The notes beneath the pieces were generated by a model, which was not told the origin of the DNA, made no database searches, and saw nothing but the letters and a program-made list of their open reading frames with translations. The position numbers were made by a program, and so were the translations under genes. Positions 1 through 64,000 of a stretch of DNA of 64,000 nt are shown in pieces; position 1 is the stretch's first letter, and the number at the start of each line of letters is the position of its first letter. The DNA is taken from contig CAXXMU010000005.1 in assembly GCA_963667785.2 (NCBI GenBank), forward strand, positions 256,001-320,000, in the 5' to 3' direction. The DNA comes from Alphaproteobacteria bacterium (GTDB lineage Bacteria; Pseudomonadota; Alphaproteobacteria; UBA828).

Positions 1-384
1 CTGCGCGGCCAGGTCCTCCACCACCTGCGCCATGACCAGCATGGCGCTCGGGCAGACGTCGGGGCACCAGGTGAAGCCGAAATAGATCAGCGTGTGGGTG
101 CCGTGGAAGTCGCTGTCGGTGCGCGGCGCGCCGGTATGGTCGATCAGCGAGAACGTGCCGGTGATCTCCTCGGCCGGCACCGCCATGCGGGAGACGTGGC
201 TCTGCTCGAAGTTGCCGAACAGCGAGCCGTCATACTGCGTGTAGATCAGGATCGCGCCGATCACCACGATCCAGAGCAGCGGGTTGGTGCGGCGCGGTCC
301 GGGCCGCTGGCCGCGGCCGCCGGGCTGCTGGCCGTCGCCGCCGGACGGCGGCCCCATGCCGAACCTGCCGAGTTCCTTCCACAT
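1..384 (-). CDS. SCO1/SenC family copper chaperone (5' part, runs off window start)
   Basis: Manual minus-strand translation from ATG 384 gives an N-terminal TM helix, then FSLIDHTG...LIYFGFTWCPDVCP (SCO CxxxC motif). Not in the ORF track. Confidence 0.9.
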   Translation of the reverse strand, partial: MWKELGRFGMGPPSGGDGQQPGGRGQRPGPRRTNPLLWIVVIGAILIYTQYDGSLFGNFEQSHVSRMAVPAEEITGTFSLIDHTGAPRTDSDFHGTHTLIYFGFTWCPDVCPSAMLVMAQVVEDLAAQ

Positions 385-492
385 GAGCGGGCGATGCGTG
401 GCCTGAGCGCCTTCAGGGCGCCAGACTATCGCCTGCGCGGCCTGCGCGGCAAGCGAGCCGGGCGCGAGTCGGGCGCACGAGGAGGGGGCGCC

Positions 493-1347
493 TCAGCCGG
501 CGGCGCGGCGCCAGTGCCGAGCCAGCGCCTCGGCCGCCTCGGCGCGGGCCTCGATGGTCGCCTCCGGGTCCAGCGCGCGCCTGAGCCGCACCACGTCGCC
601 CACCACCACCAGGCAGGGCGCCTCGATGCCTGCGCGCTTTGCCGCCGCCGCCGCGCCTGCGAGCGGGGCCTCCACCACGCGCTGGGTTCCGGTGGTGGCC
701 TGGCTGATGAGCGCCACCGGGGTCTCGGCGGCGAGGCCGTGGCCGGCGAGCCGGGCCGCGATGGTGTCGAGCTGGCGCAACGCCATGTAGAAGATCAGCA
801 CCGGCGCGCCCCGGGCGATCGCCTGCCAGTCGAGCCCGTCCGGCACGCCGCCCGCCGCGTCGTGGCCGGTGAGCAGCGTCACCGCCGAGTTGGTCGTGCG
901 ATGGGTCATGGGGATGCCGGCCGCGGCGAGCCCGCCTGCGGCGGCGGTGACGCCCGGCACGAGGCGGAAGGGGATGCGCGCTGCGGCGAGCGCCAGCGCC
1001 TCCTCGCCGCCCCGGCCGAAGACGAAGGGATCGCCGCCCTTCAGCCGCAGCACCCGGAGCCCCTGCCGGGCGAGCCGCACCAGCCGGCCGCTGATGTCGG
1101 GCTGGCGCGCCGACGGCTTGCCGCCCCGCTTGCCGGCATATTCGAGCGAGACCCCCGGCCGGGCCAGCGCCAGGATCTCGGGCGAGACCAGGGCGTCGTA
1201 GACGACGCAGTCGGCACGCTTTAGCGCGTTCAGCGCATGGAGCGTGAGCAGGCCGGGGTCGCCCGGTCCCGCGCCCACCAGCCAGACAGAGCCGGGCTCG
1301 ATCGCCGGCAGGGGCGGCAGGCCGGGGGCAGGGTGCGCGTCGTCCAT
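493..1347 (-). CDS. cobA: uroporphyrinogen-III C-methyltransferase
   Basis: VWLVGAGPGDPGLLT, YDALV, RLKGGDPFVFGRGGEE motifs. Confidence 0.95.
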   Translation of the reverse strand: MDDAHPAPGLPPLPAIEPGSVWLVGAGPGDPGLLTLHALNALKRADCVVYDALVSPEILALARPGVSLEYAGKRGGKPSARQPDISGRLVRLARQGLRVLRLKGGDPFVFGRGGEEALALAAARIPFRLVPGVTAAAGGLAAAGIPMTHRTTNSAVTLLTGHDAAGGVPDGLDWQAIARGAPVLIFYMALRQLDTIAARLAGHGLAAETPVALISQATTGTQRVVEAPLAGAAAAAKRAGIEAPCLVVVGDVVRLRRALDPEATIEARAEAAEALARHWRRAAG

Positions 1348-1394
1348 CGCCGCACTCTACACCGGCCGGGCGTCGGCGCGGTATAACCGGCGCG

Positions 1395-2495
1395 ATGACG
1401 GCGGAATCGGAGCAGGCGGGCGCGCTCAGGCGGGGCTGGACCACCGGCGCCTGCGCCGCGGCCGCGACCCGGGCGGCCTACGAGGCGCTGGTCACCGGAC
1501 GCTTCCCCGACCCGGTCTCGGTGACGCTGCCGGGCGGCGAGGCGCCCTCCTTCCCCCTCGTGCTCGCCGAGCGCGGCGCTGGCCACGGCCGTGCCGGCGT
1601 GCGCAAGGATGCGGGCGACGACCCCGACGTGACCCACGGCGCGCTGGTCGAATCCTGGGTGCGCCCGGCACCGCCGGGAGCGGGCATCGTCTTCCGCGCG
1701 GGCGAGGGCGTCGGCACCGTGACCCGGCCGGGGCTCAGCCTCGCGGTGGGCGAGCCCGCGATCAACCCGGCGCCGCGCCGCATGATCGCCGAGATGCTGG
1801 GTGCGCTGGCGCCGGCGCTCGGCGGGCCGGCCGACGTCTCGGTCGCCATCTCCATTCCCGACGGGCGCCGCCTTGCCCGGCAGACCATGAACGGCCGCCT
1901 CGGCATCGTCGGCGGCCTCTCGGTGCTGGGAACCTCCGGCATCGTCAAGCCCTATTCCTGCGCCGCGTGGATCGCCTCGATCCGGCAGGGGATCGACGTG
2001 GCCGCTGCCGCCGGTGCCACCCATCTCGCGGCGGCCACGGGCCGCGTCTCGGAACGGGCGGTGGCGGCGCTCTACGGCCTCGACGACGGCAGCCTCATCG
2101 ACATGGGCGACTTCGCCGGCGCGACGCTCAAGCTGGTCCGGCGCAAGCCGGTGCCGCGGCTCACCATCGCCGGCGGCTTCGGCAAGATCAGCAAGCTCGC
2201 CGACGGCCACCTGGACCTCCATTCGGCGCGCAGCACGGTCGATCGCGCGGGCCTCGTCCGCCGCCTCGCGGCGCTCGACGCATCCGAGGCAACGCTGGCG
2301 GAGGCGCGGGCCGCCGCCTCCGCCGCCGCGATCCTCGCGGTCGCGTCAGACGCCGGACTGGCGCTTGGCAACGCGGTCGCGGCCGCCGCGCGTGACCAGG
2401 CCCTGGCCGTGCTCGCCGGCGCCCGGCCCAGCCCTGCCGTGGACGTGCTGATCGTCGACCGCGCAGGCTCCGTCGTTGGCCGCGCCGGCCCCTGA
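1395..2495 (+). CDS. cbiD: cobalt-precorrin-5B C1-methyltransferase
   Basis: LRRGWTTGACAAAA, KDAGDDPDVTHG, NGRLGIVGGLSVLGTSGIVKPYS. Confidence 0.95.
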   Translation: MTAESEQAGALRRGWTTGACAAAATRAAYEALVTGRFPDPVSVTLPGGEAPSFPLVLAERGAGHGRAGVRKDAGDDPDVTHGALVESWVRPAPPGAGIVFRAGEGVGTVTRPGLSLAVGEPAINPAPRRMIAEMLGALAPALGGPADVSVAISIPDGRRLARQTMNGRLGIVGGLSVLGTSGIVKPYSCAAWIASIRQGIDVAAAAGATHLAAATGRVSERAVAALYGLDDGSLIDMGDFAGATLKLVRRKPVPRLTIAGGFGKISKLADGHLDLHSARSTVDRAGLVRRLAALDASEATLAEARAAASAAAILAVASDAGLALGNAVAAAARDQALAVLAGARPSPAVDVLIVDRAGSVVGRAGP

Positions 2496-3246
2496 GCGCC
2501 TGCTGATCCTGGGCGGCACGGCCGAGGGCCGTGCGCTGGCGGCGGCCGCAGAGGCACGCTTCGGGCGCTCGCTTGCGGTGATCTCGGCGCTCGCCGGCCG
2601 CACCCGAACGCCGGTCCTGCCGGCGGGCTGCGTCCGCATCGGCGGCTTCGGCGGGGCGGCGGGGCTCGCCGCTTACCTGCGCGAAGCGGGGATCGGCCTC
2701 CTGATCGACGCCACCCATCCCTTCGCCACCCGCATCTCGGCGCACGCCTGCGAGGCGGCGGCACGGTCAGGCACGCCGCACCTCGCGCTGGTGCGCCCGC
2801 CCTGGCGCCCGGCGCCCGGCGATCGCTGGATCGACGCGGGCACGACGGCCGACGCTGCGGCCGCGATCCCGGCCGGGGCGGCGCGCGTCTTCCTCACCGT
2901 CGGCGCCCGCGCGCTGGCCCCTTTTGCCGGCCGCGACGACCTCTGGTTCCTGGTGCGGCTGGTGGATCCGCCGGCAGCGCCGATCCCCCTCGCCCGGCAC
3001 CGGCTGATCTGCGCCCGCGGGCCGTTCAAGGAGGAGGACGAGCGCGCGCTGCTCCGCGACCACCGCATCGACTGCCTGATCACGCGGGCGAGCGGCGGTG
3101 CGGCGACCGCGGCCAAGCTCGCGGCGGCGCGGGCGCTCGGGTTGCCGGTGGTCATGGTGCGCCGCCCGGCGCCGCCACCGGGCGAGCGCGTCGCCTCGAT
3201 CGAGGATGCGCTCGCCTGGATCGAGCGCCACCTGGAGGCGCGTTAG
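2476..3246 (+). CDS. cobK: (cobalt-)precorrin-6A reductase
   Basis: LILGGTAEGR, RIGGFGG, IDATHPFA, RGPF motifs; TTG start overlapping cbiD. Confidence 0.92.
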   Translation: MAAPAPERLLILGGTAEGRALAAAAEARFGRSLAVISALAGRTRTPVLPAGCVRIGGFGGAAGLAAYLREAGIGLLIDATHPFATRISAHACEAAARSGTPHLALVRPPWRPAPGDRWIDAGTTADAAAAIPAGAARVFLTVGARALAPFAGRDDLWFLVRLVDPPAAPIPLARHRLICARGPFKEEDERALLRDHRIDCLITRASGGAATAAKLAAARALGLPVVMVRRPAPPPGERVASIEDALAWIERHLEAR

Positions 3247-3387
3247 AGCGGATCCGTCTTTGACGGATACGCGACAGGCCGCGACCGCGGCCCGCCGCTT
3301 ATGCGGCGCCCTCGCGGAGGCGCCGGCCGTCGCGCCGGCAGGCGCGCGGAAACGCTGGACGGCCGGCTGCCGTGAGCGACCAAGAGG

Positions 3388-3422
3388 CTGGAGCGTTTCC
3401 GCGTAAAGCGGGCACGCTCCAG
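3388..3422. terminator. inverted repeat between convergent cobK and addA
   Basis: CTGGAGCG...CGCTCCAG hairpin. Confidence 0.4.
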
Positions 3423-3441
3423 GAGCAGGCCGGGCGCGGTC

Positions 3442-6400
3442 TCAGGCGCTCTCCGGCAGCCAGATCAGGCGGGGCGCATCGACGAAGAGCAGGCCGCAGG
3501 CGATCCTGCGCTCGGGGAAGACCGCGGCCAGCGCCGCGCGGTAGCTCTCCATCTGGGCGCGATAGGCCTCGGGCACGGGCTCGCCCTCGGCAGGGGCGCG
3601 GCCGGTCTTGAAGTCCAGCGCGATCACCTCCCGCTCGTTCACCAGCAGCCGGTCGATCTGGCCCGCGATCTCCCGCTCGCCGACGCGGGCGGATATGGGT
3701 GCCTCGGCGAGCGCATCGGGGCCGAAGTAGGGGGCGTAGTCAGGGTTCTCGATGAGGGCGATCATGGCTGCCGCCAGGGCCTCCTTCTCGTCCTCGCCGA
3801 GGCGGCGCCTCGCCAGCAGGCGCCGGGCCGCGGCCGGGCGGGCCGCCTGCGGCAGCGCGGGAAGGCGCTCGAGCAGCGCGTGGGCGGCGATACCGCGCAG
3901 CCGCGCTCTCTCTCCGGCCTGGTCGGTCGGCGAGTGCGGCGCTGTGTCGGCAAGGGCGCGCGAGGGCGCGAGGGGACGCGGCACGGGCGGCTCCGCCGGC
4001 GGCGGCGCCAGCAGCGCGGGCGGCAGCGGCGGGGGGGCCTCGGGCTCCGGCGCGCGATCCTCATGCGCCGGCAGCGGCGCGGTCTGCGGCTCGTCGTAGA
4101 CGAGGCCGGCGGCGCCTGCCGCGATCCCTTCTTCCGTCATCGCCAGCGGCACTGCGCCTTCCAGGCCCGCCATGCCGCGGCGCACGAGCGCGTACCAGCA
4201 GTCTTCGGGCGGCTTGTCGCGGCCCTGCCAGCCACAGACGTAGAGCCGGTCCTCGGCGCGGGTCATCGCGACATAGAGGAGCCTGCGGTATTCCTCGTCC
4301 CCCGCGGCGCGGGCGCGAGCGCGGGCGTTCCGCGTGACGGGATCCTCGCGGCTCACCCGGCCGGGCCAGAGCAGGCCGTCGGGCGTGGCGACGCCGATAT
4401 CCGGCCGCTCCTCCTCCAGCCAGACGAGCGGGTCGCGGGCGCCCGGCTTGCGCATGGTATCGGGCAGGAAGACCACCGGCGCCTCCAGCCCCTTGGCGCC
4501 GTGTACGGTCATGATCCGCACCTCGTCGCGCCCCTGCTCGAAGTCCCGCGCGATCTCCGCGCGCCCGTCCCACACCCAGTGCAGGAAGCCCTGGAGAGAG
4601 TGCGGGTGGGCGCGGCCGTAGCCGAGGGCCAGCGCCAGGAACTCCTCCACGGCATCGCCCGATTCCGGGCCGAGCCGGCCGAGCAGCGCCGCCCGCCCGC
4701 CGCCTGCGCCGAGCACGTGCGCGTAGAACTCGAAGGGCGCCAGCGCATCCGCCGCCCTGCGGAACGCGGTGAGCGCGCGGTGGGCATCGCCGAACACCGG
4801 GCATTCGTCGCGGCGCCTGGCGAGCGTCGCCCACAGGCTCGCGGCGCCGCGCCCGTGGGCGAGGGCGAACAGCGCCTCCTCGTCGAGCCCGATCAGCGGG
4901 CTCCTGAGCACCGTGGCCAGCGTCAGGTCGTCGTCCGGCAGCAGGCAGAAGTCGCCCAGCGCGATCAGGTCCATCACCGCGAGCTGCTCGGTCAGCACCA
5001 TGCGGTCGATCCCCGCCACCGGCACCGCGCGGGCCTTGAAGGCGCGCAGCAGGTGATCCACGAAGGGGCCGCGGCGGCGCACCAGCACCAGCACGTCGCC
5101 GGGGCGGATCGGGCGGCTGCGGGCCGCGAGCCAGGCGTCGTCGCCGGGCGACGCCGGCTCCTGGGTCCAGCGGGCGACGCGAGCGGCGATGAGGGCGGCG
5201 AGCCGGGCTGCCGGGTCGTCGGCCGCCTCGCGCGCGACGGGCGGGGCCCAAGGCTCCGGCGGCTCTCTCTCTCCCGGCACCAGCGGCGGCCACAGCTCGA
5301 CCCGGCCGGCGGCGCCCGCACGATACACCCGATGGCGGATCGGCGCCGCTCCTTCGGTGACGCCCTGGGCCGCCTCGGGCCGGGCGAACACCGCGTCGAC
5401 CGCAGCGAGCACCGCCCCGGTGGAGCGGAAGGATTCGGCCAGCGGCAGCGACTGCCAGGGCTGCCCGGCGGCCTCGGCCCGGCTGCGGAAGCGCCGATGG
5501 GCGGCGGCGAGCGCCCGGGCATCGGCGCCCTGGAAGCTGAAGATCGACTGCTTCCCGTCGCCGACGGCGAAGAGCGTGCGCGGCGCGGCGCGCGCGCCCT
5601 CGCCGGCGAAGAACTCCTCCGCCAGTGCCGCGATCACCGCCCACTGCGCCGGGCTTGTATCCTGCGCCTCGTCGATCAGCAGGTGGTCGAGGCCGCCGTC
5701 GAGCTTGTAGAGCACCCAGGGCGCGATGCCGGCGAGCCCGAGCAGGTCGCGGCTCATCGCGATCTGATCGCCATAGTCGAGCACGGCGTGGCGTGTCTTC
5801 TCGGCGCCGTAGAGGGCGAGATGGCGCGACGCCACCTCGAGGAGCGCGGCGCTGCCCTCGGCGACGCGGGCGGCGTTCCAGCGCTCCGTGAACGCGACGA
5901 GCCGCTCCTGCTCGGCGCCGAGCGCGTCCGCCGCTTCCGGGTGCGCGTCGCCGAGCTTCTTGGTGACGAGCCGCTGGAGGGGCTCGTCCTTCTGGCTGAG
6001 GAAGGCGCGGCGATAGGCGCCAAGGCCCGCCATCCGTGCCGCATGCACACCGCCGAGCCAGGTCGCGATCGCCTGCGCCCGCCTCTTGTCGGTCACGGCC
6101 CCTGTGCCAAGAACGCGGGCCGCGTTGGCGAGGCTCTCGCGATCGAAGGCCTCGTCCGCGCAGGCTTCGGCGAGCAGGCCGTCGGCCGTCGCGCCGTCCG
6201 CCACGCCGAGCCTCGTGCGCAGCGCCGCGACGGCGCCGGCGAGGCCGCCGTGACGCCGGATCAGCGCGGCGAAGCGGTCGCGCTCCCGGCTCACCTCGGC
6301 CAGCAGGGCGGCGAAATCCTCCTCGCCCACGATCGCGGTCATGGCGGCAAGGGCTGCGGAGAGCGTCGCCTCGGCTTGCGGCCGGGCGGCGTTCAGCAGA

Positions 6401-6900
6401 CGCGCCCGCGCCGCGCCCAGCAGCGCGCTGCTCATGCGCTCGTCGGCGATCTCGAAGTTGGGGGCGACGCCCGCCTCCAGCGGGAAGCGCCGCAGCAGCG
6501 ACTGGCAGAAGGCGTGGATGGTCTGGATCTTCAGCCCGTCGGGCGCGTCGAGCACGGTGGCGAAGAGGCGCCGGGCCAGGTCGAGCGTGCCGCGCCGGGG
6601 CGGGCTCCCGGTCAGCGCGGCGAGGGAACTGCCAAGCGCTTCGTCGTCAGCGACCGTCCAGCGGGCGAGCTCGCTGGAGATCCTGAGCGCCATCTCGGCG
6701 GCGGCGGCGCGGGTGAAGGTGAGGCAGAGAATCCGCTCCGGCGCGGTGCCGCCCAGCAGCAGGCGCAGCACGCGGTCCGTCAGCACCTTGGTCTTGCCGG
6801 TGCCGGCAGACGCCGCGACCCAGACCGAGGCGCCCGGATCCGACGCGTCGTGCTGGGCTCGGTTGAAGGCCTGCGCCGGTGCCTGTCCGCGCGCGGCCAT
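3442..6900 (-). CDS. addA: double-strand break repair helicase/nuclease AddA
   Basis: ASAGTGKT Walker A, LIDEAQDT, VGDGKQSIFSFQGA, C-terminal GQIDRL..DFKTG nuclease; start trimmed to ATG 6900. Confidence 0.95.
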   Translation of the reverse strand: MAARGQAPAQAFNRAQHDASDPGASVWVAASAGTGKTKVLTDRVLRLLLGGTAPERILCLTFTRAAAAEMALRISSELARWTVADDEALGSSLAALTGSPPRRGTLDLARRLFATVLDAPDGLKIQTIHAFCQSLLRRFPLEAGVAPNFEIADERMSSALLGAARARLLNAARPQAEATLSAALAAMTAIVGEEDFAALLAEVSRERDRFAALIRRHGGLAGAVAALRTRLGVADGATADGLLAEACADEAFDRESLANAARVLGTGAVTDKRRAQAIATWLGGVHAARMAGLGAYRRAFLSQKDEPLQRLVTKKLGDAHPEAADALGAEQERLVAFTERWNAARVAEGSAALLEVASRHLALYGAEKTRHAVLDYGDQIAMSRDLLGLAGIAPWVLYKLDGGLDHLLIDEAQDTSPAQWAVIAALAEEFFAGEGARAAPRTLFAVGDGKQSIFSFQGADARALAAAHRRFRSRAEAAGQPWQSLPLAESFRSTGAVLAAVDAVFARPEAAQGVTEGAAPIRHRVYRAGAAGRVELWPPLVPGEREPPEPWAPPVAREAADDPAARLAALIAARVARWTQEPASPGDDAWLAARSRPIRPGDVLVLVRRRGPFVDHLLRAFKARAVPVAGIDRMVLTEQLAVMDLIALGDFCLLPDDDLTLATVLRSPLIGLDEEALFALAHGRGAASLWATLARRRDECPVFGDAHRALTAFRRAADALAPFEFYAHVLGAGGGRAALLGRLGPESGDAVEEFLALALGYGRAHPHSLQGFLHWVWDGRAEIARDFEQGRDEVRIMTVHGAKGLEAPVVFLPDTMRKPGARDPLVWLEEERPDIGVATPDGLLWPGRVSREDPVTRNARARARAAGDEEYRRLLYVAMTRAEDRLYVCGWQGRDKPPEDCWYALVRRGMAGLEGAVPLAMTEEGIAAGAAGLVYDEPQTAPLPAHEDRAPEPEAPPPLPPALLAPPPAEPPVPRPLAPSRALADTAPHSPTDQAGERARLRGIAAHALLERLPALPQAARPAAARRLLARRRLGEDEKEALAAAMIALIENPDYAPYFGPDALAEAPISARVGEREIAGQIDRLLVNEREVIALDFKTGRAPAEGEPVPEAYRAQMESYRAALAAVFPERRIACGLLFVDAPRLIWLPESA

Positions 6901-9900
6901 CAGGGCTCTCCGCCGGGCACGGACCACTCCTTGTGCCGGGCCAGGTGGGCGTAGTCGTTCCAGGGAGGCGCCAGCACCGGCCGCGGCACCGGGTGGTAGG
7001 GGGTCGCGGGATCGTCGAAGCGGGCGACGAGCGCCTGCAGGCCGCGCAGCGCGTCCTCGGCGAGCGCTCCCGCATCGCCGCCGATCTCGCTGATCTCGCC
7101 GGCGGTCTCGGCCCCGCTCAGCCTCCAGTAGGCGAGCGCCGCGACCCCGGCGGCGGCGACGCCCGCGAACCCGCCTGCCGCGGCGATCGCCGCCTCCAGC
7201 GAGAGCTGCGGACGCCGGCCGTCGGCGACGTGGCTCTTCGGCGGCACGCTGCCGGTCTTGTAGTCGATGATCTCCAGTGTGCCCGCCTCGGTCCCGTCGA
7301 TGCGGTCCGCCTTCGCCGTGAGGCGGAAGCGGCCGGCCGGCGCATCCAGGTCGAGCGCGCCCTCCACCTCGGTCGCGAGCGGGCGGCATGCGGGCCTGCG
7401 CGCGCCTTCCGTCTCCAGGAACCAGCGGACGATGCGCGCAAACCGCGGCCACCAGAAGGCGAGCACGCCGGGGGGCGTGCCGGCCGCCTCGAAATGTGCC
7501 CGGCCGAGGGCCAGCAGGCGCTCCTCGGCATCCGCAGGCAGCCTCTCCGGATGCGCACGCACGAACGCCTCCAGGATGCGGTGGATGACGATGCCGCGTT
7601 CCGCCGCGCTCGGGTCGGCGTCCACGGGCTCGAGCGGCTTGAGGCGGAGAATGTCGCGCGCATAGACGGAATAGGGATCGGCGATCCAGGTCTCGATACG
7701 CGTCACCGAGAGCCGTCGCGGCCGGGCCCAGACCGGCGGCGCCGGCGCCGGCGCCGGCGCCGGCCGGGGGCCGGGGGGCTTCGCCGGCCGGTCCAGCGCA
7801 TTCCACCAGCCGAGCAGCGCGGGCTCGCTCGCGCGGAGCGCGGCCGCACCCCCGGGCGTGCCCGCCAGCAGGGCGTCGAGGCGCTGGAGCCAGCGCGAGG
7901 GGATCGTCGGCGTGCCCTCGATGCGCCGCGCCCGCGTGAGCCAGACCTCCGCCGCGCCACAGCACTGGACGAAGTCGTGGGCGGAGAGGCCGATGCGGAG
8001 CTCCGGCGGCGGCAGGCCGAAGTCCGCCCGCATGGGGCGGCTCATCCAGGGATCGCCCGCCGCCGCCGGCGGCCAGACGCCCTCGTTGAGCCCGCCCAGG
8101 ATCATGCGGTCGGCATGCTGCAGCCGGGCCTCCAGCGGCCCCCAGATCTGCAGGCGGGGATGGCGGCCGTAGGGCGGGCGGACTACCTCGCCCTCCAGCA
8201 GCGCATCCAGCAGCGCCGGGTAGAGGGCGGGCGGCGCCACCGGCGGCAGCGCCGGCGCGGCCTCCATCACGCCCGCCACGAAGCGCGCCGCCCCCTCGCC
8301 GGCCTCACCCGACCAGAGCCGCTGGGCGCCGCTCTCCTCGTCGCTCGCGGCGAGCCATTCGGCGAAGGCGACATGGGCGCGCACGAGGTCCTGCAGGGCC
8401 GCGGCGGGCCGGGACATGACGTCCGCGAAGGGGCGCGCGCCGTCTGTGAGCCCCTCCAGCCAGCGAGCGATGGCGGGATCGTCCCCTTCGAGCGCTGCGC
8501 TCAGCCCGCCGAACCCCGGTGCCGGCCGCGGGCCGCGCAGCACCGCCCGCTCCAGGGTGCGGACGGCGCGGCGGAAGGCCGCAGGCGCGTCACCGCCGGT
8601 GGCGAGCGGATGCTTGAGCGCGGCCAGCAGCGGCACCGGCGCGGCGTCTTCCGCGACCAGGCGCGCCGTGAGCCTGAGATAGGCGCCGGGGCGCGTCTCG
8701 CCGAGCGGCATGCCGGCGGAATCGTCCACCTCGATGCGCCAGCGTCTGAGCTCCGCCGCGACCCGGCGAGCGAGCGCGCGGTCGGCGGTCACCAGGGCGG
8801 CGGTGCGGCCGGGCGTCTCCAGCGTGCGCCGCATGACGATCGCGATGACGCCCGCCTCCTCCTGCGGGCTCGCGCAGTCGACGCGGTGCAGGCCGCGCAG
8901 CGCTGCGGGGTCGCGCGGCGGCAGGGCGCGCCAGGCGGCGATGGTCTCCGCCGGCCGCATGGCGTCGGCAATCAGCCGCGCGCGGAGGCGCCCTGCGCCG
9001 GATTCCCCTCCCGCCCCCTCGTCGCCTGGCCACGGCAGGACGGCATCGCGCGCGACACCGAGATGATCGAGCAGGCCCTTCAGCGCGTACTGCGGATGGG
9101 TGGGGCCGAGCGCCTCCCAGCTCTCGTCGTCGGCCTCCGTGTCGAGGCCGGGGAGGACCACCGCGCCCTGCGGCAGGCGCGCAATGGTCGCCAGCAGGTC
9201 GCGCGTGGCGGGCACGCTGCCGGTGGAGCCGGCGGCGATCACGGGGTGGGGCGGCGGCCGGGCGGCCCAGCGTTCCGCGAGGCGTTCCAGCAGGGCGTTG
9301 CGGCGCGTCCACGGGTCCATGAGACCCTCTTCCGCCAAGTGCGCCGGCCACGCGTCCATGATGATCTCGAGGAAGCTCAGCACCTGCTGCCAGTGGGCGG
9401 CGTATTCCTCCGGCGCGAGGGTGGCGAGCGCGGCCGGGTCGAGCCGGGCGATCTGGATCTCGTCGAGGAGGGCGGCCAGCGCCTGTGCGAGCCGCGAGGC
9501 CTGGTCCACGGCGCCGGCGCCGGCCAGCGCGGTGCCCGATGCCGTCTCGCCCAGCCGCTGGATCAGGCGGGCGAGCAGCAGCCGGCGGACCAGCGGCGAG
9601 ATCGCATCGGGCAGCGCCTCGTCGATCTCGTCGCCGATGCTCGCCTCGTCCTCGTCGACGTCGCCGAGAGGGCGGATGTGCGGCAGCAGCAGCGCCTGCC
9701 CCGGGCTGGCACGCAGGAAGGCGCGGCCGAGCGCGCGGCAGGCCCGGCGGGTCGGCAGCAGGATGGTGAGACGGCTGAGCGCGAGCGGGTCGTCGCGGTC
9801 GAGGGGGAGCGCGCGTCCGGCAAGAATGCCCCCGGCCAGCGTATCGACGAAGGAGCGCTCGGGCGGCACCGTGTAGAGGGTGGGGGGCGCCGCGCCCCCG

Positions 9901-9917
9901 CCGGTGCGCGCGCTCAT
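6900..9917 (-). CDS. addB: double-strand break repair protein AddB
   Basis: LLPTRRACR, AGSTGSVPAT, IWGPLEARL, C-terminal ADRID..IIDYKTG; start at ATG 9917. Confidence 0.95.
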   Translation of the reverse strand: MSARTGGGAAPPTLYTVPPERSFVDTLAGGILAGRALPLDRDDPLALSRLTILLPTRRACRALGRAFLRASPGQALLLPHIRPLGDVDEDEASIGDEIDEALPDAISPLVRRLLLARLIQRLGETASGTALAGAGAVDQASRLAQALAALLDEIQIARLDPAALATLAPEEYAAHWQQVLSFLEIIMDAWPAHLAEEGLMDPWTRRNALLERLAERWAARPPPHPVIAAGSTGSVPATRDLLATIARLPQGAVVLPGLDTEADDESWEALGPTHPQYALKGLLDHLGVARDAVLPWPGDEGAGGESGAGRLRARLIADAMRPAETIAAWRALPPRDPAALRGLHRVDCASPQEEAGVIAIVMRRTLETPGRTAALVTADRALARRVAAELRRWRIEVDDSAGMPLGETRPGAYLRLTARLVAEDAAPVPLLAALKHPLATGGDAPAAFRRAVRTLERAVLRGPRPAPGFGGLSAALEGDDPAIARWLEGLTDGARPFADVMSRPAAALQDLVRAHVAFAEWLAASDEESGAQRLWSGEAGEGAARFVAGVMEAAPALPPVAPPALYPALLDALLEGEVVRPPYGRHPRLQIWGPLEARLQHADRMILGGLNEGVWPPAAAGDPWMSRPMRADFGLPPPELRIGLSAHDFVQCCGAAEVWLTRARRIEGTPTIPSRWLQRLDALLAGTPGGAAALRASEPALLGWWNALDRPAKPPGPRPAPAPAPAPPVWARPRRLSVTRIETWIADPYSVYARDILRLKPLEPVDADPSAAERGIVIHRILEAFVRAHPERLPADAEERLLALGRAHFEAAGTPPGVLAFWWPRFARIVRWFLETEGARRPACRPLATEVEGALDLDAPAGRFRLTAKADRIDGTEAGTLEIIDYKTGSVPPKSHVADGRRPQLSLEAAIAAAGGFAGVAAAGVAALAYWRLSGAETAGEISEIGGDAGALAEDALRGLQALVARFDDPATPYHPVPRPVLAPPWNDYAHLARHKEWSVPGGEP

Positions 9918-10657
9918 CCGCTCTCTCCGCCCGCGCCGCCGCCGAGAATGCGCGCGGCCTCCGCCAGTCCCGCCGGCGAGCCGACATGGAGCGCGAGACC
10001 GCGATGCACCAGCCCGAACAGGCGGCCGCGCCCGATCGCCTCGTCGTAGTGGCGGTTCAGCGAATAGGCGCCGTCGGGTGCGGCAGCGAAGAGCCGGGGG
10101 TGCAGGAGCTGGACGCCGGTGAAGACGAAGGGCGCGCCCGGCGCCGCGCCGCGTCGCGCAAGGCGCCCGTCCGGCTCGCGGAAGAAGTCTCCGGCGCCTG
10201 CGTGGCCCGACATGCGCGCGCGCGGGCAGAGGAGAAGGAGCGCATCCATCGCCACCTCGTCCCACGCCCAGGCTAGGCGCGCGAGCGCGGGCGCGTCGCG
10301 CTCCACCAGCACGACATCACTGTTGAGCACGTAGAAGGGGCCCTCGCCGAGCCGGGGAAGCGCCCGGCGCACGCCGCCGCCCGTCTCCAGCCGCTCCGCC
10401 TCGCGCGAGATGTGGATGCGGGGCGAGGCGGCCGCGGCGGCATGGGCGGCGAGAAAGGATTCGACCTGCTCCGCCCGGTGGTGGGTGTTGACGACGATCT
10501 CGTCCACGCCGGCCTGCGCCAGACGCCCGAGCGCATGGGCAACGAGCGGCCTGCCCGCGAGCGGCACCAGGGGCTTCGGGAGGGTCTCGCTGACTGCGCG
10601 CATGCGCAGGCCCAGGCCCGCCGCCAGCACCATCCCGCGCCGGGGACGGAGGATCAC
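9914..10657 (-). CDS. murU: nucleotidyltransferase (MurU-like)
   Basis: MVLAAGLGLRMR..PKPLV, LETGGGV; conserved position upstream of addB. Confidence 0.85.
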   Translation of the reverse strand: MILRPRRGMVLAAGLGLRMRAVSETLPKPLVPLAGRPLVAHALGRLAQAGVDEIVVNTHHRAEQVESFLAAHAAAAASPRIHISREAERLETGGGVRRALPRLGEGPFYVLNSDVVLVERDAPALARLAWAWDEVAMDALLLLCPRARMSGHAGAGDFFREPDGRLARRGAAPGAPFVFTGVQLLHPRLFAAAPDGAYSLNRHYDEAIGRGRLFGLVHRGLALHVGSPAGLAEAARILGGGAGGESG

Positions 10658-11655
10658 GGCGCGCCGCTCCGCACCCCTTGCCCGCACCAGCGCCCCACCC
10701 AGGTACGCACCGGGGCGAGCGCGGGGTGGGCGAGGGCGCTGTCGAGATGCCACCAGACCCGGGGCAGATGGGCGAGGTAGCCGGGCTTGCCGTCCCGCTT
10801 CGCCAGGCGGTGGAAGACACCGATGATGCGCAGGGCGCGCTGAGCGCCGAGGATGGCGTAGGCCGCGCGGAACGCTGCCTCGTCGACGCCGGGCGCCGCA
10901 TCGAGGTAGCGCGCCACCATGGCCGCCTCGAGGCCCGCGCCGAGGTCGCGGCGCGCGTCCTGAAGCAGGGAGACGAGGTCGTAGGCGAGCGGTGCCGCCC
11001 GCGCGTCCTGAAAGTCCAGCAGCCCGACCCGGCGGAGCCCGCGTCCGCTGCAGCCGCCATCGCCTCTCGCGGGCAGCCACATCAGGTTGCCGGCGTGGAA
11101 GTCGCGCAGGGAGAGCGCATGAGGCCCCTCCGCCGCCTCTTCCAGGGGCCCGCGCCAGGCCGCCACGAATTCCGCTGCGGCATCCCCTGTCGTCCCATCG
11201 AGAGCGCTGTCGAGAAAGAGCGCCGCATCGTCGAGCATCCACGCAGGATCGTAGCGCGGAAGGTCGGGCGGCAGCGGCTGCCGGTGGAGATCGACCAGCA
11301 GATCGGTCGCGGCCTCGTAGAGCGTGCGTTCGAGAGTGATCCCGCCTCCACGCGCGAGCAGGGCGGCGAAGCTGTCGTCGCCGAGATCCTCGAGCAGGAC
11401 GAAGCCCTGCTCCGCGTCCGCGGCGAGCACGGCGGGCGCGCTGTAGCCCATGCCGCGCAGCAGGCCGGCGACGCGCAGGAAGGGGCCGGTGGAGGCCTGC
11501 GGCGGCGGATCGTCCATGAGCACGGCCGAGGACTCGCCCCGCGTGAGCCGCTCGTAGCGCCGCGCAGACGCATCGCCGGCGAGCGGGGCGCACGCCGCAT
11601 CGCCCCAGCCTGCCGCCGCGACGAAGGCCCGGCGCCGGCGCGCACGCTCGTTCAC
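10654..11655 (-). CDS. amgK: aminoglycoside-phosphotransferase-family kinase (AmgK-like)
   Basis: LAGDASARRYERL, LLEDLGD, RDFHAGNL, LDFQDA; tsaE-amgK-murU synteny. Confidence 0.85.
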   Translation of the reverse strand: MNERARRRRAFVAAAGWGDAACAPLAGDASARRYERLTRGESSAVLMDDPPPQASTGPFLRVAGLLRGMGYSAPAVLAADAEQGFVLLEDLGDDSFAALLARGGGITLERTLYEAATDLLVDLHRQPLPPDLPRYDPAWMLDDAALFLDSALDGTTGDAAAEFVAAWRGPLEEAAEGPHALSLRDFHAGNLMWLPARGDGGCSGRGLRRVGLLDFQDARAAPLAYDLVSLLQDARRDLGAGLEAAMVARYLDAAPGVDEAAFRAAYAILGAQRALRIIGVFHRLAKRDGKPGYLAHLPRVWWHLDSALAHPALAPVRTWVGRWCGQGVRSGAP

Positions 11656-12041
11656 CGCGCGCGCTCCAGCTTCCCGAGCAGCGCGCGGGCGCGCGGGCCG
11701 CAGGCAACGACGGTGACGCAGCGAGTCTCCGGCGCGTCGCCATGCGCGAGATGCACCTCGAGCCGGTCCGCCGGCATGATGGCGCCGAGCTTCTCCGGCC
11801 ATTCGACGAGCGAGATCGCGTCCGAGAACGCGTCCTCGATGCCGAGCTCCCAGGCATCCTCGGCCGCATCCAGGCGGTAGAGGTCGAAGTGCCAGATCGC
11901 GCCCGCCGCATGTTCGTAGAGTTGCACCAGGGTGAAGGTGGGGCTCGGCACCTCCTCTCCGCTGCGGCCGAGGCGGGCGCGGATGAAGGCGCGCGCGAAG
12001 GTGGTCTTGCCGCTGCCGAGGGGGCCGGCGAGCCCGATCAC
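11652..12041 (-). CDS. tsaE: tRNA threonylcarbamoyladenosine ATPase TsaE (true 5' end probably upstream)
   Basis: GPLGSGKTTF, VPSPTFTLVQLY, HFDLYRL, VEWPE. Confidence 0.92.
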   Translation of the reverse strand: MIGLAGPLGSGKTTFARAFIRARLGRSGEEVPSPTFTLVQLYEHAAGAIWHFDLYRLDAAEDAWELGIEDAFSDAISLVEWPEKLGAIMPADRLEVHLAHGDAPETRCVTVVACGPRARALLGKLERAR

Positions 12042-12171
12042 GTCGCCGCGTGCGACATGTGGGGCGAGGCGCCTGGCCAGCGCCTCCGTGGCGGCCGGCC
12101 CGTCTGCGCGCAGGGCAAGCGACGCGCGCGGCGCGGCTTGCGCGTGGTCTCCGGCGCGGCGCGCCCTATCG

Positions 12172-13467
<1,296 letters not shown>

Positions 13468-13557
13468 TCCCCGGTCCCTGCCTGCCTGCGCACCCGTGCC
13501 GCTCCGTAGCCGGCGCGGCTTTTAGCACCGCCGCCGGAGCCTCACAACAGGGGCGCC

Positions 13558-15372
13558 TCAGGAGCCCTTGGCGAAGCCGTCGACGAGCTTGGCGATGCGG
13601 CCCGCCTCGGACTGGTCCAGCAGCTCGTCCGCATGGCGTGCCGCCGCTTCCGCGTCGAGCGCGAGGATGCGCTGCTTCACGCGCGGCAGATGGGGCGGCG
13701 CCATCGAGAGGTCGCGCAGGCCGAATCCCAGCAGCATGGCGGTGAAGCGGGGATTGCCCGCAAGCTCGCCGCAGAGGTTGACGGGCAGGCGCGCGCGGCG
13801 TGCGGCGTCGGTGGCGAAGCGGATGAGCCGGAGAACGGCCGGATGGAGGGGGTCGTAGAGGTGCGCCACCTGCTCGTCGCCGCGGTCGATCGCGAGCGTG
13901 TACATGGTGAGGTCGTTGGTGCCGAGCGAGAAGTAGTCGCAGGCGCCGGCCAGCGCGTCCGCAGCCAGCGCCGCACCGGGCGTCTCGATCATGATGCCGA
14001 GCGGCGGTTCCGGCTCGATCGGCACCCGCGCCCGGGTCAGGCGGCGGATCGTCTTGTCCACGGCCTTGCGCACGTGCCTGATCTCGTCGACCGAGGTGAT
14101 CATCGGCACCAGGATGCGCACCGGCCCGTGGGCGCCGGCCCGGAGGATCGCGGCGATCTGCGCCTCGAGCAGCGCCGGCGTCTTGAGCGAGAGGCGGACG
14201 GCGCGCAGGCCGAGCGCCGGGTTGACGCTCGGCGTGATGTGCTCGCCGAGGGAGTAGGCGAGCTTGTCGGAGCCCACGTCGAGGGTGCGCACCGTCACCG
14301 GCGCGCCCGCCATGCCGTCGACGATGTCCTTCAGCGCGACATACTGCTCGTCCTCGCTCGGCGGCTCGTCGCGGTTCATGTAGAGGAACTCGCTGCGCAG
14401 GAGCCCGATGCCCTCGGCGCCGGCCTCCTGGGCCAGCGCCAGCTCGTTGGGCAGCTCGATGTTGCACTGCAGCGTCACGCGCGCACCGTCCTGCGAGACG
14501 GCCGCCACTTGGCGCAGCCGGGCGAGCTGGCGCTCGCGCCGCTCCAGCGCCCGGCGGCGGCGTTCCAGCCGGGCGATCGTCGCCTCCTCGGGGTTGACCA
14601 CGAGCCCGCCGCGCACGCCGTCCACCGCCACGATGTCGCCGGAGCGCACCGCGCCCTTGAGCCCGGCGACGCCGAGCACCGCCGGCAGGCCCAGCGAGCG
14701 CGCCATGATCGCGGTATGCCCCTCGGCCCCGCCGAGCGCCGCGGCGAAGCCGCCGACGCGGGCCGGGTCCATCAGCGCGGTATCGGCCGGCGTGATCTCC
14801 TCGGCGATGACGATGGTGCCCGGCGGCACGCCGGAGAACGCCTGGTAGCCGGCGCGGGTGAGGTTGCGCACCAGCCGGGCGCTCGCCTCCCGCACGTCGT
14901 CGATCTTGCCGGCGAGGTAGGCATCCTCCATCCCGGCGAAGGCCTGCGCGATCTCCGAGAGCTGCACCTGCACCGCCGCCTCCGCGTTGATGCGGGCATC
15001 GCGGATGCGGGCCTCCACGCCGCGCACGAGGCGCGAGCCGGAGAGCATCAGGAGGTGTGCGTCGAGCAGATAGCGCAACTGGCCCGCGACCTCCTCCGGC
15101 AGCGTCTCGGCCTTGGCCTGCAGGCCGTGGATCTGGGACACGGAGAGGGTGACGGCTTCGCGGAAGCGCGCGATCTCGGCGTCGACCGCATCCGCCTCGA
15201 TGCGGTATTCGGGCACGTCGATGAGGCCGCGCTCGACGACATGTGCCGGCCCTACGGCGATTCCGGCGGATACGCCGAGCCCGGTGAAGTGCCGCTCGGG
15301 CTGGCGGGGCGGCTCCCCGGCCGGGGCCTCTGCGGCGGCAGAGCCCGCCTCAGTCTTCATCGAAGCCGCCAT
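13558..15372 (-). CDS. ptsI: PEP-protein phosphotransferase Enzyme I (no GAF domain)
   Basis: GHTAIMARS phospho-His, GIGLLRSEFL, NPALGLRAVR, GTNDLTMY. Confidence 0.93.
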   Translation of the reverse strand: MAASMKTEAGSAAAEAPAGEPPRQPERHFTGLGVSAGIAVGPAHVVERGLIDVPEYRIEADAVDAEIARFREAVTLSVSQIHGLQAKAETLPEEVAGQLRYLLDAHLLMLSGSRLVRGVEARIRDARINAEAAVQVQLSEIAQAFAGMEDAYLAGKIDDVREASARLVRNLTRAGYQAFSGVPPGTIVIAEEITPADTALMDPARVGGFAAALGGAEGHTAIMARSLGLPAVLGVAGLKGAVRSGDIVAVDGVRGGLVVNPEEATIARLERRRRALERRERQLARLRQVAAVSQDGARVTLQCNIELPNELALAQEAGAEGIGLLRSEFLYMNRDEPPSEDEQYVALKDIVDGMAGAPVTVRTLDVGSDKLAYSLGEHITPSVNPALGLRAVRLSLKTPALLEAQIAAILRAGAHGPVRILVPMITSVDEIRHVRKAVDKTIRRLTRARVPIEPEPPLGIMIETPGAALAADALAGACDYFSLGTNDLTMYTLAIDRGDEQVAHLYDPLHPAVLRLIRFATDAARRARLPVNLCGELAGNPRFTAMLLGFGLRDLSMAPPHLPRVKQRILALDAEAAARHADELLDQSEAGRIAKLVDGFAKGS

Positions 15373-15649
15373 TTACCAGCCCGGCGAGCGCCGCCAGCGC
15401 GGCGGCTGCCGCCGGCCCCCTGGTCTCGATCTCGATCTCGCTGCCCGGCTTCGCCGCCAGCATCATCAGCCCCAGGATCGAAAGCCCGGAAACCCGTGTT
15501 CCGTTGCAGGAGACGGCGACATCGGCATCGAAGCGCGCGGCGGTCTCCACAAAGCGGGCGGCGGCGCGCGCGTGCAGCCCGCGCCGGTTGCCGATCAGGC
15601 AGGTGCGGCGGTGGCTCTCCGCGCCGGGTCGGGACGCCGCCTCGCTCAC
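15350..15649 (-). CDS. ptsH: phosphocarrier protein HPr/NPr
   Basis: NRRGLHARAAARFV and SILGLMMLAA motifs. Confidence 0.93.
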   Translation of the reverse strand: MSEAASRPGAESHRRTCLIGNRRGLHARAAARFVETAARFDADVAVSCNGTRVSGLSILGLMMLAAKPGSEIEIETRGPAAAAALAALAGLVNGGFDED

Positions 15650-16053
15650 GCCTTGCCGCCCTCGAGCAGCTGGCCGGCGACATGGATATGGGCACGGCCC
15701 GCCTCCTCCGCGCTGGCGACGGCGCTCCGCAGGTCGCTGTCCGCCCGCACGCTGGCGAGCTTGATCAGCATCGGCAGGTTCACGCCGGCGATCACCTCGA
15801 CCTTCGCCTTGTCCATGATCGAGATTGCGAGGTTGGACGGCGTGCCGCCGAACATGTCGGTCAGCACGATCACGCCCTGGCCCTCGTCGGTGGCGCCGAC
15901 GGCATCGAGAATCTCCTGGCGGCGCTGCTCCATGTCGTCGTCGGGGCCGATGCAGATGGCCCGCGTGGCGCGCTGGGGGCCGACGACGTGCTCGGTCGCC
16001 GCGATGAACTCCTCGGCGAGCCGGCCGTGGGTGACAAGCACGAGTCCGATCAT
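15646..16053 (-). CDS. PTS EIIA, mannose/fructose family (ManX-like)
   Basis: MIGLVLVTHG, LTDMFGGTPSN, AGVNLPML. Confidence 0.93.
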   Translation of the reverse strand: MIGLVLVTHGRLAEEFIAATEHVVGPQRATRAICIGPDDDMEQRRQEILDAVGATDEGQGVIVLTDMFGGTPSNLAISIMDKAKVEVIAGVNLPMLIKLASVRADSDLRSAVASAEEAGRAHIHVAGQLLEGGKA

Positions 16054-16057
16054 CGTC

Positions 16058-16993
16058 TCACCCCGCTGCCTGCTTCGCCGGCTCGTCGGCGCCCATGTCG
16101 GTGTCGGTGTCGCCGTCGAGGTCGCGGTGGCGCACCGACACCGTCCATCTCCCCTCATCAAGCGCTTCGGCCAGATGCTCCGCCACGGCGACGGAGCGGT
16201 GCCGCCCGCCCGTGCATCCCACAGCGACCGTGAGATAGGACCGGCCATCCCGCTCGAAGGCCGGCAGAAGCGGCCGCAGCAGCGCCACGATGCCGTCGAC
16301 GAAAGTGTGATAGGCCGGGTCTTCCCGCACCCGGCCGGCGACCTCGGGGTCGAGCCCGGTGAGCGGCCTCAGCGCCGGCTCGTGGTGCGGATTGGCCATG
16401 AAGCGCACGTCGAACACGAAGTCGGCCTCCGCTGGCACGCCGTGCCGGAAGGCGAAGGAAACGACGAAGATCGCCGGCGCCTGCCCTGCTCCGGGCCGGA
16501 AGCGGTCGGCAACGATGCGGCGGAGATCGCGGACCGAGAGCGCGCTCGTGTCGATGGCGAGATCCGCCCGTTCGCGGAGCCGGCCGAGCAGGGCGCGCTC
16601 GCGCCGGATGCCGTCCTCGACCGGCCGGTCGTGGGCGAGCGGATGGCGGCGCCGGGTTTCGCTGAAGCGCCGGCGCAGGACCTCGGTCTCGCAGTCGAGG
16701 AAGAGGAGCGCGAGGCCGGCTGGCCCGCTCCGGCCGGGAGCGGGCTCCAGGTGGCGCTCGATGTGGGCGGGGTCGAAGCCCCGGGTGCGCGAATCGATTC
16801 CGAGCGCGAGCGCCCCCTGGCGCTCGCCGTCGCCGCGCGCCTCGATCAGCTCCGGCAGCAGCGAGAGCGGCAGGTTGTCGATCGCCTCAAAGCCCAGATC
16901 CTCCAGGATCTTGAGCGCCGTCGACTTGCCGGCGCCGGACATGCCCGTCACCAGCACCAGGGTGCGCTCGCCGGGGCCTGCCGCGCCCATCAC
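16058..16993 (-). CDS. rapZ: RNase adapter RapZ
   Basis: VTGMSGAGKS, IDNLP, RRFSETRRRHPL, GCTGGRHRSV. Confidence 0.95.
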   Translation of the reverse strand: MMGAAGPGERTLVLVTGMSGAGKSTALKILEDLGFEAIDNLPLSLLPELIEARGDGERQGALALGIDSRTRGFDPAHIERHLEPAPGRSGPAGLALLFLDCETEVLRRRFSETRRRHPLAHDRPVEDGIRRERALLGRLRERADLAIDTSALSVRDLRRIVADRFRPGAGQAPAIFVVSFAFRHGVPAEADFVFDVRFMANPHHEPALRPLTGLDPEVAGRVREDPAYHTFVDGIVALLRPLLPAFERDGRSYLTVAVGCTGGRHRSVAVAEHLAEALDEGRWTVSVRHRDLDGDTDTDMGADEPAKQAAG

Positions 16994-17439
16994 CCGGCCG
17001 ATTCCGCCCTCTGCGCCCGCGCCTCACCCGCGGCCTGCGCGAGCGCGAGCCTGACCTTCGCCGGCGCCGAGGCTTCGAAGGGCGCAAGGGCTGCGCGCGC
17101 GAGCCGGTGGCCGCAGAGATCGGCGGTCGCGGGCTCGGGCATGCGCGCGACCGCGTCCCGCGGGGCGAGGTCCACCACGAGGTGGACCGGGCATTCGGCC
17201 AGGTATTCCACCCTGACGATGCCGACCCCGCGCACCTCGAGCAGCCCGGCGATGGTGGCGGGCGGGGCTGCGAGAAGCCTCCCGCCGTCACTGCTCAGCG
17301 CCACCTGATCGTCCGCGACCAGCACAGCACCGGCCTCGATGAGGCGGAGCGCGAGATCGGACTTGCCGGCGCCGGGGGCGCCGCGCAGGAGCACGCCCCT
17401 GCCGCCGAGGGCGACGCAGCTCGCATGGACCAGGACCAT
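16990..17439 (-). CDS. hprK: short HPr kinase/phosphorylase (C-terminal domain type)
   Basis: VHASCV..GVLLRGAPGAGKSDLAL, LVADD, LEVRGVGI. Confidence 0.88.
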   Translation of the reverse strand: MVLVHASCVALGGRGVLLRGAPGAGKSDLALRLIEAGAVLVADDQVALSSDGGRLLAAPPATIAGLLEVRGVGIVRVEYLAECPVHLVVDLAPRDAVARMPEPATADLCGHRLARAALAPFEASAPAKVRLALAQAAGEARAQRAESAG

Positions 17440-17507
17440 GGGGTGACGGTGGGGCGCGCCCGCGCACCTGTCAATCGGACGGTCGCCGCCGGGCGGGCGG
17501 GAGCGGC

Positions 17508-17972
17508 TCACGTCCGTGCGGCGCCGGCGGCCGCGGTGAGCACGGCATAGAGCGCCTCCGCGCTGTCGGCGCCCCGCAGGCGGGCGCACGCGCGCTCGTC
17601 CCGCAGCAGGCGGGAGACTAGCGCCAGCGCCTTGAGATGGTCGGCGCCCGCCGTGTCGGGCGCGAGCAGCAAGAAGACGAGATCCACCGGCCGTTCGTCG
17701 ATCGCGTCGAAGGCGATGGGCTCGCGCAGGCGGGCGAACACCGCCGAGACCTGTTCCAGGCCGGCGAGCTTGCCGTGCGGGATCGCGACGCCCGCGCCGA
17801 CCCCGGTGGAGCCCAGGCGCTCGCGCGCGAGCAGGATGTCGAGGATGGCCCGCTCGTCCCGTCCCGTCTGCGTCGCTGCGATGGCGGCAAGCTCCTGCAG
17901 GGCCTGCTTCTTGCTGCCGGCTCGGAGGCCGTCCACGACGTCGCCGAGCGACAGCAGATCCGCGATCTCCAT
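17508..17972 (-). CDS. ptsN: PTS EIIA nitrogen regulatory protein
   Basis: SKKQALQELA, RERLGSTGVG.GVAIPHG, HLKALA. Confidence 0.95.
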   Translation of the reverse strand: MEIADLLSLGDVVDGLRAGSKKQALQELAAIAATQTGRDERAILDILLARERLGSTGVGAGVAIPHGKLAGLEQVSAVFARLREPIAFDAIDERPVDLVFLLLAPDTAGADHLKALALVSRLLRDERACARLRGADSAEALYAVLTAAAGAART

Positions 17973-18053
17973 TACCCGGCCGCTTCCCTTGTCGCCATCG
18001 GCTGCAGCGCGCGGTCGCGGATGGCGGCGGCCGGCAGCCGGCCGCGCCGCCGC

Positions 18054-18410
18054 TCAGTCGGCAGGTTCCAGCGGAGCCGCGGCGTCGTCCGCGGCCCTCG
18101 CTCCGCGCGGGCTCTTGTGATGGTCGCGCAGCTTGCGCTTGTGCCGTCGCATGCGCTTCTCGAGCCGCTCGGCGGCGATGCTGAAGCTCGCCGTCATGTC
18201 GGCCGCGGACGCGTGGCTCTGAAACCTGATCCCGTGGCCGACGTGGATCATGAGATCGGTCTCGATCATCTGCGCCACCTTGACGAACACCGCCTGCGCG
18301 TCGATGGCGGTGGCGAAGAACTTTCCGGCCGAGGTCTCGAGGCGCCGCGTGACCTGGTCGCGGAAATGATCGTTGACGCTGACGTGCCGTCCGGTGATGG
18401 CGATCTGCAT
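18054..18410 (-). CDS. hpf: ribosome hibernation factor HPF/RaiA (short form)
   Basis: MQIAITGRHV...AAERLEKRMRRHKRKLRDHH. Confidence 0.88.
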   Translation of the reverse strand: MQIAITGRHVSVNDHFRDQVTRRLETSAGKFFATAIDAQAVFVKVAQMIETDLMIHVGHGIRFQSHASAADMTASFSIAAERLEKRMRRHKRKLRDHHKSPRGARAADDAAAPLEPAD

Positions 18411-18503
18411 TCGTGCCCTCGCGGTCTCGCTTCTGCGACGGATTATAGGCGACCCGGGCCGGAGCCGGGAAGCACGGTCGGACGCCGAGCGGGGGGATGA
18501 CGG

Positions 18504-18575
18504 TGCCGCCGGGAAGAATTGAACTTCCGACCCCTCCCTTACCAAGGGAGTGCTCTACCCCTGAGCTACGGCGGC
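18504..18575 (-). tRNA. tRNA-Thr(GGT)
   Basis: GCCGCCGTAGCTCAGGGGTAGAGCA CTCCC TTGGTAA GGGAG GGGTCGGAAGTTCAATTCTTCCCGGCGGCA; CCA not encoded. Confidence 0.95.
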
Positions 18576-18663
18576 GCGGGCGCGAACTTGCCACAGCGAA
18601 AGCCCGCCGGCAACGGGCCGATGCGGCGCTCACGGGCGAGCGGCACGTCCCGTCGATAGGGCC

Positions 18664-18722
18664 TTGACCGCCCGCGATCCCTGACTATATTGCACTGCAG
18701 CATGATGCTGCGCTGCAATATA
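18664..18722 (+). promoter_or_regulatory. sigma70-type promoter overlapped by a palindromic PhaR-type operator
   Basis: TTGACC (18664) then TATATT, overlapped by the 37-bp inverted repeat TATATTGCACTGCAGCAT-G-ATGCTGCGCTGCAATATA upstream of a phasin. Confidence 0.7.
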
Positions 18723-18819
18723 CGAGGCCGTATGCGAGCCGCGTGACGGATTGTTTGACGGGCCGTCACAGGGCGGCGCTGGCATCCCCGAACGACTGCG
18801 AAACCGAAGGGTGAGAGAA

Positions 18820-19236
18820 ATGACCACCAAGTCCGACACCACCAGCAAGGCCGGCGCGTCCGGCCCCAAGTCCCCCTGGAACGGCGCGTCCGCGCTCGAG
18901 ACCATCGCCGAGGAAAGCCGCGCGAACTTCGACAGCGTCGCGGCCGCGTCGGCGATCGCCGCGCAGGGCTACGGCGCGATCGGCAGCGCCTGGTTCGACT
19001 TCGCCAAGGAGGCCATGGCGGCCCAGGCCGGCGCGGCAGAGGCGCTCATGGGCGCCCGCAGCTGGGCCGAGCTCAGCGAGGCCCAGGCCGGGCAGGCGAA
19101 GGACGCGCTCGACCGCACCGTGGCCGCCGGCAACCGGATCGCCGACATGACGGTCAAGACCACCGGCGAGGCGATGGCGCCGATCCGCGCGCGGGCGGAA
19201 GAGCTCGCCCAGCGCTACGGCACGCCCGCCGTCTAG
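18820..19236 (+). CDS. phaP: phasin (PHA granule protein)
   Basis: Ala-rich helical Phasin_2-like pattern (LMGARSWAELSEAQ...EAMAPIRAR); TGC-rich operator upstream. Confidence 0.8.
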   Translation: MTTKSDTTSKAGASGPKSPWNGASALETIAEESRANFDSVAAASAIAAQGYGAIGSAWFDFAKEAMAAQAGAAEALMGARSWAELSEAQAGQAKDALDRTVAAGNRIADMTVKTTGEAMAPIRARAEELAQRYGTPAV

Positions 19237-19258
19237 CACCTCCTGCGATTGCGGCGGC

Positions 19259-19290
19259 AAGGGCCCGGAGCCGGTCGGTTCCGGGCCCTT
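19259..19290. terminator. bidirectional intrinsic terminator
   Basis: AAGGGCCCGGA...TCCGGGCCCTT hairpin between convergent phaP and purN. Confidence 0.75.
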
Positions 19291-19293
19291 GTC

Positions 19294-19956
19294 TCATGGA
19301 TCGCCTGTGCCCGGTGCCGGGTTGACGAGGGCGCCGGCGGGTGCGGGAGCAGCGACGACGCAGCGCTCGCCCGCGACCGAGACACGGCCCTCGGCGACGA
19401 GCCGGACGGCGAGCGGCAGGCAGCGGTGCTCCTCGCGCAGCACGCGGGCGGCGAGGCTCTCCGCCGTGTCGTCGGCCAGCACCGGGACCGCCGCCTGGAC
19501 GATGATCGGCCCGTCGTCGACCTCGGCGCGCACGAAGTGGACCGTGCAGCCGGCGAGGCGGACTCCCGCCGCGATCGCCCTGGCGTGCGTGTCCAGCCCC
19601 TTGAAGGCGGGGAGCAGCGAGGGGTGGATGTTGATCAGCCGGTCGCGCCAGCGCTCGACGAAGTCCGCCGTCAGCACCCGCATGAAGCCGGCGAGAACGA
19701 CCAGCTCGACGCCTTCGGCCTCCAGCGCCTCGCTCAACGCCTGCTCGAAGGCGGCGCGGGAGCCGTAACCGCGGTGGTCGATGACGCGGTGGGGAAGGTC
19801 CGCGCGCGCGGCGCGGGAGAGGCCGAACGCATCGGCCCGGTTGGCGAGCACCAGTGCGATCTCGCTCGCGGCGTCGGCACGGGCGCAGTCGTCGATGAGG
19901 GCCTGAAGATTGGTGCCGCTTCCCGAGATCAGGACGCCCACCCTCAGCCGTGCCAT
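19294..19956 (-). CDS. purN: phosphoribosylglycinamide formyltransferase
   Basis: VLISGSGTNLQAL, LAGFMRVL, INIHPSLLP, GCTVHFV..VDDGPII. Confidence 0.96.
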   Translation of the reverse strand: MARLRVGVLISGSGTNLQALIDDCARADAASEIALVLANRADAFGLSRAARADLPHRVIDHRGYGSRAAFEQALSEALEAEGVELVVLAGFMRVLTADFVERWRDRLINIHPSLLPAFKGLDTHARAIAAGVRLAGCTVHFVRAEVDDGPIIVQAAVPVLADDTAESLAARVLREEHRCLPLAVRLVAEGRVSVAGERCVVAAPAPAGALVNPAPGTGDP

Positions 19957-20079
19957 GTCGTCCCCCCGCCGTCGCCGGCCGCCGCCGGTCGCCTTGCCCC
20001 GGACCCCATGATACCCTGCGGGCGGGCTTTCCGCCGTCGCCGGCTGCAGCCCGTTCGACCGCACCGCAGGGCCGGACCC

Positions 20080-21267
20080 ATGGGTGGCTCGCCTCGCCTC
20101 GCCAGCACCGCCCGCCGCATCGCGTGCGCCTGTGCGCTGGCGCTGCTGCTCGCCGGCGGCGCGGCGCGGGCCGACTCGGTATTCGCCGTCGCGAACGTTC
20201 CCGTCGACGCCGAGGCGGCCTCGTCGGCGGAGGCCCGCGAGCTCGCTATCGCCGCCGGCCAGCGCGCGGCGCTGGAGACCCTGCTGCGCCGCCTCACCGT
20301 GGAGGGCACGCCGCTGCCCGGGCCTGAGCCCGATGCCATTGCGGCGATGATCGCGGGATTCTCCATCGACCGCGAGCTGGTCTCGGACACCCGCTACCGC
20401 GCGTCGCTGACGGTGGACTTCGATCCGCCGGCGGTGCGCGATCTGCTGCGGGAGAGCGGGATCGCCTACGCCGAGACGGTGAGCAAGCCGGTGCTGGTGG
20501 TGGCGGTCCAGCGCGGCCCCGGCGGGGCCCTGCTGTGGGACGAGGGCAATCGCTGGCGCCGGGTGTGGGAGGAGCGGCCCCCTCATGGCGGCCTGGTGCC
20601 GCTGCTGCTGCCGCTCGGCGACGTCATCGATCTCGGCACCATCGACGCCGCGCGGGCGCTGGAAGCGGAGGCGGACGCGCTTGCGGCGCTCGCCGGCCTC
20701 TACGGCACCGCCGAGGCGGTGGTCGCGGTCGCCGGGCTCTCCGGAACCGCCGCCGTCGCCAAGCCCGCCGCGCCTGCCGCGCACGCCACACCCGACCCGG
20801 ACAGTGCCGACGCCGAGGCCTCGGCCACCGGCCGCGCGCTCACGCTCTCGCTCCGCCGCAGCGCCGCCGGCGACCGGCGGGTCGTCGAGCGGACGCTGAT
20901 CGGCCGCGAGGGCGAGAGCGAGCGGGCGCTGCTGGAGCGCGGCGCGGCGTGGATCGTCGCCATGCTGGAGGACGACTGGAAGGCCGCCAACCTTATCCGC
21001 TACGACGAGCAGCGCGCCCTCCGGGTGAGGGCTCCCATCGCGGGTCTCGCCGAGTGGGTCTCGATCCAGCGGCGACTGGCGGGGCTCGCCACGGTCGCCT
21101 CGGTCGAGATCGAGCAGCTCTCGCGCAGCGAAGGGCGGCTCATGCTCCGCTACCACGGCACCGCCGATCAGCTCCGCCTCGCCCTCGACCAGGCCGATCT
21201 CGTGCTCGCGCGTGCGGAGGACGGCTGGGCGCTGCACCTCCGCAGTGCCGCCGCCGCGGGCGATTGA
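20080..21267 (+). CDS. DUF2066 domain exported protein
   Basis: Signal peptide, VFAVANVPVDAEA..AREL, YRASLTVDFDP; typical purN-hdaA neighbourhood. Confidence 0.8.
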   Translation: MGGSPRLASTARRIACACALALLLAGGAARADSVFAVANVPVDAEAASSAEARELAIAAGQRAALETLLRRLTVEGTPLPGPEPDAIAAMIAGFSIDRELVSDTRYRASLTVDFDPPAVRDLLRESGIAYAETVSKPVLVVAVQRGPGGALLWDEGNRWRRVWEERPPHGGLVPLLLPLGDVIDLGTIDAARALEAEADALAALAGLYGTAEAVVAVAGLSGTAAVAKPAAPAAHATPDPDSADAEASATGRALTLSLRRSAAGDRRVVERTLIGREGESERALLERGAAWIVAMLEDDWKAANLIRYDEQRALRVRAPIAGLAEWVSIQRRLAGLATVASVEIEQLSRSEGRLMLRYHGTADQLRLALDQADLVLARAEDGWALHLRSAAAAGD

Positions 21268-21277
21268 GGGGCGGGCC

Positions 21278-21985
21278 GTGGCCGGTGCCGGGCGGCAGCA
21301 GACCTTCGACTGGGGCGTCCGCCCCGCCCTCGGACGCGAGGACTTTCTGGTCGCACCCTGCAACGAGGCGGCGGTTGCGTGGATCGACCGCTGGCCGGAC
21401 TGGCCGGGGCCGGCGCTGGTGATCCACGGCCCGCCCGGTGCCGGCAAGAGCCATCTGGCCGAGGTGTGGCGGCGGCGGAGCGATGCGGCGCTCGTCCCTG
21501 CGGCGGACCTCGCCGGGGCGGCGAGCGCGCACGCGCGGGAGGCGGGCGCGCTGGTCGTCGACGGACTCGGGGGGCCGATCGCAGAGCGTGCCCTGCTGCA
21601 CCTCTACAACCGCATCGCCGAGCGCGGCGGGCACCTGCTGCTCACCGCGGCGGGGCCGCCGGCGCATTGGCTGCTCGCGCTCCCCGATCTCGTCTCCAGG
21701 CTCCGGCTCGCGCCGGCGGCGGCGCTCGGCATGCCGGACGATGCGCTGCTCGGCGCGCTCATGGTCAAGCTCTTCGCCGACCGGCAGGTCGCGGTCGCGC
21801 CCGAGGTGCCGGCCTATCTCGTGCCGCGCGTCGAGCGCACCTTCGCGGCCGTCGCCAGCCTGGTCGAGCGACTCGACCGGGCAGCCCTTGCCGAAGGCAG
21901 GCCGGTCACGGTGCCGCTCGCTCGTGCGGTGCTCGCTGCGGGCGGGGAGCGAGCGGCCACGCCCGACGCGGTGCCCCGCGCCTGA
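21278..21985 (+). CDS. hdaA: DnaA regulatory inactivator HdaA
   Basis: QQTFDW clamp motif, GREDFLV, GPPGAGKSHL, LPDLVSRL, KLFADRQ. Confidence 0.88.
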   Translation: MAGAGRQQTFDWGVRPALGREDFLVAPCNEAAVAWIDRWPDWPGPALVIHGPPGAGKSHLAEVWRRRSDAALVPAADLAGAASAHAREAGALVVDGLGGPIAERALLHLYNRIAERGGHLLLTAAGPPAHWLLALPDLVSRLRLAPAAALGMPDDALLGALMVKLFADRQVAVAPEVPAYLVPRVERTFAAVASLVERLDRAALAEGRPVTVPLARAVLAAGGERAATPDAVPRA

Positions 21986-22084
21986 GTCCGGTGCGGCAGC
22001 GTGCCGCAACCCTCCGCCCCGCGGGGCCGGCTTTGTCTTGCCGCGCCAATGCCCATATTGTAGGCGGGAGCTAGGGGTAGCGGC

Positions 22085-24247
22085 ATGGCCAGGGCCAAGC
22101 GGGCCGTCGAAGCAGGCAGCTTCGCGCCGGCCGACAAGTTCATCAATCGCGAGCTGAGCTGGCTCGCCTTCAACGCGCGGGTGATGGAGGAGGCCGAGAA
22201 CCTCGACCACCCGGTGCTGGAGCGCCTGCGCTTCCTCTCGATCTCGGCCTCGAACCTCGACGAGTTCTACATGGTCCGCGTCGCCGGCCTGCACGGCCAG
22301 GTGGAGGCGGGCATCGTCGAATCCTCGCAGGACGGGCTCAGCCCCATTGCCCAGATCCGCGCCGTCAACGCGCGCGCCAACGCGCTCATGGCGCAGCAGC
22401 AGGAGCGCTGGCTGGCCCTGCGCGCCGAGCTCGCCGAGGCGGGCATCGCCATCCTCTACCGCAATCACCTCACGCCGGACGAGCGCGACTGGCTCGACCG
22501 CTACTTCATCGACCGCCTCTTCCCGGTGCTGACGCCGCTCGCGATAGACCCGGCCCATCCCTTCCCGTTCATTCCCAATCTCGGCTTCAGCCTCGCGCTC
22601 GAGCTGGTCGAGCAGGGGACGCAGCGCCTGGTCCCCTCGCTGGTGCGCGTGCCCAGCCAGGTGGAGCGCTTCATCCGCCTGCCCGGGGGCGAACGCGGCG
22701 CGGTTCGCTATATCGCGCTGGAGGACGTGGTGGAGCTTTACCTCGACCGGCTGTTCCCCGGCTTCAAGCCGCGCGCGGTGGGCCAGTTCCGCATCGTCCG
22801 CGACAGCGACATCGAGCTGGAGGAGGAAGCGGAGGATCTGGTGCGCTCGTTCGAGAGCGCGCTCAAGCGCCGCCGGCGCGGCAGCGTCATCCGGCTCGAG
22901 GTGGACTCCACGATGCCCCTGAGCATGCTGGAGTTCCTCACCGACCAGCTTCACGTCGACCAGCGCGACGTGGTCAAGGTCGAGGGGATTCTCGGGCTCG
23001 CGGACACGGCCATGCTCATCAAGAGCGGCCGGGCCGACCTCGAGTTCTCGCCTTACCGCGCGCGCTTCCCCGAGCGGATCCGCGACTTCGGCGGCGACTG
23101 CTTCGCCGCGATCAAGGCGAAGGACATCGTCGTCCATCACCCCTACGAGAGCTTCGACGTCGTGGTCCAGTTCCTGCGCCAGGCGGCGCGGGATCCGGAC
23201 GTGATCGCCATCAAGCAGACGCTCTATCGCACCAGCAACGATTCGCCGATCATCAACGCGCTGATCGAGGCGGCGGAGGCGGGCAAGTCTGTCACCGCCC
23301 TGGTCGAGCTCAAGGCGCGCTTCGACGAGGCGGCGAACATCCGCTGGGCGCGGGACCTGGAGCGCGCCGGCGCCCAGGTGGTCTACGGCTTCATGGACCT
23401 CAAGACGCACGCCAAGGCGTCGCTGGTGGCGCGCCGCGAGGCCGACGGCCTGCGCAGCTACGTGCACTACGGCACCGGCAACTATCACCCGATCACCGCG
23501 GCGATCTATACCGATCTCTCGTTCTTCACCTGCGAGCCCGCGCTCTGCCGCGATGCGGCGCTGCTCTTCAACTATCTGACCGGTGGCGCTGCGCCCGAGC
23601 GCTACGAGAAGATCGCGGTGGCGCCACTCGGCCTGCGGAGCGCCATCGACGACCTGATCGAGGAGGAGATCGCTCACGCCCGCGCCGGCCGGCCGGCGGC
23701 GATCTGGGTGAAGCTCAACTCGCTGGTCGATCCCGACGTGATCGAGGCGCTCTACGCCGCGTCCGCCGCAGGCGTCTCTATCGATCTGGTGGTACGCGGC
23801 ATCTGCTGCCTCAGGCCCGGCGTGCCGGGCCTCTCGGAGAACATCCGGGTGAAGAGCATCGTCGGGCGCTTCCTCGAGCATTCCCGGATCATGTGCTTCG
23901 GTGCGGGCCACGGCCTGCCCTCGCCGCAGGCCAGGGTGTTCATCTCGTCGGCCGACTGGATGAGCCGCAACCTCGACCGGCGGGTCGAGATGATGGTGCC
24001 GATCGAGAACCCGACGGTGCACGAGCAGATCCTGGAGCAGATCATGACGGCGAACCTCCGGGACAACGAGCAGAGCTGGACGCTCGATCCCGACGGCGCC
24101 TTCTCGCGCCTCGCCCCGGACGGCGAGCCCTTCAACGCCCACCGCTTCTTCATGACCAATCCGTCGCTCTCGGGCCGCGGCACGGCGCGGCGCGAGCCCC
24201 GGCTGGCCGTGGCGGCCGATGCCGGCGACGAGCCGCGCGACGGGTGA
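22085..24247 (+). CDS. ppk1: polyphosphate kinase 1
   Basis: [45 protein letters not shown]. Confidence 0.97.
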
Positions 24248-25797
24248 CGCAACAGCCCTCGGCCACAGGGCTCGCGGCCGACGCGGCAGCGCTGGCGGAG
24301 ACCGCGCCGCTCTTCCCGGCGCCGGCGCCGGCCCCGGCGGAGACGCCCTACGGCGTTCTCGACGTGGGCTCCAACTCGATCCGCCTCGTGGTGTTCGAGG
24401 GGCTCCGGCGGGCGCCGGCGCCCGTCTTCAACGAGCGCGAGCTGTGCGGCCTCGGCGCCACCCTGGCGGAGACGGGCGCGCTCGCGCCGGACGCGGTGGA
24501 GCCTGCGCTCGATGCGATGCGCCGCTTCGCCGCGGTTGCGGCGGCACTCGGCATTGGGCCACTCGACGCCGTGACCACCGCGGCGGTGCGCGATGCGCGG
24601 GACGGCGCGCGCTTCCGCCAGGCGGTGGCCCGCGAAACCGGCTTCTCCCTCAGGGTCCTTTCGGGCGAAGAGGAAGCTCGCTATGCGGCGCTCGGCGTGG
24701 TCTCCGCCTTCCCCGGCGCGAGCGGGCTGATGGCGGACCTCGGCGGCGGCAGCCTGGAGCTCGTCCGCCTCGACGAGGGACGGCTCGCCGAGCACGCGAC
24801 GCTGCCGCTCGGCGTGCTCCGCCTCGGCAATCTCGCGCCGGGCCGGCGCACCGCGCTTGCGGCGGGAAGGCTCGGCACGCTCTCCTGGCTGGACAAGGTC
24901 CACGGCGCGCCGGTCTATCTCGTCGGCGGGGCGTGGCGGGCGCTGGCCCGCATCCACATGGCCGCCCGGCAACACCCCATCGCGGTGGTCCATCACTATC
25001 GCATGACCGCGAACGAGGCGCGCCAGACGGCCAAGGCCTATGCCACCGCCGATCCGCGCACGCTGCGGCCGGGACCGGAGGGCATGTGGCCCAGTCGGCT
25101 TGCGACCGTGCCGAGCGGCGCCGCCGTTCTCCGGGCCCTGCTGAAGGCCGCAGCGCCGAGCGAGGTGCTGTTCTCCGCCTTCGGGCTGCGCGAGGGCCTC
25201 CTCTTCGACAGGCTGCCGGAGGCGGTCCGCGCGCTCGACCCGCTGCACGACGCCTGCCGGGCGATCGCCCGGCGCGAGGGCCGGTCGCTCGCCTATGCCG
25301 AGGCGCTGGACTCGTGGCTCGCGCGGGCGGCGCTGCCGGCCTTCGCGCCGCACCGGGAGCTGCTGCCGGCGGCGGCGTTCCTTTCCGAGATCGCCTGGCG
25401 CCAGCACCCGGACCTGCGCGCGGCCGATGCGTTCACGCGGATCTCGCGGGCGCCCTTCGTCGGCATCGACCATCCGGGCCGTGTGTTCCTCGCCCTTGCC
25501 GTCGCCACCCGCTACAAGTCGGCGCTGCCGGCCGAAGCCGACCAGGCGGCCAACCGCCTTCTGCCCGCGGAGGTGCAGGGCGCGGCCCGCGCGCTCGGGC
25601 TCGCGCTCAGGCTGGCCGAGAAGCTCTCCTGCGGGGAGCGCGCGGTGCTCGAGGGCTCGCAGCTCTCGGCCGAGGGCGACAGGCTCACGCTCAGGCTCGC
25701 AGCGGCGCACGAGCCGCTCGCATCGGGCAAGGCGCGCTCCGCGGCGGATGCTCTGGCGCGGTCGATCGACTGCACGCTGGTGCTGGAGACCGGCTAG
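24244..25797 (+). CDS. ppx: exopolyphosphatase Ppx/GppA
   Basis: [40 protein letters not shown]. Confidence 0.92.
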
Positions 25798-25853
25798 TAG
25801 GGAAACCGCGGCGGTGGCCTTGCGCGCGTTCGCGCGCTATGAGTGGCGCTCGT

Positions 25854-25938
25854 GCGGGCGTGGCGGAAGCGGTAGACGCGCGGGTCTCAAAAACCCGTTC
25901 CTTCGGGAGTGTGAGTTCGAGTCTCACCGCCCGCACCA
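25854..25938 (+). tRNA. tRNA-Leu(CAA)
   Basis: GCGGGCGTGGCGGAA..GGTAGACGCG CGGGT CTCAAAA ACCCG, long variable arm, GTTCGAGTC..CGCCCGCACCA. Confidence 0.96.
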
Positions 25939-26015
25939 GCGCGCAAGCGTCTCCCCGTCTCCCCGTCTCCGCCCCTGCCGCTGCCCCAGCGCTGCCGCAT
26001 GCCAAGGAGAGGTCG

Positions 26016-26963
26016 ATGACCGTCCCTGCAACCCTCGATACGGTCGCCGTCGTCGGCAACGGCCGCGTCGGCCACGGAATGGCCCAGATCTTCGCGTCCG
26101 CCGGCCACCGGGTCGTCATGATCGGCCGGCGCGAGGAGAGCCTCGCCGCGGCGATGGAGAGGATCGCGACGAGCCTCGCCGCCTTCGAGGCGCACGGCCT
26201 CCTCACGGCACGCGACGCGAGCGCCGCCCTGGGGCGCATCCGCGCCTCGACCGAGCTCGAGGACGCGGCGGAGGCGCAGCTCGTCCTCGAGGCGGTTCCG
26301 GCGGATCGCGCCGTCCAGGACGAGGTCTACGGGCGACTGGACGAGATCTGCGCGCCGCCCGCCGTCTTCGCCTCGGGCAGCGGGCAGCCCGCCAGCGAGC
26401 TCGTGTCCAACGTCACCCACCGGGGGCGCGTGGTCGCCGCCCACTTCTGGTACCCGCCGCAGCTCATTCCCCTCGTCGAGGTCTGCGCCGGACCGGAGAG
26501 CGACCCGGACGTGGCGCCGTGGCTCTGCGACGTGCTGCGGGCGGCCGGAAAGGAGCCGGTGATCGTCGACAAGGAGGTTCCGGGCTTCATCGGCAACCGG
26601 CTTCAGTACGCGATCCTGCGTGAGGCGTGGGCGCTGTGGGCGGAGGGAGCGGCGTCGGCCGAGGCGATCGACACGGTGGCGAAGGCCTCCATCGGGCGGC
26701 GCCTCGCGATCACCGGACCCATCGAGTCGGCCGACATCGGCGGCCTCGATACGCTGCACGCGTTCGGCGCGTACCTGATCCCGCACCTGACGACGGACTC
26801 CCGGCCCGCGTCGGCGGTCGGCGCGCTGGTCGAGGCGGGGCACTGCGGCCTGCCGTCAGGCCGGGGGGTGTATGACTGGAGCGCGCGTGACGGCGCTGCG
26901 CTGCTCGCGGCGCGCGAAGAGGAGCTGTTCCGCCATCTCGCCAGGGACAAGACTGGGCTCTGA
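26016..26963 (+). CDS. 3-hydroxyacyl-CoA dehydrogenase family protein
   Basis: VVGNGRVGHGMA Rossmann motif, AHFWYPPQLIPLVEV, PGFIGNRLQ. Confidence 0.88.
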   Translation: MTVPATLDTVAVVGNGRVGHGMAQIFASAGHRVVMIGRREESLAAAMERIATSLAAFEAHGLLTARDASAALGRIRASTELEDAAEAQLVLEAVPADRAVQDEVYGRLDEICAPPAVFASGSGQPASELVSNVTHRGRVVAAHFWYPPQLIPLVEVCAGPESDPDVAPWLCDVLRAAGKEPVIVDKEVPGFIGNRLQYAILREAWALWAEGAASAEAIDTVAKASIGRRLAITGPIESADIGGLDTLHAFGAYLIPHLTTDSRPASAVGALVEAGHCGLPSGRGVYDWSARDGAALLAAREEELFRHLARDKTGL

Positions 26964-26999
26964 CCGCCGCCCGCCGCCAATTCGATCCGGTCGGAGGGT

Positions 27000-27794
27000 T
27001 CAGGCGATCGTGTCGAGAAAGTCCACGACCGTGGCGGCCAGCGCGTCGCCGCGCGTCTCCGGCAGCATGTGGCCGCCGCCGTCCAGCGCGCGATGGACCG
27101 CACCGGGGATCAGCGCCGCGAGCGCCGCGCCGAACCAGGGCGGCATCAACTGGTCGTCGGCCGCGGTCACGATCAGGACGGGGCAGGTCAGGCCCGGCGC
27201 CAGCGGGCGCGCGTCGAACGCCAGGATCGCCTCCAGCCTCTCCTTGATCTGCTCGGCATCCTGCGGCGCGGCGTTCCTGGCCAGCGTCTCGAATGCGTCC
27301 GCGTGTGCGCGGCGGTAGTCGGGCGGGAACAGCAGGCTGGCGTTGAACCGGGCGTAGCTGTACGGATCGAGCGCCCGCGCGGCGGCCACGCGCAGGCGCT
27401 GCATCGCCGTCAGATACGCGTCGCCGTGGCTCCACGGATTGGCCAGAACCAGCCCGGCGACCCGGTCCGGGCAGACCGCCGACAGCGACAGGCCGATGCC
27501 GCAGCCGGTGGAGTGGCAGAAGAGGTGCGCCCTCTCGATCTCCAGCGCGTCGAGGAGCTCCCCGAGCTCCGCCGCGCGGCCGGCCACGGTCGTGCCCCCG
27601 GGCACGGCCGCAGGCGCGCTTCGGCCGGTGCCGCGCTGGTCGTAGCGGACCACACGGAAGCGCTCCGCCAACCGCTCGTGGAACGGGCGCACGCCGCGCG
27701 GCCCGACGCTCAGCGGCAGCAGCAGCGCCAGCGCCGCGCCGCCGCCGCTCACCTCGTAGTGGATGTCGCCGCCTTCGATCCGCGCCAGGGGCAT
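27000..27794 (-). CDS. alpha/beta hydrolase, RutD-like
   Basis: YDQRGTGRS, nucleophile elbow CHSTG, GGGH catalytic His. Confidence 0.75.
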   Translation of the reverse strand: MPLARIEGGDIHYEVSGGGAALALLLPLSVGPRGVRPFHERLAERFRVVRYDQRGTGRSAPAAVPGGTTVAGRAAELGELLDALEIERAHLFCHSTGCGIGLSLSAVCPDRVAGLVLANPWSHGDAYLTAMQRLRVAAARALDPYSYARFNASLLFPPDYRRAHADAFETLARNAAPQDAEQIKERLEAILAFDARPLAPGLTCPVLIVTAADDQLMPPWFGAALAALIPGAVHRALDGGGHMLPETRGDALAATVVDFLDTIA

Positions 27795-27904
27795 GTGCGG
27801 GACGTCCGTGGTCCGTGGTCCACGACAGGGGGGTGGCCGGTTCCGGGCGATCCCGCTCCCGCTCGACGCTGCCCGAGCGCTCTGCGGCGACGGCCCGCCT
27901 TGCC

Positions 27905-28744
27905 CTACGCGGGCGCGCCTGCGACGGGGAGCGTCGGGATGCGGTTCACGTCCTTGTAGAGCAGGTAGCGGAAGGGCCCGGGTCCGCCGGCGTAGCAGGC
28001 CTGCGGACAGAAGGCGCGCAGCCACATGTAATCGCCCGCCTCGACCTCCACCCAGTCCTGGTTGAGCCGGTAGACCGCCTTGCCCTCGAGCACGTAGAGC
28101 CCGTGCTCCATGACATGGGTCTCGGCGAAGGGAATGGACCCGCCTGGCTGGAAGGTCACGATGTTCACGTGCATGTCGTGGCGCATGTCGCCCGAGTCCA
28201 CGAAACGCGTCGTCGCCCAGGCGCCGTCCGTGTCCGGCATCGGCACCGGCGCGACGTCATGGTCGGAGGTCACGAAGCACTCGGGCCTGTCGACACCCTC
28301 CAGCGGCTGATACGCCTTCCGGATCCAGTGGAAGCAGGCGGGCGCGCTGCCCGCGTTCGCGACCGTCCAGCGCGTGGCCGGCGCGACGTAGGCATAGCCG
28401 CCGGGCGAGAGCGTGTGTTCGGCATTGTCGAGCGAGAGCCGCACCTCGCCGGCCATGACGAACAGCACGCATTCGACGTGCGCGCCGGGCTCCGGCCGCT
28501 CGCTGCCGCCACCCGGCTCGAGCTCGACGATCGACTGGGAAAAGGTCGTCGCGAAGCCGGCGACGGGGCGCGACAGCACCCAGGCGCGCGTGCCCTGCCA
28601 GTGCGGGAAGTAGCTGGTGACGATGTCGCGCAGCACGCCGCGCGGAATGACCGTGTAGGCCTCGGTAATCACGGCGCGGTCGGTCAGGAGCGCCTGCTGC
28701 GGCGGCAGGCCGGCCACCGGCGTGAAGTAGCTGCGCGCGCTCAT
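27905..28744 (-). CDS. allE: (S)-ureidoglycine aminohydrolase (bicupin)
   Basis: TEAYTVIPRGVLRDIVTS, HDMHVNIVTF, ETHVMEHGLY, YLLYKDVNR. Confidence 0.92.
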   Translation of the reverse strand: MSARSYFTPVAGLPPQQALLTDRAVITEAYTVIPRGVLRDIVTSYFPHWQGTRAWVLSRPVAGFATTFSQSIVELEPGGGSERPEPGAHVECVLFVMAGEVRLSLDNAEHTLSPGGYAYVAPATRWTVANAGSAPACFHWIRKAYQPLEGVDRPECFVTSDHDVAPVPMPDTDGAWATTRFVDSGDMRHDMHVNIVTFQPGGSIPFAETHVMEHGLYVLEGKAVYRLNQDWVEVEAGDYMWLRAFCPQACYAGGPGPFRYLLYKDVNRIPTLPVAGAPA

Positions 28745-29090
28745 CGCTCGGCCACGCCTTGCCGAATGCTCATCGCGCACGTTCCTCCTTCGACCTTGTC
28801 GCGCCGCACCCGGCCGCCCGGCGCGGAGACCGCTCCCCGCACCCCCGGGCCGCGCGCCGGAGAGCGGCACTGTAGCCGCTTGCGGGAAGGACTCCCAATA
28901 GAGTTGTCTTCGGTCTCCCGTCGGGGATCGGCCGGCTGCGGAAGGCCCTCCCTGGTTTGCGCGGGCACCGGATTCCAGTAGGGTGCCAGGCAAACCGGCA
29001 CGAACCGGCCGCGAACCGCGCCTCTCGCCTGCCTTCTGAACCGGCAGGGGACGTGCGCTTCGCAAACCGACATGGAGGAGGTCGTAGCCC

Positions 29091-30098
29091 ATGTACAAGT
29101 TCGCTCTCGCAATGCTGGTCGCCGCCGTGGCGTGGGCAGGGTCCGCCAGCGCCCAGGAGGTCACGCCGTTCGCGCTCGACTGGAAGTTCGAAGGTCCGTC
29201 CGCGCCCTACTTCGCGGCCATCGACAACGGCCATTTCGAGGCCGCCGGCCTCAGCGTCGAGATCTCCGCCGGCCAGGGCTCCCTGGATGCCATTCCCAAG
29301 GTGGCCACCGGCGCCTTCCCGATCGGCTTCGCGGACATCAACTCCCTGGTCAAGTTCCTGGACCAGAATCCCGGCGCGCCGGTCATCGCCGTCATGATGA
29401 TCTACGACAAGCCGCCGTTCGCGGTCGTCGGCCGCAAGAGCCTCGGCGTCATGGTGCCGAAGGATCTCGAGGGGCGGGTGCTCGGCGCGCCGCCGCCTGA
29501 CGGTGCCTGGGCCCAGTTCCCGGCCTTCGCCACCGCCAACGACCTCGACGTCGGCAAGATCACCGTCGAGCCCGTCGGCTTCCCGACCCGCGAGCCGATG
29601 CTGGCGGAGGGCAACGTGGATGCCGTCACGGGCTATTCCTTCTCGTCCTTCCTCAACCTCGTCCGCCTCGGCGTACCGGAGGACGACATCTCGACCATCC
29701 TGATGGCGGATCACGGTCTCGCGCTCTACGGCAACGCCGTCATCGTGAACACCGACTATGCGGCCGCCAACGGGGACAAGGTCACGGGCTTCATCGCCGC
29801 GGTGGCGAAGGGGTGGAAGGACGCCATCGCCGATCCGGCGAAGGCCGTCGAATCGCTGGTGAAGCGGAACCCCGCCGCCGATGCGGCGCTCGAGACCCGT
29901 CGGCTTCAGCTTTCCATCGACGCCAACGTGCTCACGGACTACACCAGCGCCAACGGTATCGGCGGCATCGATTCCGCGCGCATGGAAAAGGCGCTGATGC
30001 AGCTCGCCGAGACCTACGAGTTCCAGAACGCGCCCGACGCATCGCTCTATTTCACGGACGCCTATCTGCCTGCGGCCGAGATGAGGATGCTCCAGTAG
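29091..30098 (+). CDS. ABC transporter substrate-binding protein, NMT1/THI5 family (purine/pyrimidine)
   Basis: Signal peptide, FALDWKFEGPSAPYF, GFPTREPML, LYGNAVIVN. Confidence 0.9.
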   Translation: MYKFALAMLVAAVAWAGSASAQEVTPFALDWKFEGPSAPYFAAIDNGHFEAAGLSVEISAGQGSLDAIPKVATGAFPIGFADINSLVKFLDQNPGAPVIAVMMIYDKPPFAVVGRKSLGVMVPKDLEGRVLGAPPPDGAWAQFPAFATANDLDVGKITVEPVGFPTREPMLAEGNVDAVTGYSFSSFLNLVRLGVPEDDISTILMADHGLALYGNAVIVNTDYAAANGDKVTGFIAAVAKGWKDAIADPAKAVESLVKRNPAADAALETRRLQLSIDANVLTDYTSANGIGGIDSARMEKALMQLAETYEFQNAPDASLYFTDAYLPAAEMRMLQ

Positions 30099-30213
30099 CC
30101 CGACCGCGGCAGCGTATGCCGCATGCTCCGGCCGGGGAGGCGGACCGGGTGGGACGAGCCTCTCCGGCCGGCGTCCAGACGCAGGGCGTCGGCCACTCAG
30201 CGGGCGGCCTCGC

Positions 30214-31008
30214 ATGGATGCCCTGATCGACATCAGGGACGTCAAGCTCAGCTATGAGACCGAGGGGGGGCGGCTGCCCGTCCTCGCCGGCGTCGACTTG
30301 CGGGTTCCCGAGGGGGGCTTCGTGGCCGTGGTCGGCCCGTCGGGCTGCGGCAAGTCGACCCTCACGCGCCTGATCGCCGGCCTGCTGGCGCCGGATGCGG
30401 GCGAAGTCTGGCTGCACGGGCAGCAGGTGACGGGCCCGAAGTCCTCGGTCGGCATGGCGTTCCAGAACCCGGTCCTGCTCGAATGGCGTTCCGTGCTGCG
30501 GAACGTGACGCTGCCGCTCGAGCTGGTGGCGCCTCGCATGCCGAAGCGGGAGAAGGAGGCGCGCGCGCGGCACCTGCTGACCCTGGTCGGCCTCGAGGGA
30601 TTCGAGGACAAGCGGCCGAGCGAGCTTTCCGGCGGCATGCGTCAGCGCGCGTCCCTCTGCCGCTCGATCGTGCACAAGCCGGAAGTGCTGATCCTCGACG
30701 AGCCGTTCGGGGCGCTGGATGCGTTCACGCGCGAGGACCTCTGGCAGACGATGCAGAAGGTGAAGTCGGAGGAGCCCTTCACCGGCGTGATGATCACGCA
30801 CGATCTGCGGGAATCGATCTTCCTGGCGGATCAGGTGATCGTGCTCTCCGGCCGTCCGGCGTTCACGCAATACACGATGCAGGTCCCGTGGCAGGGCGAG
30901 CGGGATCTCGACCTCCTCTACACCCCCGAGGGGGCGGACATGCTGGGGGAGCTTCGGCACCAGATACAGATCGCGCAGGGCAGGGCCCCGCAGGAGGCGG
31001 CCCAATGA
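30214..31008 (+). CDS. ABC transporter ATP-binding protein
   Basis: [26 protein letters not shown]. Confidence 0.95.
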   Translation: MDALIDIRDVKLSYETEGGRLPVLAGVDLRVPEGGFVAVVGPSGCGKSTLTRLIAGLLAPDAGEVWLHGQQVTGPKSSVGMAFQNPVLLEWRSVLRNVTLPLELVAPRMPKREKEARARHLLTLVGLEGFEDKRPSELSGGMRQRASLCRSIVHKPEVLILDEPFGALDAFTREDLWQTMQKVKSEEPFTGVMITHDLRESIFLADQVIVLSGRPAFTQYTMQVPWQGERDLDLLYTPEGADMLGELRHQIQIAQGRAPQEAAQ

Positions 31009-31763
31009 GCTGGCGCATCCTTGCGCCGGTGTTCGCGCTCGTCGTGGTTGGCCTGCTCTGGGAGGCCGTGGTCTGGGTGAACGACTGGCCGAACTACAAG
31101 ATGGCCTCGCCCTCGGACCTCGGACCCGCCTTCTGGAAGTTCCGCTGGCTGTTCCTCGAGTACGGGTGGGACACCCTCTGGCGAACGGTGGCGGGGCTTC
31201 TCGTCTCCGTGTTCGCCGGCGTGCTTCTCGGCATGATCATGGGACTGAACCGGACCATGCGGAACGCGCTCTACCCGCTGCTGGTCGGCTTCAACGCCAT
31301 ACCCAAGGCGACCGTGGTCCCCATCATCGCGCTGCTGTTCGTCGGCGCGCACGACATGAACACGATCCTGATCGCGTTCCTCATCTCCTTCTTCCCGATC
31401 GCCGTCTCCGTCTCGATCGGCCTCTCCACGCTGGAGCCCGAATACCGCGACATCCTCGCCTCGCTCGGCGCCTCCCGCTTCACGATCTTCTGGAAGATCG
31501 CGCTTCCGAAGACGCTGCCGGAGTTCTTCGGGGCCCTCAAGGTCGCGGTCACGCTCGCCTTCATCGGCACGAACCTGATGGAGATCGTGGAGCCGCACGG
31601 GCGCGGGCTCGGCCATCTCTTCGACAGCGGCAAGATCAGCGCGGACTATCCCCTGATGTTCGCCGTGCTCATCGCGCTCGCGGCGCTCGGCATCATGCTC
31701 TTCTACGTTGTCGTGGTGCTGGAGCGCATCTTCGCCGGCTGGGCCGAGCGCTCACCGACGTAA
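31005..31763 (+). CDS. ABC transporter permease
   Basis: Multiple TM helices, SLGASRFTIFWKIALP loop; ATGA overlap with the ATPase gene. Confidence 0.92.
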   Translation: MSWRILAPVFALVVVGLLWEAVVWVNDWPNYKMASPSDLGPAFWKFRWLFLEYGWDTLWRTVAGLLVSVFAGVLLGMIMGLNRTMRNALYPLLVGFNAIPKATVVPIIALLFVGAHDMNTILIAFLISFFPIAVSVSIGLSTLEPEYRDILASLGASRFTIFWKIALPKTLPEFFGALKVAVTLAFIGTNLMEIVEPHGRGLGHLFDSGKISADYPLMFAVLIALAALGIMLFYVVVVLERIFAGWAERSPT

Positions 31764-31797
31764 CGCGCCTCGACATTCGCCGGCCCCGCCCGGCGTT

Positions 31798-33348
31798 CTA
31801 TAGACCTGCGGAAAGGATGTCGCTGGCCCGCTCGGCGACCGCGACGATGGCCGCGTTGACCGGACCGGTCGTGAGGCTCGGCAGGATCGAGCCGTCGACG
31901 ACGTGAAGCCCCGGCACGCCCGGGACGGAAAGGTCGGGACGGACGACGGCGGCCGGGTCCGTTCCCATCCTGCAGGTTTCGACCGGATGATGGTGGGTGC
32001 AGGCGGCGTGCGCGATGAACGCAAGGCGCGCGTCTTCGCTCGCGAGATCGCCGGGCTGCGGCAGCAGCTCGTCGCCCCGCCACGGCGCGTAGGCCTCCGC
32101 CGCGCCCAGGCGCCGCGCCCACTGGAGCGCCTCGAGCAGCAGCAGGCGATCCTCCCGCTCGTCGAGGTAGGCGGGATCGATGAGCGGTCTCGCGTGCGGG
32201 TCCGCCGAGGCGATGGTCAGGCGACCCCGGCTTCGTGGGTGCGTGATGCCGAACATCAGGGTGTATCCGTCGCCGGCCGCCGGCACGCGGACCGTGCCGG
32301 CGAGGGTGTCGGAGACCACGGGGAGCGTGACGCACGCCACCACGAGATCCGGCGCGTCTTCGGGGGTCTGCGCGTCGGCGTGGATGTAGGTGAGCGATTC
32401 CGAGTGCTGCGTCGCGGTCGGCGGAAGGGCCTGGCGGGCGCGATAGAGGTTGCCGGCGGCGAGCAGGTGGTCCTGCAGGTTCCGCCCGACCCCCGGCATG
32501 TCGCGGCGGACGGCGATCCCGAGCGCAGCCAGCGTCGCGCCCGGCCCCAGGCCGGAGCGCATGAGAATGGCGGGCGTCCCGATGGCCCCGGCGGCCAGGA
32601 CGACGCCGCGCCGGGCGCCGAAGCGGCGGACCGTGCCGCCTTCCAGCGCCCGGACCCCGGTGGCGCGCCCGCTCTCGTCGAAGGCCAGCCGGTCGACGAG
32701 CAGGCCCGTGCGCAGCGCGAGGTTCGCCCTGGCGCGAACCGCTTCCGTCAGGTAGGCGTCGGCGACGCTCTGGCGCCGCCCGTCCGCTATCGTGAGCGTG
32801 TTGAGCGTCGGCCCCGCCAGCTCCCGCCCGTTGTGGTCGCGGATCGGCCGCAGCCCAAGCTCGATCCCGGCCTGGCGATGGGCGCGAGTGAGCGGGTGCG
32901 GCCTGGCGGGCTGGCAGAGCCGCAGCGGGCCTGTTCCTCCGTAGCCCTCCTCGGGCGCGAAGGGCGATGTCTCCGAGCGGATGAAGCAGGGCCTGAGCGC
33001 GGCCCAGTCCCACCCCGCGGCGCCGGCCTCGGCCCACGCGTCGAAGTCTCTCGGATGGCCGCGCACATGACCCATCGCGTTCATCGCGCTGGAGCCACCC
33101 ACCACGCGGCCGCGCGGCCAGGGATGCGCGCGGCCCGCCGTCGAGCGCTGGGGCACGGTCTCGAAGTCCCAGTCGATCGCGGAGCCCTGCAGGCGAGGCC
33201 AGGCGGCGGGATCGGCGATGTCGGGGCTCTCGGCCTCCCCTCCCGCTTCCAGCAGGAGCACGCGGCGGCCGGGGTCCTCCGTGAGCCGCGCGGCGAGCAC
33301 GCAGCCCGCCGACCCGGCGCCGACGATGACGACGTCGGCCTCGGCCAT
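31798..33348 (-). CDS. GMC oxidoreductase, pyridoxine 4-oxidase-like
   Basis: GAGSAG FAD motif, PAAWPRLQG, HHHP..TCRMG and LTTGPVNAA, the His/Pro active-site pattern recalled from Mesorhizobium pyridoxine 4-oxidase. Confidence 0.75.
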   Translation of the reverse strand: MAEADVVIVGAGSAGCVLAARLTEDPGRRVLLLEAGGEAESPDIADPAAWPRLQGSAIDWDFETVPQRSTAGRAHPWPRGRVVGGSSAMNAMGHVRGHPRDFDAWAEAGAAGWDWAALRPCFIRSETSPFAPEEGYGGTGPLRLCQPARPHPLTRAHRQAGIELGLRPIRDHNGRELAGPTLNTLTIADGRRQSVADAYLTEAVRARANLALRTGLLVDRLAFDESGRATGVRALEGGTVRRFGARRGVVLAAGAIGTPAILMRSGLGPGATLAALGIAVRRDMPGVGRNLQDHLLAAGNLYRARQALPPTATQHSESLTYIHADAQTPEDAPDLVVACVTLPVVSDTLAGTVRVPAAGDGYTLMFGITHPRSRGRLTIASADPHARPLIDPAYLDEREDRLLLLEALQWARRLGAAEAYAPWRGDELLPQPGDLASEDARLAFIAHAACTHHHPVETCRMGTDPAAVVRPDLSVPGVPGLHVVDGSILPSLTTGPVNAAIVAVAERASDILSAGL

Positions 33349-33386
33349 GCCTCGACCGGGGGTCGCGGCCCGCCCGGCAGCCGGGC

Positions 33387-34694
33387 TCAGCAATCGAGGG
33401 TGTTGCCCCGCTCCCAGTCGGAGATCGTGCCGGCGTACTCGTTCCACTCGCCCGTCTTGAGCTTGACGTAGCTCTTGACGAAGCTCTCGCCGAAGCCGGC
33501 CCGCAGCACCTTGTCCTTCTCGAAGAGCCTGAGCGCATCGAGCAGGTTGAGCGGCAGCCGGCGGGCGCCGCGCAGCTTGTGGCCCTCGGCGTAGAGGTTG
33601 AGGTCGGTGCGCGGGCCCGGGTCGCGCTCGTTCTCGATCCCGTCGAGGCCGGCGACGACGACGCCGGCCTGCAGCAGGTAGGGGTTCGAGGCGCCGTCCA
33701 TCAGCCTCAGCTCGAAGCGCCCGGCATCGGGAATGCGCACCATGGTCGAGCGGTTGTTGCCGCCGTAGGCCACCATGTTGGGCGACCAGGTGGCGCCGGA
33801 CAGCGTGACCGGCGCGTTGATCCGCTTGTAGCTGTTCACGGTCGGATTCCAGATCGCGCAGAGCGCCGGCGCGCGGTGGATGACGCCGCCGAGGAACTGG
33901 TAGCCGAGCTTCGAGATGCCGAGCTCGCCCTTGGCGTCGTGGAAGAGGTTCTTCCTGCCGGAGTTGTTCCAGATCGAGACATGGGCGTGGCAGCCGTTGC
34001 CGGTGAGGTTGGTGAAGGGCTTGGGCATGAAGGTCGCCCGGAGCCCGTGCTTCTCGGCGAGCGACTTCACCATGTACTTGAAGAAGACGTGGCGGTCGGC
34101 GGTGACCAAGGCGTCGTCATACTCCCAGTTCATCTCGAACTGGCCATTGGCGTCCTCGTGGTCGTTCTGGTAGGGGCCCCAGCCGAGGCTCAGCATGGCG
34201 TCGCAGATCTCGGAGACGACGTCGTAGCGGCGCATGAGCGCCGCCTGGTCGTAGCAGGGCTTGGCCTGGGTATCGAGCGCGTCCGAGATCGCGGTGCCGT
34301 CGGGGCTGACGATGAAGTATTCCGCCTCGACGCCGGTCTTGACCCGGTAGCCCTTCTTCCGCGCCTCCGCGAGCTGGCTCTTGAGCTTGAGCCTCGGCGT
34401 GTCCGGCATGGGCTCGCCGTTCATCCAGCAGTCGCCGGCGAGCCAGCCGACCTCGGGCTTCCACGGGAGCTGGATCAGGCTCGAGGGGTCGGGCTTGACC
34501 AGCATGTCGGGCTCGGCGGGGGTGGAATCGAGCCAGGCGGCGAAGGCGGCGAATCCGGCGCCGTCCTCCTGCATGCCGCCGATCGCCTCGGCCGGCACGA
34601 GCTTGGCGCGCAGCACGCCGAACAGGTCCACGAAGCTGATCAGGAAATAGCGGATCTTCTTCTGTTTCGCGGCCTGCGCCAGGTCCACGGCCAT
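33387..34694 (-). CDS. glnT: type III glutamate-ammonia ligase / gamma-glutamylmethylamide synthetase
   Basis: YFLISFVDLFGVLRAKLVPA, KPCYDQAALMRRY, YQNDHEDANGQFEMNW. Confidence 0.9.
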   Translation of the reverse strand: MAVDLAQAAKQKKIRYFLISFVDLFGVLRAKLVPAEAIGGMQEDGAGFAAFAAWLDSTPAEPDMLVKPDPSSLIQLPWKPEVGWLAGDCWMNGEPMPDTPRLKLKSQLAEARKKGYRVKTGVEAEYFIVSPDGTAISDALDTQAKPCYDQAALMRRYDVVSEICDAMLSLGWGPYQNDHEDANGQFEMNWEYDDALVTADRHVFFKYMVKSLAEKHGLRATFMPKPFTNLTGNGCHAHVSIWNNSGRKNLFHDAKGELGISKLGYQFLGGVIHRAPALCAIWNPTVNSYKRINAPVTLSGATWSPNMVAYGGNNRSTMVRIPDAGRFELRLMDGASNPYLLQAGVVVAGLDGIENERDPGPRTDLNLYAEGHKLRGARRLPLNLLDALRLFEKDKVLRAGFGESFVKSYVKLKTGEWNEYAGTISDWERGNTLDC

Positions 34695-34735
34695 CGCTCG
34701 ATACTCCTCTGTCTCGGAATTGCGCGGGCGGGCTG

Positions 34736-35446
34736 CTACCAGGGCAGCTCCTTGCCGTCGTACTGGAAGAAGCGGCCGGTCTGGCCGTCGCCGTAGGCCG
34801 CCACCACCCGGCGAATGCCGGCGATGCTCTCGGGCGGGGTCACCGGCGCTGCCGCGCTGCCCATGTCGGTGCTGACCCAGCCGGGATGAACCGCGAGCGT
34901 GCGCACCCCTCGCGGCGCGAGGTCGATGGAGATCGCCTTGACCAGCAGGTTGAGCGCCGCCTTGCTCGAGCGGTAGGGGTAGAAGTTGCCCTCGGCGAGG
35001 TCCGTGATGCTGCCCATGTGGGTGGACATGAAGAACATCAGCTTCATCTCGCTGGCTGCGACGTGATCGACGAAGGCCTCGGCGACCTTGAGCGGCGCCA
35101 TCGTGTTGATGGCGTGCACCTGCATCCAGTTCTCGTAGTCGAGGGTGCCGAAGGCGCCGGCCGCCTGCTCGTCGATCGCATGCCCGAGCAGGCCTGCATT
35201 GTTGACCAGCATGTCGATCGGCGTGCCGCACAACGCGGCGGCGAGCGCGTCGATCTGCGCGGGCTCGCCCACGTCCAGCGTATGCACCGTGATCGCCCCG
35301 CCCGAGGCTGTGGCAAGCGCGTTCAGCGCGTCCGCGCCGGCCGGGTTGCGGCAGCAGGCGTGGATGCGCCAGCCGTCGTCGCCGAACTGGCGCACCATCT
35401 CGAAGCCGAGCCCCCTGCTCGCACCGGTCACCAGCATCGACGGCAT
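34736..35446 (-). CDS. SDR family oxidoreductase
   Basis: VTGASRGLG, NNAG, YRSSKAAL, HPGWVSTDMG. Confidence 0.92.
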   Translation of the reverse strand: MPSMLVTGASRGLGFEMVRQFGDDGWRIHACCRNPAGADALNALATASGGAITVHTLDVGEPAQIDALAAALCGTPIDMLVNNAGLLGHAIDEQAAGAFGTLDYENWMQVHAINTMAPLKVAEAFVDHVAASEMKLMFFMSTHMGSITDLAEGNFYPYRSSKAALNLLVKAISIDLAPRGVRTLAVHPGWVSTDMGSAAAPVTPPESIAGIRRVVAAYGDGQTGRFFQYDGKELPW

Positions 35447-35616
35447 CGCACGCCTCCCCCCTCGCGCTTCGGGCGGCGGCAGAATAGCGGACCGCGCCCA
35501 GCCGACAAGGGCGCGCGGCAGCGCCTGAGAGGTCGCAGACGTGGAGAGATGGACGTACCGGGCCATTGCCGCAACGGCCCGGCTTGCCTATGGTGCGCCC
35601 CAGCTTGCCGCCGGGA

Positions 35617-35693
<77 letters not shown>

Positions 35694-35865
35694 TCCTGTC
35701 CGAAGCCACTCTGTTCAGCCGCTTGCACTTTGTGAGATAGCGCTGTGGCGATCTTGGCGGTACCGAGGATGGCATTATGAGTGAGAATTGCTTACAGATT
35801 CATGCGGGCCGCTGGGCTCAGGTTTGGTGACGATTCCTTGAGCGCGAAGGCTACGGGTTTATTTC

Positions 35866-36588
35866 ATGAGCGATATAGACAAAGAGACTAATGAATATAC
35901 TGACCTCCCGGACGACCCAGAGATGGCGTTTGCTGTCTTGCAGCAAAGAATGTACGCATCCTTAGAGAACATATGGCGAAATGCGGAAGGTTCTACTCGC
36001 ATACATGAGCAACGATATATCGACATTCTTATTGCTTTCGATGAGGTTCATGATCTCGGAAACCTTACCGCCTTCAAGAACGCGCCAAGCGACAACGAAA
36101 GTTTTCACCAGTTCTTTAGCAGCTTTCGTCGCCAAGTAGAAATTCTATCGCATAAGATCAAGATGGAGGCTGCCCGGAGAGTCAAGACTGGTGAACAGAC
36201 AATTGTTGTCCTTGATACACCAGCGCGAGGAGCGATTCACGCGCTGATCAATGCTATAAGGGAAAAGTTGAACGAACTACAGTTGCCAGAGAACAAGCGT
36301 GAGTCATTATTCGACAAGCTCAATGCATTCGCTGCCGAGGTCGACAGAAATCGCACTCGAACAGAAGCATTTCTTTCCTTTGTTGTCGATGTATCTCGCA
36401 CTGCGGGAGTTGTTAAGAAGGAGCTAGAGCCGCTGCAACAACCGATTGATCGTGTATTGGATTTGATTGAAAAGGCAAATGACAAGCACGATGCGTTGCC
36501 ACCACGCAAAGATCGTAATAGGATTCAAGGTCCGCCCAAGCGTCTTGCCCCTCCCCAGCAAGACCTCGATGACGATATCCCGTTCTAA
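35866..36588 (+). CDS. hypothetical helical protein with SSB-like C-terminal tip (DLDDDIPF)
   Basis: 240-aa ORF in AT-rich DNA; Pro-rich linker then DLDDDIPF-stop. Confidence 0.8.
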   Translation: MSDIDKETNEYTDLPDDPEMAFAVLQQRMYASLENIWRNAEGSTRIHEQRYIDILIAFDEVHDLGNLTAFKNAPSDNESFHQFFSSFRRQVEILSHKIKMEAARRVKTGEQTIVVLDTPARGAIHALINAIREKLNELQLPENKRESLFDKLNAFAAEVDRNRTRTEAFLSFVVDVSRTAGVVKKELEPLQQPIDRVLDLIEKANDKHDALPPRKDRNRIQGPPKRLAPPQQDLDDDIPF

Positions 36589-36615
36589 TCCGGCAATGAA
36601 CTCGCCACAGTGGGC

Positions 36616-36732
36616 ATGAGCCGCCACCACGCCCACCTAAGCGCACACCGCTGGGCCACATTTTAGTGCGTCGCCTTAAAACGCGACGAATGGCAGTGCG
36701 TGCGATGCGGCATGGCCGGGCGCCTAGTATCC
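36616..36732 (+). pseudogene. phage-type HNH endonuclease remnant
   Basis: Translates MSRHHAHLSAHRWATF*CVALKRDEWQCVRCGMAGRL (RD.W.CxxCG pattern) with an in-frame TAG; truncated before the HNH core. Confidence 0.6.
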
Positions 36733-36773
36733 CGTTCGAGACGTTTCCATCTATGTGCGTACCGCCCCCAACA

Positions 36774-36868
36774 CGTCATGGCCGGGCTTGTCCCGGCCAT
36801 CCACGCGTCGGCCCGGCGTCCGGTGGGTCTGGCGGAGGGAGATGCCCGGAACAAGTCCGGGCATGACG
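36774..36868. repeat. alphaproteobacterial REP/RIME-like palindromic element
   Basis: CGTCATGGCCGGGCTTGTCCCGGCCATCCACG...GATGCCCGGAACAAGTCCGGGCATGACG; the two ends are complementary. Confidence 0.75.
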
Positions 36869-36924
36869 AAGAGAAGGGGAGGCCCACTTGGCGCGTGCTG
36901 GCGCACTCCCCTTCGGTCGGCGGC

Positions 36925-39402
36925 TCAGAACCGCATGTTGAGGGTTGCGAAGAAGGTCCGTCCCCAGCCGGCCGCGCGCGGCCCGTCGGTGAACGAGGGA
37001 TTCGCGGTGTTGGTGGAGAGCTTCGCGTCGGTGAGGTTGTAGACGCCGGCGGTGATGCGCGCGTTCTCGAGCCCCAGCGGCTTTCTCCAGTCGAGCGTCA
37101 CGTCGTGGCCGATCCAGGACTTGAACCGTCCGTCGTCCCACCGGTTCTCGATCTCGTCGCGGTAGTTCACGGCCCAGAAGGCGGTGAGGTCGCCGCGCCC
37201 GACCGAGGCCTCGATGCGCACCGCGTTGCGCGGCAGCGGGTACGGCTGCTCGTCGCCTGCGATGCGCTCTTCGCTGCTGGTGACGTAGCGCCAGAACCCG
37301 CGCACGGCGACGAAGCCCCAGCCGGTCTCCTCGCGGGCGCCGAACCGGGTGTTCACCCCCGTGATCTCGGTCTCGACGATGTTTTCGAAGCTGTTGTGGA
37401 TCGTGATTTCCCCGGCCGTGCGCTCGATGCAGTTGCTGCCGCCGCCAGGCGGGCACTCGGGGTGGTTCAGCATCGCCCAGGTGGCGCCCGGCCGCCCCGG
37501 CAGGTCCGAGGTCTTGAGCCGGTACCAGTCGGCGAGTAGGTAGAACGGCCCCTGACGGGTCTCGGCGCCGATGGAGTGCCTCTGCGATCGTGACGGGTTG
37601 AGCGCGGAGTTGCTGCTCGTGAGGCGCGTCACCTGCCGGTAGTTCGTCGTGTCGCACGTGCGCGGCGGCGGCCCGCTCTCCGGGATGCACCGGACATAGG
37701 GGTGGTCCTGTGACGTGGTGCTGTGCAGGACGTGCATGGAGGGCGGACTGTCACCCGCGCTCCACGAGCCGTGCAGCGTCACGATGTCGCTCAGGCGGTA
37801 CTGGGCCCCGAGGCGCCATGAGCGCAGCCCGCCGACGTCGTCGTATTCGCTAGCCGTTGCTGCGGCTCTCAGGTCCACGGTGTCGGCAAGCGGCAGCGAC
37901 ATCTCGCCGAAGGCTCCCACCGCGCCGCGCGCGCCGGCGTAGCTGGTGCCGCCCGATCCGAGCACCCCGTTCACGTCGCGGGTGCTGCCGTCGCCTGCCC
38001 GGAACGCCAGCAGGCTGTGGGCCTCCACGTCGGCGACGTCGACTCCCGCGGTCCATGCCGAGTCGCGCCCGTCGAAGCCCGGCCCGGCGCCCTCGAGCGC
38101 GAAACTCGCGCCAAGATACCTCGAGCCCAGGTCCTGCTCCTCGCGCAGGCTGCTCCTCTCGATCGCTGCCAGGTGGTCCGGATCCTGCGACAGCGGATCG
38201 GCCAGGTCGTACCGTCCGGCCGCGATCTCCTGCCTGATGATCTCGGCGTCCACGAAGGTATCGCCCCTCACCGAGCCGTCGAACCTGTAGGCGGTGACGT
38301 AGGCGTCGTAGCCGAGGTCTTCGCTGAGCCGGCCCTTGACGCTCGCCGAGACGTCGTACTCCTCGTAGCTCCCCCACCAGTCCCGGTTGCCGTGGCCAAT
38401 GAAGCGGTGCCCGATCGCGAAGAAGTCCCCTCCCGTCGCCTCGAAGGGCGAGTCGGCCTCGCGCGCCGATGCGTTGATCGCCTCGAGCAGGCTCGCGCTC
38501 GGGGCGATGGAGAAGACGTCGACCGACGGTGCGTAGCGGAAGGCCGAGCGTCCCTGCGTGGCGTTCGCGTCCACATGGAGCTCGGCGCGCTCTCCGAGCG
38601 GGTGGTCGAGGTTCAGGATCGCGTTGCTCTGGTCGTAGCTGGCGCTGTCCCACCAGACGTTGCCGAAGGCGAACCCGCAGCCCTTGTCGCCCGACTCGAT
38701 TCCCGGCGGGTTGCTGAGCGGGCCGGTGTAGCCGAGCGCCGGGTCGCACGCGCCGAGCGGCACCGTCCTCAGCGCGCGCTCGCTGACGTCGAAGACGAAG
38801 ACGGTGTTGCCGCCGACGCTCACGTTCTTCGCGTCGGCGAAGCTCCCGCCCTCCGTCCACTCCGAGCGGCTGTGCTCGCGGGTGCTGCCCACGATCTCCT
38901 GGCGGTCGAGGATGTCGACGCCCAGGGTCATGTGTCCGCCGTCGCCGATCGCGCCGCCCCATACGACGCTGCCCTGGCGCGCCTCGCCGCCGTCGCGGCT
39001 CGGCATCCGGGCGACGGTGCGCACGTCGAAGCCGTCCAGATCCTTCCGCAGCACGATGTTGATTGCGCCGCGCACCGCGGCGTGGCCGCCGATCGTCCCC
39101 AGGCTCTCGGCTCTCAGCACCTCGATGCGCTCGACCGCCGAGAGCGGGAGGGTGTCCAGATTGGCTGCGGTCGACGCATAGGGGCGCCCGTTGACCAGGA
39201 CGAGCAGGTTGCGCCCTCCGGTGAAGAAGTAGCGGATGATCCCCGTGTCGAGCATTTCGTGGAACGTCTGGGCGCCGGAGCGCTCGATGAAGCCGCGGTC
39301 GTACTCGGCGATGATCTCCGGGGCCGGCCCCAGCCCGTCGGCATGGGCGTGACCCGCCACGAGCATGGCGGTTGCGGCGAGCGCTGCGAGGACTTTTCTC
39401 AT
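36925..39402 (-). CDS. TonB-dependent receptor
   Basis: Signal peptide, plug LVLVNGR..NLDTLPLSAVERIEVL..GAINIVLRK, C-terminal GVYNLTD..GRTFFATLNMRF. Confidence 0.92.
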   Translation of the reverse strand: MRKVLAALAATAMLVAGHAHADGLGPAPEIIAEYDRGFIERSGAQTFHEMLDTGIIRYFFTGGRNLLVLVNGRPYASTAANLDTLPLSAVERIEVLRAESLGTIGGHAAVRGAINIVLRKDLDGFDVRTVARMPSRDGGEARQGSVVWGGAIGDGGHMTLGVDILDRQEIVGSTREHSRSEWTEGGSFADAKNVSVGGNTVFVFDVSERALRTVPLGACDPALGYTGPLSNPPGIESGDKGCGFAFGNVWWDSASYDQSNAILNLDHPLGERAELHVDANATQGRSAFRYAPSVDVFSIAPSASLLEAINASAREADSPFEATGGDFFAIGHRFIGHGNRDWWGSYEEYDVSASVKGRLSEDLGYDAYVTAYRFDGSVRGDTFVDAEIIRQEIAAGRYDLADPLSQDPDHLAAIERSSLREEQDLGSRYLGASFALEGAGPGFDGRDSAWTAGVDVADVEAHSLLAFRAGDGSTRDVNGVLGSGGTSYAGARGAVGAFGEMSLPLADTVDLRAAATASEYDDVGGLRSWRLGAQYRLSDIVTLHGSWSAGDSPPSMHVLHSTTSQDHPYVRCIPESGPPPRTCDTTNYRQVTRLTSSNSALNPSRSQRHSIGAETRQGPFYLLADWYRLKTSDLPGRPGATWAMLNHPECPPGGGSNCIERTAGEITIHNSFENIVETEITGVNTRFGAREETGWGFVAVRGFWRYVTSSEERIAGDEQPYPLPRNAVRIEASVGRGDLTAFWAVNYRDEIENRWDDGRFKSWIGHDVTLDWRKPLGLENARITAGVYNLTDAKLSTNTANPSFTDGPRAAGWGRTFFATLNMRF

Positions 39403-39534
39403 CGTGGCTTCCTCAGCTCGTTCGTTGATATACGGATCGGCCTCCGTGCCGGTCGCAGGCCGGCGCGACGCGTCGTCGAGTCACGTTGATTCTACCAGCC
39501 TGGGGGGACTATGTAGGAAAGTGCCGAAGACCGC

Positions 39535-39714
39535 TCACTCGGCGGACTTCGGGCGGTCTATGTAGCGGATGCTCACGGGCTTGGTGAGCGCGTCCACAGC
39601 CTCATCGAACGTCGCGTCAACGCGCGTGTCTTCCTCAAGCTCCGCAGCGCTCGGCTGGTAGTCCGGGCTGACAATCTCGACCTCGCGAGGGCTCTGCGGC
39701 TTCTTTGTAGTCAT
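39535..39714 (-). CDS. small hypothetical IS passenger protein (59 aa)
   Basis: MTTKKPQ...DYQPSAAELEED...; TGATG overlap with the HNH ORF, ends next to the TIR. Confidence 0.55.
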   Translation of the reverse strand: MTTKKPQSPREVEIVSPDYQPSAAELEEDTRVDATFDEAVDALTKPVSIRYIDRPKSAE

Positions 39715-41160
39715 CACATAGCTTCCCTTGTCGGATGGGGCTGTTTTCCGCGTTCCTCGTCGAGGAACCGTCCCCAAGCCTTCTGGCCCTTGCGCCCGTT
39801 GCAGTTTCCGCACAAGGCGATCCGGTTGAGCACGTCATCGTCGCCGCCTCGGACATGTGGGATGCGGTGGTCAAGCTCCAGGTCCACGGCTCGGAGCGAT
39901 TTGGAGTCGCAGTAGGGATCGGCGCACTGGCGTCCCTGTCGGGCCCATAGCGCTTGCCGCAGCTTCGCGTCCGGTACATGCGGGATATCCGAGCGCCGCA
40001 GCGTCCTGCGCACCGTGACGGGCTGTATCTGAATGTTGAGACCGGTTTCGTCCGCCAGCCGTTCCAGCGTCACGCTCTCGCAACGGGGTCTATGTCGATC
40101 CCGATCCACTCTCGCCGTAGCTGTTCCGCCGCGACGCACGTTGTGGCGCACCCGGCGAAGGGATCGCACACCGTGTCGCCTTCGTCGGTGGCACATTCGA
40201 TCAGCCGCCGATAGAGTGCAACGGGCTTCCGGGTGGCCCATTCGACATTGCTCGACTCCACCGCCTCCACATCGCTCCAAAGGTCATCGCGCTTCCGCCC
40301 CGGCTGCTCGTCGAGATACCGCTTGAAACGCGGCACGCGGCCCGGCCCGGTCTGCACAATCTGTCCAGCGGCATGGGCGGCCTCCATGCGCTCTTTAGTC
40401 CAGCGCCAAACCCGCGCCACGCCCAAGAACTCATACGTCAGGTTCGGGCGATTGCCCTCCGGGTGTACCAGGTTGTCCAAGGTGTACCGCCTCCCCCCCC
40501 CCCCTCGATTTTCGAGTATTGGGCCAACGTCTTTTCGTCGAGATTGGCCATGTCGTAAGGCTCATGCGACGGGTTCCACTTCCATGTCCGACTTTTCCCG
40601 TAGGCGTAAACAGTGTCGGTAGTGCGAGGCAGGCGCCGGGTCGGATAGTTCTTCGCCGATGCGCGCCGAATCGTGATCTGGTTGATGAACAGCGAGCGCC
40701 CGAACACGGCGTCCAGGATCAACCGGAGATAGGCGTTGGCTGCATCATCGCAATGCAGGAACAGCACGCCGCTCGGCTTGAGCACGCGGTGCATTTCCAC
40801 GATCCGGGGCGCCATGTACGCCAGATAGGCGGTGATGGAGTTCTTGGCGCCGGTCGTGACCTTCCCCGTCCGATGGTCGATCTTGCCGCCTTCGATCACG
40901 GCGGCGGCCTCCACGATCTCCTTGATCGCAGGATGGTCCGACGCAATCACGTCCTGCCATTCGTCCGCTACCTCGTCCCAGCGCCAGCGATCATCGAAGC
41001 GCTGGGCAGCGGAGCGCGAGCTCAGCGGCGCGTTGAAGACGCGCTTGGCGTTGAACGGCGGATCGGTGGCGATGCAGTCCACGAACTCGCTGTTCATGCC
41101 GCGCAGAATGTGGATGTTGTCGGCGACGAACAGCGTGCAATTGCGCCAGTTCGCGGTCAT
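39714..41160 (-). pseudogene. beta-class DNA methyltransferase fused to HNH endonuclease, split by two frameshifts
   Basis: DPPF motif IV (frame 1), TRKP..DPFAGCATT motif I (frame 2), CxxxxC..LDHRIP..RGG..N...CGNCN HNH (frame 3); shifts at the G12 tract (40493-40504) and near 40079. Confidence 0.82.
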
Positions 41161-41395
41161 GCGCTCCGCGCGGCGGACGGCAGCCCATTGTCGGCGATCA
41201 GTTCACGGTAGCGCAGCCGCTTCCCGACCCCGCCATCGGCGACCGCGGCCATCATGTCGATGGTGTCATGCTCCCGCATGTTGTGGCGGGCTGCGAACTC
41301 CTGGACGTAGCGGTCAAGATGCTTCGGGCTGATCTTGTGGAAGGTGCCGGCGTGGCTGCGCTTCAGCGAGGCGCACGATCTGGAGTTCACCCCAA
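41157..41395 (-). pseudogene. IS1595-family transposase C-terminal remnant
   Basis: SLKRSHAGTFHKISPKHLDRYVQEFAARHN...GKRLRYREL signature; N-terminal Zn ribbon and most of the DDE core absent. Confidence 0.88.
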
Positions 41396-41559
41396 CGGTC
41401 AGCTTGGATGGGGAGTGACCTCGCGACACACTATGTCGCAATGCCCGCTCGGCACTTTCCTACATAATCCCCGTTCTCGTGATAGCTCAACGCGAAACAT
41501 ACGCAAATCTCTCGCGTATAAGGCCGCGCTCAGGAAATAGTGCCAGCGGAATGGAGTCC

Positions 41560-41778
41560 TCAATGAGAACGAGCTGAGGATTGTGAGGATTGAGCTTCCG
41601 GTTGGAGAGCACGCTCGACATTCTGTTGGAGGTCGCGAGCTTCATCCGGGGTCAGCAGCAGAAAGAGTATCTCGTGACCATTGGCGGGTTCGACTCCCCA
41701 ATTCGGTGGCTCTATTGATACGTGGATCTCGATTACCTCGGTCTTAGGAAGAGTCAGCTTCTTTGCTGTTATGTCCAT
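41560..41778 (-). CDS. hypothetical protein (72 aa)
   Basis: GAGGA SD before ATG; LLLTPDEARDL helix. Confidence 0.5.
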   Translation of the reverse strand: MDITAKKLTLPKTEVIEIHVSIEPPNWGVEPANGHEILFLLLTPDEARDLQQNVERALQPEAQSSQSSARSH

Positions 41779-41797
41779 AGGTTCCTCACCGTCGAGG

Positions 41798-41826
41798 AGC
41801 CCGCGACCTTCTTGGTCGCGGGCTCA
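41798..41826. terminator. hairpin downstream of the YegP-like gene
   Basis: GAGCCCGCGACC-TTCTT-GGTCGCGGGCTC perfect stem. Confidence 0.6.
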
Positions 41827-41840
41827 AGAGTATTGGTTGT

Positions 41841-42014
41841 TCAGTCGCGCTCCCGCACTGGGGCAGTTGCACTCTGCTTGACGAGCTCTATGCCATGCAG
41901 ACAGTCCGCGCGGTTTATGTATCCCTCGCCGGAAGTGGCGATCGTTTCGTGGTTCCCGGCTTTCAGGGTCCACCGCCATTCGCCTCTGACATCCTTGTAG
42001 ACTTCGAAATACAT
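41841..42014 (-). CDS. YegP/DUF1508 family protein
   Basis: FEVYKDVRGEWRWTLKAGNHETIATSGEGY..RADCLHGI; AAGGAG SD. Confidence 0.88.
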   Translation of the reverse strand: MYFEVYKDVRGEWRWTLKAGNHETIATSGEGYINRADCLHGIELVKQSATAPVRERD

Positions 42015-42027
42015 GGAAGCTCCTTTC

Positions 42028-42250
42028 ATGATTGAGATCGTGGTGAACGGTATTCGGTACTAAAGAGTTCTCCTTCACCTACCCCTTCAACGGTAAGAAG
42101 TGGTGCGGTGGGGTATACGTAAGGACCTGGGAGGAGGCCGAGGCCAAGATAAAGGCCACGGGCTGGGGAAGGGCCGACGGAGAACATATCGCCTCGCCCC
42201 CCGCGTCGGTCGGGCCATGGATTCCTCCGTTGGTGTGGCTGCGAAATCTA
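42028..42250 (+). pseudogene. frameshifted small phage-like hypothetical gene
   Basis: MIEIVVNGIRY then a frameshift into KEFSFTYPFNGKKW...TWEEAEAKIKATGWGRADGE...WLRNL; resembles small phage proteins from memory only. Confidence 0.35.
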
Positions 42251-42820
42251 CTTGTTTTCGTCTTCGTCACCGGCGGTGCCAGGAGAAACAGGCTGAGCGG
42301 CGACAAGGGCCGCTGCATCAGGGGGAGAAGAAGATGCGGAGTGACTGGCCAATGGGTCTGGGGTTGTTTCTTGTTTTTGCTCTTCCTGTTGGGGTAGCGT
42401 TGTTGATTCGCTTCCTGGGGTAGGTTTCTCCAAAGAAGGTGTCTCGTCCTTTTTCGTCGCTCCGCGATCGGCGAACCAGTAGGTCACGATTGTCGTGGCG
42501 ACTGCCAAAGTCGCCAGATAAATGTCTTTGGCTTCCTGGAACATGGCCGATGTTGTTGTGGTCGCCCCATTGGGTAGCCTAATCTCCGTCTGGCCATCGA
42601 ACAGAGCCGTGGTGATTAGCAAGAGTCCACCTGAGACTATGTATAGCCCCGCGCCGTAAGTCACTGCGACGCGCACCATGCTTCTCCGCCCCTTGATTCG
42701 AGCGTCAATCGTCCCGAGGGGCCTTTGGTCTTCGCTAAAGCGGCCCACGAAAGTCCTCCACAACCATCCGAGCATTCTTGACACTTCTCCTACTATACTA
42801 GATGTAGAATTGAGGCACAC
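42248..42820 (-). CDS. hypothetical membrane protein with two TM helices
   Basis: Two hydrophobic segments, ..VTYWF..R motif, low-complexity acidic tail; start uncertain. Confidence 0.55.
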   Translation of the reverse strand: MCLNSTSSIVGEVSRMLGWLWRTFVGRFSEDQRPLGTIDARIKGRRSMVRVAVTYGAGLYIVSGGLLLITTALFDGQTEIRLPNGATTTTSAMFQEAKDIYLATLAVATTIVTYWFADRGATKKDETPSLEKPTPGSESTTLPQQEEQKQETTPDPLASHSASSSPPDAAALVAAQPVSPGTAGDEDENK

Positions 42821-42971
42821 ATATAATATATGTAGGTGGTTGTGTCAAATGGCAGGGTTGTTCAAGGCTGTAATCGGCCACCCCAGGCATCTCCGGTATG
42901 GGGGTTGACAGCCACAGCACCCCTCCGCTAGGCGTGTAGTCCAGCAGCACATCTAGTACAGTGAGGAGAAA

Positions 42972-43184
42972 ATGGCTCGTCTTTATGTCAACAGAAACAA
43001 ATACGATGGGCATCATGAGGTGCATCGCACCTACGCGACTTTCCCTAGGCACGCCAATCCTGAGAATCGCCGTGATCTAGGCGAGCGCCTACGATGTCAA
43101 TCGGCTCTCACCGCAGCTAGGAGCGCCGGATACTGTCCAGTCGATGGCTGTTATTTCTGCGTGAACGATTGTCATACGCGATGA
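42972..43184 (+). CDS. small Cys/His-rich conserved hypothetical protein
   Basis: GAGGAG SD; MARLYVN...HEVH...ENRRDLG...DGCYFCVNDCHTR. Confidence 0.65.
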   Translation: MARLYVNRNKYDGHHEVHRTYATFPRHANPENRRDLGERLRCQSALTAARSAGYCPVDGCYFCVNDCHTR

Positions 43185-43246
43185 AAGCGCTACCAGCCGC
43201 CGCCACCATCTTCACTTAGCCGAGTTTGACCGAATTACCCAGCCTT

Positions 43247-43259
43247 CTACATAATTGCC
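43247..43259 (-). mobile_element. orphan IS1595-like terminal repeat
   Basis: CTACATAATTGCC = GGCAATTATGTAG on minus; shares the TATGTAG core with the TIRs at 39504/41472. Confidence 0.45.
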
Positions 43260-43976
43260 CCCCCAATATCGAGCAAGCGCCGACCGACAGGCCGGCGACG
43301 AAGAGGGTCATCCCGGTTGCCAACATCCGACCGATCGCCATTCCCTCTCCTTTCGTTCACTCTAGCCAGGAGCACGCGGTACGATCGCTCTAGCCGCAGG
43401 GGACAGAGCGGGTCGACATGATCGAGTGCAGGTCGACCGGGTGAGCCTTCCACCATCAGCAAGCCTCCCCCCAGCGAGCTCTTCCTGTCTGTCGACAGTA
43501 ACCGCCGGAGCGGGCTGACGTTCTTTCGCAGCCGTGTAGCCGATCGGATGACGGGGTTGCGGATCTACCGGAAGGACCGAAGCTACCGCCGCCGGGCCGG
43601 CCGCACCGCTCGGGCGGCGGCCATCGGGGGTCCGGCCCCGCCGACGCCTGCCTCGCAACCCTACCGCAGCACCACCGTTCGACGCCACCCTTTTGAGGCC
43701 GGTTCACGCCCTCTGCACGGCTTGTATCTTTCCGCTTCTTCGGCCGTTCCCGCCCTCCGCGCCGCCGCGATTCCTCGCGACTTCTGCGCGGCGTATTTCC
43801 CCGCCCCTCAGCGCTTCCCCGCGGTGACCGCCAGAGCGGCGCGTCGATTGCGGACAGGCACGTTCAGCCCATCAGTGTTGGGGCGTTCGATATAGAGAGG
43901 GCATTGCGCTTCACGGGCGCCCTGTTGCCATAGCGCAGCCACGGGTCGTTCGGGCGACCGCGCCTTGCAGACCCGC

Positions 43977-44486
43977 TCAAGGCCTGTGCCACGCACAGGT
44001 TCCCCTCGAAACAAGCCAGTTCTCCGGCAGATAGCTCGTCGTGTAGGGGCAGTCACCGGTGACACCGGCATAGGCGCCCGTGCCCCCCACGATCCGCTGG
44101 CTCCCTTGACCGCCGCCGCCGGCCTCCAGATCGCCCGCGCGCCGCTCCGCCAGCAAGTACAACTCGTCGCCGGTGGAAGCGACCATGACGCAGGGCACCT
44201 CCAGATCGATCCCGGTTTCCGACTTCCTGGCGTACACCACGCACGTCATAGTGTAGTTCTCTCCTTTCGCGAACAGACCCCCGCTGCTCTCGATGATGGT
44301 GCCCGTGCCGCGCAGGGAACCGCCGGTAATCTCCCGCCCCGCATGCTTCAGCGTGGTGTAGTCGTGGACATGGGTCTCAAGGAGCTCGAAGCTGCCGTTT
44401 TCGCCGGCGGCGGCCGCTTGCACGGCGAAAACGATGCACAGCGCGCCAACGAATGCGGGCAGGAATCTGCTACACCGTATCTTCAT
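43977..44486 (-). CDS. hypothetical secreted beta-rich protein
   Basis: GGAGGAAGG SD, signal peptide ending VQA-AAA, IVGGTGAYAGVTG motif. Confidence 0.7.
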   Translation of the reverse strand: MKIRCSRFLPAFVGALCIVFAVQAAAAGENGSFELLETHVHDYTTLKHAGREITGGSLRGTGTIIESSGGLFAKGENYTMTCVVYARKSETGIDLEVPCVMVASTGDELYLLAERRAGDLEAGGGGQGSQRIVGGTGAYAGVTGDCPYTTSYLPENWLVSRGTCAWHRP

Positions 44487-44672
44487 TCCTTCCTCCAGCT
44501 CCTGCGCCCGCGATGCCCGTGGGCGTTCAGGGCTCGCGCAGCGTAGGTCGCACGGTATGCCGCGCACAAGCGCGATCGAGGTGATCGGCCGCTGCAGGGC
44601 AAAGCGACTCGGTCGCGATGGCGGCTCGACCGCCGTCCTGCGTGATCGTCGCCTAATCCAATGCCGCGGGGC

Positions 44673-45515
44673 CTACTGCTGCCGGCGTCCGCCGAAGGCA
44701 CCCGCGATACCGGCCCGCTCGAAGATGCCTCCTACCTCTTCCTGGCCAGGCCCGAAGAAGCGGCCCTCTATCGTATCGTCGACCGCGTCATGACGGGCGA
44801 AGCCCCCGTCCGCAACCGCCATGCCGGTCCAGGCCATGTCTTCGTAGGCAGCGCCCGTGCGCGCGTTGGCGAGGTCCGTGAACGTGACGTCCGTCAGCAT
44901 CCCGGATTGCCGCATCTCGACAGAAATCTCCGCGTCGCCCTGCACGACGGCCTCAAGGCTGGCCGCGGTTCCGGAATCCCGTCCAACGACGAACCCGCGC
45001 CAGTGCGCGCCCCCATCGGTCACCGCCGGGTTCTCGCCCGTGCTGTGGCCGAGGACGTACGAGTAGAAGACGGTTGCGCCGTAGTTCGGGTTCGTCTCGT
45101 CGGTGAACAGGTTGGCCTGCGAAGCGAAGAAGCTGTGCTCCATCCAGCCGCCGAACACTGTCACGTCGGTCTCATCGGAGCTGCTGCGCTCCACGACCAG
45201 CCGCACGCAGTTCCTGCCGGTCGACACCTCGAGCTCCACGTCCGCGGCACTGAAGCTGTCGGCAGAGAAAGGACGACGAAACCCAAGAGAACAACTCGCA
45301 TCACGGCATACGGTGGGCACGCGCTCTGCCGTCGTCGCCCCGGCGCGGTATCCCAGCGCGTCTCCGAAGAGAATGACGTTCGCGTCCCCGGCGATCCTGG
45401 CGTAGTCATCCCGCGCGATCTCCTCCACGGTTGGAGGAACGTTGTCGCTGTTGCGCAGGCATCCCGACAGCGCGACCAGGGCAAGCGCCACGACTGCCGT
45501 CGATAGCGTCCTCAT
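44673..45515 (-). CDS. lipoprotein with TbpB-like C-terminal beta-barrel
   Basis: Lipobox LSGC; FGGWMEHSFF, C-terminal IEGRFFGPGQEEVGGIF..GAFGGRR. Confidence 0.75.
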   Translation of the reverse strand: MRTLSTAVVALALVALSGCLRNSDNVPPTVEEIARDDYARIAGDANVILFGDALGYRAGATTAERVPTVCRDASCSLGFRRPFSADSFSAADVELEVSTGRNCVRLVVERSSSDETDVTVFGGWMEHSFFASQANLFTDETNPNYGATVFYSYVLGHSTGENPAVTDGGAHWRGFVVGRDSGTAASLEAVVQGDAEISVEMRQSGMLTDVTFTDLANARTGAAYEDMAWTGMAVADGGFARHDAVDDTIEGRFFGPGQEEVGGIFERAGIAGAFGGRRQQ

Positions 45516-45692
45516 TCGCCGTTCTCCCTCATGGTTTGACAGCGGCCGCACAGGCCCGGACAGTACCGCCTTGACGCCACCGGGTCCATGAGCCTCCGGA
45601 AGGGACGCTCCCGGCAAGTCCGTCGTGGCGGTGAGCCGAGACCCACCGGCCCGCCACGGCCGGTGGGTGCGCATGGGGGAGACCGGTCGAAC

Positions 45693-46937
45693 ATGACGAG
45701 TGCCGTTCGCCGACACTTCGGCAAGAGTTCCATGGCCATGCTGGCAGCGGCCTGCATGGCGCTGTTCGGAGCGGTCGCTACGGCGGATTCTCCGGCTCAG
45801 CTGAAGATCGGGCTGCTGATGGATCTGAGCAGAGGATCCCCCGAGGTACACGAGGGCAGGAAGCGGGGGTTCGACCTCGCGATATCACATGTCAACGGGG
45901 CCGGCGGCGTATTCGGACGGCCGGTGGCGACCGCTGTCGGGGACACGCGAGCGGATCCGGTCACCGCAGTCGCGGAGGCGCGCCGCCTCGTCGAAGAGGA
46001 AGGCGTGCACGCCGTCGTGGGTCCGAGCACCAGCGCGAGCGCGCTGTCGGTGGCCGCGCAGGTGACCGGTCCTGCCGGGATCCCCACCGTGAGCAACTCG
46101 GCGACCTCGCCTAGGCTGAGCCGGGCCGACGACGGGGATTTCCTGTTCAGGACCACCTACTCCGACATCCGGCAGGGTCCCGTCCTGGCCCGGGTCGCGC
46201 GCGAGCGCGGCTTCGACAACGTGGGCCTGCTTTACCGGGACGACGCCTGGGGGCGGGGCCTTGCCGGCGCCTTCGCGGCCGCGTGGGAGGGCGAGCTCGT
46301 GAGCGTCGCCACCGGGAGCGGGCAGACCAACTTCATGGCGGACCTGCGCGAGTCCGCGAGCCAGGGTGCGCAGGCTCTCGTGGTGATCACCTTCGAGACG
46401 GAGGCGGAGTTCATCGTCCGCCAGGCGCTCGACAGCAGCCTCTACGACCGCTTCGTGTTCGGCGACGCCGCCAAGCGGCTGAGCCTGGTCTGCGCCATCG
46501 GCGGCGACCGCCTCGGCGGGATGTACGGCACCGGTCCCGCCGCTCTCGGGAACACGGCCTCCGGGGCCGCGTGGGAGGCGGCGCATGTCGCCGAGTACGG
46601 CGCGTTGCCGGCGGCGACCTACGTCAGGGAGGCCTACGACGCCACGGTGGCCCTGGCGTTGGCTGCGCAGGCCGCCGGCAGCATCGACGGCGCCGCGATC
46701 CGCGACCGCCTTCGGGAAATCGGCGCCCCTCCGGGCGCCGCAGCCATCGCCGGGGCCAAAGGCATTGCCGGGGCACTGCGGGTTCTCCGCCAGGGAGGCG
46801 ACATCGACTACGAGGGAGCGGCCTCGGACATGGACTGGGACGAGAACGGCGACCTTCGCCGCGGCCGCCTCGGCATCTGGCGCTTCACCGCGGACGGGCG
46901 GATCGAGGAAGTGGAGACCGTCGTCTACGACCGCTGA
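45693..46937 (+). CDS. ABC substrate-binding protein, branched-chain amino acid family (orphan)
   Basis: LKIGLLM, NGAGGVFGRPV, SATSPRLS..DDGDFLFRT, DIDYEGA. Confidence 0.88.
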   Translation: MTSAVRRHFGKSSMAMLAAACMALFGAVATADSPAQLKIGLLMDLSRGSPEVHEGRKRGFDLAISHVNGAGGVFGRPVATAVGDTRADPVTAVAEARRLVEEEGVHAVVGPSTSASALSVAAQVTGPAGIPTVSNSATSPRLSRADDGDFLFRTTYSDIRQGPVLARVARERGFDNVGLLYRDDAWGRGLAGAFAAAWEGELVSVATGSGQTNFMADLRESASQGAQALVVITFETEAEFIVRQALDSSLYDRFVFGDAAKRLSLVCAIGGDRLGGMYGTGPAALGNTASGAAWEAAHVAEYGALPAATYVREAYDATVALALAAQAAGSIDGAAIRDRLREIGAPPGAAAIAGAKGIAGALRVLRQGGDIDYEGAASDMDWDENGDLRRGRLGIWRFTADGRIEEVETVVYDR

Positions 46938-47503
46938 CGCATCCAGAGTCGACCGCCGCGACACACACGACACAATTCTGCCGAGGCGGCTCCCGCCAGG
47001 AGCACGGACAGTCCCGTGCGATTTCGCAACCCCTTCGTGACACCGGCCCCGGTCGCGACGCGGTGGCCGTTGCGGCGGCCGCGACTGCGTGCGGCATTTC
47101 GTCGAAGAATAGCGGATTGAAGACCGCGGAAGGCTCGGGTGTGACCAACGCGCCGAAAGGCGTCCAGATCGCGCCTCCTGACCGTTCAAACCGTCGGGCG
47201 ATGAAAGCCGTTTTACAATCGGCGTTTAGCCCGAGCGGCGCTTGAGCGGCAGCGCCCGCCGCGCACTTGCGGGGACAGTCCCCGAACCGCCGCGCGGCTA
47301 TCGGTGCGGTCATGCGATCACCACCGCGCCCGCGATGCGTGCCGGTCGTCCGCAACCGGGCTTGCAGCATGCACAGGGCCGCTGCATCGTGACCGGTACA
47401 TGAGCCGAGCGGAGAGACATGCTTCGATGAACGCCGCGTCATCATCCTCGCGCACGACCTGTCGGTGTCACCGGCTCGGGTGTTCGTCGTCGCGGTCGGC
47501 GCG

Positions 47504-50344
47504 ATGACGCCCGGCGCGTTCATCGCCAAGTGGCGAGCGTCCGAGTTGAAGGAACGCTCGGCGTCGCAGGAGCACTTCATCGACCTGTGCCGGCTGCTCG
47601 GCGAGCCTACACCGGCGGAAGCCGACCCGGCGGGCGAGCGGTACTGCTTCGAGCGCGGCGCGCGGAAGGACACCGGCGGCGACGGCTGGGCCGACGTGTG
47701 GAAGCGCGGCTGCTTCGCCTGGGAGTACAAGGGCCGCCGCGCCGACCTCGACGCGGCGTTCAACCAGTTGCGGCAGTACGCGCTCGCGCTGGAGAACCCG
47801 CCGCTGCTGATCGTCTCGGACATGGCGCGGTTTCGCATCCGCACCAACTGGACGAACAGCGTGAGCGTGACGCACGAGTTCACGCTCGACGATCTCGCCG
47901 ACGGCGCGACCCGCGACAAGCTCAAGTGGGCGATGTCGGAGCCGGAACGGCTGCGGCCCGGCGAAACGCGGCAGACGGTGACCGAGCGCGCGGCGGCGAC
48001 CTTCGCGGAGCTTGCCCAAGGCTTGCGGGACCGGGACCACGATCCGCAGGCGGTGGCGCACTTCGTCAACCGTCTGGTGTTCTGCATGTTTGCCGAGGAT
48101 GTGGGCCTGCTGCCCGGCAATATGTTTGCCCGGATGCTGGAACGCACACGGGGCGACCCCGAGAAATTCGCGGACTACGCCTCGCGGCTGTTCGGCGCGA
48201 TGGCCACGGGCGGTGATGTCGGGTTCGAGCCGGTGGCATGGTTCAACGGCGGGCTGTTCGACGACGACACGGCATTGCCGCTCGACCGGGAGGGGATCGA
48301 GACGGCGCTCAAGGCGGCGGTGCTCGACTGGTCGGAGATCGACCCGTCGATCTTGGGCACGCTGTTCGAGCGCGGCCTCGACCCGGACAAGCGTTCGCAA
48401 CTCGGGGCGCACTACACCGACCGCGACAAGATCATGCGGATCGTCGATCCGGTGATCGTCCGTCCGCTGCTTGCCGAATGGAAGACGGCGAAGGCCGAGA
48501 TCGCGGCCACGGTCGAGCGTGCCGACGCCGCCGGCTCGCCCGCAGCGCAGACGCGGCTGCGGCGGCAGGCGGATCGGGCGCTGCGCGCCTTCCTCGAACG
48601 GCTTCGGGGATTTACCGTGCTCGATCCGGCCTGCGGGTCGGGGAACTTCCTCTATCTCGCGCTGCACGCCCTCAAGGACATCGAGCACCGGGTCCAGCTC
48701 GAGGCGGAAACGCTGGGTCTCGCTCGCGGGTTCCCGGCGGTCGGTCCGGCGAACGTTAAGGGCATCGAGATCAACGCCTACGCGGCGGAGCTTGCCCGCG
48801 TGTCGGTATGGATCGGGGAAATCCAGTGGATGCGGCGCAACGGGTTCAGCAACTCGACCGATCCGATTCTCGATCCGCTCGACACCATCGAATGCCGCGA
48901 TGCGATCCTCGCGCCGGACGATGGCGAACCGGACTGGCCGCAAGCCGATGTCGTGATCGGCAACCCGCCGTTCCTGGGAGACCGGGTAATGCGGGGCGGT
49001 CTGGGCCACGAATACACCGAGCGCCTGCGTCGGACCTACAAGGGTTCCGTTCCCGGTTCCGCCGATCTGGTCTGCTATTGGTTCGCCAAGGCCGGGACCT
49101 TGGTGGCCAAGGGCAGCACCGCCCGCGCTGGCCTCGTCGCCACAAACTCCATACGTGGCGGCAACAACCGGCCCGTCCTCGACCGAATCGTCGCCGACTG
49201 CTCTATTTTCGACGCATGGTCGGACGAACCCTGGGTGATCGACGGCGCGGCGGTGCGGGTGTCGCTGGTGTGTTTCGGCCCGCGCGACACGGGCCTTCCC
49301 ATCTCATTGAACGGCGAACCAGCGCCCCATATCCACGCTGACCTTACCGAAGATGGCATCGACCTGACACGAGTCACCCGGCTGGATCGCAACCGCGCGG
49401 TTGCGTTCCTTGGGGTCTACAAGAACGGCCCGTTCGATATTCCGGGCGATCTCGCGCGGGAGTGGCTTCGGCTTCCGGCCAATCCGAACGGTCGTCCGAA
49501 CTCCGACGTTCTCAAGCCGAGGTTCAACGGCATGGACTTGACCCGGCGTCCTGCGGGCAACTGGATCGTCGATTTCGGCGAGGACATGGGCGAGGGCGAG
49601 GCGACATTCTACGAAGCCCCGTTCGCGCACGTCGTCGAGCATGTGAAGCCGGTGCGCCTCGGGAGGCGACGGGAAAGGCACCGCAGATATTGGTGGCGAC
49701 ACGGCGAAACCCGTCCGGGCATGTGGCGCGCGCTCGACGGCCTGCCTCGCTTCATCGCGACCCCGACGGTTTCCAAGCATCGCCTGTTCGTCTGGCTCGA
49801 TGCGGGCGTGTGTCCCGATCACCAGTTGATCGTCATCGCCCGCGACGACGACACGATATTCGGCATCCTGCACAGCCGGTTTCATGAGGCATGGTCGCTG
49901 CGGCTCGGCACCAGCCTTGAGGACCGGCCGCGCTACACGCCGACCACCACCTTCGAGACCTTCCCCTTCCCGGAGGGCCTGTCGCCGGACATCCCCGCCG
50001 CCGAATACGCCGAGGACTCGCGCGCCATCGCCATCGCCGATGCCGCCCGGCGGCTGGTGGACCTGCGCGACCGCTGGCTCAATCCGCCTGAATGGGTGGA
50101 GTGGCTGGACGAACCGGCGCCGGGCTATCCTAAGCGAGCGGTCGCGCGCGGCACGGCGGCCGCGAAGGAACTCAAGGCGCGTACGCTGACCGCTCTCTAC
50201 AATGCCCGACCGCAATGGCTCGCTCAGGCTCACGACGCTCTGGACGCGGCGGTCGCGGCGGCCTACGGGTGGGATGCGGGACTTTCCGACGAGGAAGCGT
50301 TGGAGGAGCTAATTGCCATCAATGCCGAGGCGCATGAATCTTAA
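47504..50344 (+). CDS. type IIL (MmeI-like) restriction-modification enzyme
   Basis: N-terminal ADVW..FAWEYKG..QLRQY PD-(D/E)xK nuclease, GAHYT, LDPACGSGNFL, IGNPPF, C-terminal TRD and LDAAVAAAYGW. Confidence 0.9.
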   Translation: MTPGAFIAKWRASELKERSASQEHFIDLCRLLGEPTPAEADPAGERYCFERGARKDTGGDGWADVWKRGCFAWEYKGRRADLDAAFNQLRQYALALENPPLLIVSDMARFRIRTNWTNSVSVTHEFTLDDLADGATRDKLKWAMSEPERLRPGETRQTVTERAAATFAELAQGLRDRDHDPQAVAHFVNRLVFCMFAEDVGLLPGNMFARMLERTRGDPEKFADYASRLFGAMATGGDVGFEPVAWFNGGLFDDDTALPLDREGIETALKAAVLDWSEIDPSILGTLFERGLDPDKRSQLGAHYTDRDKIMRIVDPVIVRPLLAEWKTAKAEIAATVERADAAGSPAAQTRLRRQADRALRAFLERLRGFTVLDPACGSGNFLYLALHALKDIEHRVQLEAETLGLARGFPAVGPANVKGIEINAYAAELARVSVWIGEIQWMRRNGFSNSTDPILDPLDTIECRDAILAPDDGEPDWPQADVVIGNPPFLGDRVMRGGLGHEYTERLRRTYKGSVPGSADLVCYWFAKAGTLVAKGSTARAGLVATNSIRGGNNRPVLDRIVADCSIFDAWSDEPWVIDGAAVRVSLVCFGPRDTGLPISLNGEPAPHIHADLTEDGIDLTRVTRLDRNRAVAFLGVYKNGPFDIPGDLAREWLRLPANPNGRPNSDVLKPRFNGMDLTRRPAGNWIVDFGEDMGEGEATFYEAPFAHVVEHVKPVRLGRRRERHRRYWWRHGETRPGMWRALDGLPRFIATPTVSKHRLFVWLDAGVCPDHQLIVIARDDDTIFGILHSRFHEAWSLRLGTSLEDRPRYTPTTTFETFPFPEGLSPDIPAAEYAEDSRAIAIADAARRLVDLRDRWLNPPEWVEWLDEPAPGYPKRAVARGTAAAKELKARTLTALYNARPQWLAQAHDALDAAVAAAYGWDAGLSDEEALEELIAINAEAHES

Positions 50345-51141
50345 TGGACTTCCAGGGTATCAACGCCCGGATCGATCGTGCCGACAGACAAATTGAGACG
50401 CTCGGTGCTGACATTGACGAGTTATGCTCGGGCATCAGGCGGTCAATCGTTCACGAGATCGATAGAGACGCCGGCGAGCAGCGATGGATTTACCGCGGCG
50501 CGACGCCTGCAATTCCAATTGAATGGGCGATTCGATCTGGGGAGATTTTCTATAACTTGCGATCGGCTCTGGACTACATTGTGTGGCAGCTCGTTCTCGC
50601 TAACGAAGAAAAACCAACACGAGACACCCAATTCCCGATCTTGGATAAAGAAGCAGACTGGACGAATTTGAAGACTGAACGTAGTCTAAGGGGCGTTGCA
50701 AGAAAACACAAGATGGCAATTCGCTTCTTGCAGCCGTTCAACCCGTTTCTTCAACTGTCAGTAAATGGTGAGATCCGCCCTTTCAACGCCAAAGTGTTTC
50801 GGACACTGCACAAGCTTTGCAACGTGGATAAACACAGACACCTAAATCTGATCCTGACCTGGGCATACGGGATTGAACGGATTGCCTTCGGAGTGAACCA
50901 TCCCCCGCTCCGCTGTTCCTCTGTGCCACTAGAGGGAAAAGGGGAAAGAGGACCAATTAAACAAGACATGGTCTTGCTCGCCACCAATGATATCGAGCAA
51001 GAAATGATCCCGCGGTTTGTTATTGACGTAAAATTTGGCGAAACTGAACCATATACTCTGACAAGAGTGTCGGTTGTAGAGCAACTACGCGAGTGTCTTG
51101 AAGCAGTTCAAGGCGGTTGCGCATTGTTTCGGAAGGCATAG
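50344..51141 (+). CDS. hypothetical protein coupled to the type IIL RM gene
   Basis: TAATG overlap; AT-rich; NLRSALD..FPI..LQPF..LHKLCNVDKHR pattern. Confidence 0.75.
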   Translation: MDFQGINARIDRADRQIETLGADIDELCSGIRRSIVHEIDRDAGEQRWIYRGATPAIPIEWAIRSGEIFYNLRSALDYIVWQLVLANEEKPTRDTQFPILDKEADWTNLKTERSLRGVARKHKMAIRFLQPFNPFLQLSVNGEIRPFNAKVFRTLHKLCNVDKHRHLNLILTWAYGIERIAFGVNHPPLRCSSVPLEGKGERGPIKQDMVLLATNDIEQEMIPRFVIDVKFGETEPYTLTRVSVVEQLRECLEAVQGGCALFRKA

Positions 51142-51687
51142 CACGCGATGTTTAGTCGCAATGCCAACGAGCGTATGGCTGCCTTCGGTTTCTTCTTGAT
51201 CGGGTGAAAGAGTGTTGCTGTGGAGGTTCCGACCTTAGGGACTGGAAAGGAGAATAGAGGCTCTGATGGCTGTCTCGTCAAGAGCGATACAGGAATGCCC
51301 TGCCACTTTTCGGCTTGGAGGAGGGTGCGGTTGACGCCACCGGAGCGAGTGATGCGTTCAGCGCCGGGTTTGTCCCGTCCCTGTTCGGCGATACGAGGCT
51401 CTCTGAAGCGGGGCGTTCGTTGGTCGGGTGGTGCGGACAGCTCGCTTGAGTGAAGACACTCCTGGCGAGCTTCGGGAGTATGCCGCCGTTCGTCTCACTG
51501 AGGAGGGGCGGCGGCGTGGCCTTGTGATCCATGGCACGAGCGGTGGAGGTTGTCGCCTGAGCAGCGGCAACGTTGCGAACGAGTAGGTCGCGGGCTGCAT
51601 AGAGTTCACCAGAAGGCGGAACGCCGGATCAGCGAACAGTCGACGGTAGCGTGCCGCTGCGCACCTCCCTGTGATCCGGTACTGGGA

Positions 51688-52065
51688 CAGCTCTCGGGCG
51701 GGATGCGGCAGCGTGTGGCCCTTGCGCGCGAGCTGGCGAACGATCCAAAGGTCTTGCTGATGGACGAGCCTCTCGGCGCGCTCGACAGCCAAACGCGGCA
51801 GCTGATGCAGGAACTTCTTTTGGAGGTCTGGGAGCGCGACCACAAGACCGTGCTGTTCATCACGCACGACATCGAAGAGGCGATCTTCCTGGCGGACATC
51901 GTCCACGTGATGACTGCGCGTCCCGGGAGCATCAAGTACTCGCTGCCGATCGACATATCCCGGCCGCGGGGCGCGGACACCCTGACCTCCGCCGTGTTCA
52001 ACCGCTACAAGCGAGAGATCATGGCGCTGATGCGCGACGAGGCCGTGCAGGCCGCTTCGGGCTGA
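51688..52065 (+). pseudogene. 5'-truncated ABC ATP-binding gene (nitrate/sulfonate type)
   Basis: [28 protein letters not shown] present; no Walker A upstream. Confidence 0.8.
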
Positions 52066-52258
52066 CTCGCCGGCACGACCTCTTCGCCCGCATTCGCCGA
52101 CCGCCTCGCTCCGGTTCGTCCAAAGGTTCAGGCGCTGCATCTTGTTGGGGTCTCGACTCGCCGTCCTCAAGAGGGGAGTGCTACGGTTTGGAACGAGCGT
52201 TATCTTGTCGAAGGGAGAGCGGCAGCATACCCACAACAAACACCGGGGGAATGGCTGG

Positions 52259-53203
52259 ATGAAGGCTCTCAGCGGCCCGTCCTGGATACTTTTCGGTACG
52301 ATGCTTCTGACGCTTGCAGCCTGCGGTGGAAGCGAGGATGGGCCAGCCCCGATCGCGTGGGGCCCGCGGCTGGACGTGTCGAACCTCTCGACGATTTCCG
52401 GGGCCGAGGACGACTTCGGTCCAGACGTCTTCGGTGCGCTGGCACGGGCGGTACGGGCCGTTCCGAATGGCGCCTCGCAATCCTCCCTCATCGAGAACGG
52501 GCAAACTGCAGGCGAGATGTCGGTAGAGGTTGTGCGACACGACGACGGCAGCCTGGTCTACGAGGTGACCGACGGAGCCCGCATGGTTGTGCGCGTGCCC
52601 CCCGACCTGCCGCGCCAGGGGCTCGACCTTGCGCTCTTCACGGACCTGATTCCGGGTATCGAGCCCGACCTGTCGAGCTACCCGCACGAGGTGCTGGGAC
52701 TATGGGCCTGGGACGGAGAGTTCGGGGCGTTCTGGGGAATGAGTCCGTCGATACCGGCGGTGGAGTTCGGCGGTACGTCCCCGATCGGCACCGCCATCTA
52801 CGAGGGTGACGCGGTGGGTCTTCACGCTTCGGCCGGCGCAACGACAAAGTTCCTGGCAGACGTGGAGTTGGTTGCAGACTTCGACAGGCACACGGTGGGA
52901 GGCGAGGTGAACGGGTTCCGCTCCTTCACCGGAAAGGCTCTCGGCGATCTTTTGGTGACGCTTGGCGACACCGCATTTTCGCAGCAAGGCGATCCGTTCC
53001 AGGGCGATACCGCGTCCGACGATGCCGTGGGCAGCGGCAAGTGGGGCGCGCGCTGGTCAGACGGCAAGGGTTGGACGATGGGAGGGACGTTCGGTTTCGC
53101 CGCAGACGACAAGAGTCTTGCGGTGCTGGGGGCGTTTACCGCGTGCTCGTGCGCTTCGTCGGACGGGGGGAACCCCGACGATCCGGTCGCAACCTCTCAA
53201 TGA
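52259..53203 (+). CDS. lipoprotein with TbpB-like beta-barrel
   Basis: Lipobox LAAC-GGS; GTAIYEGDAVG, FLADVELVADF, MGGTFG..LGAF. Confidence 0.7.
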   Translation: MKALSGPSWILFGTMLLTLAACGGSEDGPAPIAWGPRLDVSNLSTISGAEDDFGPDVFGALARAVRAVPNGASQSSLIENGQTAGEMSVEVVRHDDGSLVYEVTDGARMVVRVPPDLPRQGLDLALFTDLIPGIEPDLSSYPHEVLGLWAWDGEFGAFWGMSPSIPAVEFGGTSPIGTAIYEGDAVGLHASAGATTKFLADVELVADFDRHTVGGEVNGFRSFTGKALGDLLVTLGDTAFSQQGDPFQGDTASDDAVGSGKWGARWSDGKGWTMGGTFGFAADDKSLAVLGAFTACSCASSDGGNPDDPVATSQ

Positions 53204-53272
53204 AGCACTCGCCCGGGCAAGGCAGCCGATAGCCTCGCCGCCATAGGAGGATTTGGCACCGCGTCGGGCGAT

Positions 53273-54112
53273 TCAGGGTTTGCGTCCTGTTGCCTCCCCC
53301 CAGGCGAACGCGGCGAAAGCGCCGGGCTCGCCCACCCACCTTTCGAGGGAACGGCGCCAGCCTTCGAACTGCTCCGGATCGGCCAGACCGAGCTTCGTGG
53401 CGGCTCCCATGGTCTCGGGAGCAAAGAACCAGCCGGCGATCAGGCTCTGCAGGAATCCCCGGTCCTCTGCTGTGCAGTACGACTCGAACGACGCAGTGGC
53501 ACGAACGTCCACAAACCCGGCGTCGAGCAAGGCGCGCGCGAGCTCCTTGCCCATCTGAGGATGTCCGCCATTGGCCGCCAGAAGCTTGAGAAACGTCCCC
53601 CAGGCACTCTCGCTGCCACCGCCGAGATCGAGCGCAGGCTCGAGGAACGACGAGTCGCCGAACATTTCCCTGGCGGCGACGAGGCCGCCAGGCTTGAGCA
53701 CTCTTCTCATCTCCCCCAGCACGGCCTGCGTGTCGGGGGCGTGATTGAGAAGGGCGTGACAGTGGACCACGTCGAAGCTGGCATCTTCATAGTGAAGATC
53801 GGTCGCGTCCCCAGTCCTGAATGTCGCATTGTCATGGCCGCCGGCCGACGCAGCGGCGCGGGCGATCTCGATCTGCGACTTTTCCATGTCGATGCCGTGA
53901 AACTCGCCGGGTGCGACCGATTCCGCCAGTCCCACCGAAATCGTGCCCGGGCCGCAACCAAGGTCCAGAACCCTCAAACCGGGCTTCAGATGCGGCAGCA
54001 GGTGCGCGGCGTTGATCGCCGCGTTCCGCCGATCGAGCAGCTTCCGGAACTCGGGGCCATAACCCATGGTGTACGTGCTCGCCGGTGCGCCCGTCTTATC
54101 GTCGAGATCCAT
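53273..54112 (-). CDS. class I SAM-dependent methyltransferase (UbiE-like)
   Basis: VLDLGCGPGTIS, DASFDVVH, RVLKPGG. Confidence 0.9.
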   Translation of the reverse strand: MDLDDKTGAPASTYTMGYGPEFRKLLDRRNAAINAAHLLPHLKPGLRVLDLGCGPGTISVGLAESVAPGEFHGIDMEKSQIEIARAAASAGGHDNATFRTGDATDLHYEDASFDVVHCHALLNHAPDTQAVLGEMRRVLKPGGLVAAREMFGDSSFLEPALDLGGGSESAWGTFLKLLAANGGHPQMGKELARALLDAGFVDVRATASFESYCTAEDRGFLQSLIAGWFFAPETMGAATKLGLADPEQFEGWRRSLERWVGEPGAFAAFAWGEATGRKP

Positions 54113-54590
54113 CGATGTCCCCCTGGTAGACCCGCCACGCCTCACCGAATTGCGACAGTCTCGACCGGCCGGATTCGGCGAGCGCTCAGCGGCAATGGCT
54201 ACTCCGTGCGTGGTCGATCCGCCATGGGATGCTTACCAAACTTGCAGGATCCGGATCAACGATGCTCCGAAGTGGAGCCGCCCTCGGGTCTGGAATTGCC
54301 GCCGAGGAGGGAAAGAAAATCCTAGTCCGGACGTCCCTCCCGTAGTGCCGCTGAGCAGGAGACCAATTCTCCTCGACGACCGCCGCTACCGCCTCTTCGA
54401 CGAATCGGTTCCGGCTCTGGGTAGCGGCAAACGGGAAGAGGTGCGAACCGGTCACGGAACGTCTCAACCGGCAGGATCACCTGAAACGCCGACCATTTGC
54501 GGGACGGGCCGCGTGCCTCGCCATGCGGGCCGTTCATGGCAGGACCCGGAAATTGGAATCCTTGGGCGCGTGCGGCATGACAGGCAAACG

Positions 54591-54965
54591 GTCAACGACA
54601 GGCTTCAGATCTCGCTGGCCAACGACCTTGGAAAGATCGCCGGTGCGGCAGCCTGAGTCGACGATCTCCGCGCTTCGCGCAATCCGGCGACACGGTTCCG
54701 GTTTGCGGTCGATATGGCAGTCGATGAGCTGCCGGCCGGCACCGCCGCTCGCGGCTACGACAATGACGAGGCGCACCGAATCGAGATCGTCCTGCGTTTC
54801 GAAAACGACGGGCCCGTCGTCGTGATAGCGGACGACGGCAGGGTACTCGGCTGGTTGTCGGCGCGCGAGCCCGTCGACGGAAGCCTGCTCGCAAATCGGG
54901 CCACAGTCGGACACGGCCCCATTCTCGTGCCGAATATGGTCGATGGCATCGAAGCCGCGCCCCGG
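54591..54965 (+). pseudogene. decayed RsbW-like anti-sigma factor / HATPase
   Basis: LQISLANDL..*..AVDMAVDEL...GYDNDEAHRIEIVL..VVIADDG..VGHGPILVPNMVDGI follows RsbW N/G1/G2 box spacing; internal TGA at 54654. Confidence 0.6.
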
Positions 54966-55138
54966 CCTCGCTGTCTGGCGGCCTCGTCGAGGCCGGCAGG
55001 CTCTTCCAGGTTGCGCTCACGGATAATGGACATCAGAGACCGCTGTGAGCGCGCAACCCGCTTTCTTCCTCGGCCCAGGGTAGCGCCGGGAGAGCGGCAG
55101 CGGCAATCTTGTCGAAGGTTATACACGATCATGTCAGC

Positions 55139-56275
55139 CTAACGTGCCGAGCCCGCAAGGCCGCGTCCGCCGCTCGCCAGCCACTCCTCGAATCTCTCCG
55201 TCAGCATGACGTGGTGCGTCGCCCACCAGGCAGCATCCGTCTGCAAGGCACGGGCGAGGTTCTCCGGCGCGGTGGGCAGGTGCGGCTTGATCTCGTCGGC
55301 GACCAGCGCCATGGAGGACGTTCTCGCCGGGCCGTAGGAGATGTATTTCGTCTGCTCTGCAAGCGGCACCGTGCCGGTGGCGAAGCGTATGAAGTCCATG
55401 GCCTTGTGCAGATTGTCGCTGCCCTTGGGGATGCCCCAGGAGTCGATGTCCCAGATCTGGCCGTCCCACAGGATGGCATAGGGCTTGCCGTCTTCCACGA
55501 TCGGGCGATACATGCGCCCGTTCCACGCCGAGGTCATGACGACCTCGTCGGAATCGAGCAGGCGTACCGGGTCCGCGCCGGCTTCCCACCACTCGATGTG
55601 GTTCTTGATCCCGTCCATGACCGAGAACGCCCGGTCGAGCCCGTCGTCGCTCCCGAGCATGGCGTAGACGTCGGCCGGCGCCACGCCGTCGGCAATCAGG
55701 GCCCATTCGAGGATCACGCGCGGGTCGCGTCTGAGTCCGCGCTTGCCGGGGAATTCGTCGACGTCGAAGAAATCCGCAAGGGTGGAAGGCGCGCTCTCGC
55801 CCACCGCTTCGCCGTCGTAGGCCACCACCGTCGACCACACGGTCTGGCCGACGCCGCAGGGCGTGAACGCGCCGGGGATGAAATCGTCTGCCGCGGGCGT
55901 GCCGTCGTCGCCCGGCGGCAGGGTGCCGTGGTCGATCTCCTCGAGCAGGCCTTCGCGGCAGCCCCGGATCAGGTCCGAGAGCTCGAAGTCCACCACGTCC
56001 CAGACCACGTTCTCGGTCTCGACCTGCTCGCGGATCTCCTCGAGCCCGCCGTTGTAGGTCTCCATCCACACCCACTCGCCGCTGAGGAGGCGGTAGGGCT
56101 TCACGTAGGCCAGCATCTGGCTTCGGGTGTAGGCCCCGCCCCAGGAGACGATGGTCAGCTCCTTCGTCGGCGCCGCGGCCCGCTCGTCTGCCGGCTCGTC
56201 CTCGGCAAACGCGGGGGCCGACGCGACCAGGGCGAGTGACAGGACAAGGGCTCCGATCCCCCGACAAGATGCCAT
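55139..56275 (-). CDS. ABC substrate-binding protein, PotD/PotF-like (orphan)
   Basis: Signal peptide, LTIVSWGGAY, WDVVD, FPGKRGL, AWNGR. Confidence 0.88.
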   Translation of the reverse strand: MASCRGIGALVLSLALVASAPAFAEDEPADERAAAPTKELTIVSWGGAYTRSQMLAYVKPYRLLSGEWVWMETYNGGLEEIREQVETENVVWDVVDFELSDLIRGCREGLLEEIDHGTLPPGDDGTPAADDFIPGAFTPCGVGQTVWSTVVAYDGEAVGESAPSTLADFFDVDEFPGKRGLRRDPRVILEWALIADGVAPADVYAMLGSDDGLDRAFSVMDGIKNHIEWWEAGADPVRLLDSDEVVMTSAWNGRMYRPIVEDGKPYAILWDGQIWDIDSWGIPKGSDNLHKAMDFIRFATGTVPLAEQTKYISYGPARTSSMALVADEIKPHLPTAPENLARALQTDAAWWATHHVMLTERFEEWLASGGRGLAGSAR

Positions 56276-56325
56276 CTCCGCTCCCCTCTTCGTTCCGGCC
56301 CCGAGCGCTTTCACGGCGTCCAGCC

Positions 56326-57972
56326 TCAGCGTGGAATGTCGCCTTTCAGACTGGTGCCGTCCGGCGCCTTGCCGTCGCTCGGCATGGGCACGGCGCTCGG
56401 GTCCTCATGCAGGGACTTGATGATGCCGAAGGTCATCATGAGCATGATGACGCTGACCGGCAGCGCGGCGGCGATGGAGGCGGTCTGAAGCGCCTTCAGC
56501 CCGCCGGCGAGCAGCAGCACCGCCGCGACGAACCCTTCTCCCAGCCCCCAGAAGATGCGGAACTTCCGCGGCGGGTTGTCGCTGCCCATACTGAGCATGG
56601 TGGTGATGACGAGCGTGCCTGAATCCGAGGAGGTGATGAACCACGTCGCCAGCAGGAAGGTGGCCAGCGCGGCCATGATCCAGTTCAGCCACGAAATGCC
56701 CGTCACCAGATCGATGGTGCCGTAGAGCGAGGCCGGCAGGTTCCAGTCCCGCACGAGCTGGGCGATTCCGGCGGTGCCCACGCCACCGGCCGCCTCCAGC
56801 TCGGCATACATGGCGTTGCCGCCGAAGATGCAGAGCCACAGGAAGGCGATGGTGGTGGGCACGAACATCACGCCGACCATGAACTCGCGGATCGTGCGCC
56901 CGCGGCTGATCCTGGCGATGAACATGCCGACGAAGGGAGCCCAGGAGATCCACCAGCCCCAGTAGAAGATCGTCCATCCGCCCTGCCAGGCCGCGGCGCC
57001 TTCGGTATTGAAGATCTGGAAGCCCATGGGGATGAAATGCCAGAGGTAGTCGCCCACGGAGGTGACGAAGAGCCCGAGCAGCCATTTCGTCGGACCGCCG
57101 AACAGGAAGAAGGCGACCAGCACGATGCTGAGCCAGATATTCCATTCCGAGATGATGCGGATGCCCTTGCCGACCCCTGAGACCGCCGAAAGCGTCGCGA
57201 CGATCGAGATGATCACGATCAGGATGACCTGCGTGATCACGCCCGGGTCGATCCCGAAGAGGTGGTTGAGGCCGGTCGCCATCTGGCTCACGCCGAGGCC
57301 GAGCGAGGTCGCGACGCCGAACACGGTCCCGAACACCGCCAGCAGGTCGACCGCATGGCCGGCGGGGCCGTAGATCCTGTCGCCGATGATCGGGTAGAGC
57401 GCCGAGCGCAGCGTGAGCGGCAGCTTCTTGCGGAACCCGAAATAGGCGAGGCAGAGGCCCACCAACACGTAGACGGCCCAGCCGTGGAAGCCCCAATGGA
57501 AGTAGGTGACCCGCATGGCGAGCACCGCGCGCGCCTCGTTCATCTCGTGGACGCCGGCGAGATCCGCGAACGGATTGTTGGGGTAGCCCCAGGGCATCGT
57601 GTTGTCGAAGTAGAACATCGGCTCGGCGATGCTGAAGAACAGCAGCCCGATGCCGACGCCGGCCGAGAACAGCATCGCGAACCAGGAGAAGGTGCTGAAC
57701 TCGGGCTTGCTGTCGTCGTCGCCCAGCTTGATGCGCCCGAAGCGGCTGAACATCAGGTAGAAGCAGGCGAAGAGCATCACGACGAGCGCGCTCATGTAGT
57801 ACCAGTTGAGCGCGTGCTCGATCCATCCGCGGATCGCCGAATAGACGCCGTCGGCGATGTCCACGAAGAGGGCCGTGAACAGGACGAACGCCGCAATCAT
57901 GCCCTTGGAGGCGATGCCCATGCCGGGGTGCAACCCCTTCCAGAGCCCCCGGTTCGCGACGTTCTTCGGCAT
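56326..57972 (-). CDS. BCCT family betaine/carnitine/choline transporter
   Basis: SWFAMLFSAGVGIGL, YFHWGFHGWAVY, WTIFYWGWWISWAPFVGMFIARISRGRTIREF. Confidence 0.96.
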   Translation of the reverse strand: MPKNVANRGLWKGLHPGMGIASKGMIAAFVLFTALFVDIADGVYSAIRGWIEHALNWYYMSALVVMLFACFYLMFSRFGRIKLGDDDSKPEFSTFSWFAMLFSAGVGIGLLFFSIAEPMFYFDNTMPWGYPNNPFADLAGVHEMNEARAVLAMRVTYFHWGFHGWAVYVLVGLCLAYFGFRKKLPLTLRSALYPIIGDRIYGPAGHAVDLLAVFGTVFGVATSLGLGVSQMATGLNHLFGIDPGVITQVILIVIISIVATLSAVSGVGKGIRIISEWNIWLSIVLVAFFLFGGPTKWLLGLFVTSVGDYLWHFIPMGFQIFNTEGAAAWQGGWTIFYWGWWISWAPFVGMFIARISRGRTIREFMVGVMFVPTTIAFLWLCIFGGNAMYAELEAAGGVGTAGIAQLVRDWNLPASLYGTIDLVTGISWLNWIMAALATFLLATWFITSSDSGTLVITTMLSMGSDNPPRKFRIFWGLGEGFVAAVLLLAGGLKALQTASIAAALPVSVIMLMMTFGIIKSLHEDPSAVPMPSDGKAPDGTSLKGDIPR

Positions 57973-58248
57973 GTTTTCCTGCACCGCTCCCACCCCTCTC
58001 GCTCGGCTTCCGCAAAAAGCAACCAACCCCTGCCCGGTTCCGGGTCGGCCGGGGCGGCGAAGAGCGCGTCTCTCCGCTTCCCGTGCCTAGCATCGAGCCC
58101 ACACGCGTGAGCTGGCCGATGAGCGACTTCAAAGGCCCTCGGCGCAGCCGAAAGCGCAGTCAACGGTAACAAGATCGCGGCACAGGTGAAACCGCCATCG
58201 CCAAAGTGTGGCAAGAATGGCCGCCGGCGGAGCCACTGTGACCGGGGT

Positions 58249-58782
58249 ATGGCGATGACGACTTTCATTCGCGCGTTGGTGGAACGATGCGCGACCTGGC
58301 GCGTGGCGGCTGCCGCGCTGGCCGGCGTCGTCGCCTGCGTGGCGGGCCTGGTCTGGCGGCAGCAGCGGCTGGGCGGCCTCGAACTCCTGGACAGCCGGGG
58401 CTGGTACACACCCGGCGAGGCCGCGTCTCTGTTCGACGAGCTCGACCGGCTCGACGGGGGCGGCAGGCTCGTCTACGCAGCGACCGGGCTCACCATCGAC
58501 ATGGTCTTTCCCGTCGCCTACGGCCTGCTGCTGGCGATCCTGCTGTTCCGCCTGTTTCGGGGCGGCCTGCCGTTCTATCTGCTGCCGCTGGCGATGGCCG
58601 CGGCCGACATGCTGGAGAACATGACCGTCGCGGGCCTGGCGCTGAGCCATGCCGGGGCGCCCACGCCGGCGGCATGGCTGGCGGCGGTGTTCACCCTGGT
58701 CAAGACGGTCCTGATAGCCGCCACGGCCGCGGCGCTGGGCGTCGGCACGGTCCGCTGGCTGTGGCGTCGCACCCGACGGTGA
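58249..58782 (+). CDS. hypothetical membrane protein
   Basis: LLDSRGWYT..Y...IDMVFPVAYG..ADMLEN..FTLVK with four hydrophobic segments. Confidence 0.7.
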   Translation: MAMTTFIRALVERCATWRVAAAALAGVVACVAGLVWRQQRLGGLELLDSRGWYTPGEAASLFDELDRLDGGGRLVYAATGLTIDMVFPVAYGLLLAILLFRLFRGGLPFYLLPLAMAAADMLENMTVAGLALSHAGAPTPAAWLAAVFTLVKTVLIAATAAALGVGTVRWLWRRTRR

Positions 58783-58860
58783 CGGCCCACGGCCACCGGC
58801 GACGGAGCCTGCGCGCGCGATCTCGAGGGCCGGTTCGGCGCGCCCGGATGGGCAACCTAG

Positions 58861-61260
58861 TTAGAAGCGCCGGAGCACGCCTGCCAGGAGGCTGAGCTCC
58901 GGTTCCTCGCCGGCGCTGTGACCGGGGTGGAAGGACGCCGTGGACCGGAGCCGGAGCTCGGTGCCGCCGCTCAGTTGCTGGCGCCAGTCGGCAGACACGT
59001 CCACCTGGCGGCCGGAGGGCGAGAGAGGCACCTCGACAACCTCCCGCGTGACCCCGCCATCGCGTGTGCGCCCCGTAGGCAGGTCGAGACGGGCGTGGCC
59101 GCCCTCGACGCGAAGCGGTTGCGAGACCGAGAAGCGCAGGCGCCTCTCGCCCGCCTCGAACACCCGCTCCGCCGAGACGCCGAAAGCGCTGGTCGCGAGC
59201 GGCGAGACTCCGGCGATGAGTCCCGGTGCAGCATCCACGCTGGCGATGCCTGTCTCGGCGTCCGCCGAGACGGTCCACGCTCCCACCCGGGTGGCGCCGC
59301 CGAAACCGGCGTAGACGAGCGAGGAGGAGAGGCCACCGAAGGCACCGCGCGACTGCAGCCGCAATGCGCTTCCAGGCTCGTCGACGACGCCCAGCCGCAG
59401 GCCGACAGGACCGGACCGCCAGCCGGCGACGGCGCCGGTGTACGGCAGCGCGTCCCCGCGCCCGTCGGGCGCGTGCGCGGTGGTGAAGAACGAGACTTGC
59501 AGCGGATCCTGGCCGATGCTGAGCGACGTCCGCTCGATCTCGGTCCCCGTCAGCGACGCGTGGCCGCCGGTCCACTCCTGTGTGCCGCTGGCGCTGTTCA
59601 AGCCGAGCCTGAGACCCGTGAACCCGAGCGGTCTCTCTAGCAGGGCGGCAGCGCCGCCCGGTGCATGAGTAGCGCGCCAGGCGTCTCGCTCGATCGTCTC
59701 CATGTCGGGCGCGAGAAAAGCGTCCAGCCGCCAGCCGAGGCGCGCGTGGCTGGCGGGCTGCACCAGCGAGCCGAGGCCCATCCAGAAGGGTGCGTCCAGG
59801 GTGTCGAAGAGTGCGACCTCCCGATCCACCAGACCGAGCGCGAGCGCGTCTCCGACCGCCGCGCTCGACCCGAAGCCGCTTCCCGCGAAGGACATGCCGT
59901 GCGGCACGAGCCTGCTTCCCAGCACCGCTCTCACCTCGCCCACGGGCATCGTCGCCGCGTCCAGGTCCATGATCCCTTGCCCGTGGGTGGACGAAAGCTC
60001 GCACGACGACAAGTCCCCGTCCGTGTCGAGATGCGCCGGGCACTCACCCGGACCCAAGACCGCGTCCGGTGCCGCAGGGCCTAGCTTGTCGGCGGTCGCG
60101 TAGAGGCGCTCGAGCAGCGCTTCATTCCACAGCTGCCCGCGGAACCGGTGCTTCATCACCGCAAGACCGCCCGCCACCAGCGGCGCCGCGAACGAGGTGC
60201 CGGGAAGGCGTTCCTGACCCCGGAGGGGACTGGCCAAGGCGCTCGCGTAGGGATCGGCGGGATCCTCGGGGCCGAAGTACGCCACCGGAACGTCGACCCC
60301 CGGTGCGGCGATGCACCACGGCGCGGCAATCCCGCAGCGGTTCGAGAACGACGCCAGCTCACGGTCGGGGCGTGTCGCGACCACCGAGACCACGTGGCTC
60401 CGCAGGTCCTCGGCGTGCACCTGCAACGCCGCATCCACCCCCGGCGAGTCGGCGAAGAACAGGCCGGTGGGGGACCCGTAGAACGCCGAGATGTCGGGGT
60501 CCTCGAAGCATCGCGAAGGATCGCCGAACTCCGCGACCAGCGCCGCATCGCACGGACCGTTCTCGTTGCCCGCCGCGTAGACGATCAGGGTCGGCTCCTC
60601 CTTGCCGCCTTGCGCCAGCAGGTCGATCAGGCGGCCGTAGCGGCCCTGCAGGGCCGCCTCGTCCGGGTAGTCCGAGATCAGGTCGTAGACGGTCCCGAAG
60701 CTGATGTTCAGGATGTCCAGACCCGCCTCCGGCGCCAGCGCCCGGCCGAACCACCCCAGCTCCTCGTCTTCCGTGGGCCCCTCCGGCGCCCGGTCTGCGA
60801 CCGCGAACACCGTCAGCTCCACGCCCGGCGCCACGCCCCTCACGCCGATGTCCTCGAACTCGCGAGGCCGGGCTCCCTCCTGCGCCGCGATCACGCTCGC
60901 AACCGACGTGCCATGGCTGATGACGAACCCACTCTCCGTCGCGTCGTCACGGTCGAGGTTCATCTCCGTGACCCGGTCCGGGTCGAACGCCCAGTGCCCG
61001 AGATCGATGCCGCTGTCGATGATCCCGACGCTCACGCCATCCCCAGGCAGCACGTCCGCGCCATGTCGGTCCCGCACCCGGTCGTGAGCCTCCTGCACCC
61101 GCACCGCCTCGTGCGTCCAGTTGAACGCTGACGCCGCTCCCGTCTGCGGCGCCGGCCCGGACTGATCGCCGTCGTCGCAGGCGCTCAGGCCGAGCGCGGC
61201 GACGAGCGCCAGCAGGGCCATCGCGAACAACGAATGGGAGTGCTTTGCACGGATCGTCAT
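58861..61260 (-). CDS. S8 subtilisin-like serine peptidase, lipoprotein, with C-terminal beta-barrel-like domain
   Basis: Lipobox LSAC; IIDSGID, SHGTSVA, AAGNE, GTSFAAP; beta-strand-rich C-terminus ending in F. Confidence 0.9.
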   Translation of the reverse strand: MTIRAKHSHSLFAMALLALVAALGLSACDDGDQSGPAPQTGAASAFNWTHEAVRVQEAHDRVRDRHGADVLPGDGVSVGIIDSGIDLGHWAFDPDRVTEMNLDRDDATESGFVISHGTSVASVIAAQEGARPREFEDIGVRGVAPGVELTVFAVADRAPEGPTEDEELGWFGRALAPEAGLDILNISFGTVYDLISDYPDEAALQGRYGRLIDLLAQGGKEEPTLIVYAAGNENGPCDAALVAEFGDPSRCFEDPDISAFYGSPTGLFFADSPGVDAALQVHAEDLRSHVVSVVATRPDRELASFSNRCGIAAPWCIAAPGVDVPVAYFGPEDPADPYASALASPLRGQERLPGTSFAAPLVAGGLAVMKHRFRGQLWNEALLERLYATADKLGPAAPDAVLGPGECPAHLDTDGDLSSCELSSTHGQGIMDLDAATMPVGEVRAVLGSRLVPHGMSFAGSGFGSSAAVGDALALGLVDREVALFDTLDAPFWMGLGSLVQPASHARLGWRLDAFLAPDMETIERDAWRATHAPGGAAALLERPLGFTGLRLGLNSASGTQEWTGGHASLTGTEIERTSLSIGQDPLQVSFFTTAHAPDGRGDALPYTGAVAGWRSGPVGLRLGVVDEPGSALRLQSRGAFGGLSSSLVYAGFGGATRVGAWTVSADAETGIASVDAAPGLIAGVSPLATSAFGVSAERVFEAGERRLRFSVSQPLRVEGGHARLDLPTGRTRDGGVTREVVEVPLSPSGRQVDVSADWRQQLSGGTELRLRSTASFHPGHSAGEEPELSLLAGVLRRF

Positions 61261-61342
61261 GGTGATCCCCCAGAATCCAACCTAACTCAATAGGCGACGG
61301 TGCCGATCGGCGGCGAACCCTCCCGCCGAACGGCACCCATGA

Positions 61343-62029
61343 TCAATTCTCCTGCGCGTATGTGTGTCCATGAGCGCTCATCGCGAGGAGATCGCTCTCG
61401 GTATCCAGGACTTGCGACAGAAGGACATCGCCGAGATCGACACTGCTAACCGTCGTTCCTACCGCTTCCGCGCGAACGCCTCGGCGCGCCGCATGACGCG
61501 ACGAATCCGGGCAAAGGATAGCACCGTGCTCATCGCGGCCGACACTCCATACGGTCGTAACGTACTTGCCCGACGTCTGGCGCACGCCGACGTAGGGCAC
61601 GGCCAGAGCCGACTGGCTGACGACAGTGAGGTCGGGGCAGCGTGCGTCGACATCGATGACGCCCTCGATAGCGCCCGGCACGTGCCGCCACTCGAACGTC
61701 ACACTGCTGTCCGGCACGCGCCCATCGAGCGTTTTCTCGGCGTCGGCCGCCGCTTGACCGCCAAATGCCTCCAGCTCATCGAAGAACACCGGCGGCACAT
61801 ACCGAACGTCCATGTATGCAAGTGAGAGGTAGGCCCCGGCCGGCAGCCAGATCACGGCGAACAGAACCATCACGAGGCGGCGCGCCGGCACCCGTAGACC
61901 AGTCTCGCTGGTCCACCCCCGGAAGGTTCCTCGGCGGGCAGCGAACGCGCGCAAGCGAGACCATGTCGCCCGTCCACGACTCCTCCCGTCCGGTTGGCCT
62001 TCGCTGTGGGCCGGGTCTTCGTCGCTCAT
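61343..62029 (-). pseudogene. chimeric decayed gene: paralog of 62125-62607 joined to a universal stress protein remnant
   Basis: Nucleotide similarity to 62470-62600; C-terminal part FEWRHV..ARCPDLTVVSQ..GDVLLSQ..SDLLAMSAHGH resembles UspA. Confidence 0.55.
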
Positions 62030-62114
62030 CGATATCCCCGTCTCGTCCACCAGTTCGATCCGGACAGGTGGATGTGCCGGAGACGGGAATTGCCACGTCG
62101 CCTCTTAAGGAAAA

Positions 62115-62128
62115 TTGATCTGGATTAG
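62115..62128. promoter_or_regulatory. FNR/FixK-type box, copy 1
   Basis: TTGATCTGGATTAG vs consensus TTGAT-N4-ATCAA. Confidence 0.55.
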
Positions 62129-62607
62129 TCTGTTCGTCTGTAGGCGCCACCGGACGCTCGCCGCCGGGGGCTGGTCCGTGTCCGGTGCCCCAGCCAGAGC
62201 GCTGCAATCCACACCGGCACGCTCGCCACTGCCGCGCAAACCGCGACTTCAGCAGCCTCGTGCCACCCGGCCGCAAGCGAGAGCGGCAGCAGGGGCGCCC
62301 CAAGCACGGTGGCGGCCGCCCACGCCGCGCCGGAATACCGGTTCTGCGCCAGCCCATGGCAGGCAGCGGCGAGCGGCAGCCCCCCTGCCGCCAACATGGC
62401 AAGAGAAATCCACGCATCGGCCGCCCCTGGCCAGCGCAAGTCGCCGGTCGCCGCGGAGAGGACGCAGAACCCGGCCGGCAACCAGATCAGGGCGAGCAGA
62501 ACGATCGCAAACCGGCGCGCCAGCACCCATATCCCGTGCTCGCTGGTCCGACCCAAGAGGTTCCTCGGCGGGTAGCGAAGGCGTGTAAGCGAGATGGTTT
62601 CGCTCAT
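62125..62607 (-). CDS. hypothetical membrane protein
   Basis: AAAGGAGG SD; four hydrophobic helices. Confidence 0.65.
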   Translation of the reverse strand: MSETISLTRLRYPPRNLLGRTSEHGIWVLARRFAIVLLALIWLPAGFCVLSAATGDLRWPGAADAWISLAMLAAGGLPLAAACHGLAQNRYSGAAWAAATVLGAPLLPLSLAAGWHEAAEVAVCAAVASVPVWIAALWLGHRTRTSPRRRASGGAYRRTD

Positions 62608-62717
62608 GCGAGCCTCCTTTCGTCCGGGTGACCGGCGCTGTCCGGCAAGACCTCGTCGAAATCCGGACAGGCGGATCAGACGGAAACGGGAAGTGGCACG
62701 CCGCCTCTTAGGGAGAA

Positions 62718-62731
62718 TTGATCTGGATTAG
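62718..62731. promoter_or_regulatory. FNR/FixK-type box, copy 2
   Basis: Identical TTGATCTGGATTAG. Confidence 0.55.
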
Positions 62732-62759
62732 TCTCTTCGTCTGCTCGCGTGCGTTGACT

Positions 62760-62930
62760 CAGCGTTGCGCGCGAACGCCCACCGGACGCATCGCTCGGAT
62801 GCGGTCGAACGGGTGGACCTGGTTCTCCTCCCCGACACGGAGGACGACCGGACGGTCGGGCGTGTTGACGCTGCGCCCGGCGATGTCACGCATGTCGTCT
62901 GTGAAAAATCGCGGTTTCCGGGACCAGGAT
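62760..62930 (-). pseudogene. IS630-family transposase fragment
   Basis: Minus strand reads FTDDMRDIAGRSVNTPDRPVVLRVGEENQVHPFDR, colinear with the IS630 consensus FVEKVRDIVGLYxNPPDxAVVLCVDEKSQIQALDR. Confidence 0.6.
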
Positions 62931-63773
62931 TTAGCCGCCGACGCGGTGTGAAGTCGGCCGGCTCGCCGGTTGGTGATCGTCCCCGCCGGCGGTCTCGGCC
63001 AGGCGCTTACGATCGAGAATTCTCAACACCCCGTGCTTCAGCACCAAAAGACCCTCCTCACGAAGCTCGCGCAGCATGCGATTGACATGAATGCTGGTGA
63101 GTCCGAGGGCGTCGCCGATGTGCTCCTGCGTCATCGGCAAGGAAATCTCGTCTTCCCGCTGTGAGGCCGACCACGGCCGACCCTGCCGATAGAGTTCGAG
63201 AAGCAGCGCAGCAACGCGCTTCTTGGCGGTCATGCGACCGAGCAGCGTCAGACGATGCAGTGACCGGCAATGGGACCGGCTCGCGGCGGCGGCCAGCCAC
63301 AGCGCAAGCGCCGAATTCGACCGCGCGGCGCGGAGGAAGCCTGCCATCGAAAAACTGCACACCCGGACGGTGGTCAACGCCTGGACGAAATAGGCCGGCG
63401 GTGCATCTCCGTCCGGTTGAAGTCCGACAATCGAACCAGCCGGCAGGAAGTCGAGTATCTGCCGGCTGCCGTCGTCGAGCAGCTCGTACTGAACGGCCCA
63501 GCCCTCGATGATGACGTGGAAGTCGCCGCAGGGCTCGCTCTGTTCGACGATGTCGTCGCCGGCGGCAACGATGCTCTCCGAAACCCAAAACGAAGGAGCC
63601 GTGCGACCATTGGCTTCCGATTGCGTCGCACATGGCGACAGCGACCTTACACGGCAGCCCTCACACCAGGGCGCCCGTCGTCCGTCGCAACAGTGGTCCC
63701 TGCGAGCAAGGCACGCCCCCGGATTGCGCGCGTGGCCTGGACCCGATCGATCTTGAGAGGGTGCAACCGTCAT
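62931..63773 (-). CDS. Crp/Fnr family transcriptional regulator
   Basis: N-terminal CEGCRVRSLSPC, DGSRQILDF cNMP-like domain, HTH MTQEHIGDALGLTSIHVNRML. Confidence 0.9.
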   Translation of the reverse strand: MTVAPSQDRSGPGHARNPGACLARRDHCCDGRRAPWCEGCRVRSLSPCATQSEANGRTAPSFWVSESIVAAGDDIVEQSEPCGDFHVIIEGWAVQYELLDDGSRQILDFLPAGSIVGLQPDGDAPPAYFVQALTTVRVCSFSMAGFLRAARSNSALALWLAAAASRSHCRSLHRLTLLGRMTAKKRVAALLLELYRQGRPWSASQREDEISLPMTQEHIGDALGLTSIHVNRMLRELREEGLLVLKHGVLRILDRKRLAETAGGDDHQPASRPTSHRVGG

Positions 63774-64000
63774 CCACCCCTCCCGATCCTCGCAGAGCCG
63801 TTGTCATAGTCTTAGGTGCCGGGCGAACGAGATGCACCTCAGGACTTGTGCTTACGTACAACTGCCTAACCCCGCACACGTCCAATCGGCAGGTATGCCA
63901 CCGTGGGTCGTCCGCCGGCTCCGGGGGGGGCCTTCGAACAGGACGATCGACGCCTCACCGCCGAAACCATGGCCGGCGGTCTGGACGGAGCCATTCCTGC

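Follow-up and report, generated by a model that had tools for sequence, protein, structure and literature searches.

Bacteria rely for genome maintenance on the C-terminal tip of SSB as the central docking peptide; it serves chi, PriA, RecO, RecQ, ExoI and others, and it is pursued as an antibiotic target. To our knowledge, the proteins so far described with this tip are all OB-fold SSBs, be they cellular or encoded by phages and plasmids, and our search of the literature yielded no account of the bacterial tip on a scaffold other than SSB. In the available excerpts of two sources, the C-terminal hexapeptide of SSB is presented as an interaction motif (PMC5872125) and a phage 'SSB-like protein 0087' as an OB-fold protein that ends in DDIPF (bioRxiv 10.64898/2026.10.27.754916).

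The protein family considered here resembles bacterial SSB (PF00436) in carrying acidic and hydrophobic end residues after a flexible linker. However, SSB has an OB fold and a Gly-rich linker and is essential and universal, whereas the family proteins have no OB fold, no predicted ssDNA binding and a Pro/Lys linker, and are accessory and patchily distributed. Phage and plasmid SSBs with a host-type tip are, as the family proteins may be, products of mobile elements able to address host SSB partners, but they are OB-fold ssDNA binders. There is also a likeness to the short-linear-motif mimicry of pathogens and selfish elements, in which a host hub docking peptide likewise reappears on a scaffold of other origin and stays host-matched. 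In the excerpts available of that literature, the mimicry described mostly involves eukaryotic-host motifs in effectors and viruses, whereas the motif here is the bacterial SSB tip.

The member from which we started is encoded in the window (the whole stretch of DNA that was analysed, 64,000 nt) at 35866..36588 of the plus strand. Read from its ATG, it is a protein of 240 aa whose C-terminal end is ...LPPRKDRNRIQGPPKRLAPPQQDLDDDIPF-stop, the last 8 residues being DLDDDIPF. The locus comprises the following features.

35617..35693, plus strand: tRNA-Arg (anticodon CCG), found by ARAGORN; genus synteny stops at its 3' end
35694..35865, no strand: upstream non-coding stretch of 172 nt, specific to the source genome, with matches in 0/20 relatives
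35866..36489, plus strand: helical body, residues 1-208, acidic, pI 5.3
36490..36561, plus strand: linker, residues 209-232, basic and Pro/Lys-rich, pI 11.6
36562..36588, plus strand: SSB-type acidic tip, residues 233-240 (DLDDDIPF), plus the stop codon
36589..36718, no strand: downstream stretch of 130 nt, specific to the source genome, which closes the islet
36719..36884, no strand: one copy of a multi-copy genus repeat of ~150 nt, not specific to the islet

The ORF is the first gene 3' of the tRNA-Arg, at a spacing of 172 nt. Its homologues conserve residues 9-22 (NEYxDLPDDPExAF), which favours the ATG at 35866 over the internal Met20, the start used by the 221-aa database gene call P0002. 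The GC content of the gene is 0.475, as compared to 0.69 and 0.67 in the 5-kb flanks, and its GC3 is 0.48, against 0.82-0.92 in the adjacent SDR/GlnA-like and TonB-receptor genes. The earlier note had described an AT-rich, helical protein of 240 aa, first after tRNA-Arg and ending in DLDDDIPF, a description borne out by the ORF, ARAGORN, GC3 and the AlphaFold2 model presented below.

The gene was found in 0 of 40 relatives, including 0 of 20 from the same genus. The relatives align to the window over 34800..35693/35697, with nothing past the tRNA end, and they gave zero alignment between query positions ~930 and ~1817; the islet, ~1.0 kb long, spans 35694..36718. In each of the 12 genus genomes searched, the repeat that follows the islet (query ~1920-2085) was matched dozens of times at 75-90%, and it is also present elsewhere in the source genome (G000). 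Since the gene is absent from the 40 relatives and the last syntenic position coincides with the 3' end of the tRNA, the gene is horizontally acquired, as the earlier note had proposed. The position is that of an insertion at a tRNA 3' end, the relatives' synteny breaking at 35693/35694. No direct repeat of the tRNA end was found within 17 kb or near the gene, no integrase domain occurred among the ORFs scanned at 36-64 kb of the window, and a search for inverted repeats flanking the gene gave none. Across the family, gene GC was lower than locus GC in 7/7, 26/26 and 11/11 loci of three locus sets, and the gene was AT-rich in every host examined.

A promoter scan revealed no consensus promoter upstream of the ATG. 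The exact alphaproteobacterial LexA box (GTTC-N7-GTTC or GAAC-N7-GAAC) was absent upstream of the window gene and present in 2 of 57 family upstream regions. When 53 such regions were compared, no common k-mer rose above shuffled controls, except for a motif limited to a resolvase-linked sub-group.

Prediction from the single sequence with AlphaFold was unusable (pLDDT 51.6) and was replaced by a model based on an alignment of 136 rows. This AlphaFold2 model, with a mean pLDDT of 90.8, contains six long helices (residues 18-39, 45-61, 77-107, 118-137, 142-159 and 167-208), nothing beyond two 2-residue bridges by way of strands, and no OB fold. A Pfam search of the protein gave nothing at E≤0.01, Foldseek gave nothing against PDB at E≤0.001 and nothing against the BFVD viral models, and the best hit of the profile against PDB sequences (E 0.062) was noise. 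In the protein atlas, residues 1-208 matched only unnamed 'hypothetical protein' clusters, with no named look-alike. The wide VIA-align search retrieved only generic helical bundles, matching residues 116-213 with Z≤11.6. Four-helix bundles such as the C-terminal region of YicC, DGR Avd, LemA and the talin rod superpose on these residues (8ver_A, Z 11.2 and rmsd 2.0 over 89 residues; Avd chains, Z 9.7-9.9), at 7-12% identity and with the N-terminal half outside the superposition. Any helical bundle would be expected to score this high, and we draw no functional inference from the Z values.

These data also bear on the notion that the protein is an SSB so divergent that its OB fold has become unrecognisable in sequence. 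A phage SSB family, phrog_18154, does align weakly with the protein, over residues 217-240 only (E 0.03-0.3). Given the confident all-helical model, fold searches that return helical bundles only and the lack of any PF00436 or other SSB Pfam match in the 136 family members, we find this notion scarcely credible. The earlier note's view of the body as something other than an OB-fold SSB was upheld by the same three results.

Body motifs conserved in the family are LPDDPExAF (residues 14-22) and KRxxLxxKLNAFxxEVDRxRTRxEA (residues 144-168), and the conserved polar residues include R121, R132, K144, R145, E158, D160, R163 and T164. The acidity of the body and its lack of a recognisable domain are observations that speak against the reading we favour below. 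A prediction with two copies returned homodimer scores of 0.00 and 0.00, no evidence either way. We also considered a membrane protein and rejected it, only 2 of 136 members reaching a Kyte-Doolittle 19-residue mean of 1.6.

The terminal tip is the best-conserved segment of the family, at 2.93 bits per column versus 1.27-2.01 in the body. Its conservation in homologues had been named beforehand as a test, and the outcome was positive: of 120 close homologues, 109 end in the full tip, [DE][DE]x[ILVMT]PF, as do 92 of the 148 more distant cluster representatives, 20 others of which have a looser form. It is kept down to 25-35% identity, where the length and sequence of the linker differ. In G000 (4.09 Mb), just 3 of the 32,621 stop-to-stop frames of at least 60 aa end in [DE][DE]x[ILVM]PF, namely two SSB genes and the 240-aa ORF, the sole non-SSB one. 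This rarity, together with conservation across the family, indicates that the tip is more than chance. Some members do without it: ~24 of the tipless proteins among the 148 representatives are at least 200 aa long, and the members in genomes G486, G915, G1077 and G960 lack the tip, meaning that the body can persist on its own, which speaks against the reading we favour below. A 655-aa 'open frame' in G960 was discarded as a high-GC artefact around a tipless member of ~225 aa.

The linker has a motif of its own, L211-P212 ... K218-x-I220-E221-G222-P223 (L-P..K-x-I-E-[GP]-P), in which L211, I220 and P223 are conserved, P223 being present in 130 of 136 members. The suggestion that the SSB linker had been copied along with the tip did not hold, because the linkers of host SSBs are Gly-rich whereas that of the family is basic, Pro/Lys-rich and marked by this motif. 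An exception is the member in genome G1105, whose linker is Gly-rich and SSB-like. The window copy itself carries R214 and Q221 at two linker positions where at least 90% of the close subfamily have W and E (W214R and E221Q), a departure that counts against the reading we favour.

DLDDDIPF is identical over all 8 residues to the tips of two SSB paralogues of G000, and this agreement with the resident SSB extends to other hosts. For 22 genomes with a tipped member, 176 terminal residues were compared with those of the host's top-scoring SSB, and 139 were the same, against a permuted mean of 118.6; at the variable positions (-12..-7 and -4) there were 60 matches against a mean of 30.7, values reached in 0 of 20,000 permutations each in a test that ignores phylogeny. 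The residue before IPF, D or E, agrees between family member and host SSB in 20 of the 22 genomes. The last 8-12 residues are those of the host SSB in G000, G171, G196, G1115 and G1105, and 11 of 12 terminal residues match in G1210. The tip is thus both conserved and under selection, and it follows the SSB tip of the resident host. A point against the reading we favour is that, should host lineage structure the variants of the SSB tip as well as the subclades of the family, the choice of partners in gene exchange, and not selection, could explain part of the match.

The G1105 member ends in 12 residues that are all found at the end of the host SSB, and 33 of its last 36 bases coincide with those of the host ssb, with no similarity upstream of this 3' patch. 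The shared residues and bases point to a tail captured from the 3' end of the host ssb. As a general cause of tip identity, recent gene conversion was rejected, since the tip codons differ synonymously from those of ssb in G000, G171, G196 and G049; such conversion is supported in G1105 only and perhaps in G1210.

The host matching is also what makes it quite improbable, in our estimate, that the tip has nothing to do with SSB partners and serves instead as a degradation tag, as an intramolecular latch that engages the basic linker or the body of the protein itself, or to bind the OB fold of SSB, its likeness to SSB being convergent or incidental. That the AlphaFold confidence in linker and tip is unusually high for a tail (block means 76, 82 and 66) could reflect docking back on the body, and a strongly basic linker next to an acidic tip would suit such an arrangement. 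Yet the match goes beyond the core motif and includes near-identical ssb DNA in G1105, which would be difficult to account for if the two tails were not read by the same host factors. An intramolecular latch would moreover be compatible, as a form of regulation, with our main explanation, and is hence no true rival to it.

Our main explanation, to which we assign a probability of roughly 55%, is that the protein is a soluble, all-helical, non-DNA-binding scaffold that displays an SSB tip and serves SSB partners as an adaptor or re-targeting factor. It probably plugs into the SSB recruitment network without binding DNA. Its tip, held on a Pro/Lys linker of ~30 residues, would copy the C-terminal tip of the host SSB (D-L-D-D-[DE]-I-P-F) and dock in the sites, made of a hydrophobic pocket and a basic ridge, at which the SSB tail is bound by SSB-interacting proteins. 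As the protein has no OB fold, partner engagement would be uncoupled from ssDNA, and when abundant the protein may compete with SSB. The conserved body of 200 residues and the linker motif may, as a conjecture, supply a second binding function, and the conserved polar residues of the body and the conserved residues of the linker argue for one that is specific. The gene is an accessory one with a high turnover; it moves horizontally as a single gene, and its tip is held in agreement with the resident SSB, apparently in one or more cases through recombination with the 3' end of the host ssb. What we observed is the anatomy, the class of fold, the conservation of the tip throughout the family and its host matching, a patchy and decaying distribution, and neighbours that are not conserved; both the binding to SSB partners and the role of adaptor rather than inhibitor are what we infer.

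Candidate docking partners in the source host include the Pol III chi subunit and PriA, both found with Pfam models in this 98%-complete genome. Of the partners that the earlier note had named, these two are accordingly available, whereas ExoI (PF08411) and RecQ (PF16124) gave no Pfam match there. A family of hundreds of sequence clusters puts the SSB tip on an unrelated helical scaffold, tuned to each host; if our main explanation is true, the SSB hub would be addressable by proteins that never touch ssDNA, and the family would offer a natural tool to perturb SSB-partner interactions in Alphaproteobacteria. The question it raises is that of the ligand of the conserved body.

The family comprises 667 clusters at 50% identity. 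It is unnamed, and had no significant match in Pfam, NCBIfam or PHROGs. Its distribution is patchy, with the gene in 2-5% of the alphaproteobacterial genomes sampled, and stops, splits or fragments affected it in 8 of the 31 genomes with a match. None of 50,697 phage records contained it, nor did any IMG/VR viral contig in a pattern-limited scan; 3 of 72,556 plasmid records carry it, all with distant members at 25-28% identity. A search for fused or longer forms of 421-2000 aa found none, which is weak evidence.

A patchy gene that is often broken fits something costly or only transiently useful, as would a pure competitive inhibitor, in effect a free SSB tail that titrates SSB-interacting proteins off SSB-coated ssDNA and whose body serves only folding, stability or regulation. 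Dampened replication restart, repair or recombination would then profit the mobile DNA that carries the gene, or serve growth arrest. The host-matched tip, the lack of a DNA-binding fold and the AT-richness in every host examined agree with this. A mere carrier, however, would need no 200-residue body with conserved polar residues nor a linker motif, full-length members without the tip exist, and no antitoxin-like or regulator neighbour is conserved, so we hold pure inhibition to be unlikely.

The gene lies in variable or defence-type regions. At roughly half of the loci it forms a single-gene islet flanked by housekeeping genes; examples are an islet within a urease cluster, one that follows pnp and one that separates a sugar kinase from a dehydratase. 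No partner gene is conserved: when 175 neighbour ORFs were compared all against all by BLAST, the only matches were between duplicate copies of one locus (L063=L064, L078=L081 and partly L068, L086=L087). Of the two settings in which the earlier note had proposed to look for clustering of homologues, tRNA ends proved rare, just 3 of 49 other loci having a tRNA within ~700 nt upstream, while defence-type or mobile-element neighbours do occur, at a minority of loci.

PADLOC-positive neighbours were present at 7 loci (L044, L068, L083, L087, L014, L107 and the window), as a raw count, and TIR, OLD and PIN neighbours add two loci to this set, whereas many other loci hold housekeeping genes alone. 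At L044, a CapP/RmrA-like protease lies directly upstream, accompanied by a CBASS cyclase and SIR2; L068 has a retron-type RT-Toprim plus a resolvase, L087 a PDC-M05 pair and L083 DNA methylases near the family gene. A TIR protein lies 5 nt upstream at L074, and an OLD-family nuclease and a PIN protein are nearby in G798. Two Methylobacterium plasmids (L107, L108) have a type IIG R-M plus PLD, and AbiJ. The gene of the window lies 3 kb from an HNH endonuclease plus methylase and 11 kb from an MmeI-type R-M.

Such surroundings, along with a rapid turnover and an AT-richness that resemble those of defence genes, are what one would look for in an anti-phage or anti-plasmid guard or decoy, whose tip would confer immunity either by baiting foreign proteins that target the SSB tail or by directing nucleases and helicases of the host against incoming DNA. 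We nonetheless rate this as distinctly unlikely, given that no PADLOC model matches the protein (0 families of PADLOC-DB 2.0 at E≤10), that it has no effector domain and no conserved effector neighbour, and that about half of the loci are the single-gene islets just mentioned. A broader idea, possible in our view albeit with the odds somewhat against it, is that of a hitherto undescribed, mobile 'SSB-tail display' class of non-DNA-binding scaffolds, host-matched partly via recombination with the ssb 3' end, which would enter the SSB interaction hub and so redirect or withhold replication-restart and repair enzymes as a hijacker or an immune decoy. If true, it would amount to prokaryotic hub-motif mimicry in conflicts between genomes and mobile DNA.

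Some neighbours are replication genes, which is in favour of our main explanation, but the association was noticed post hoc and amounts to 4 immediate neighbours among ~45 independent loci. The gene directly upstream of the family gene is ssb in G842 and parC in G564, dnaB lies directly downstream at L069 and dnaX is adjacent at L043. In addition, uvrA is nearby at L089, and in G049 the family gene adjoins ssb-gyrA-coaD.

Two features in the window concern us here, an ORF and the tRNA gene before it:

35617..35693, + strand, tRNA-Arg(CCG), on the same strand as the ORF and 172 nt upstream of it
35866..36588, + strand, SSB-tip ORF, intact, with an ATG start, 240 codons and a product ending LPPRKDRNRIQGPPKRLAPPQQDLDDDIPF-stop

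Translation, the tRNA call and base composition bore out what an earlier note had reported from the sequence alone, namely an AT-rich ORF after tRNA-Arg with an SSB-type ending, DLDDDIPF. G+C runs at 64–78% in the window and drops to 55% in the kilobase containing the ORF, which itself has 47.5% G+C and a GC3 of 0.48, versus 0.82–0.92 for the neighboring SDR/GlnA-like and TonB-receptor genes. The public gene call (P0002) is 221 aa long and starts at Met20 of the ORF; conservation of residues 9–22 in homologues points instead to the ATG at 35866 as the real start. The source genome (G000) has 32,621 stop-to-stop frames with a length of 60 codons or more; 31 of them end in PF and three in [DE][DE]x[ILVM]PF, these three being two SSB genes and the ORF; the SSB-type tip is no chance ending. 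The family gene is present in G000 in one copy.

Searches of Pfam, NCBIfam, PHROGs and PADLOC gave no match to the ORF product, and the end of phrog_18154, a phage SSB profile, aligned weakly with the C-terminal 24–43 residues only (E 0.03–0.3). An AlphaFold model based on a 136-row family alignment (mean pLDDT 90.8) comprises six long helices, with beta structure limited to two 2-residue bridges, and Foldseek gave no match to it in PDB or BFVD at E ≤ 0.001. In a wide structural search, all matches were to generic helical bundles, over residues 116–213 (best Z 11.6; 8ver_A, Z 11.2, rmsd 2.0 over 89 residues), and by the tool's own calibration such Z scores are uninformative for helical proteins. 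The body, with a pI of 5.3 (family median 5.2), is acidic and lacks transmembrane segments. An OB-fold SSB identity was ruled out because the model is all-helical, the acidic, non-membrane body matches no SSB family in Pfam and its fold matches are generic bundles, in agreement with the earlier failure to recognize an OB fold by eye.

A word-indexed protein search yielded 206 proteins at E ≤ 1e-3, the best 120 of which are 54–100% identical to the ORF product and almost all about 240 aa long; an exhaustive search yielded 667 clusters (50% identity) at E ≤ 1e-3, 334 of them at ≤1e-10. The few named members are "hypothetical protein" entries from Alphaproteobacteria (Rhodopseudomonas, Pelagibius, Methylobacterium, a MAG), and a search for longer members found no fused or longer form. 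The last eight residues carry the most information per alignment column (2.93 bits), ahead of the N-terminal LPDDPExAF motif (2.64) and the C-terminal bundle (2.01). With a full tip defined as [DE][DE]x[ILVMT]PF, the endings were distributed as follows:

120 close homologues: full tip, 109; looser acidic..PF ending, 3; no tip, 8
148 newly listed cluster representatives (25–63% identity): full tip, 92; looser acidic..PF ending, 20; no tip, 36

The 36 tipless representatives include 12 fragments shorter than 200 aa and about seven visibly decayed tips (for example DDDIAF, DDEISF and DDDIPD), the rest having other endings. Judging from these counts (109/120 close and 92/148 distant sequences with a full tip), the conservation that the earlier note proposed to look for is strong, albeit short of universal.

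The linker columns L211, I220 and, above all, P223 (130/136) are among the best conserved of the family, and the linker carries a motif, L-P ... K-x-I-E-[GP]-P, which is duplicated in some members; this region is more than a featureless spacer. The SSB linkers of G000 are Gly-rich and lack the motif, so the earlier suggestion that the SSB linker had been copied fails, the tip alone being common to both. The window copy itself has R214 and Q221, versus W and E in at least 90% of its subfamily.

G000 contains five PF00436 genes, two of which share their last eight residues, DLDDDIPF, with the ORF product. These SSB-family genes lie at C8:60144–60452, C5:30570–30878, C9:9185–9493, C1:975281–975577 and C1:953731–954024 (loci L021–L025); of the other three, one ends in PSDEIPF, one in DIEDPPF and one without an acidic tip, and the extra ssb copies may belong to integrated elements.

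For a broader comparison between family tips and the top-scoring SSB of each genome, we used all drawn genomes having a family member with an acidic-PF ending (n = 22), a sample that leaves out the genomes with a tipless member (G486, G915, G957, G960 and G1077). The residue before IPF is D or E, each in about half of both sets, and it was the same in member and host SSB in 20/22 genomes (binomial P of at least 20/22 at p = 0.5, ~6e-5). The mismatches were G158 and G1138, the latter a 710-contig assembly whose only SSB match is atypical. With host relatedness ignored in the permutations, 139/176 of the last eight residues were identical to the host SSB (permuted-host mean 118.6; at least 139 in 0/20,000 permutations), and the variable positions −12..−7 and −4 gave 60, versus a mean of 30.7 (60 reached in 0/20,000). 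Individual cases are listed below.

Endings of host SSB and family member in five genomes
G196: host SSB GPLDDDIPF; family member GPLDDDIPF
G1115: host SSB DIDDDIPF; family member DIDDDIPF
G696: host SSB DLNDEIPF; family member DVNEEIPF; rare Asn at −6 in both
G1210: host SSB SFDKELDDEIPF; family member SFDKDLDDEIPF
G1105: host SSB GFDKALDDEIPF; family member GFDKALDDEIPF

In G1105, the family gene and ssb are identical at 33/36 terminal bases, with no similarity farther upstream, and the family member has a Gly-rich linker resembling that of an SSB; we read that as a capture of the ssb 3′ end through recombination. Synonymous differences separate the tip codons from those of ssb in G000, G171, G196 and G049; here the match is maintained at the level of the protein. 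SSB-tail mimicry, the core of the earlier note, is strengthened by the family-wide conservation, the host matching and the one tail capture.

The family is sparsely distributed. It was matched in 0/40 relatives of G000 (20 of the same genus included), in 9/401 genomes of a class-wide even draw and in 6/401 of a phylum-wide draw, all within the same class (G000 counted in both draws), as well as in 2/50, 1/11 and 19/401 genomes of the orders of G196, G158 and G486, respectively. Internal stops, splits or fragments affect the gene in 8/31 matching genomes (G056, G295, G486, G954, G957, G1026, G1109 and G1147), and its G+C is below that of the surroundings at all loci examined (7/7, 26/26 and 11/11). 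It was absent from 50,697 phage records and was not found in a pattern-limited scan of IMG/VR; 3/72,556 plasmid records carry it, all as distant members with the tip retained.

Comparison of neighbor ORFs revealed no recurring gene family, except where a locus was represented in duplicate. The neighborhoods form three groups: (i) variable, defense or mobile-element regions, (ii) replication and repair genes, and (iii) islets consisting of the family gene alone amid unrelated housekeeping genes (for example, in a urease cluster, after pnp, or in a sugar kinase/dehydratase interval).

Neighbors of the family gene in groups (i) and (ii)
L044 (1810–7655), (i): CapP/RmrA-like protease directly upstream; CBASS cyclase and SIR2
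L068 (2058–5249), (i): retron-type RT-Toprim and resolvase
L078 (1898–3192), plasmid pMSC49d, (i): resolvase
L074, (i): TIR protein 5 nt upstream
L083, (i): methylases
L087, (i): PDC-M05 pair
L056 and L057, (i): DUF4145 proteins
L060, (i): Replic_Relax
L019, (i): ParE
L015, (i): IS1595
L107 (5650–10437) and L108 (5650–10436), (i): type IIG R-M, PLD, AbiJ
G798, (i): OLD nuclease and PIN
Window, (i): HNH endonuclease, methylase and IS1595 fragment at 39.5–41.4 kb; MmeI-type enzyme at 47465..50344
G842, (ii): ssb 56 nt upstream, in tandem
G564, (ii): parC 33 nt upstream
L069, (ii): dnaB directly downstream
L043, (ii): dnaX-recR adjoining
L089, (ii): uvrA close by
G049, (ii): ssb-gyrA-coaD adjoining

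At L044, a metagenome locus, the family gene lies between an HTH and M78-peptidase protein, with strong RmrA/CapP-type PADLOC matches, and the CBASS-type cyclase and SIR2 protein. A small serine recombinase (resolvase) directly adjoins the family gene at L068, L078 and L106 (9022–10387), and the two could form a small mobile module; at L068 the resolvase stop overlaps the family gene start, with the RT-Toprim gene just upstream. On two Methylobacterium plasmids (L107, L108) a distant tip-bearing member directly precedes the genes for a type IIG methyltransferase-restriction enzyme of 937 aa and a protein of the phospholipase D family.

The family gene is mobile, short-lived and stand-alone, and its product combines an acidic helical body, a basic motif-bearing linker and a host-matched SSB tip. 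This tip would fill the SSB-tail pockets of SSB-interacting proteins. Pfam models detected the chi subunit and PriA in G000 (a 98%-complete assembly), but not the ExoI C-domain or the RecQ zinc-binding domain; consequently, the likely partners differ from the E. coli-based list of the earlier note. Because the protein has no ssDNA-binding fold, the tip would be displayed independently of ssDNA. The main rivals are a pure inhibitor and an immune decoy. Conservation of both body and linker argues that the protein is more than a titrator, and its best reading is a predicted adaptor, which would recruit SSB partners to the binding target of the body, or alternatively an autoinhibited competitor.

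Searches of the full-text literature, supplementary files aside, found no SSB-type tip described on a non-OB bacterial protein. The nearest described case is a phage SSB-like protein (10.64898/2026.10.27.754916) with an OB fold and a DDIPF ending, whereas the ORF product is all-helical. SSB-tip-mediated recruitment as such is known; the scaffold carrying the tip here belongs to no known kind.

Similarity between the window and the genus relatives (80–86% identity) covers the SDR gene and tRNA-Arg and ends at 35693/35694. Positions 35694..36718 have no counterpart in 20 relatives, and in the 15 kb past tRNA-Arg in three relatives one dispersed-repeat copy is the sole match to the window, so the tRNA-Arg 3′ end is a genus synteny breakpoint and a hotspot for variable DNA. 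No integrase, tRNA-end repeat or flanking inverted repeat was found at the window locus. A tRNA lies within ~700 nt upstream at only 3/49 other family loci; the tRNA site is therefore no family hallmark, and the clustering at such sites raised earlier did not materialize. Downstream of the ORF are the following:

36719..36884, one copy of a ~150-nt repeat that occurs dozens of times per genome in the genus
39714..40280, − strand, HNH endonuclease
40438..41160, − strand, N6/N4 DNA methylase
41157..41441, − strand, IS1595-type transposase tail
47465..50344, + strand, MmeI-type (type IIG) restriction-modification enzyme, 959 aa
50344..51141, + strand, low-GC 265-aa ORF of no known family, its start overlapping the stop of the MmeI-type enzyme

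Copies of the repeat, 75–90% identical, occur in every genus genome searched and elsewhere in G000; the repeat, which includes a GC-rich palindrome, resembles a REP- or MITE-type element. Positions 39535–41441 form a small low-GC block, followed up to ~43 kb by ORFs with no family match. Several genus genomes have, at other places, up to three copies (86–88% identity) of the 3′ portion of the TonB-dependent receptor gene adjoining the islet (36925–39402), a member of a paralogous, mobile-looking receptor family.
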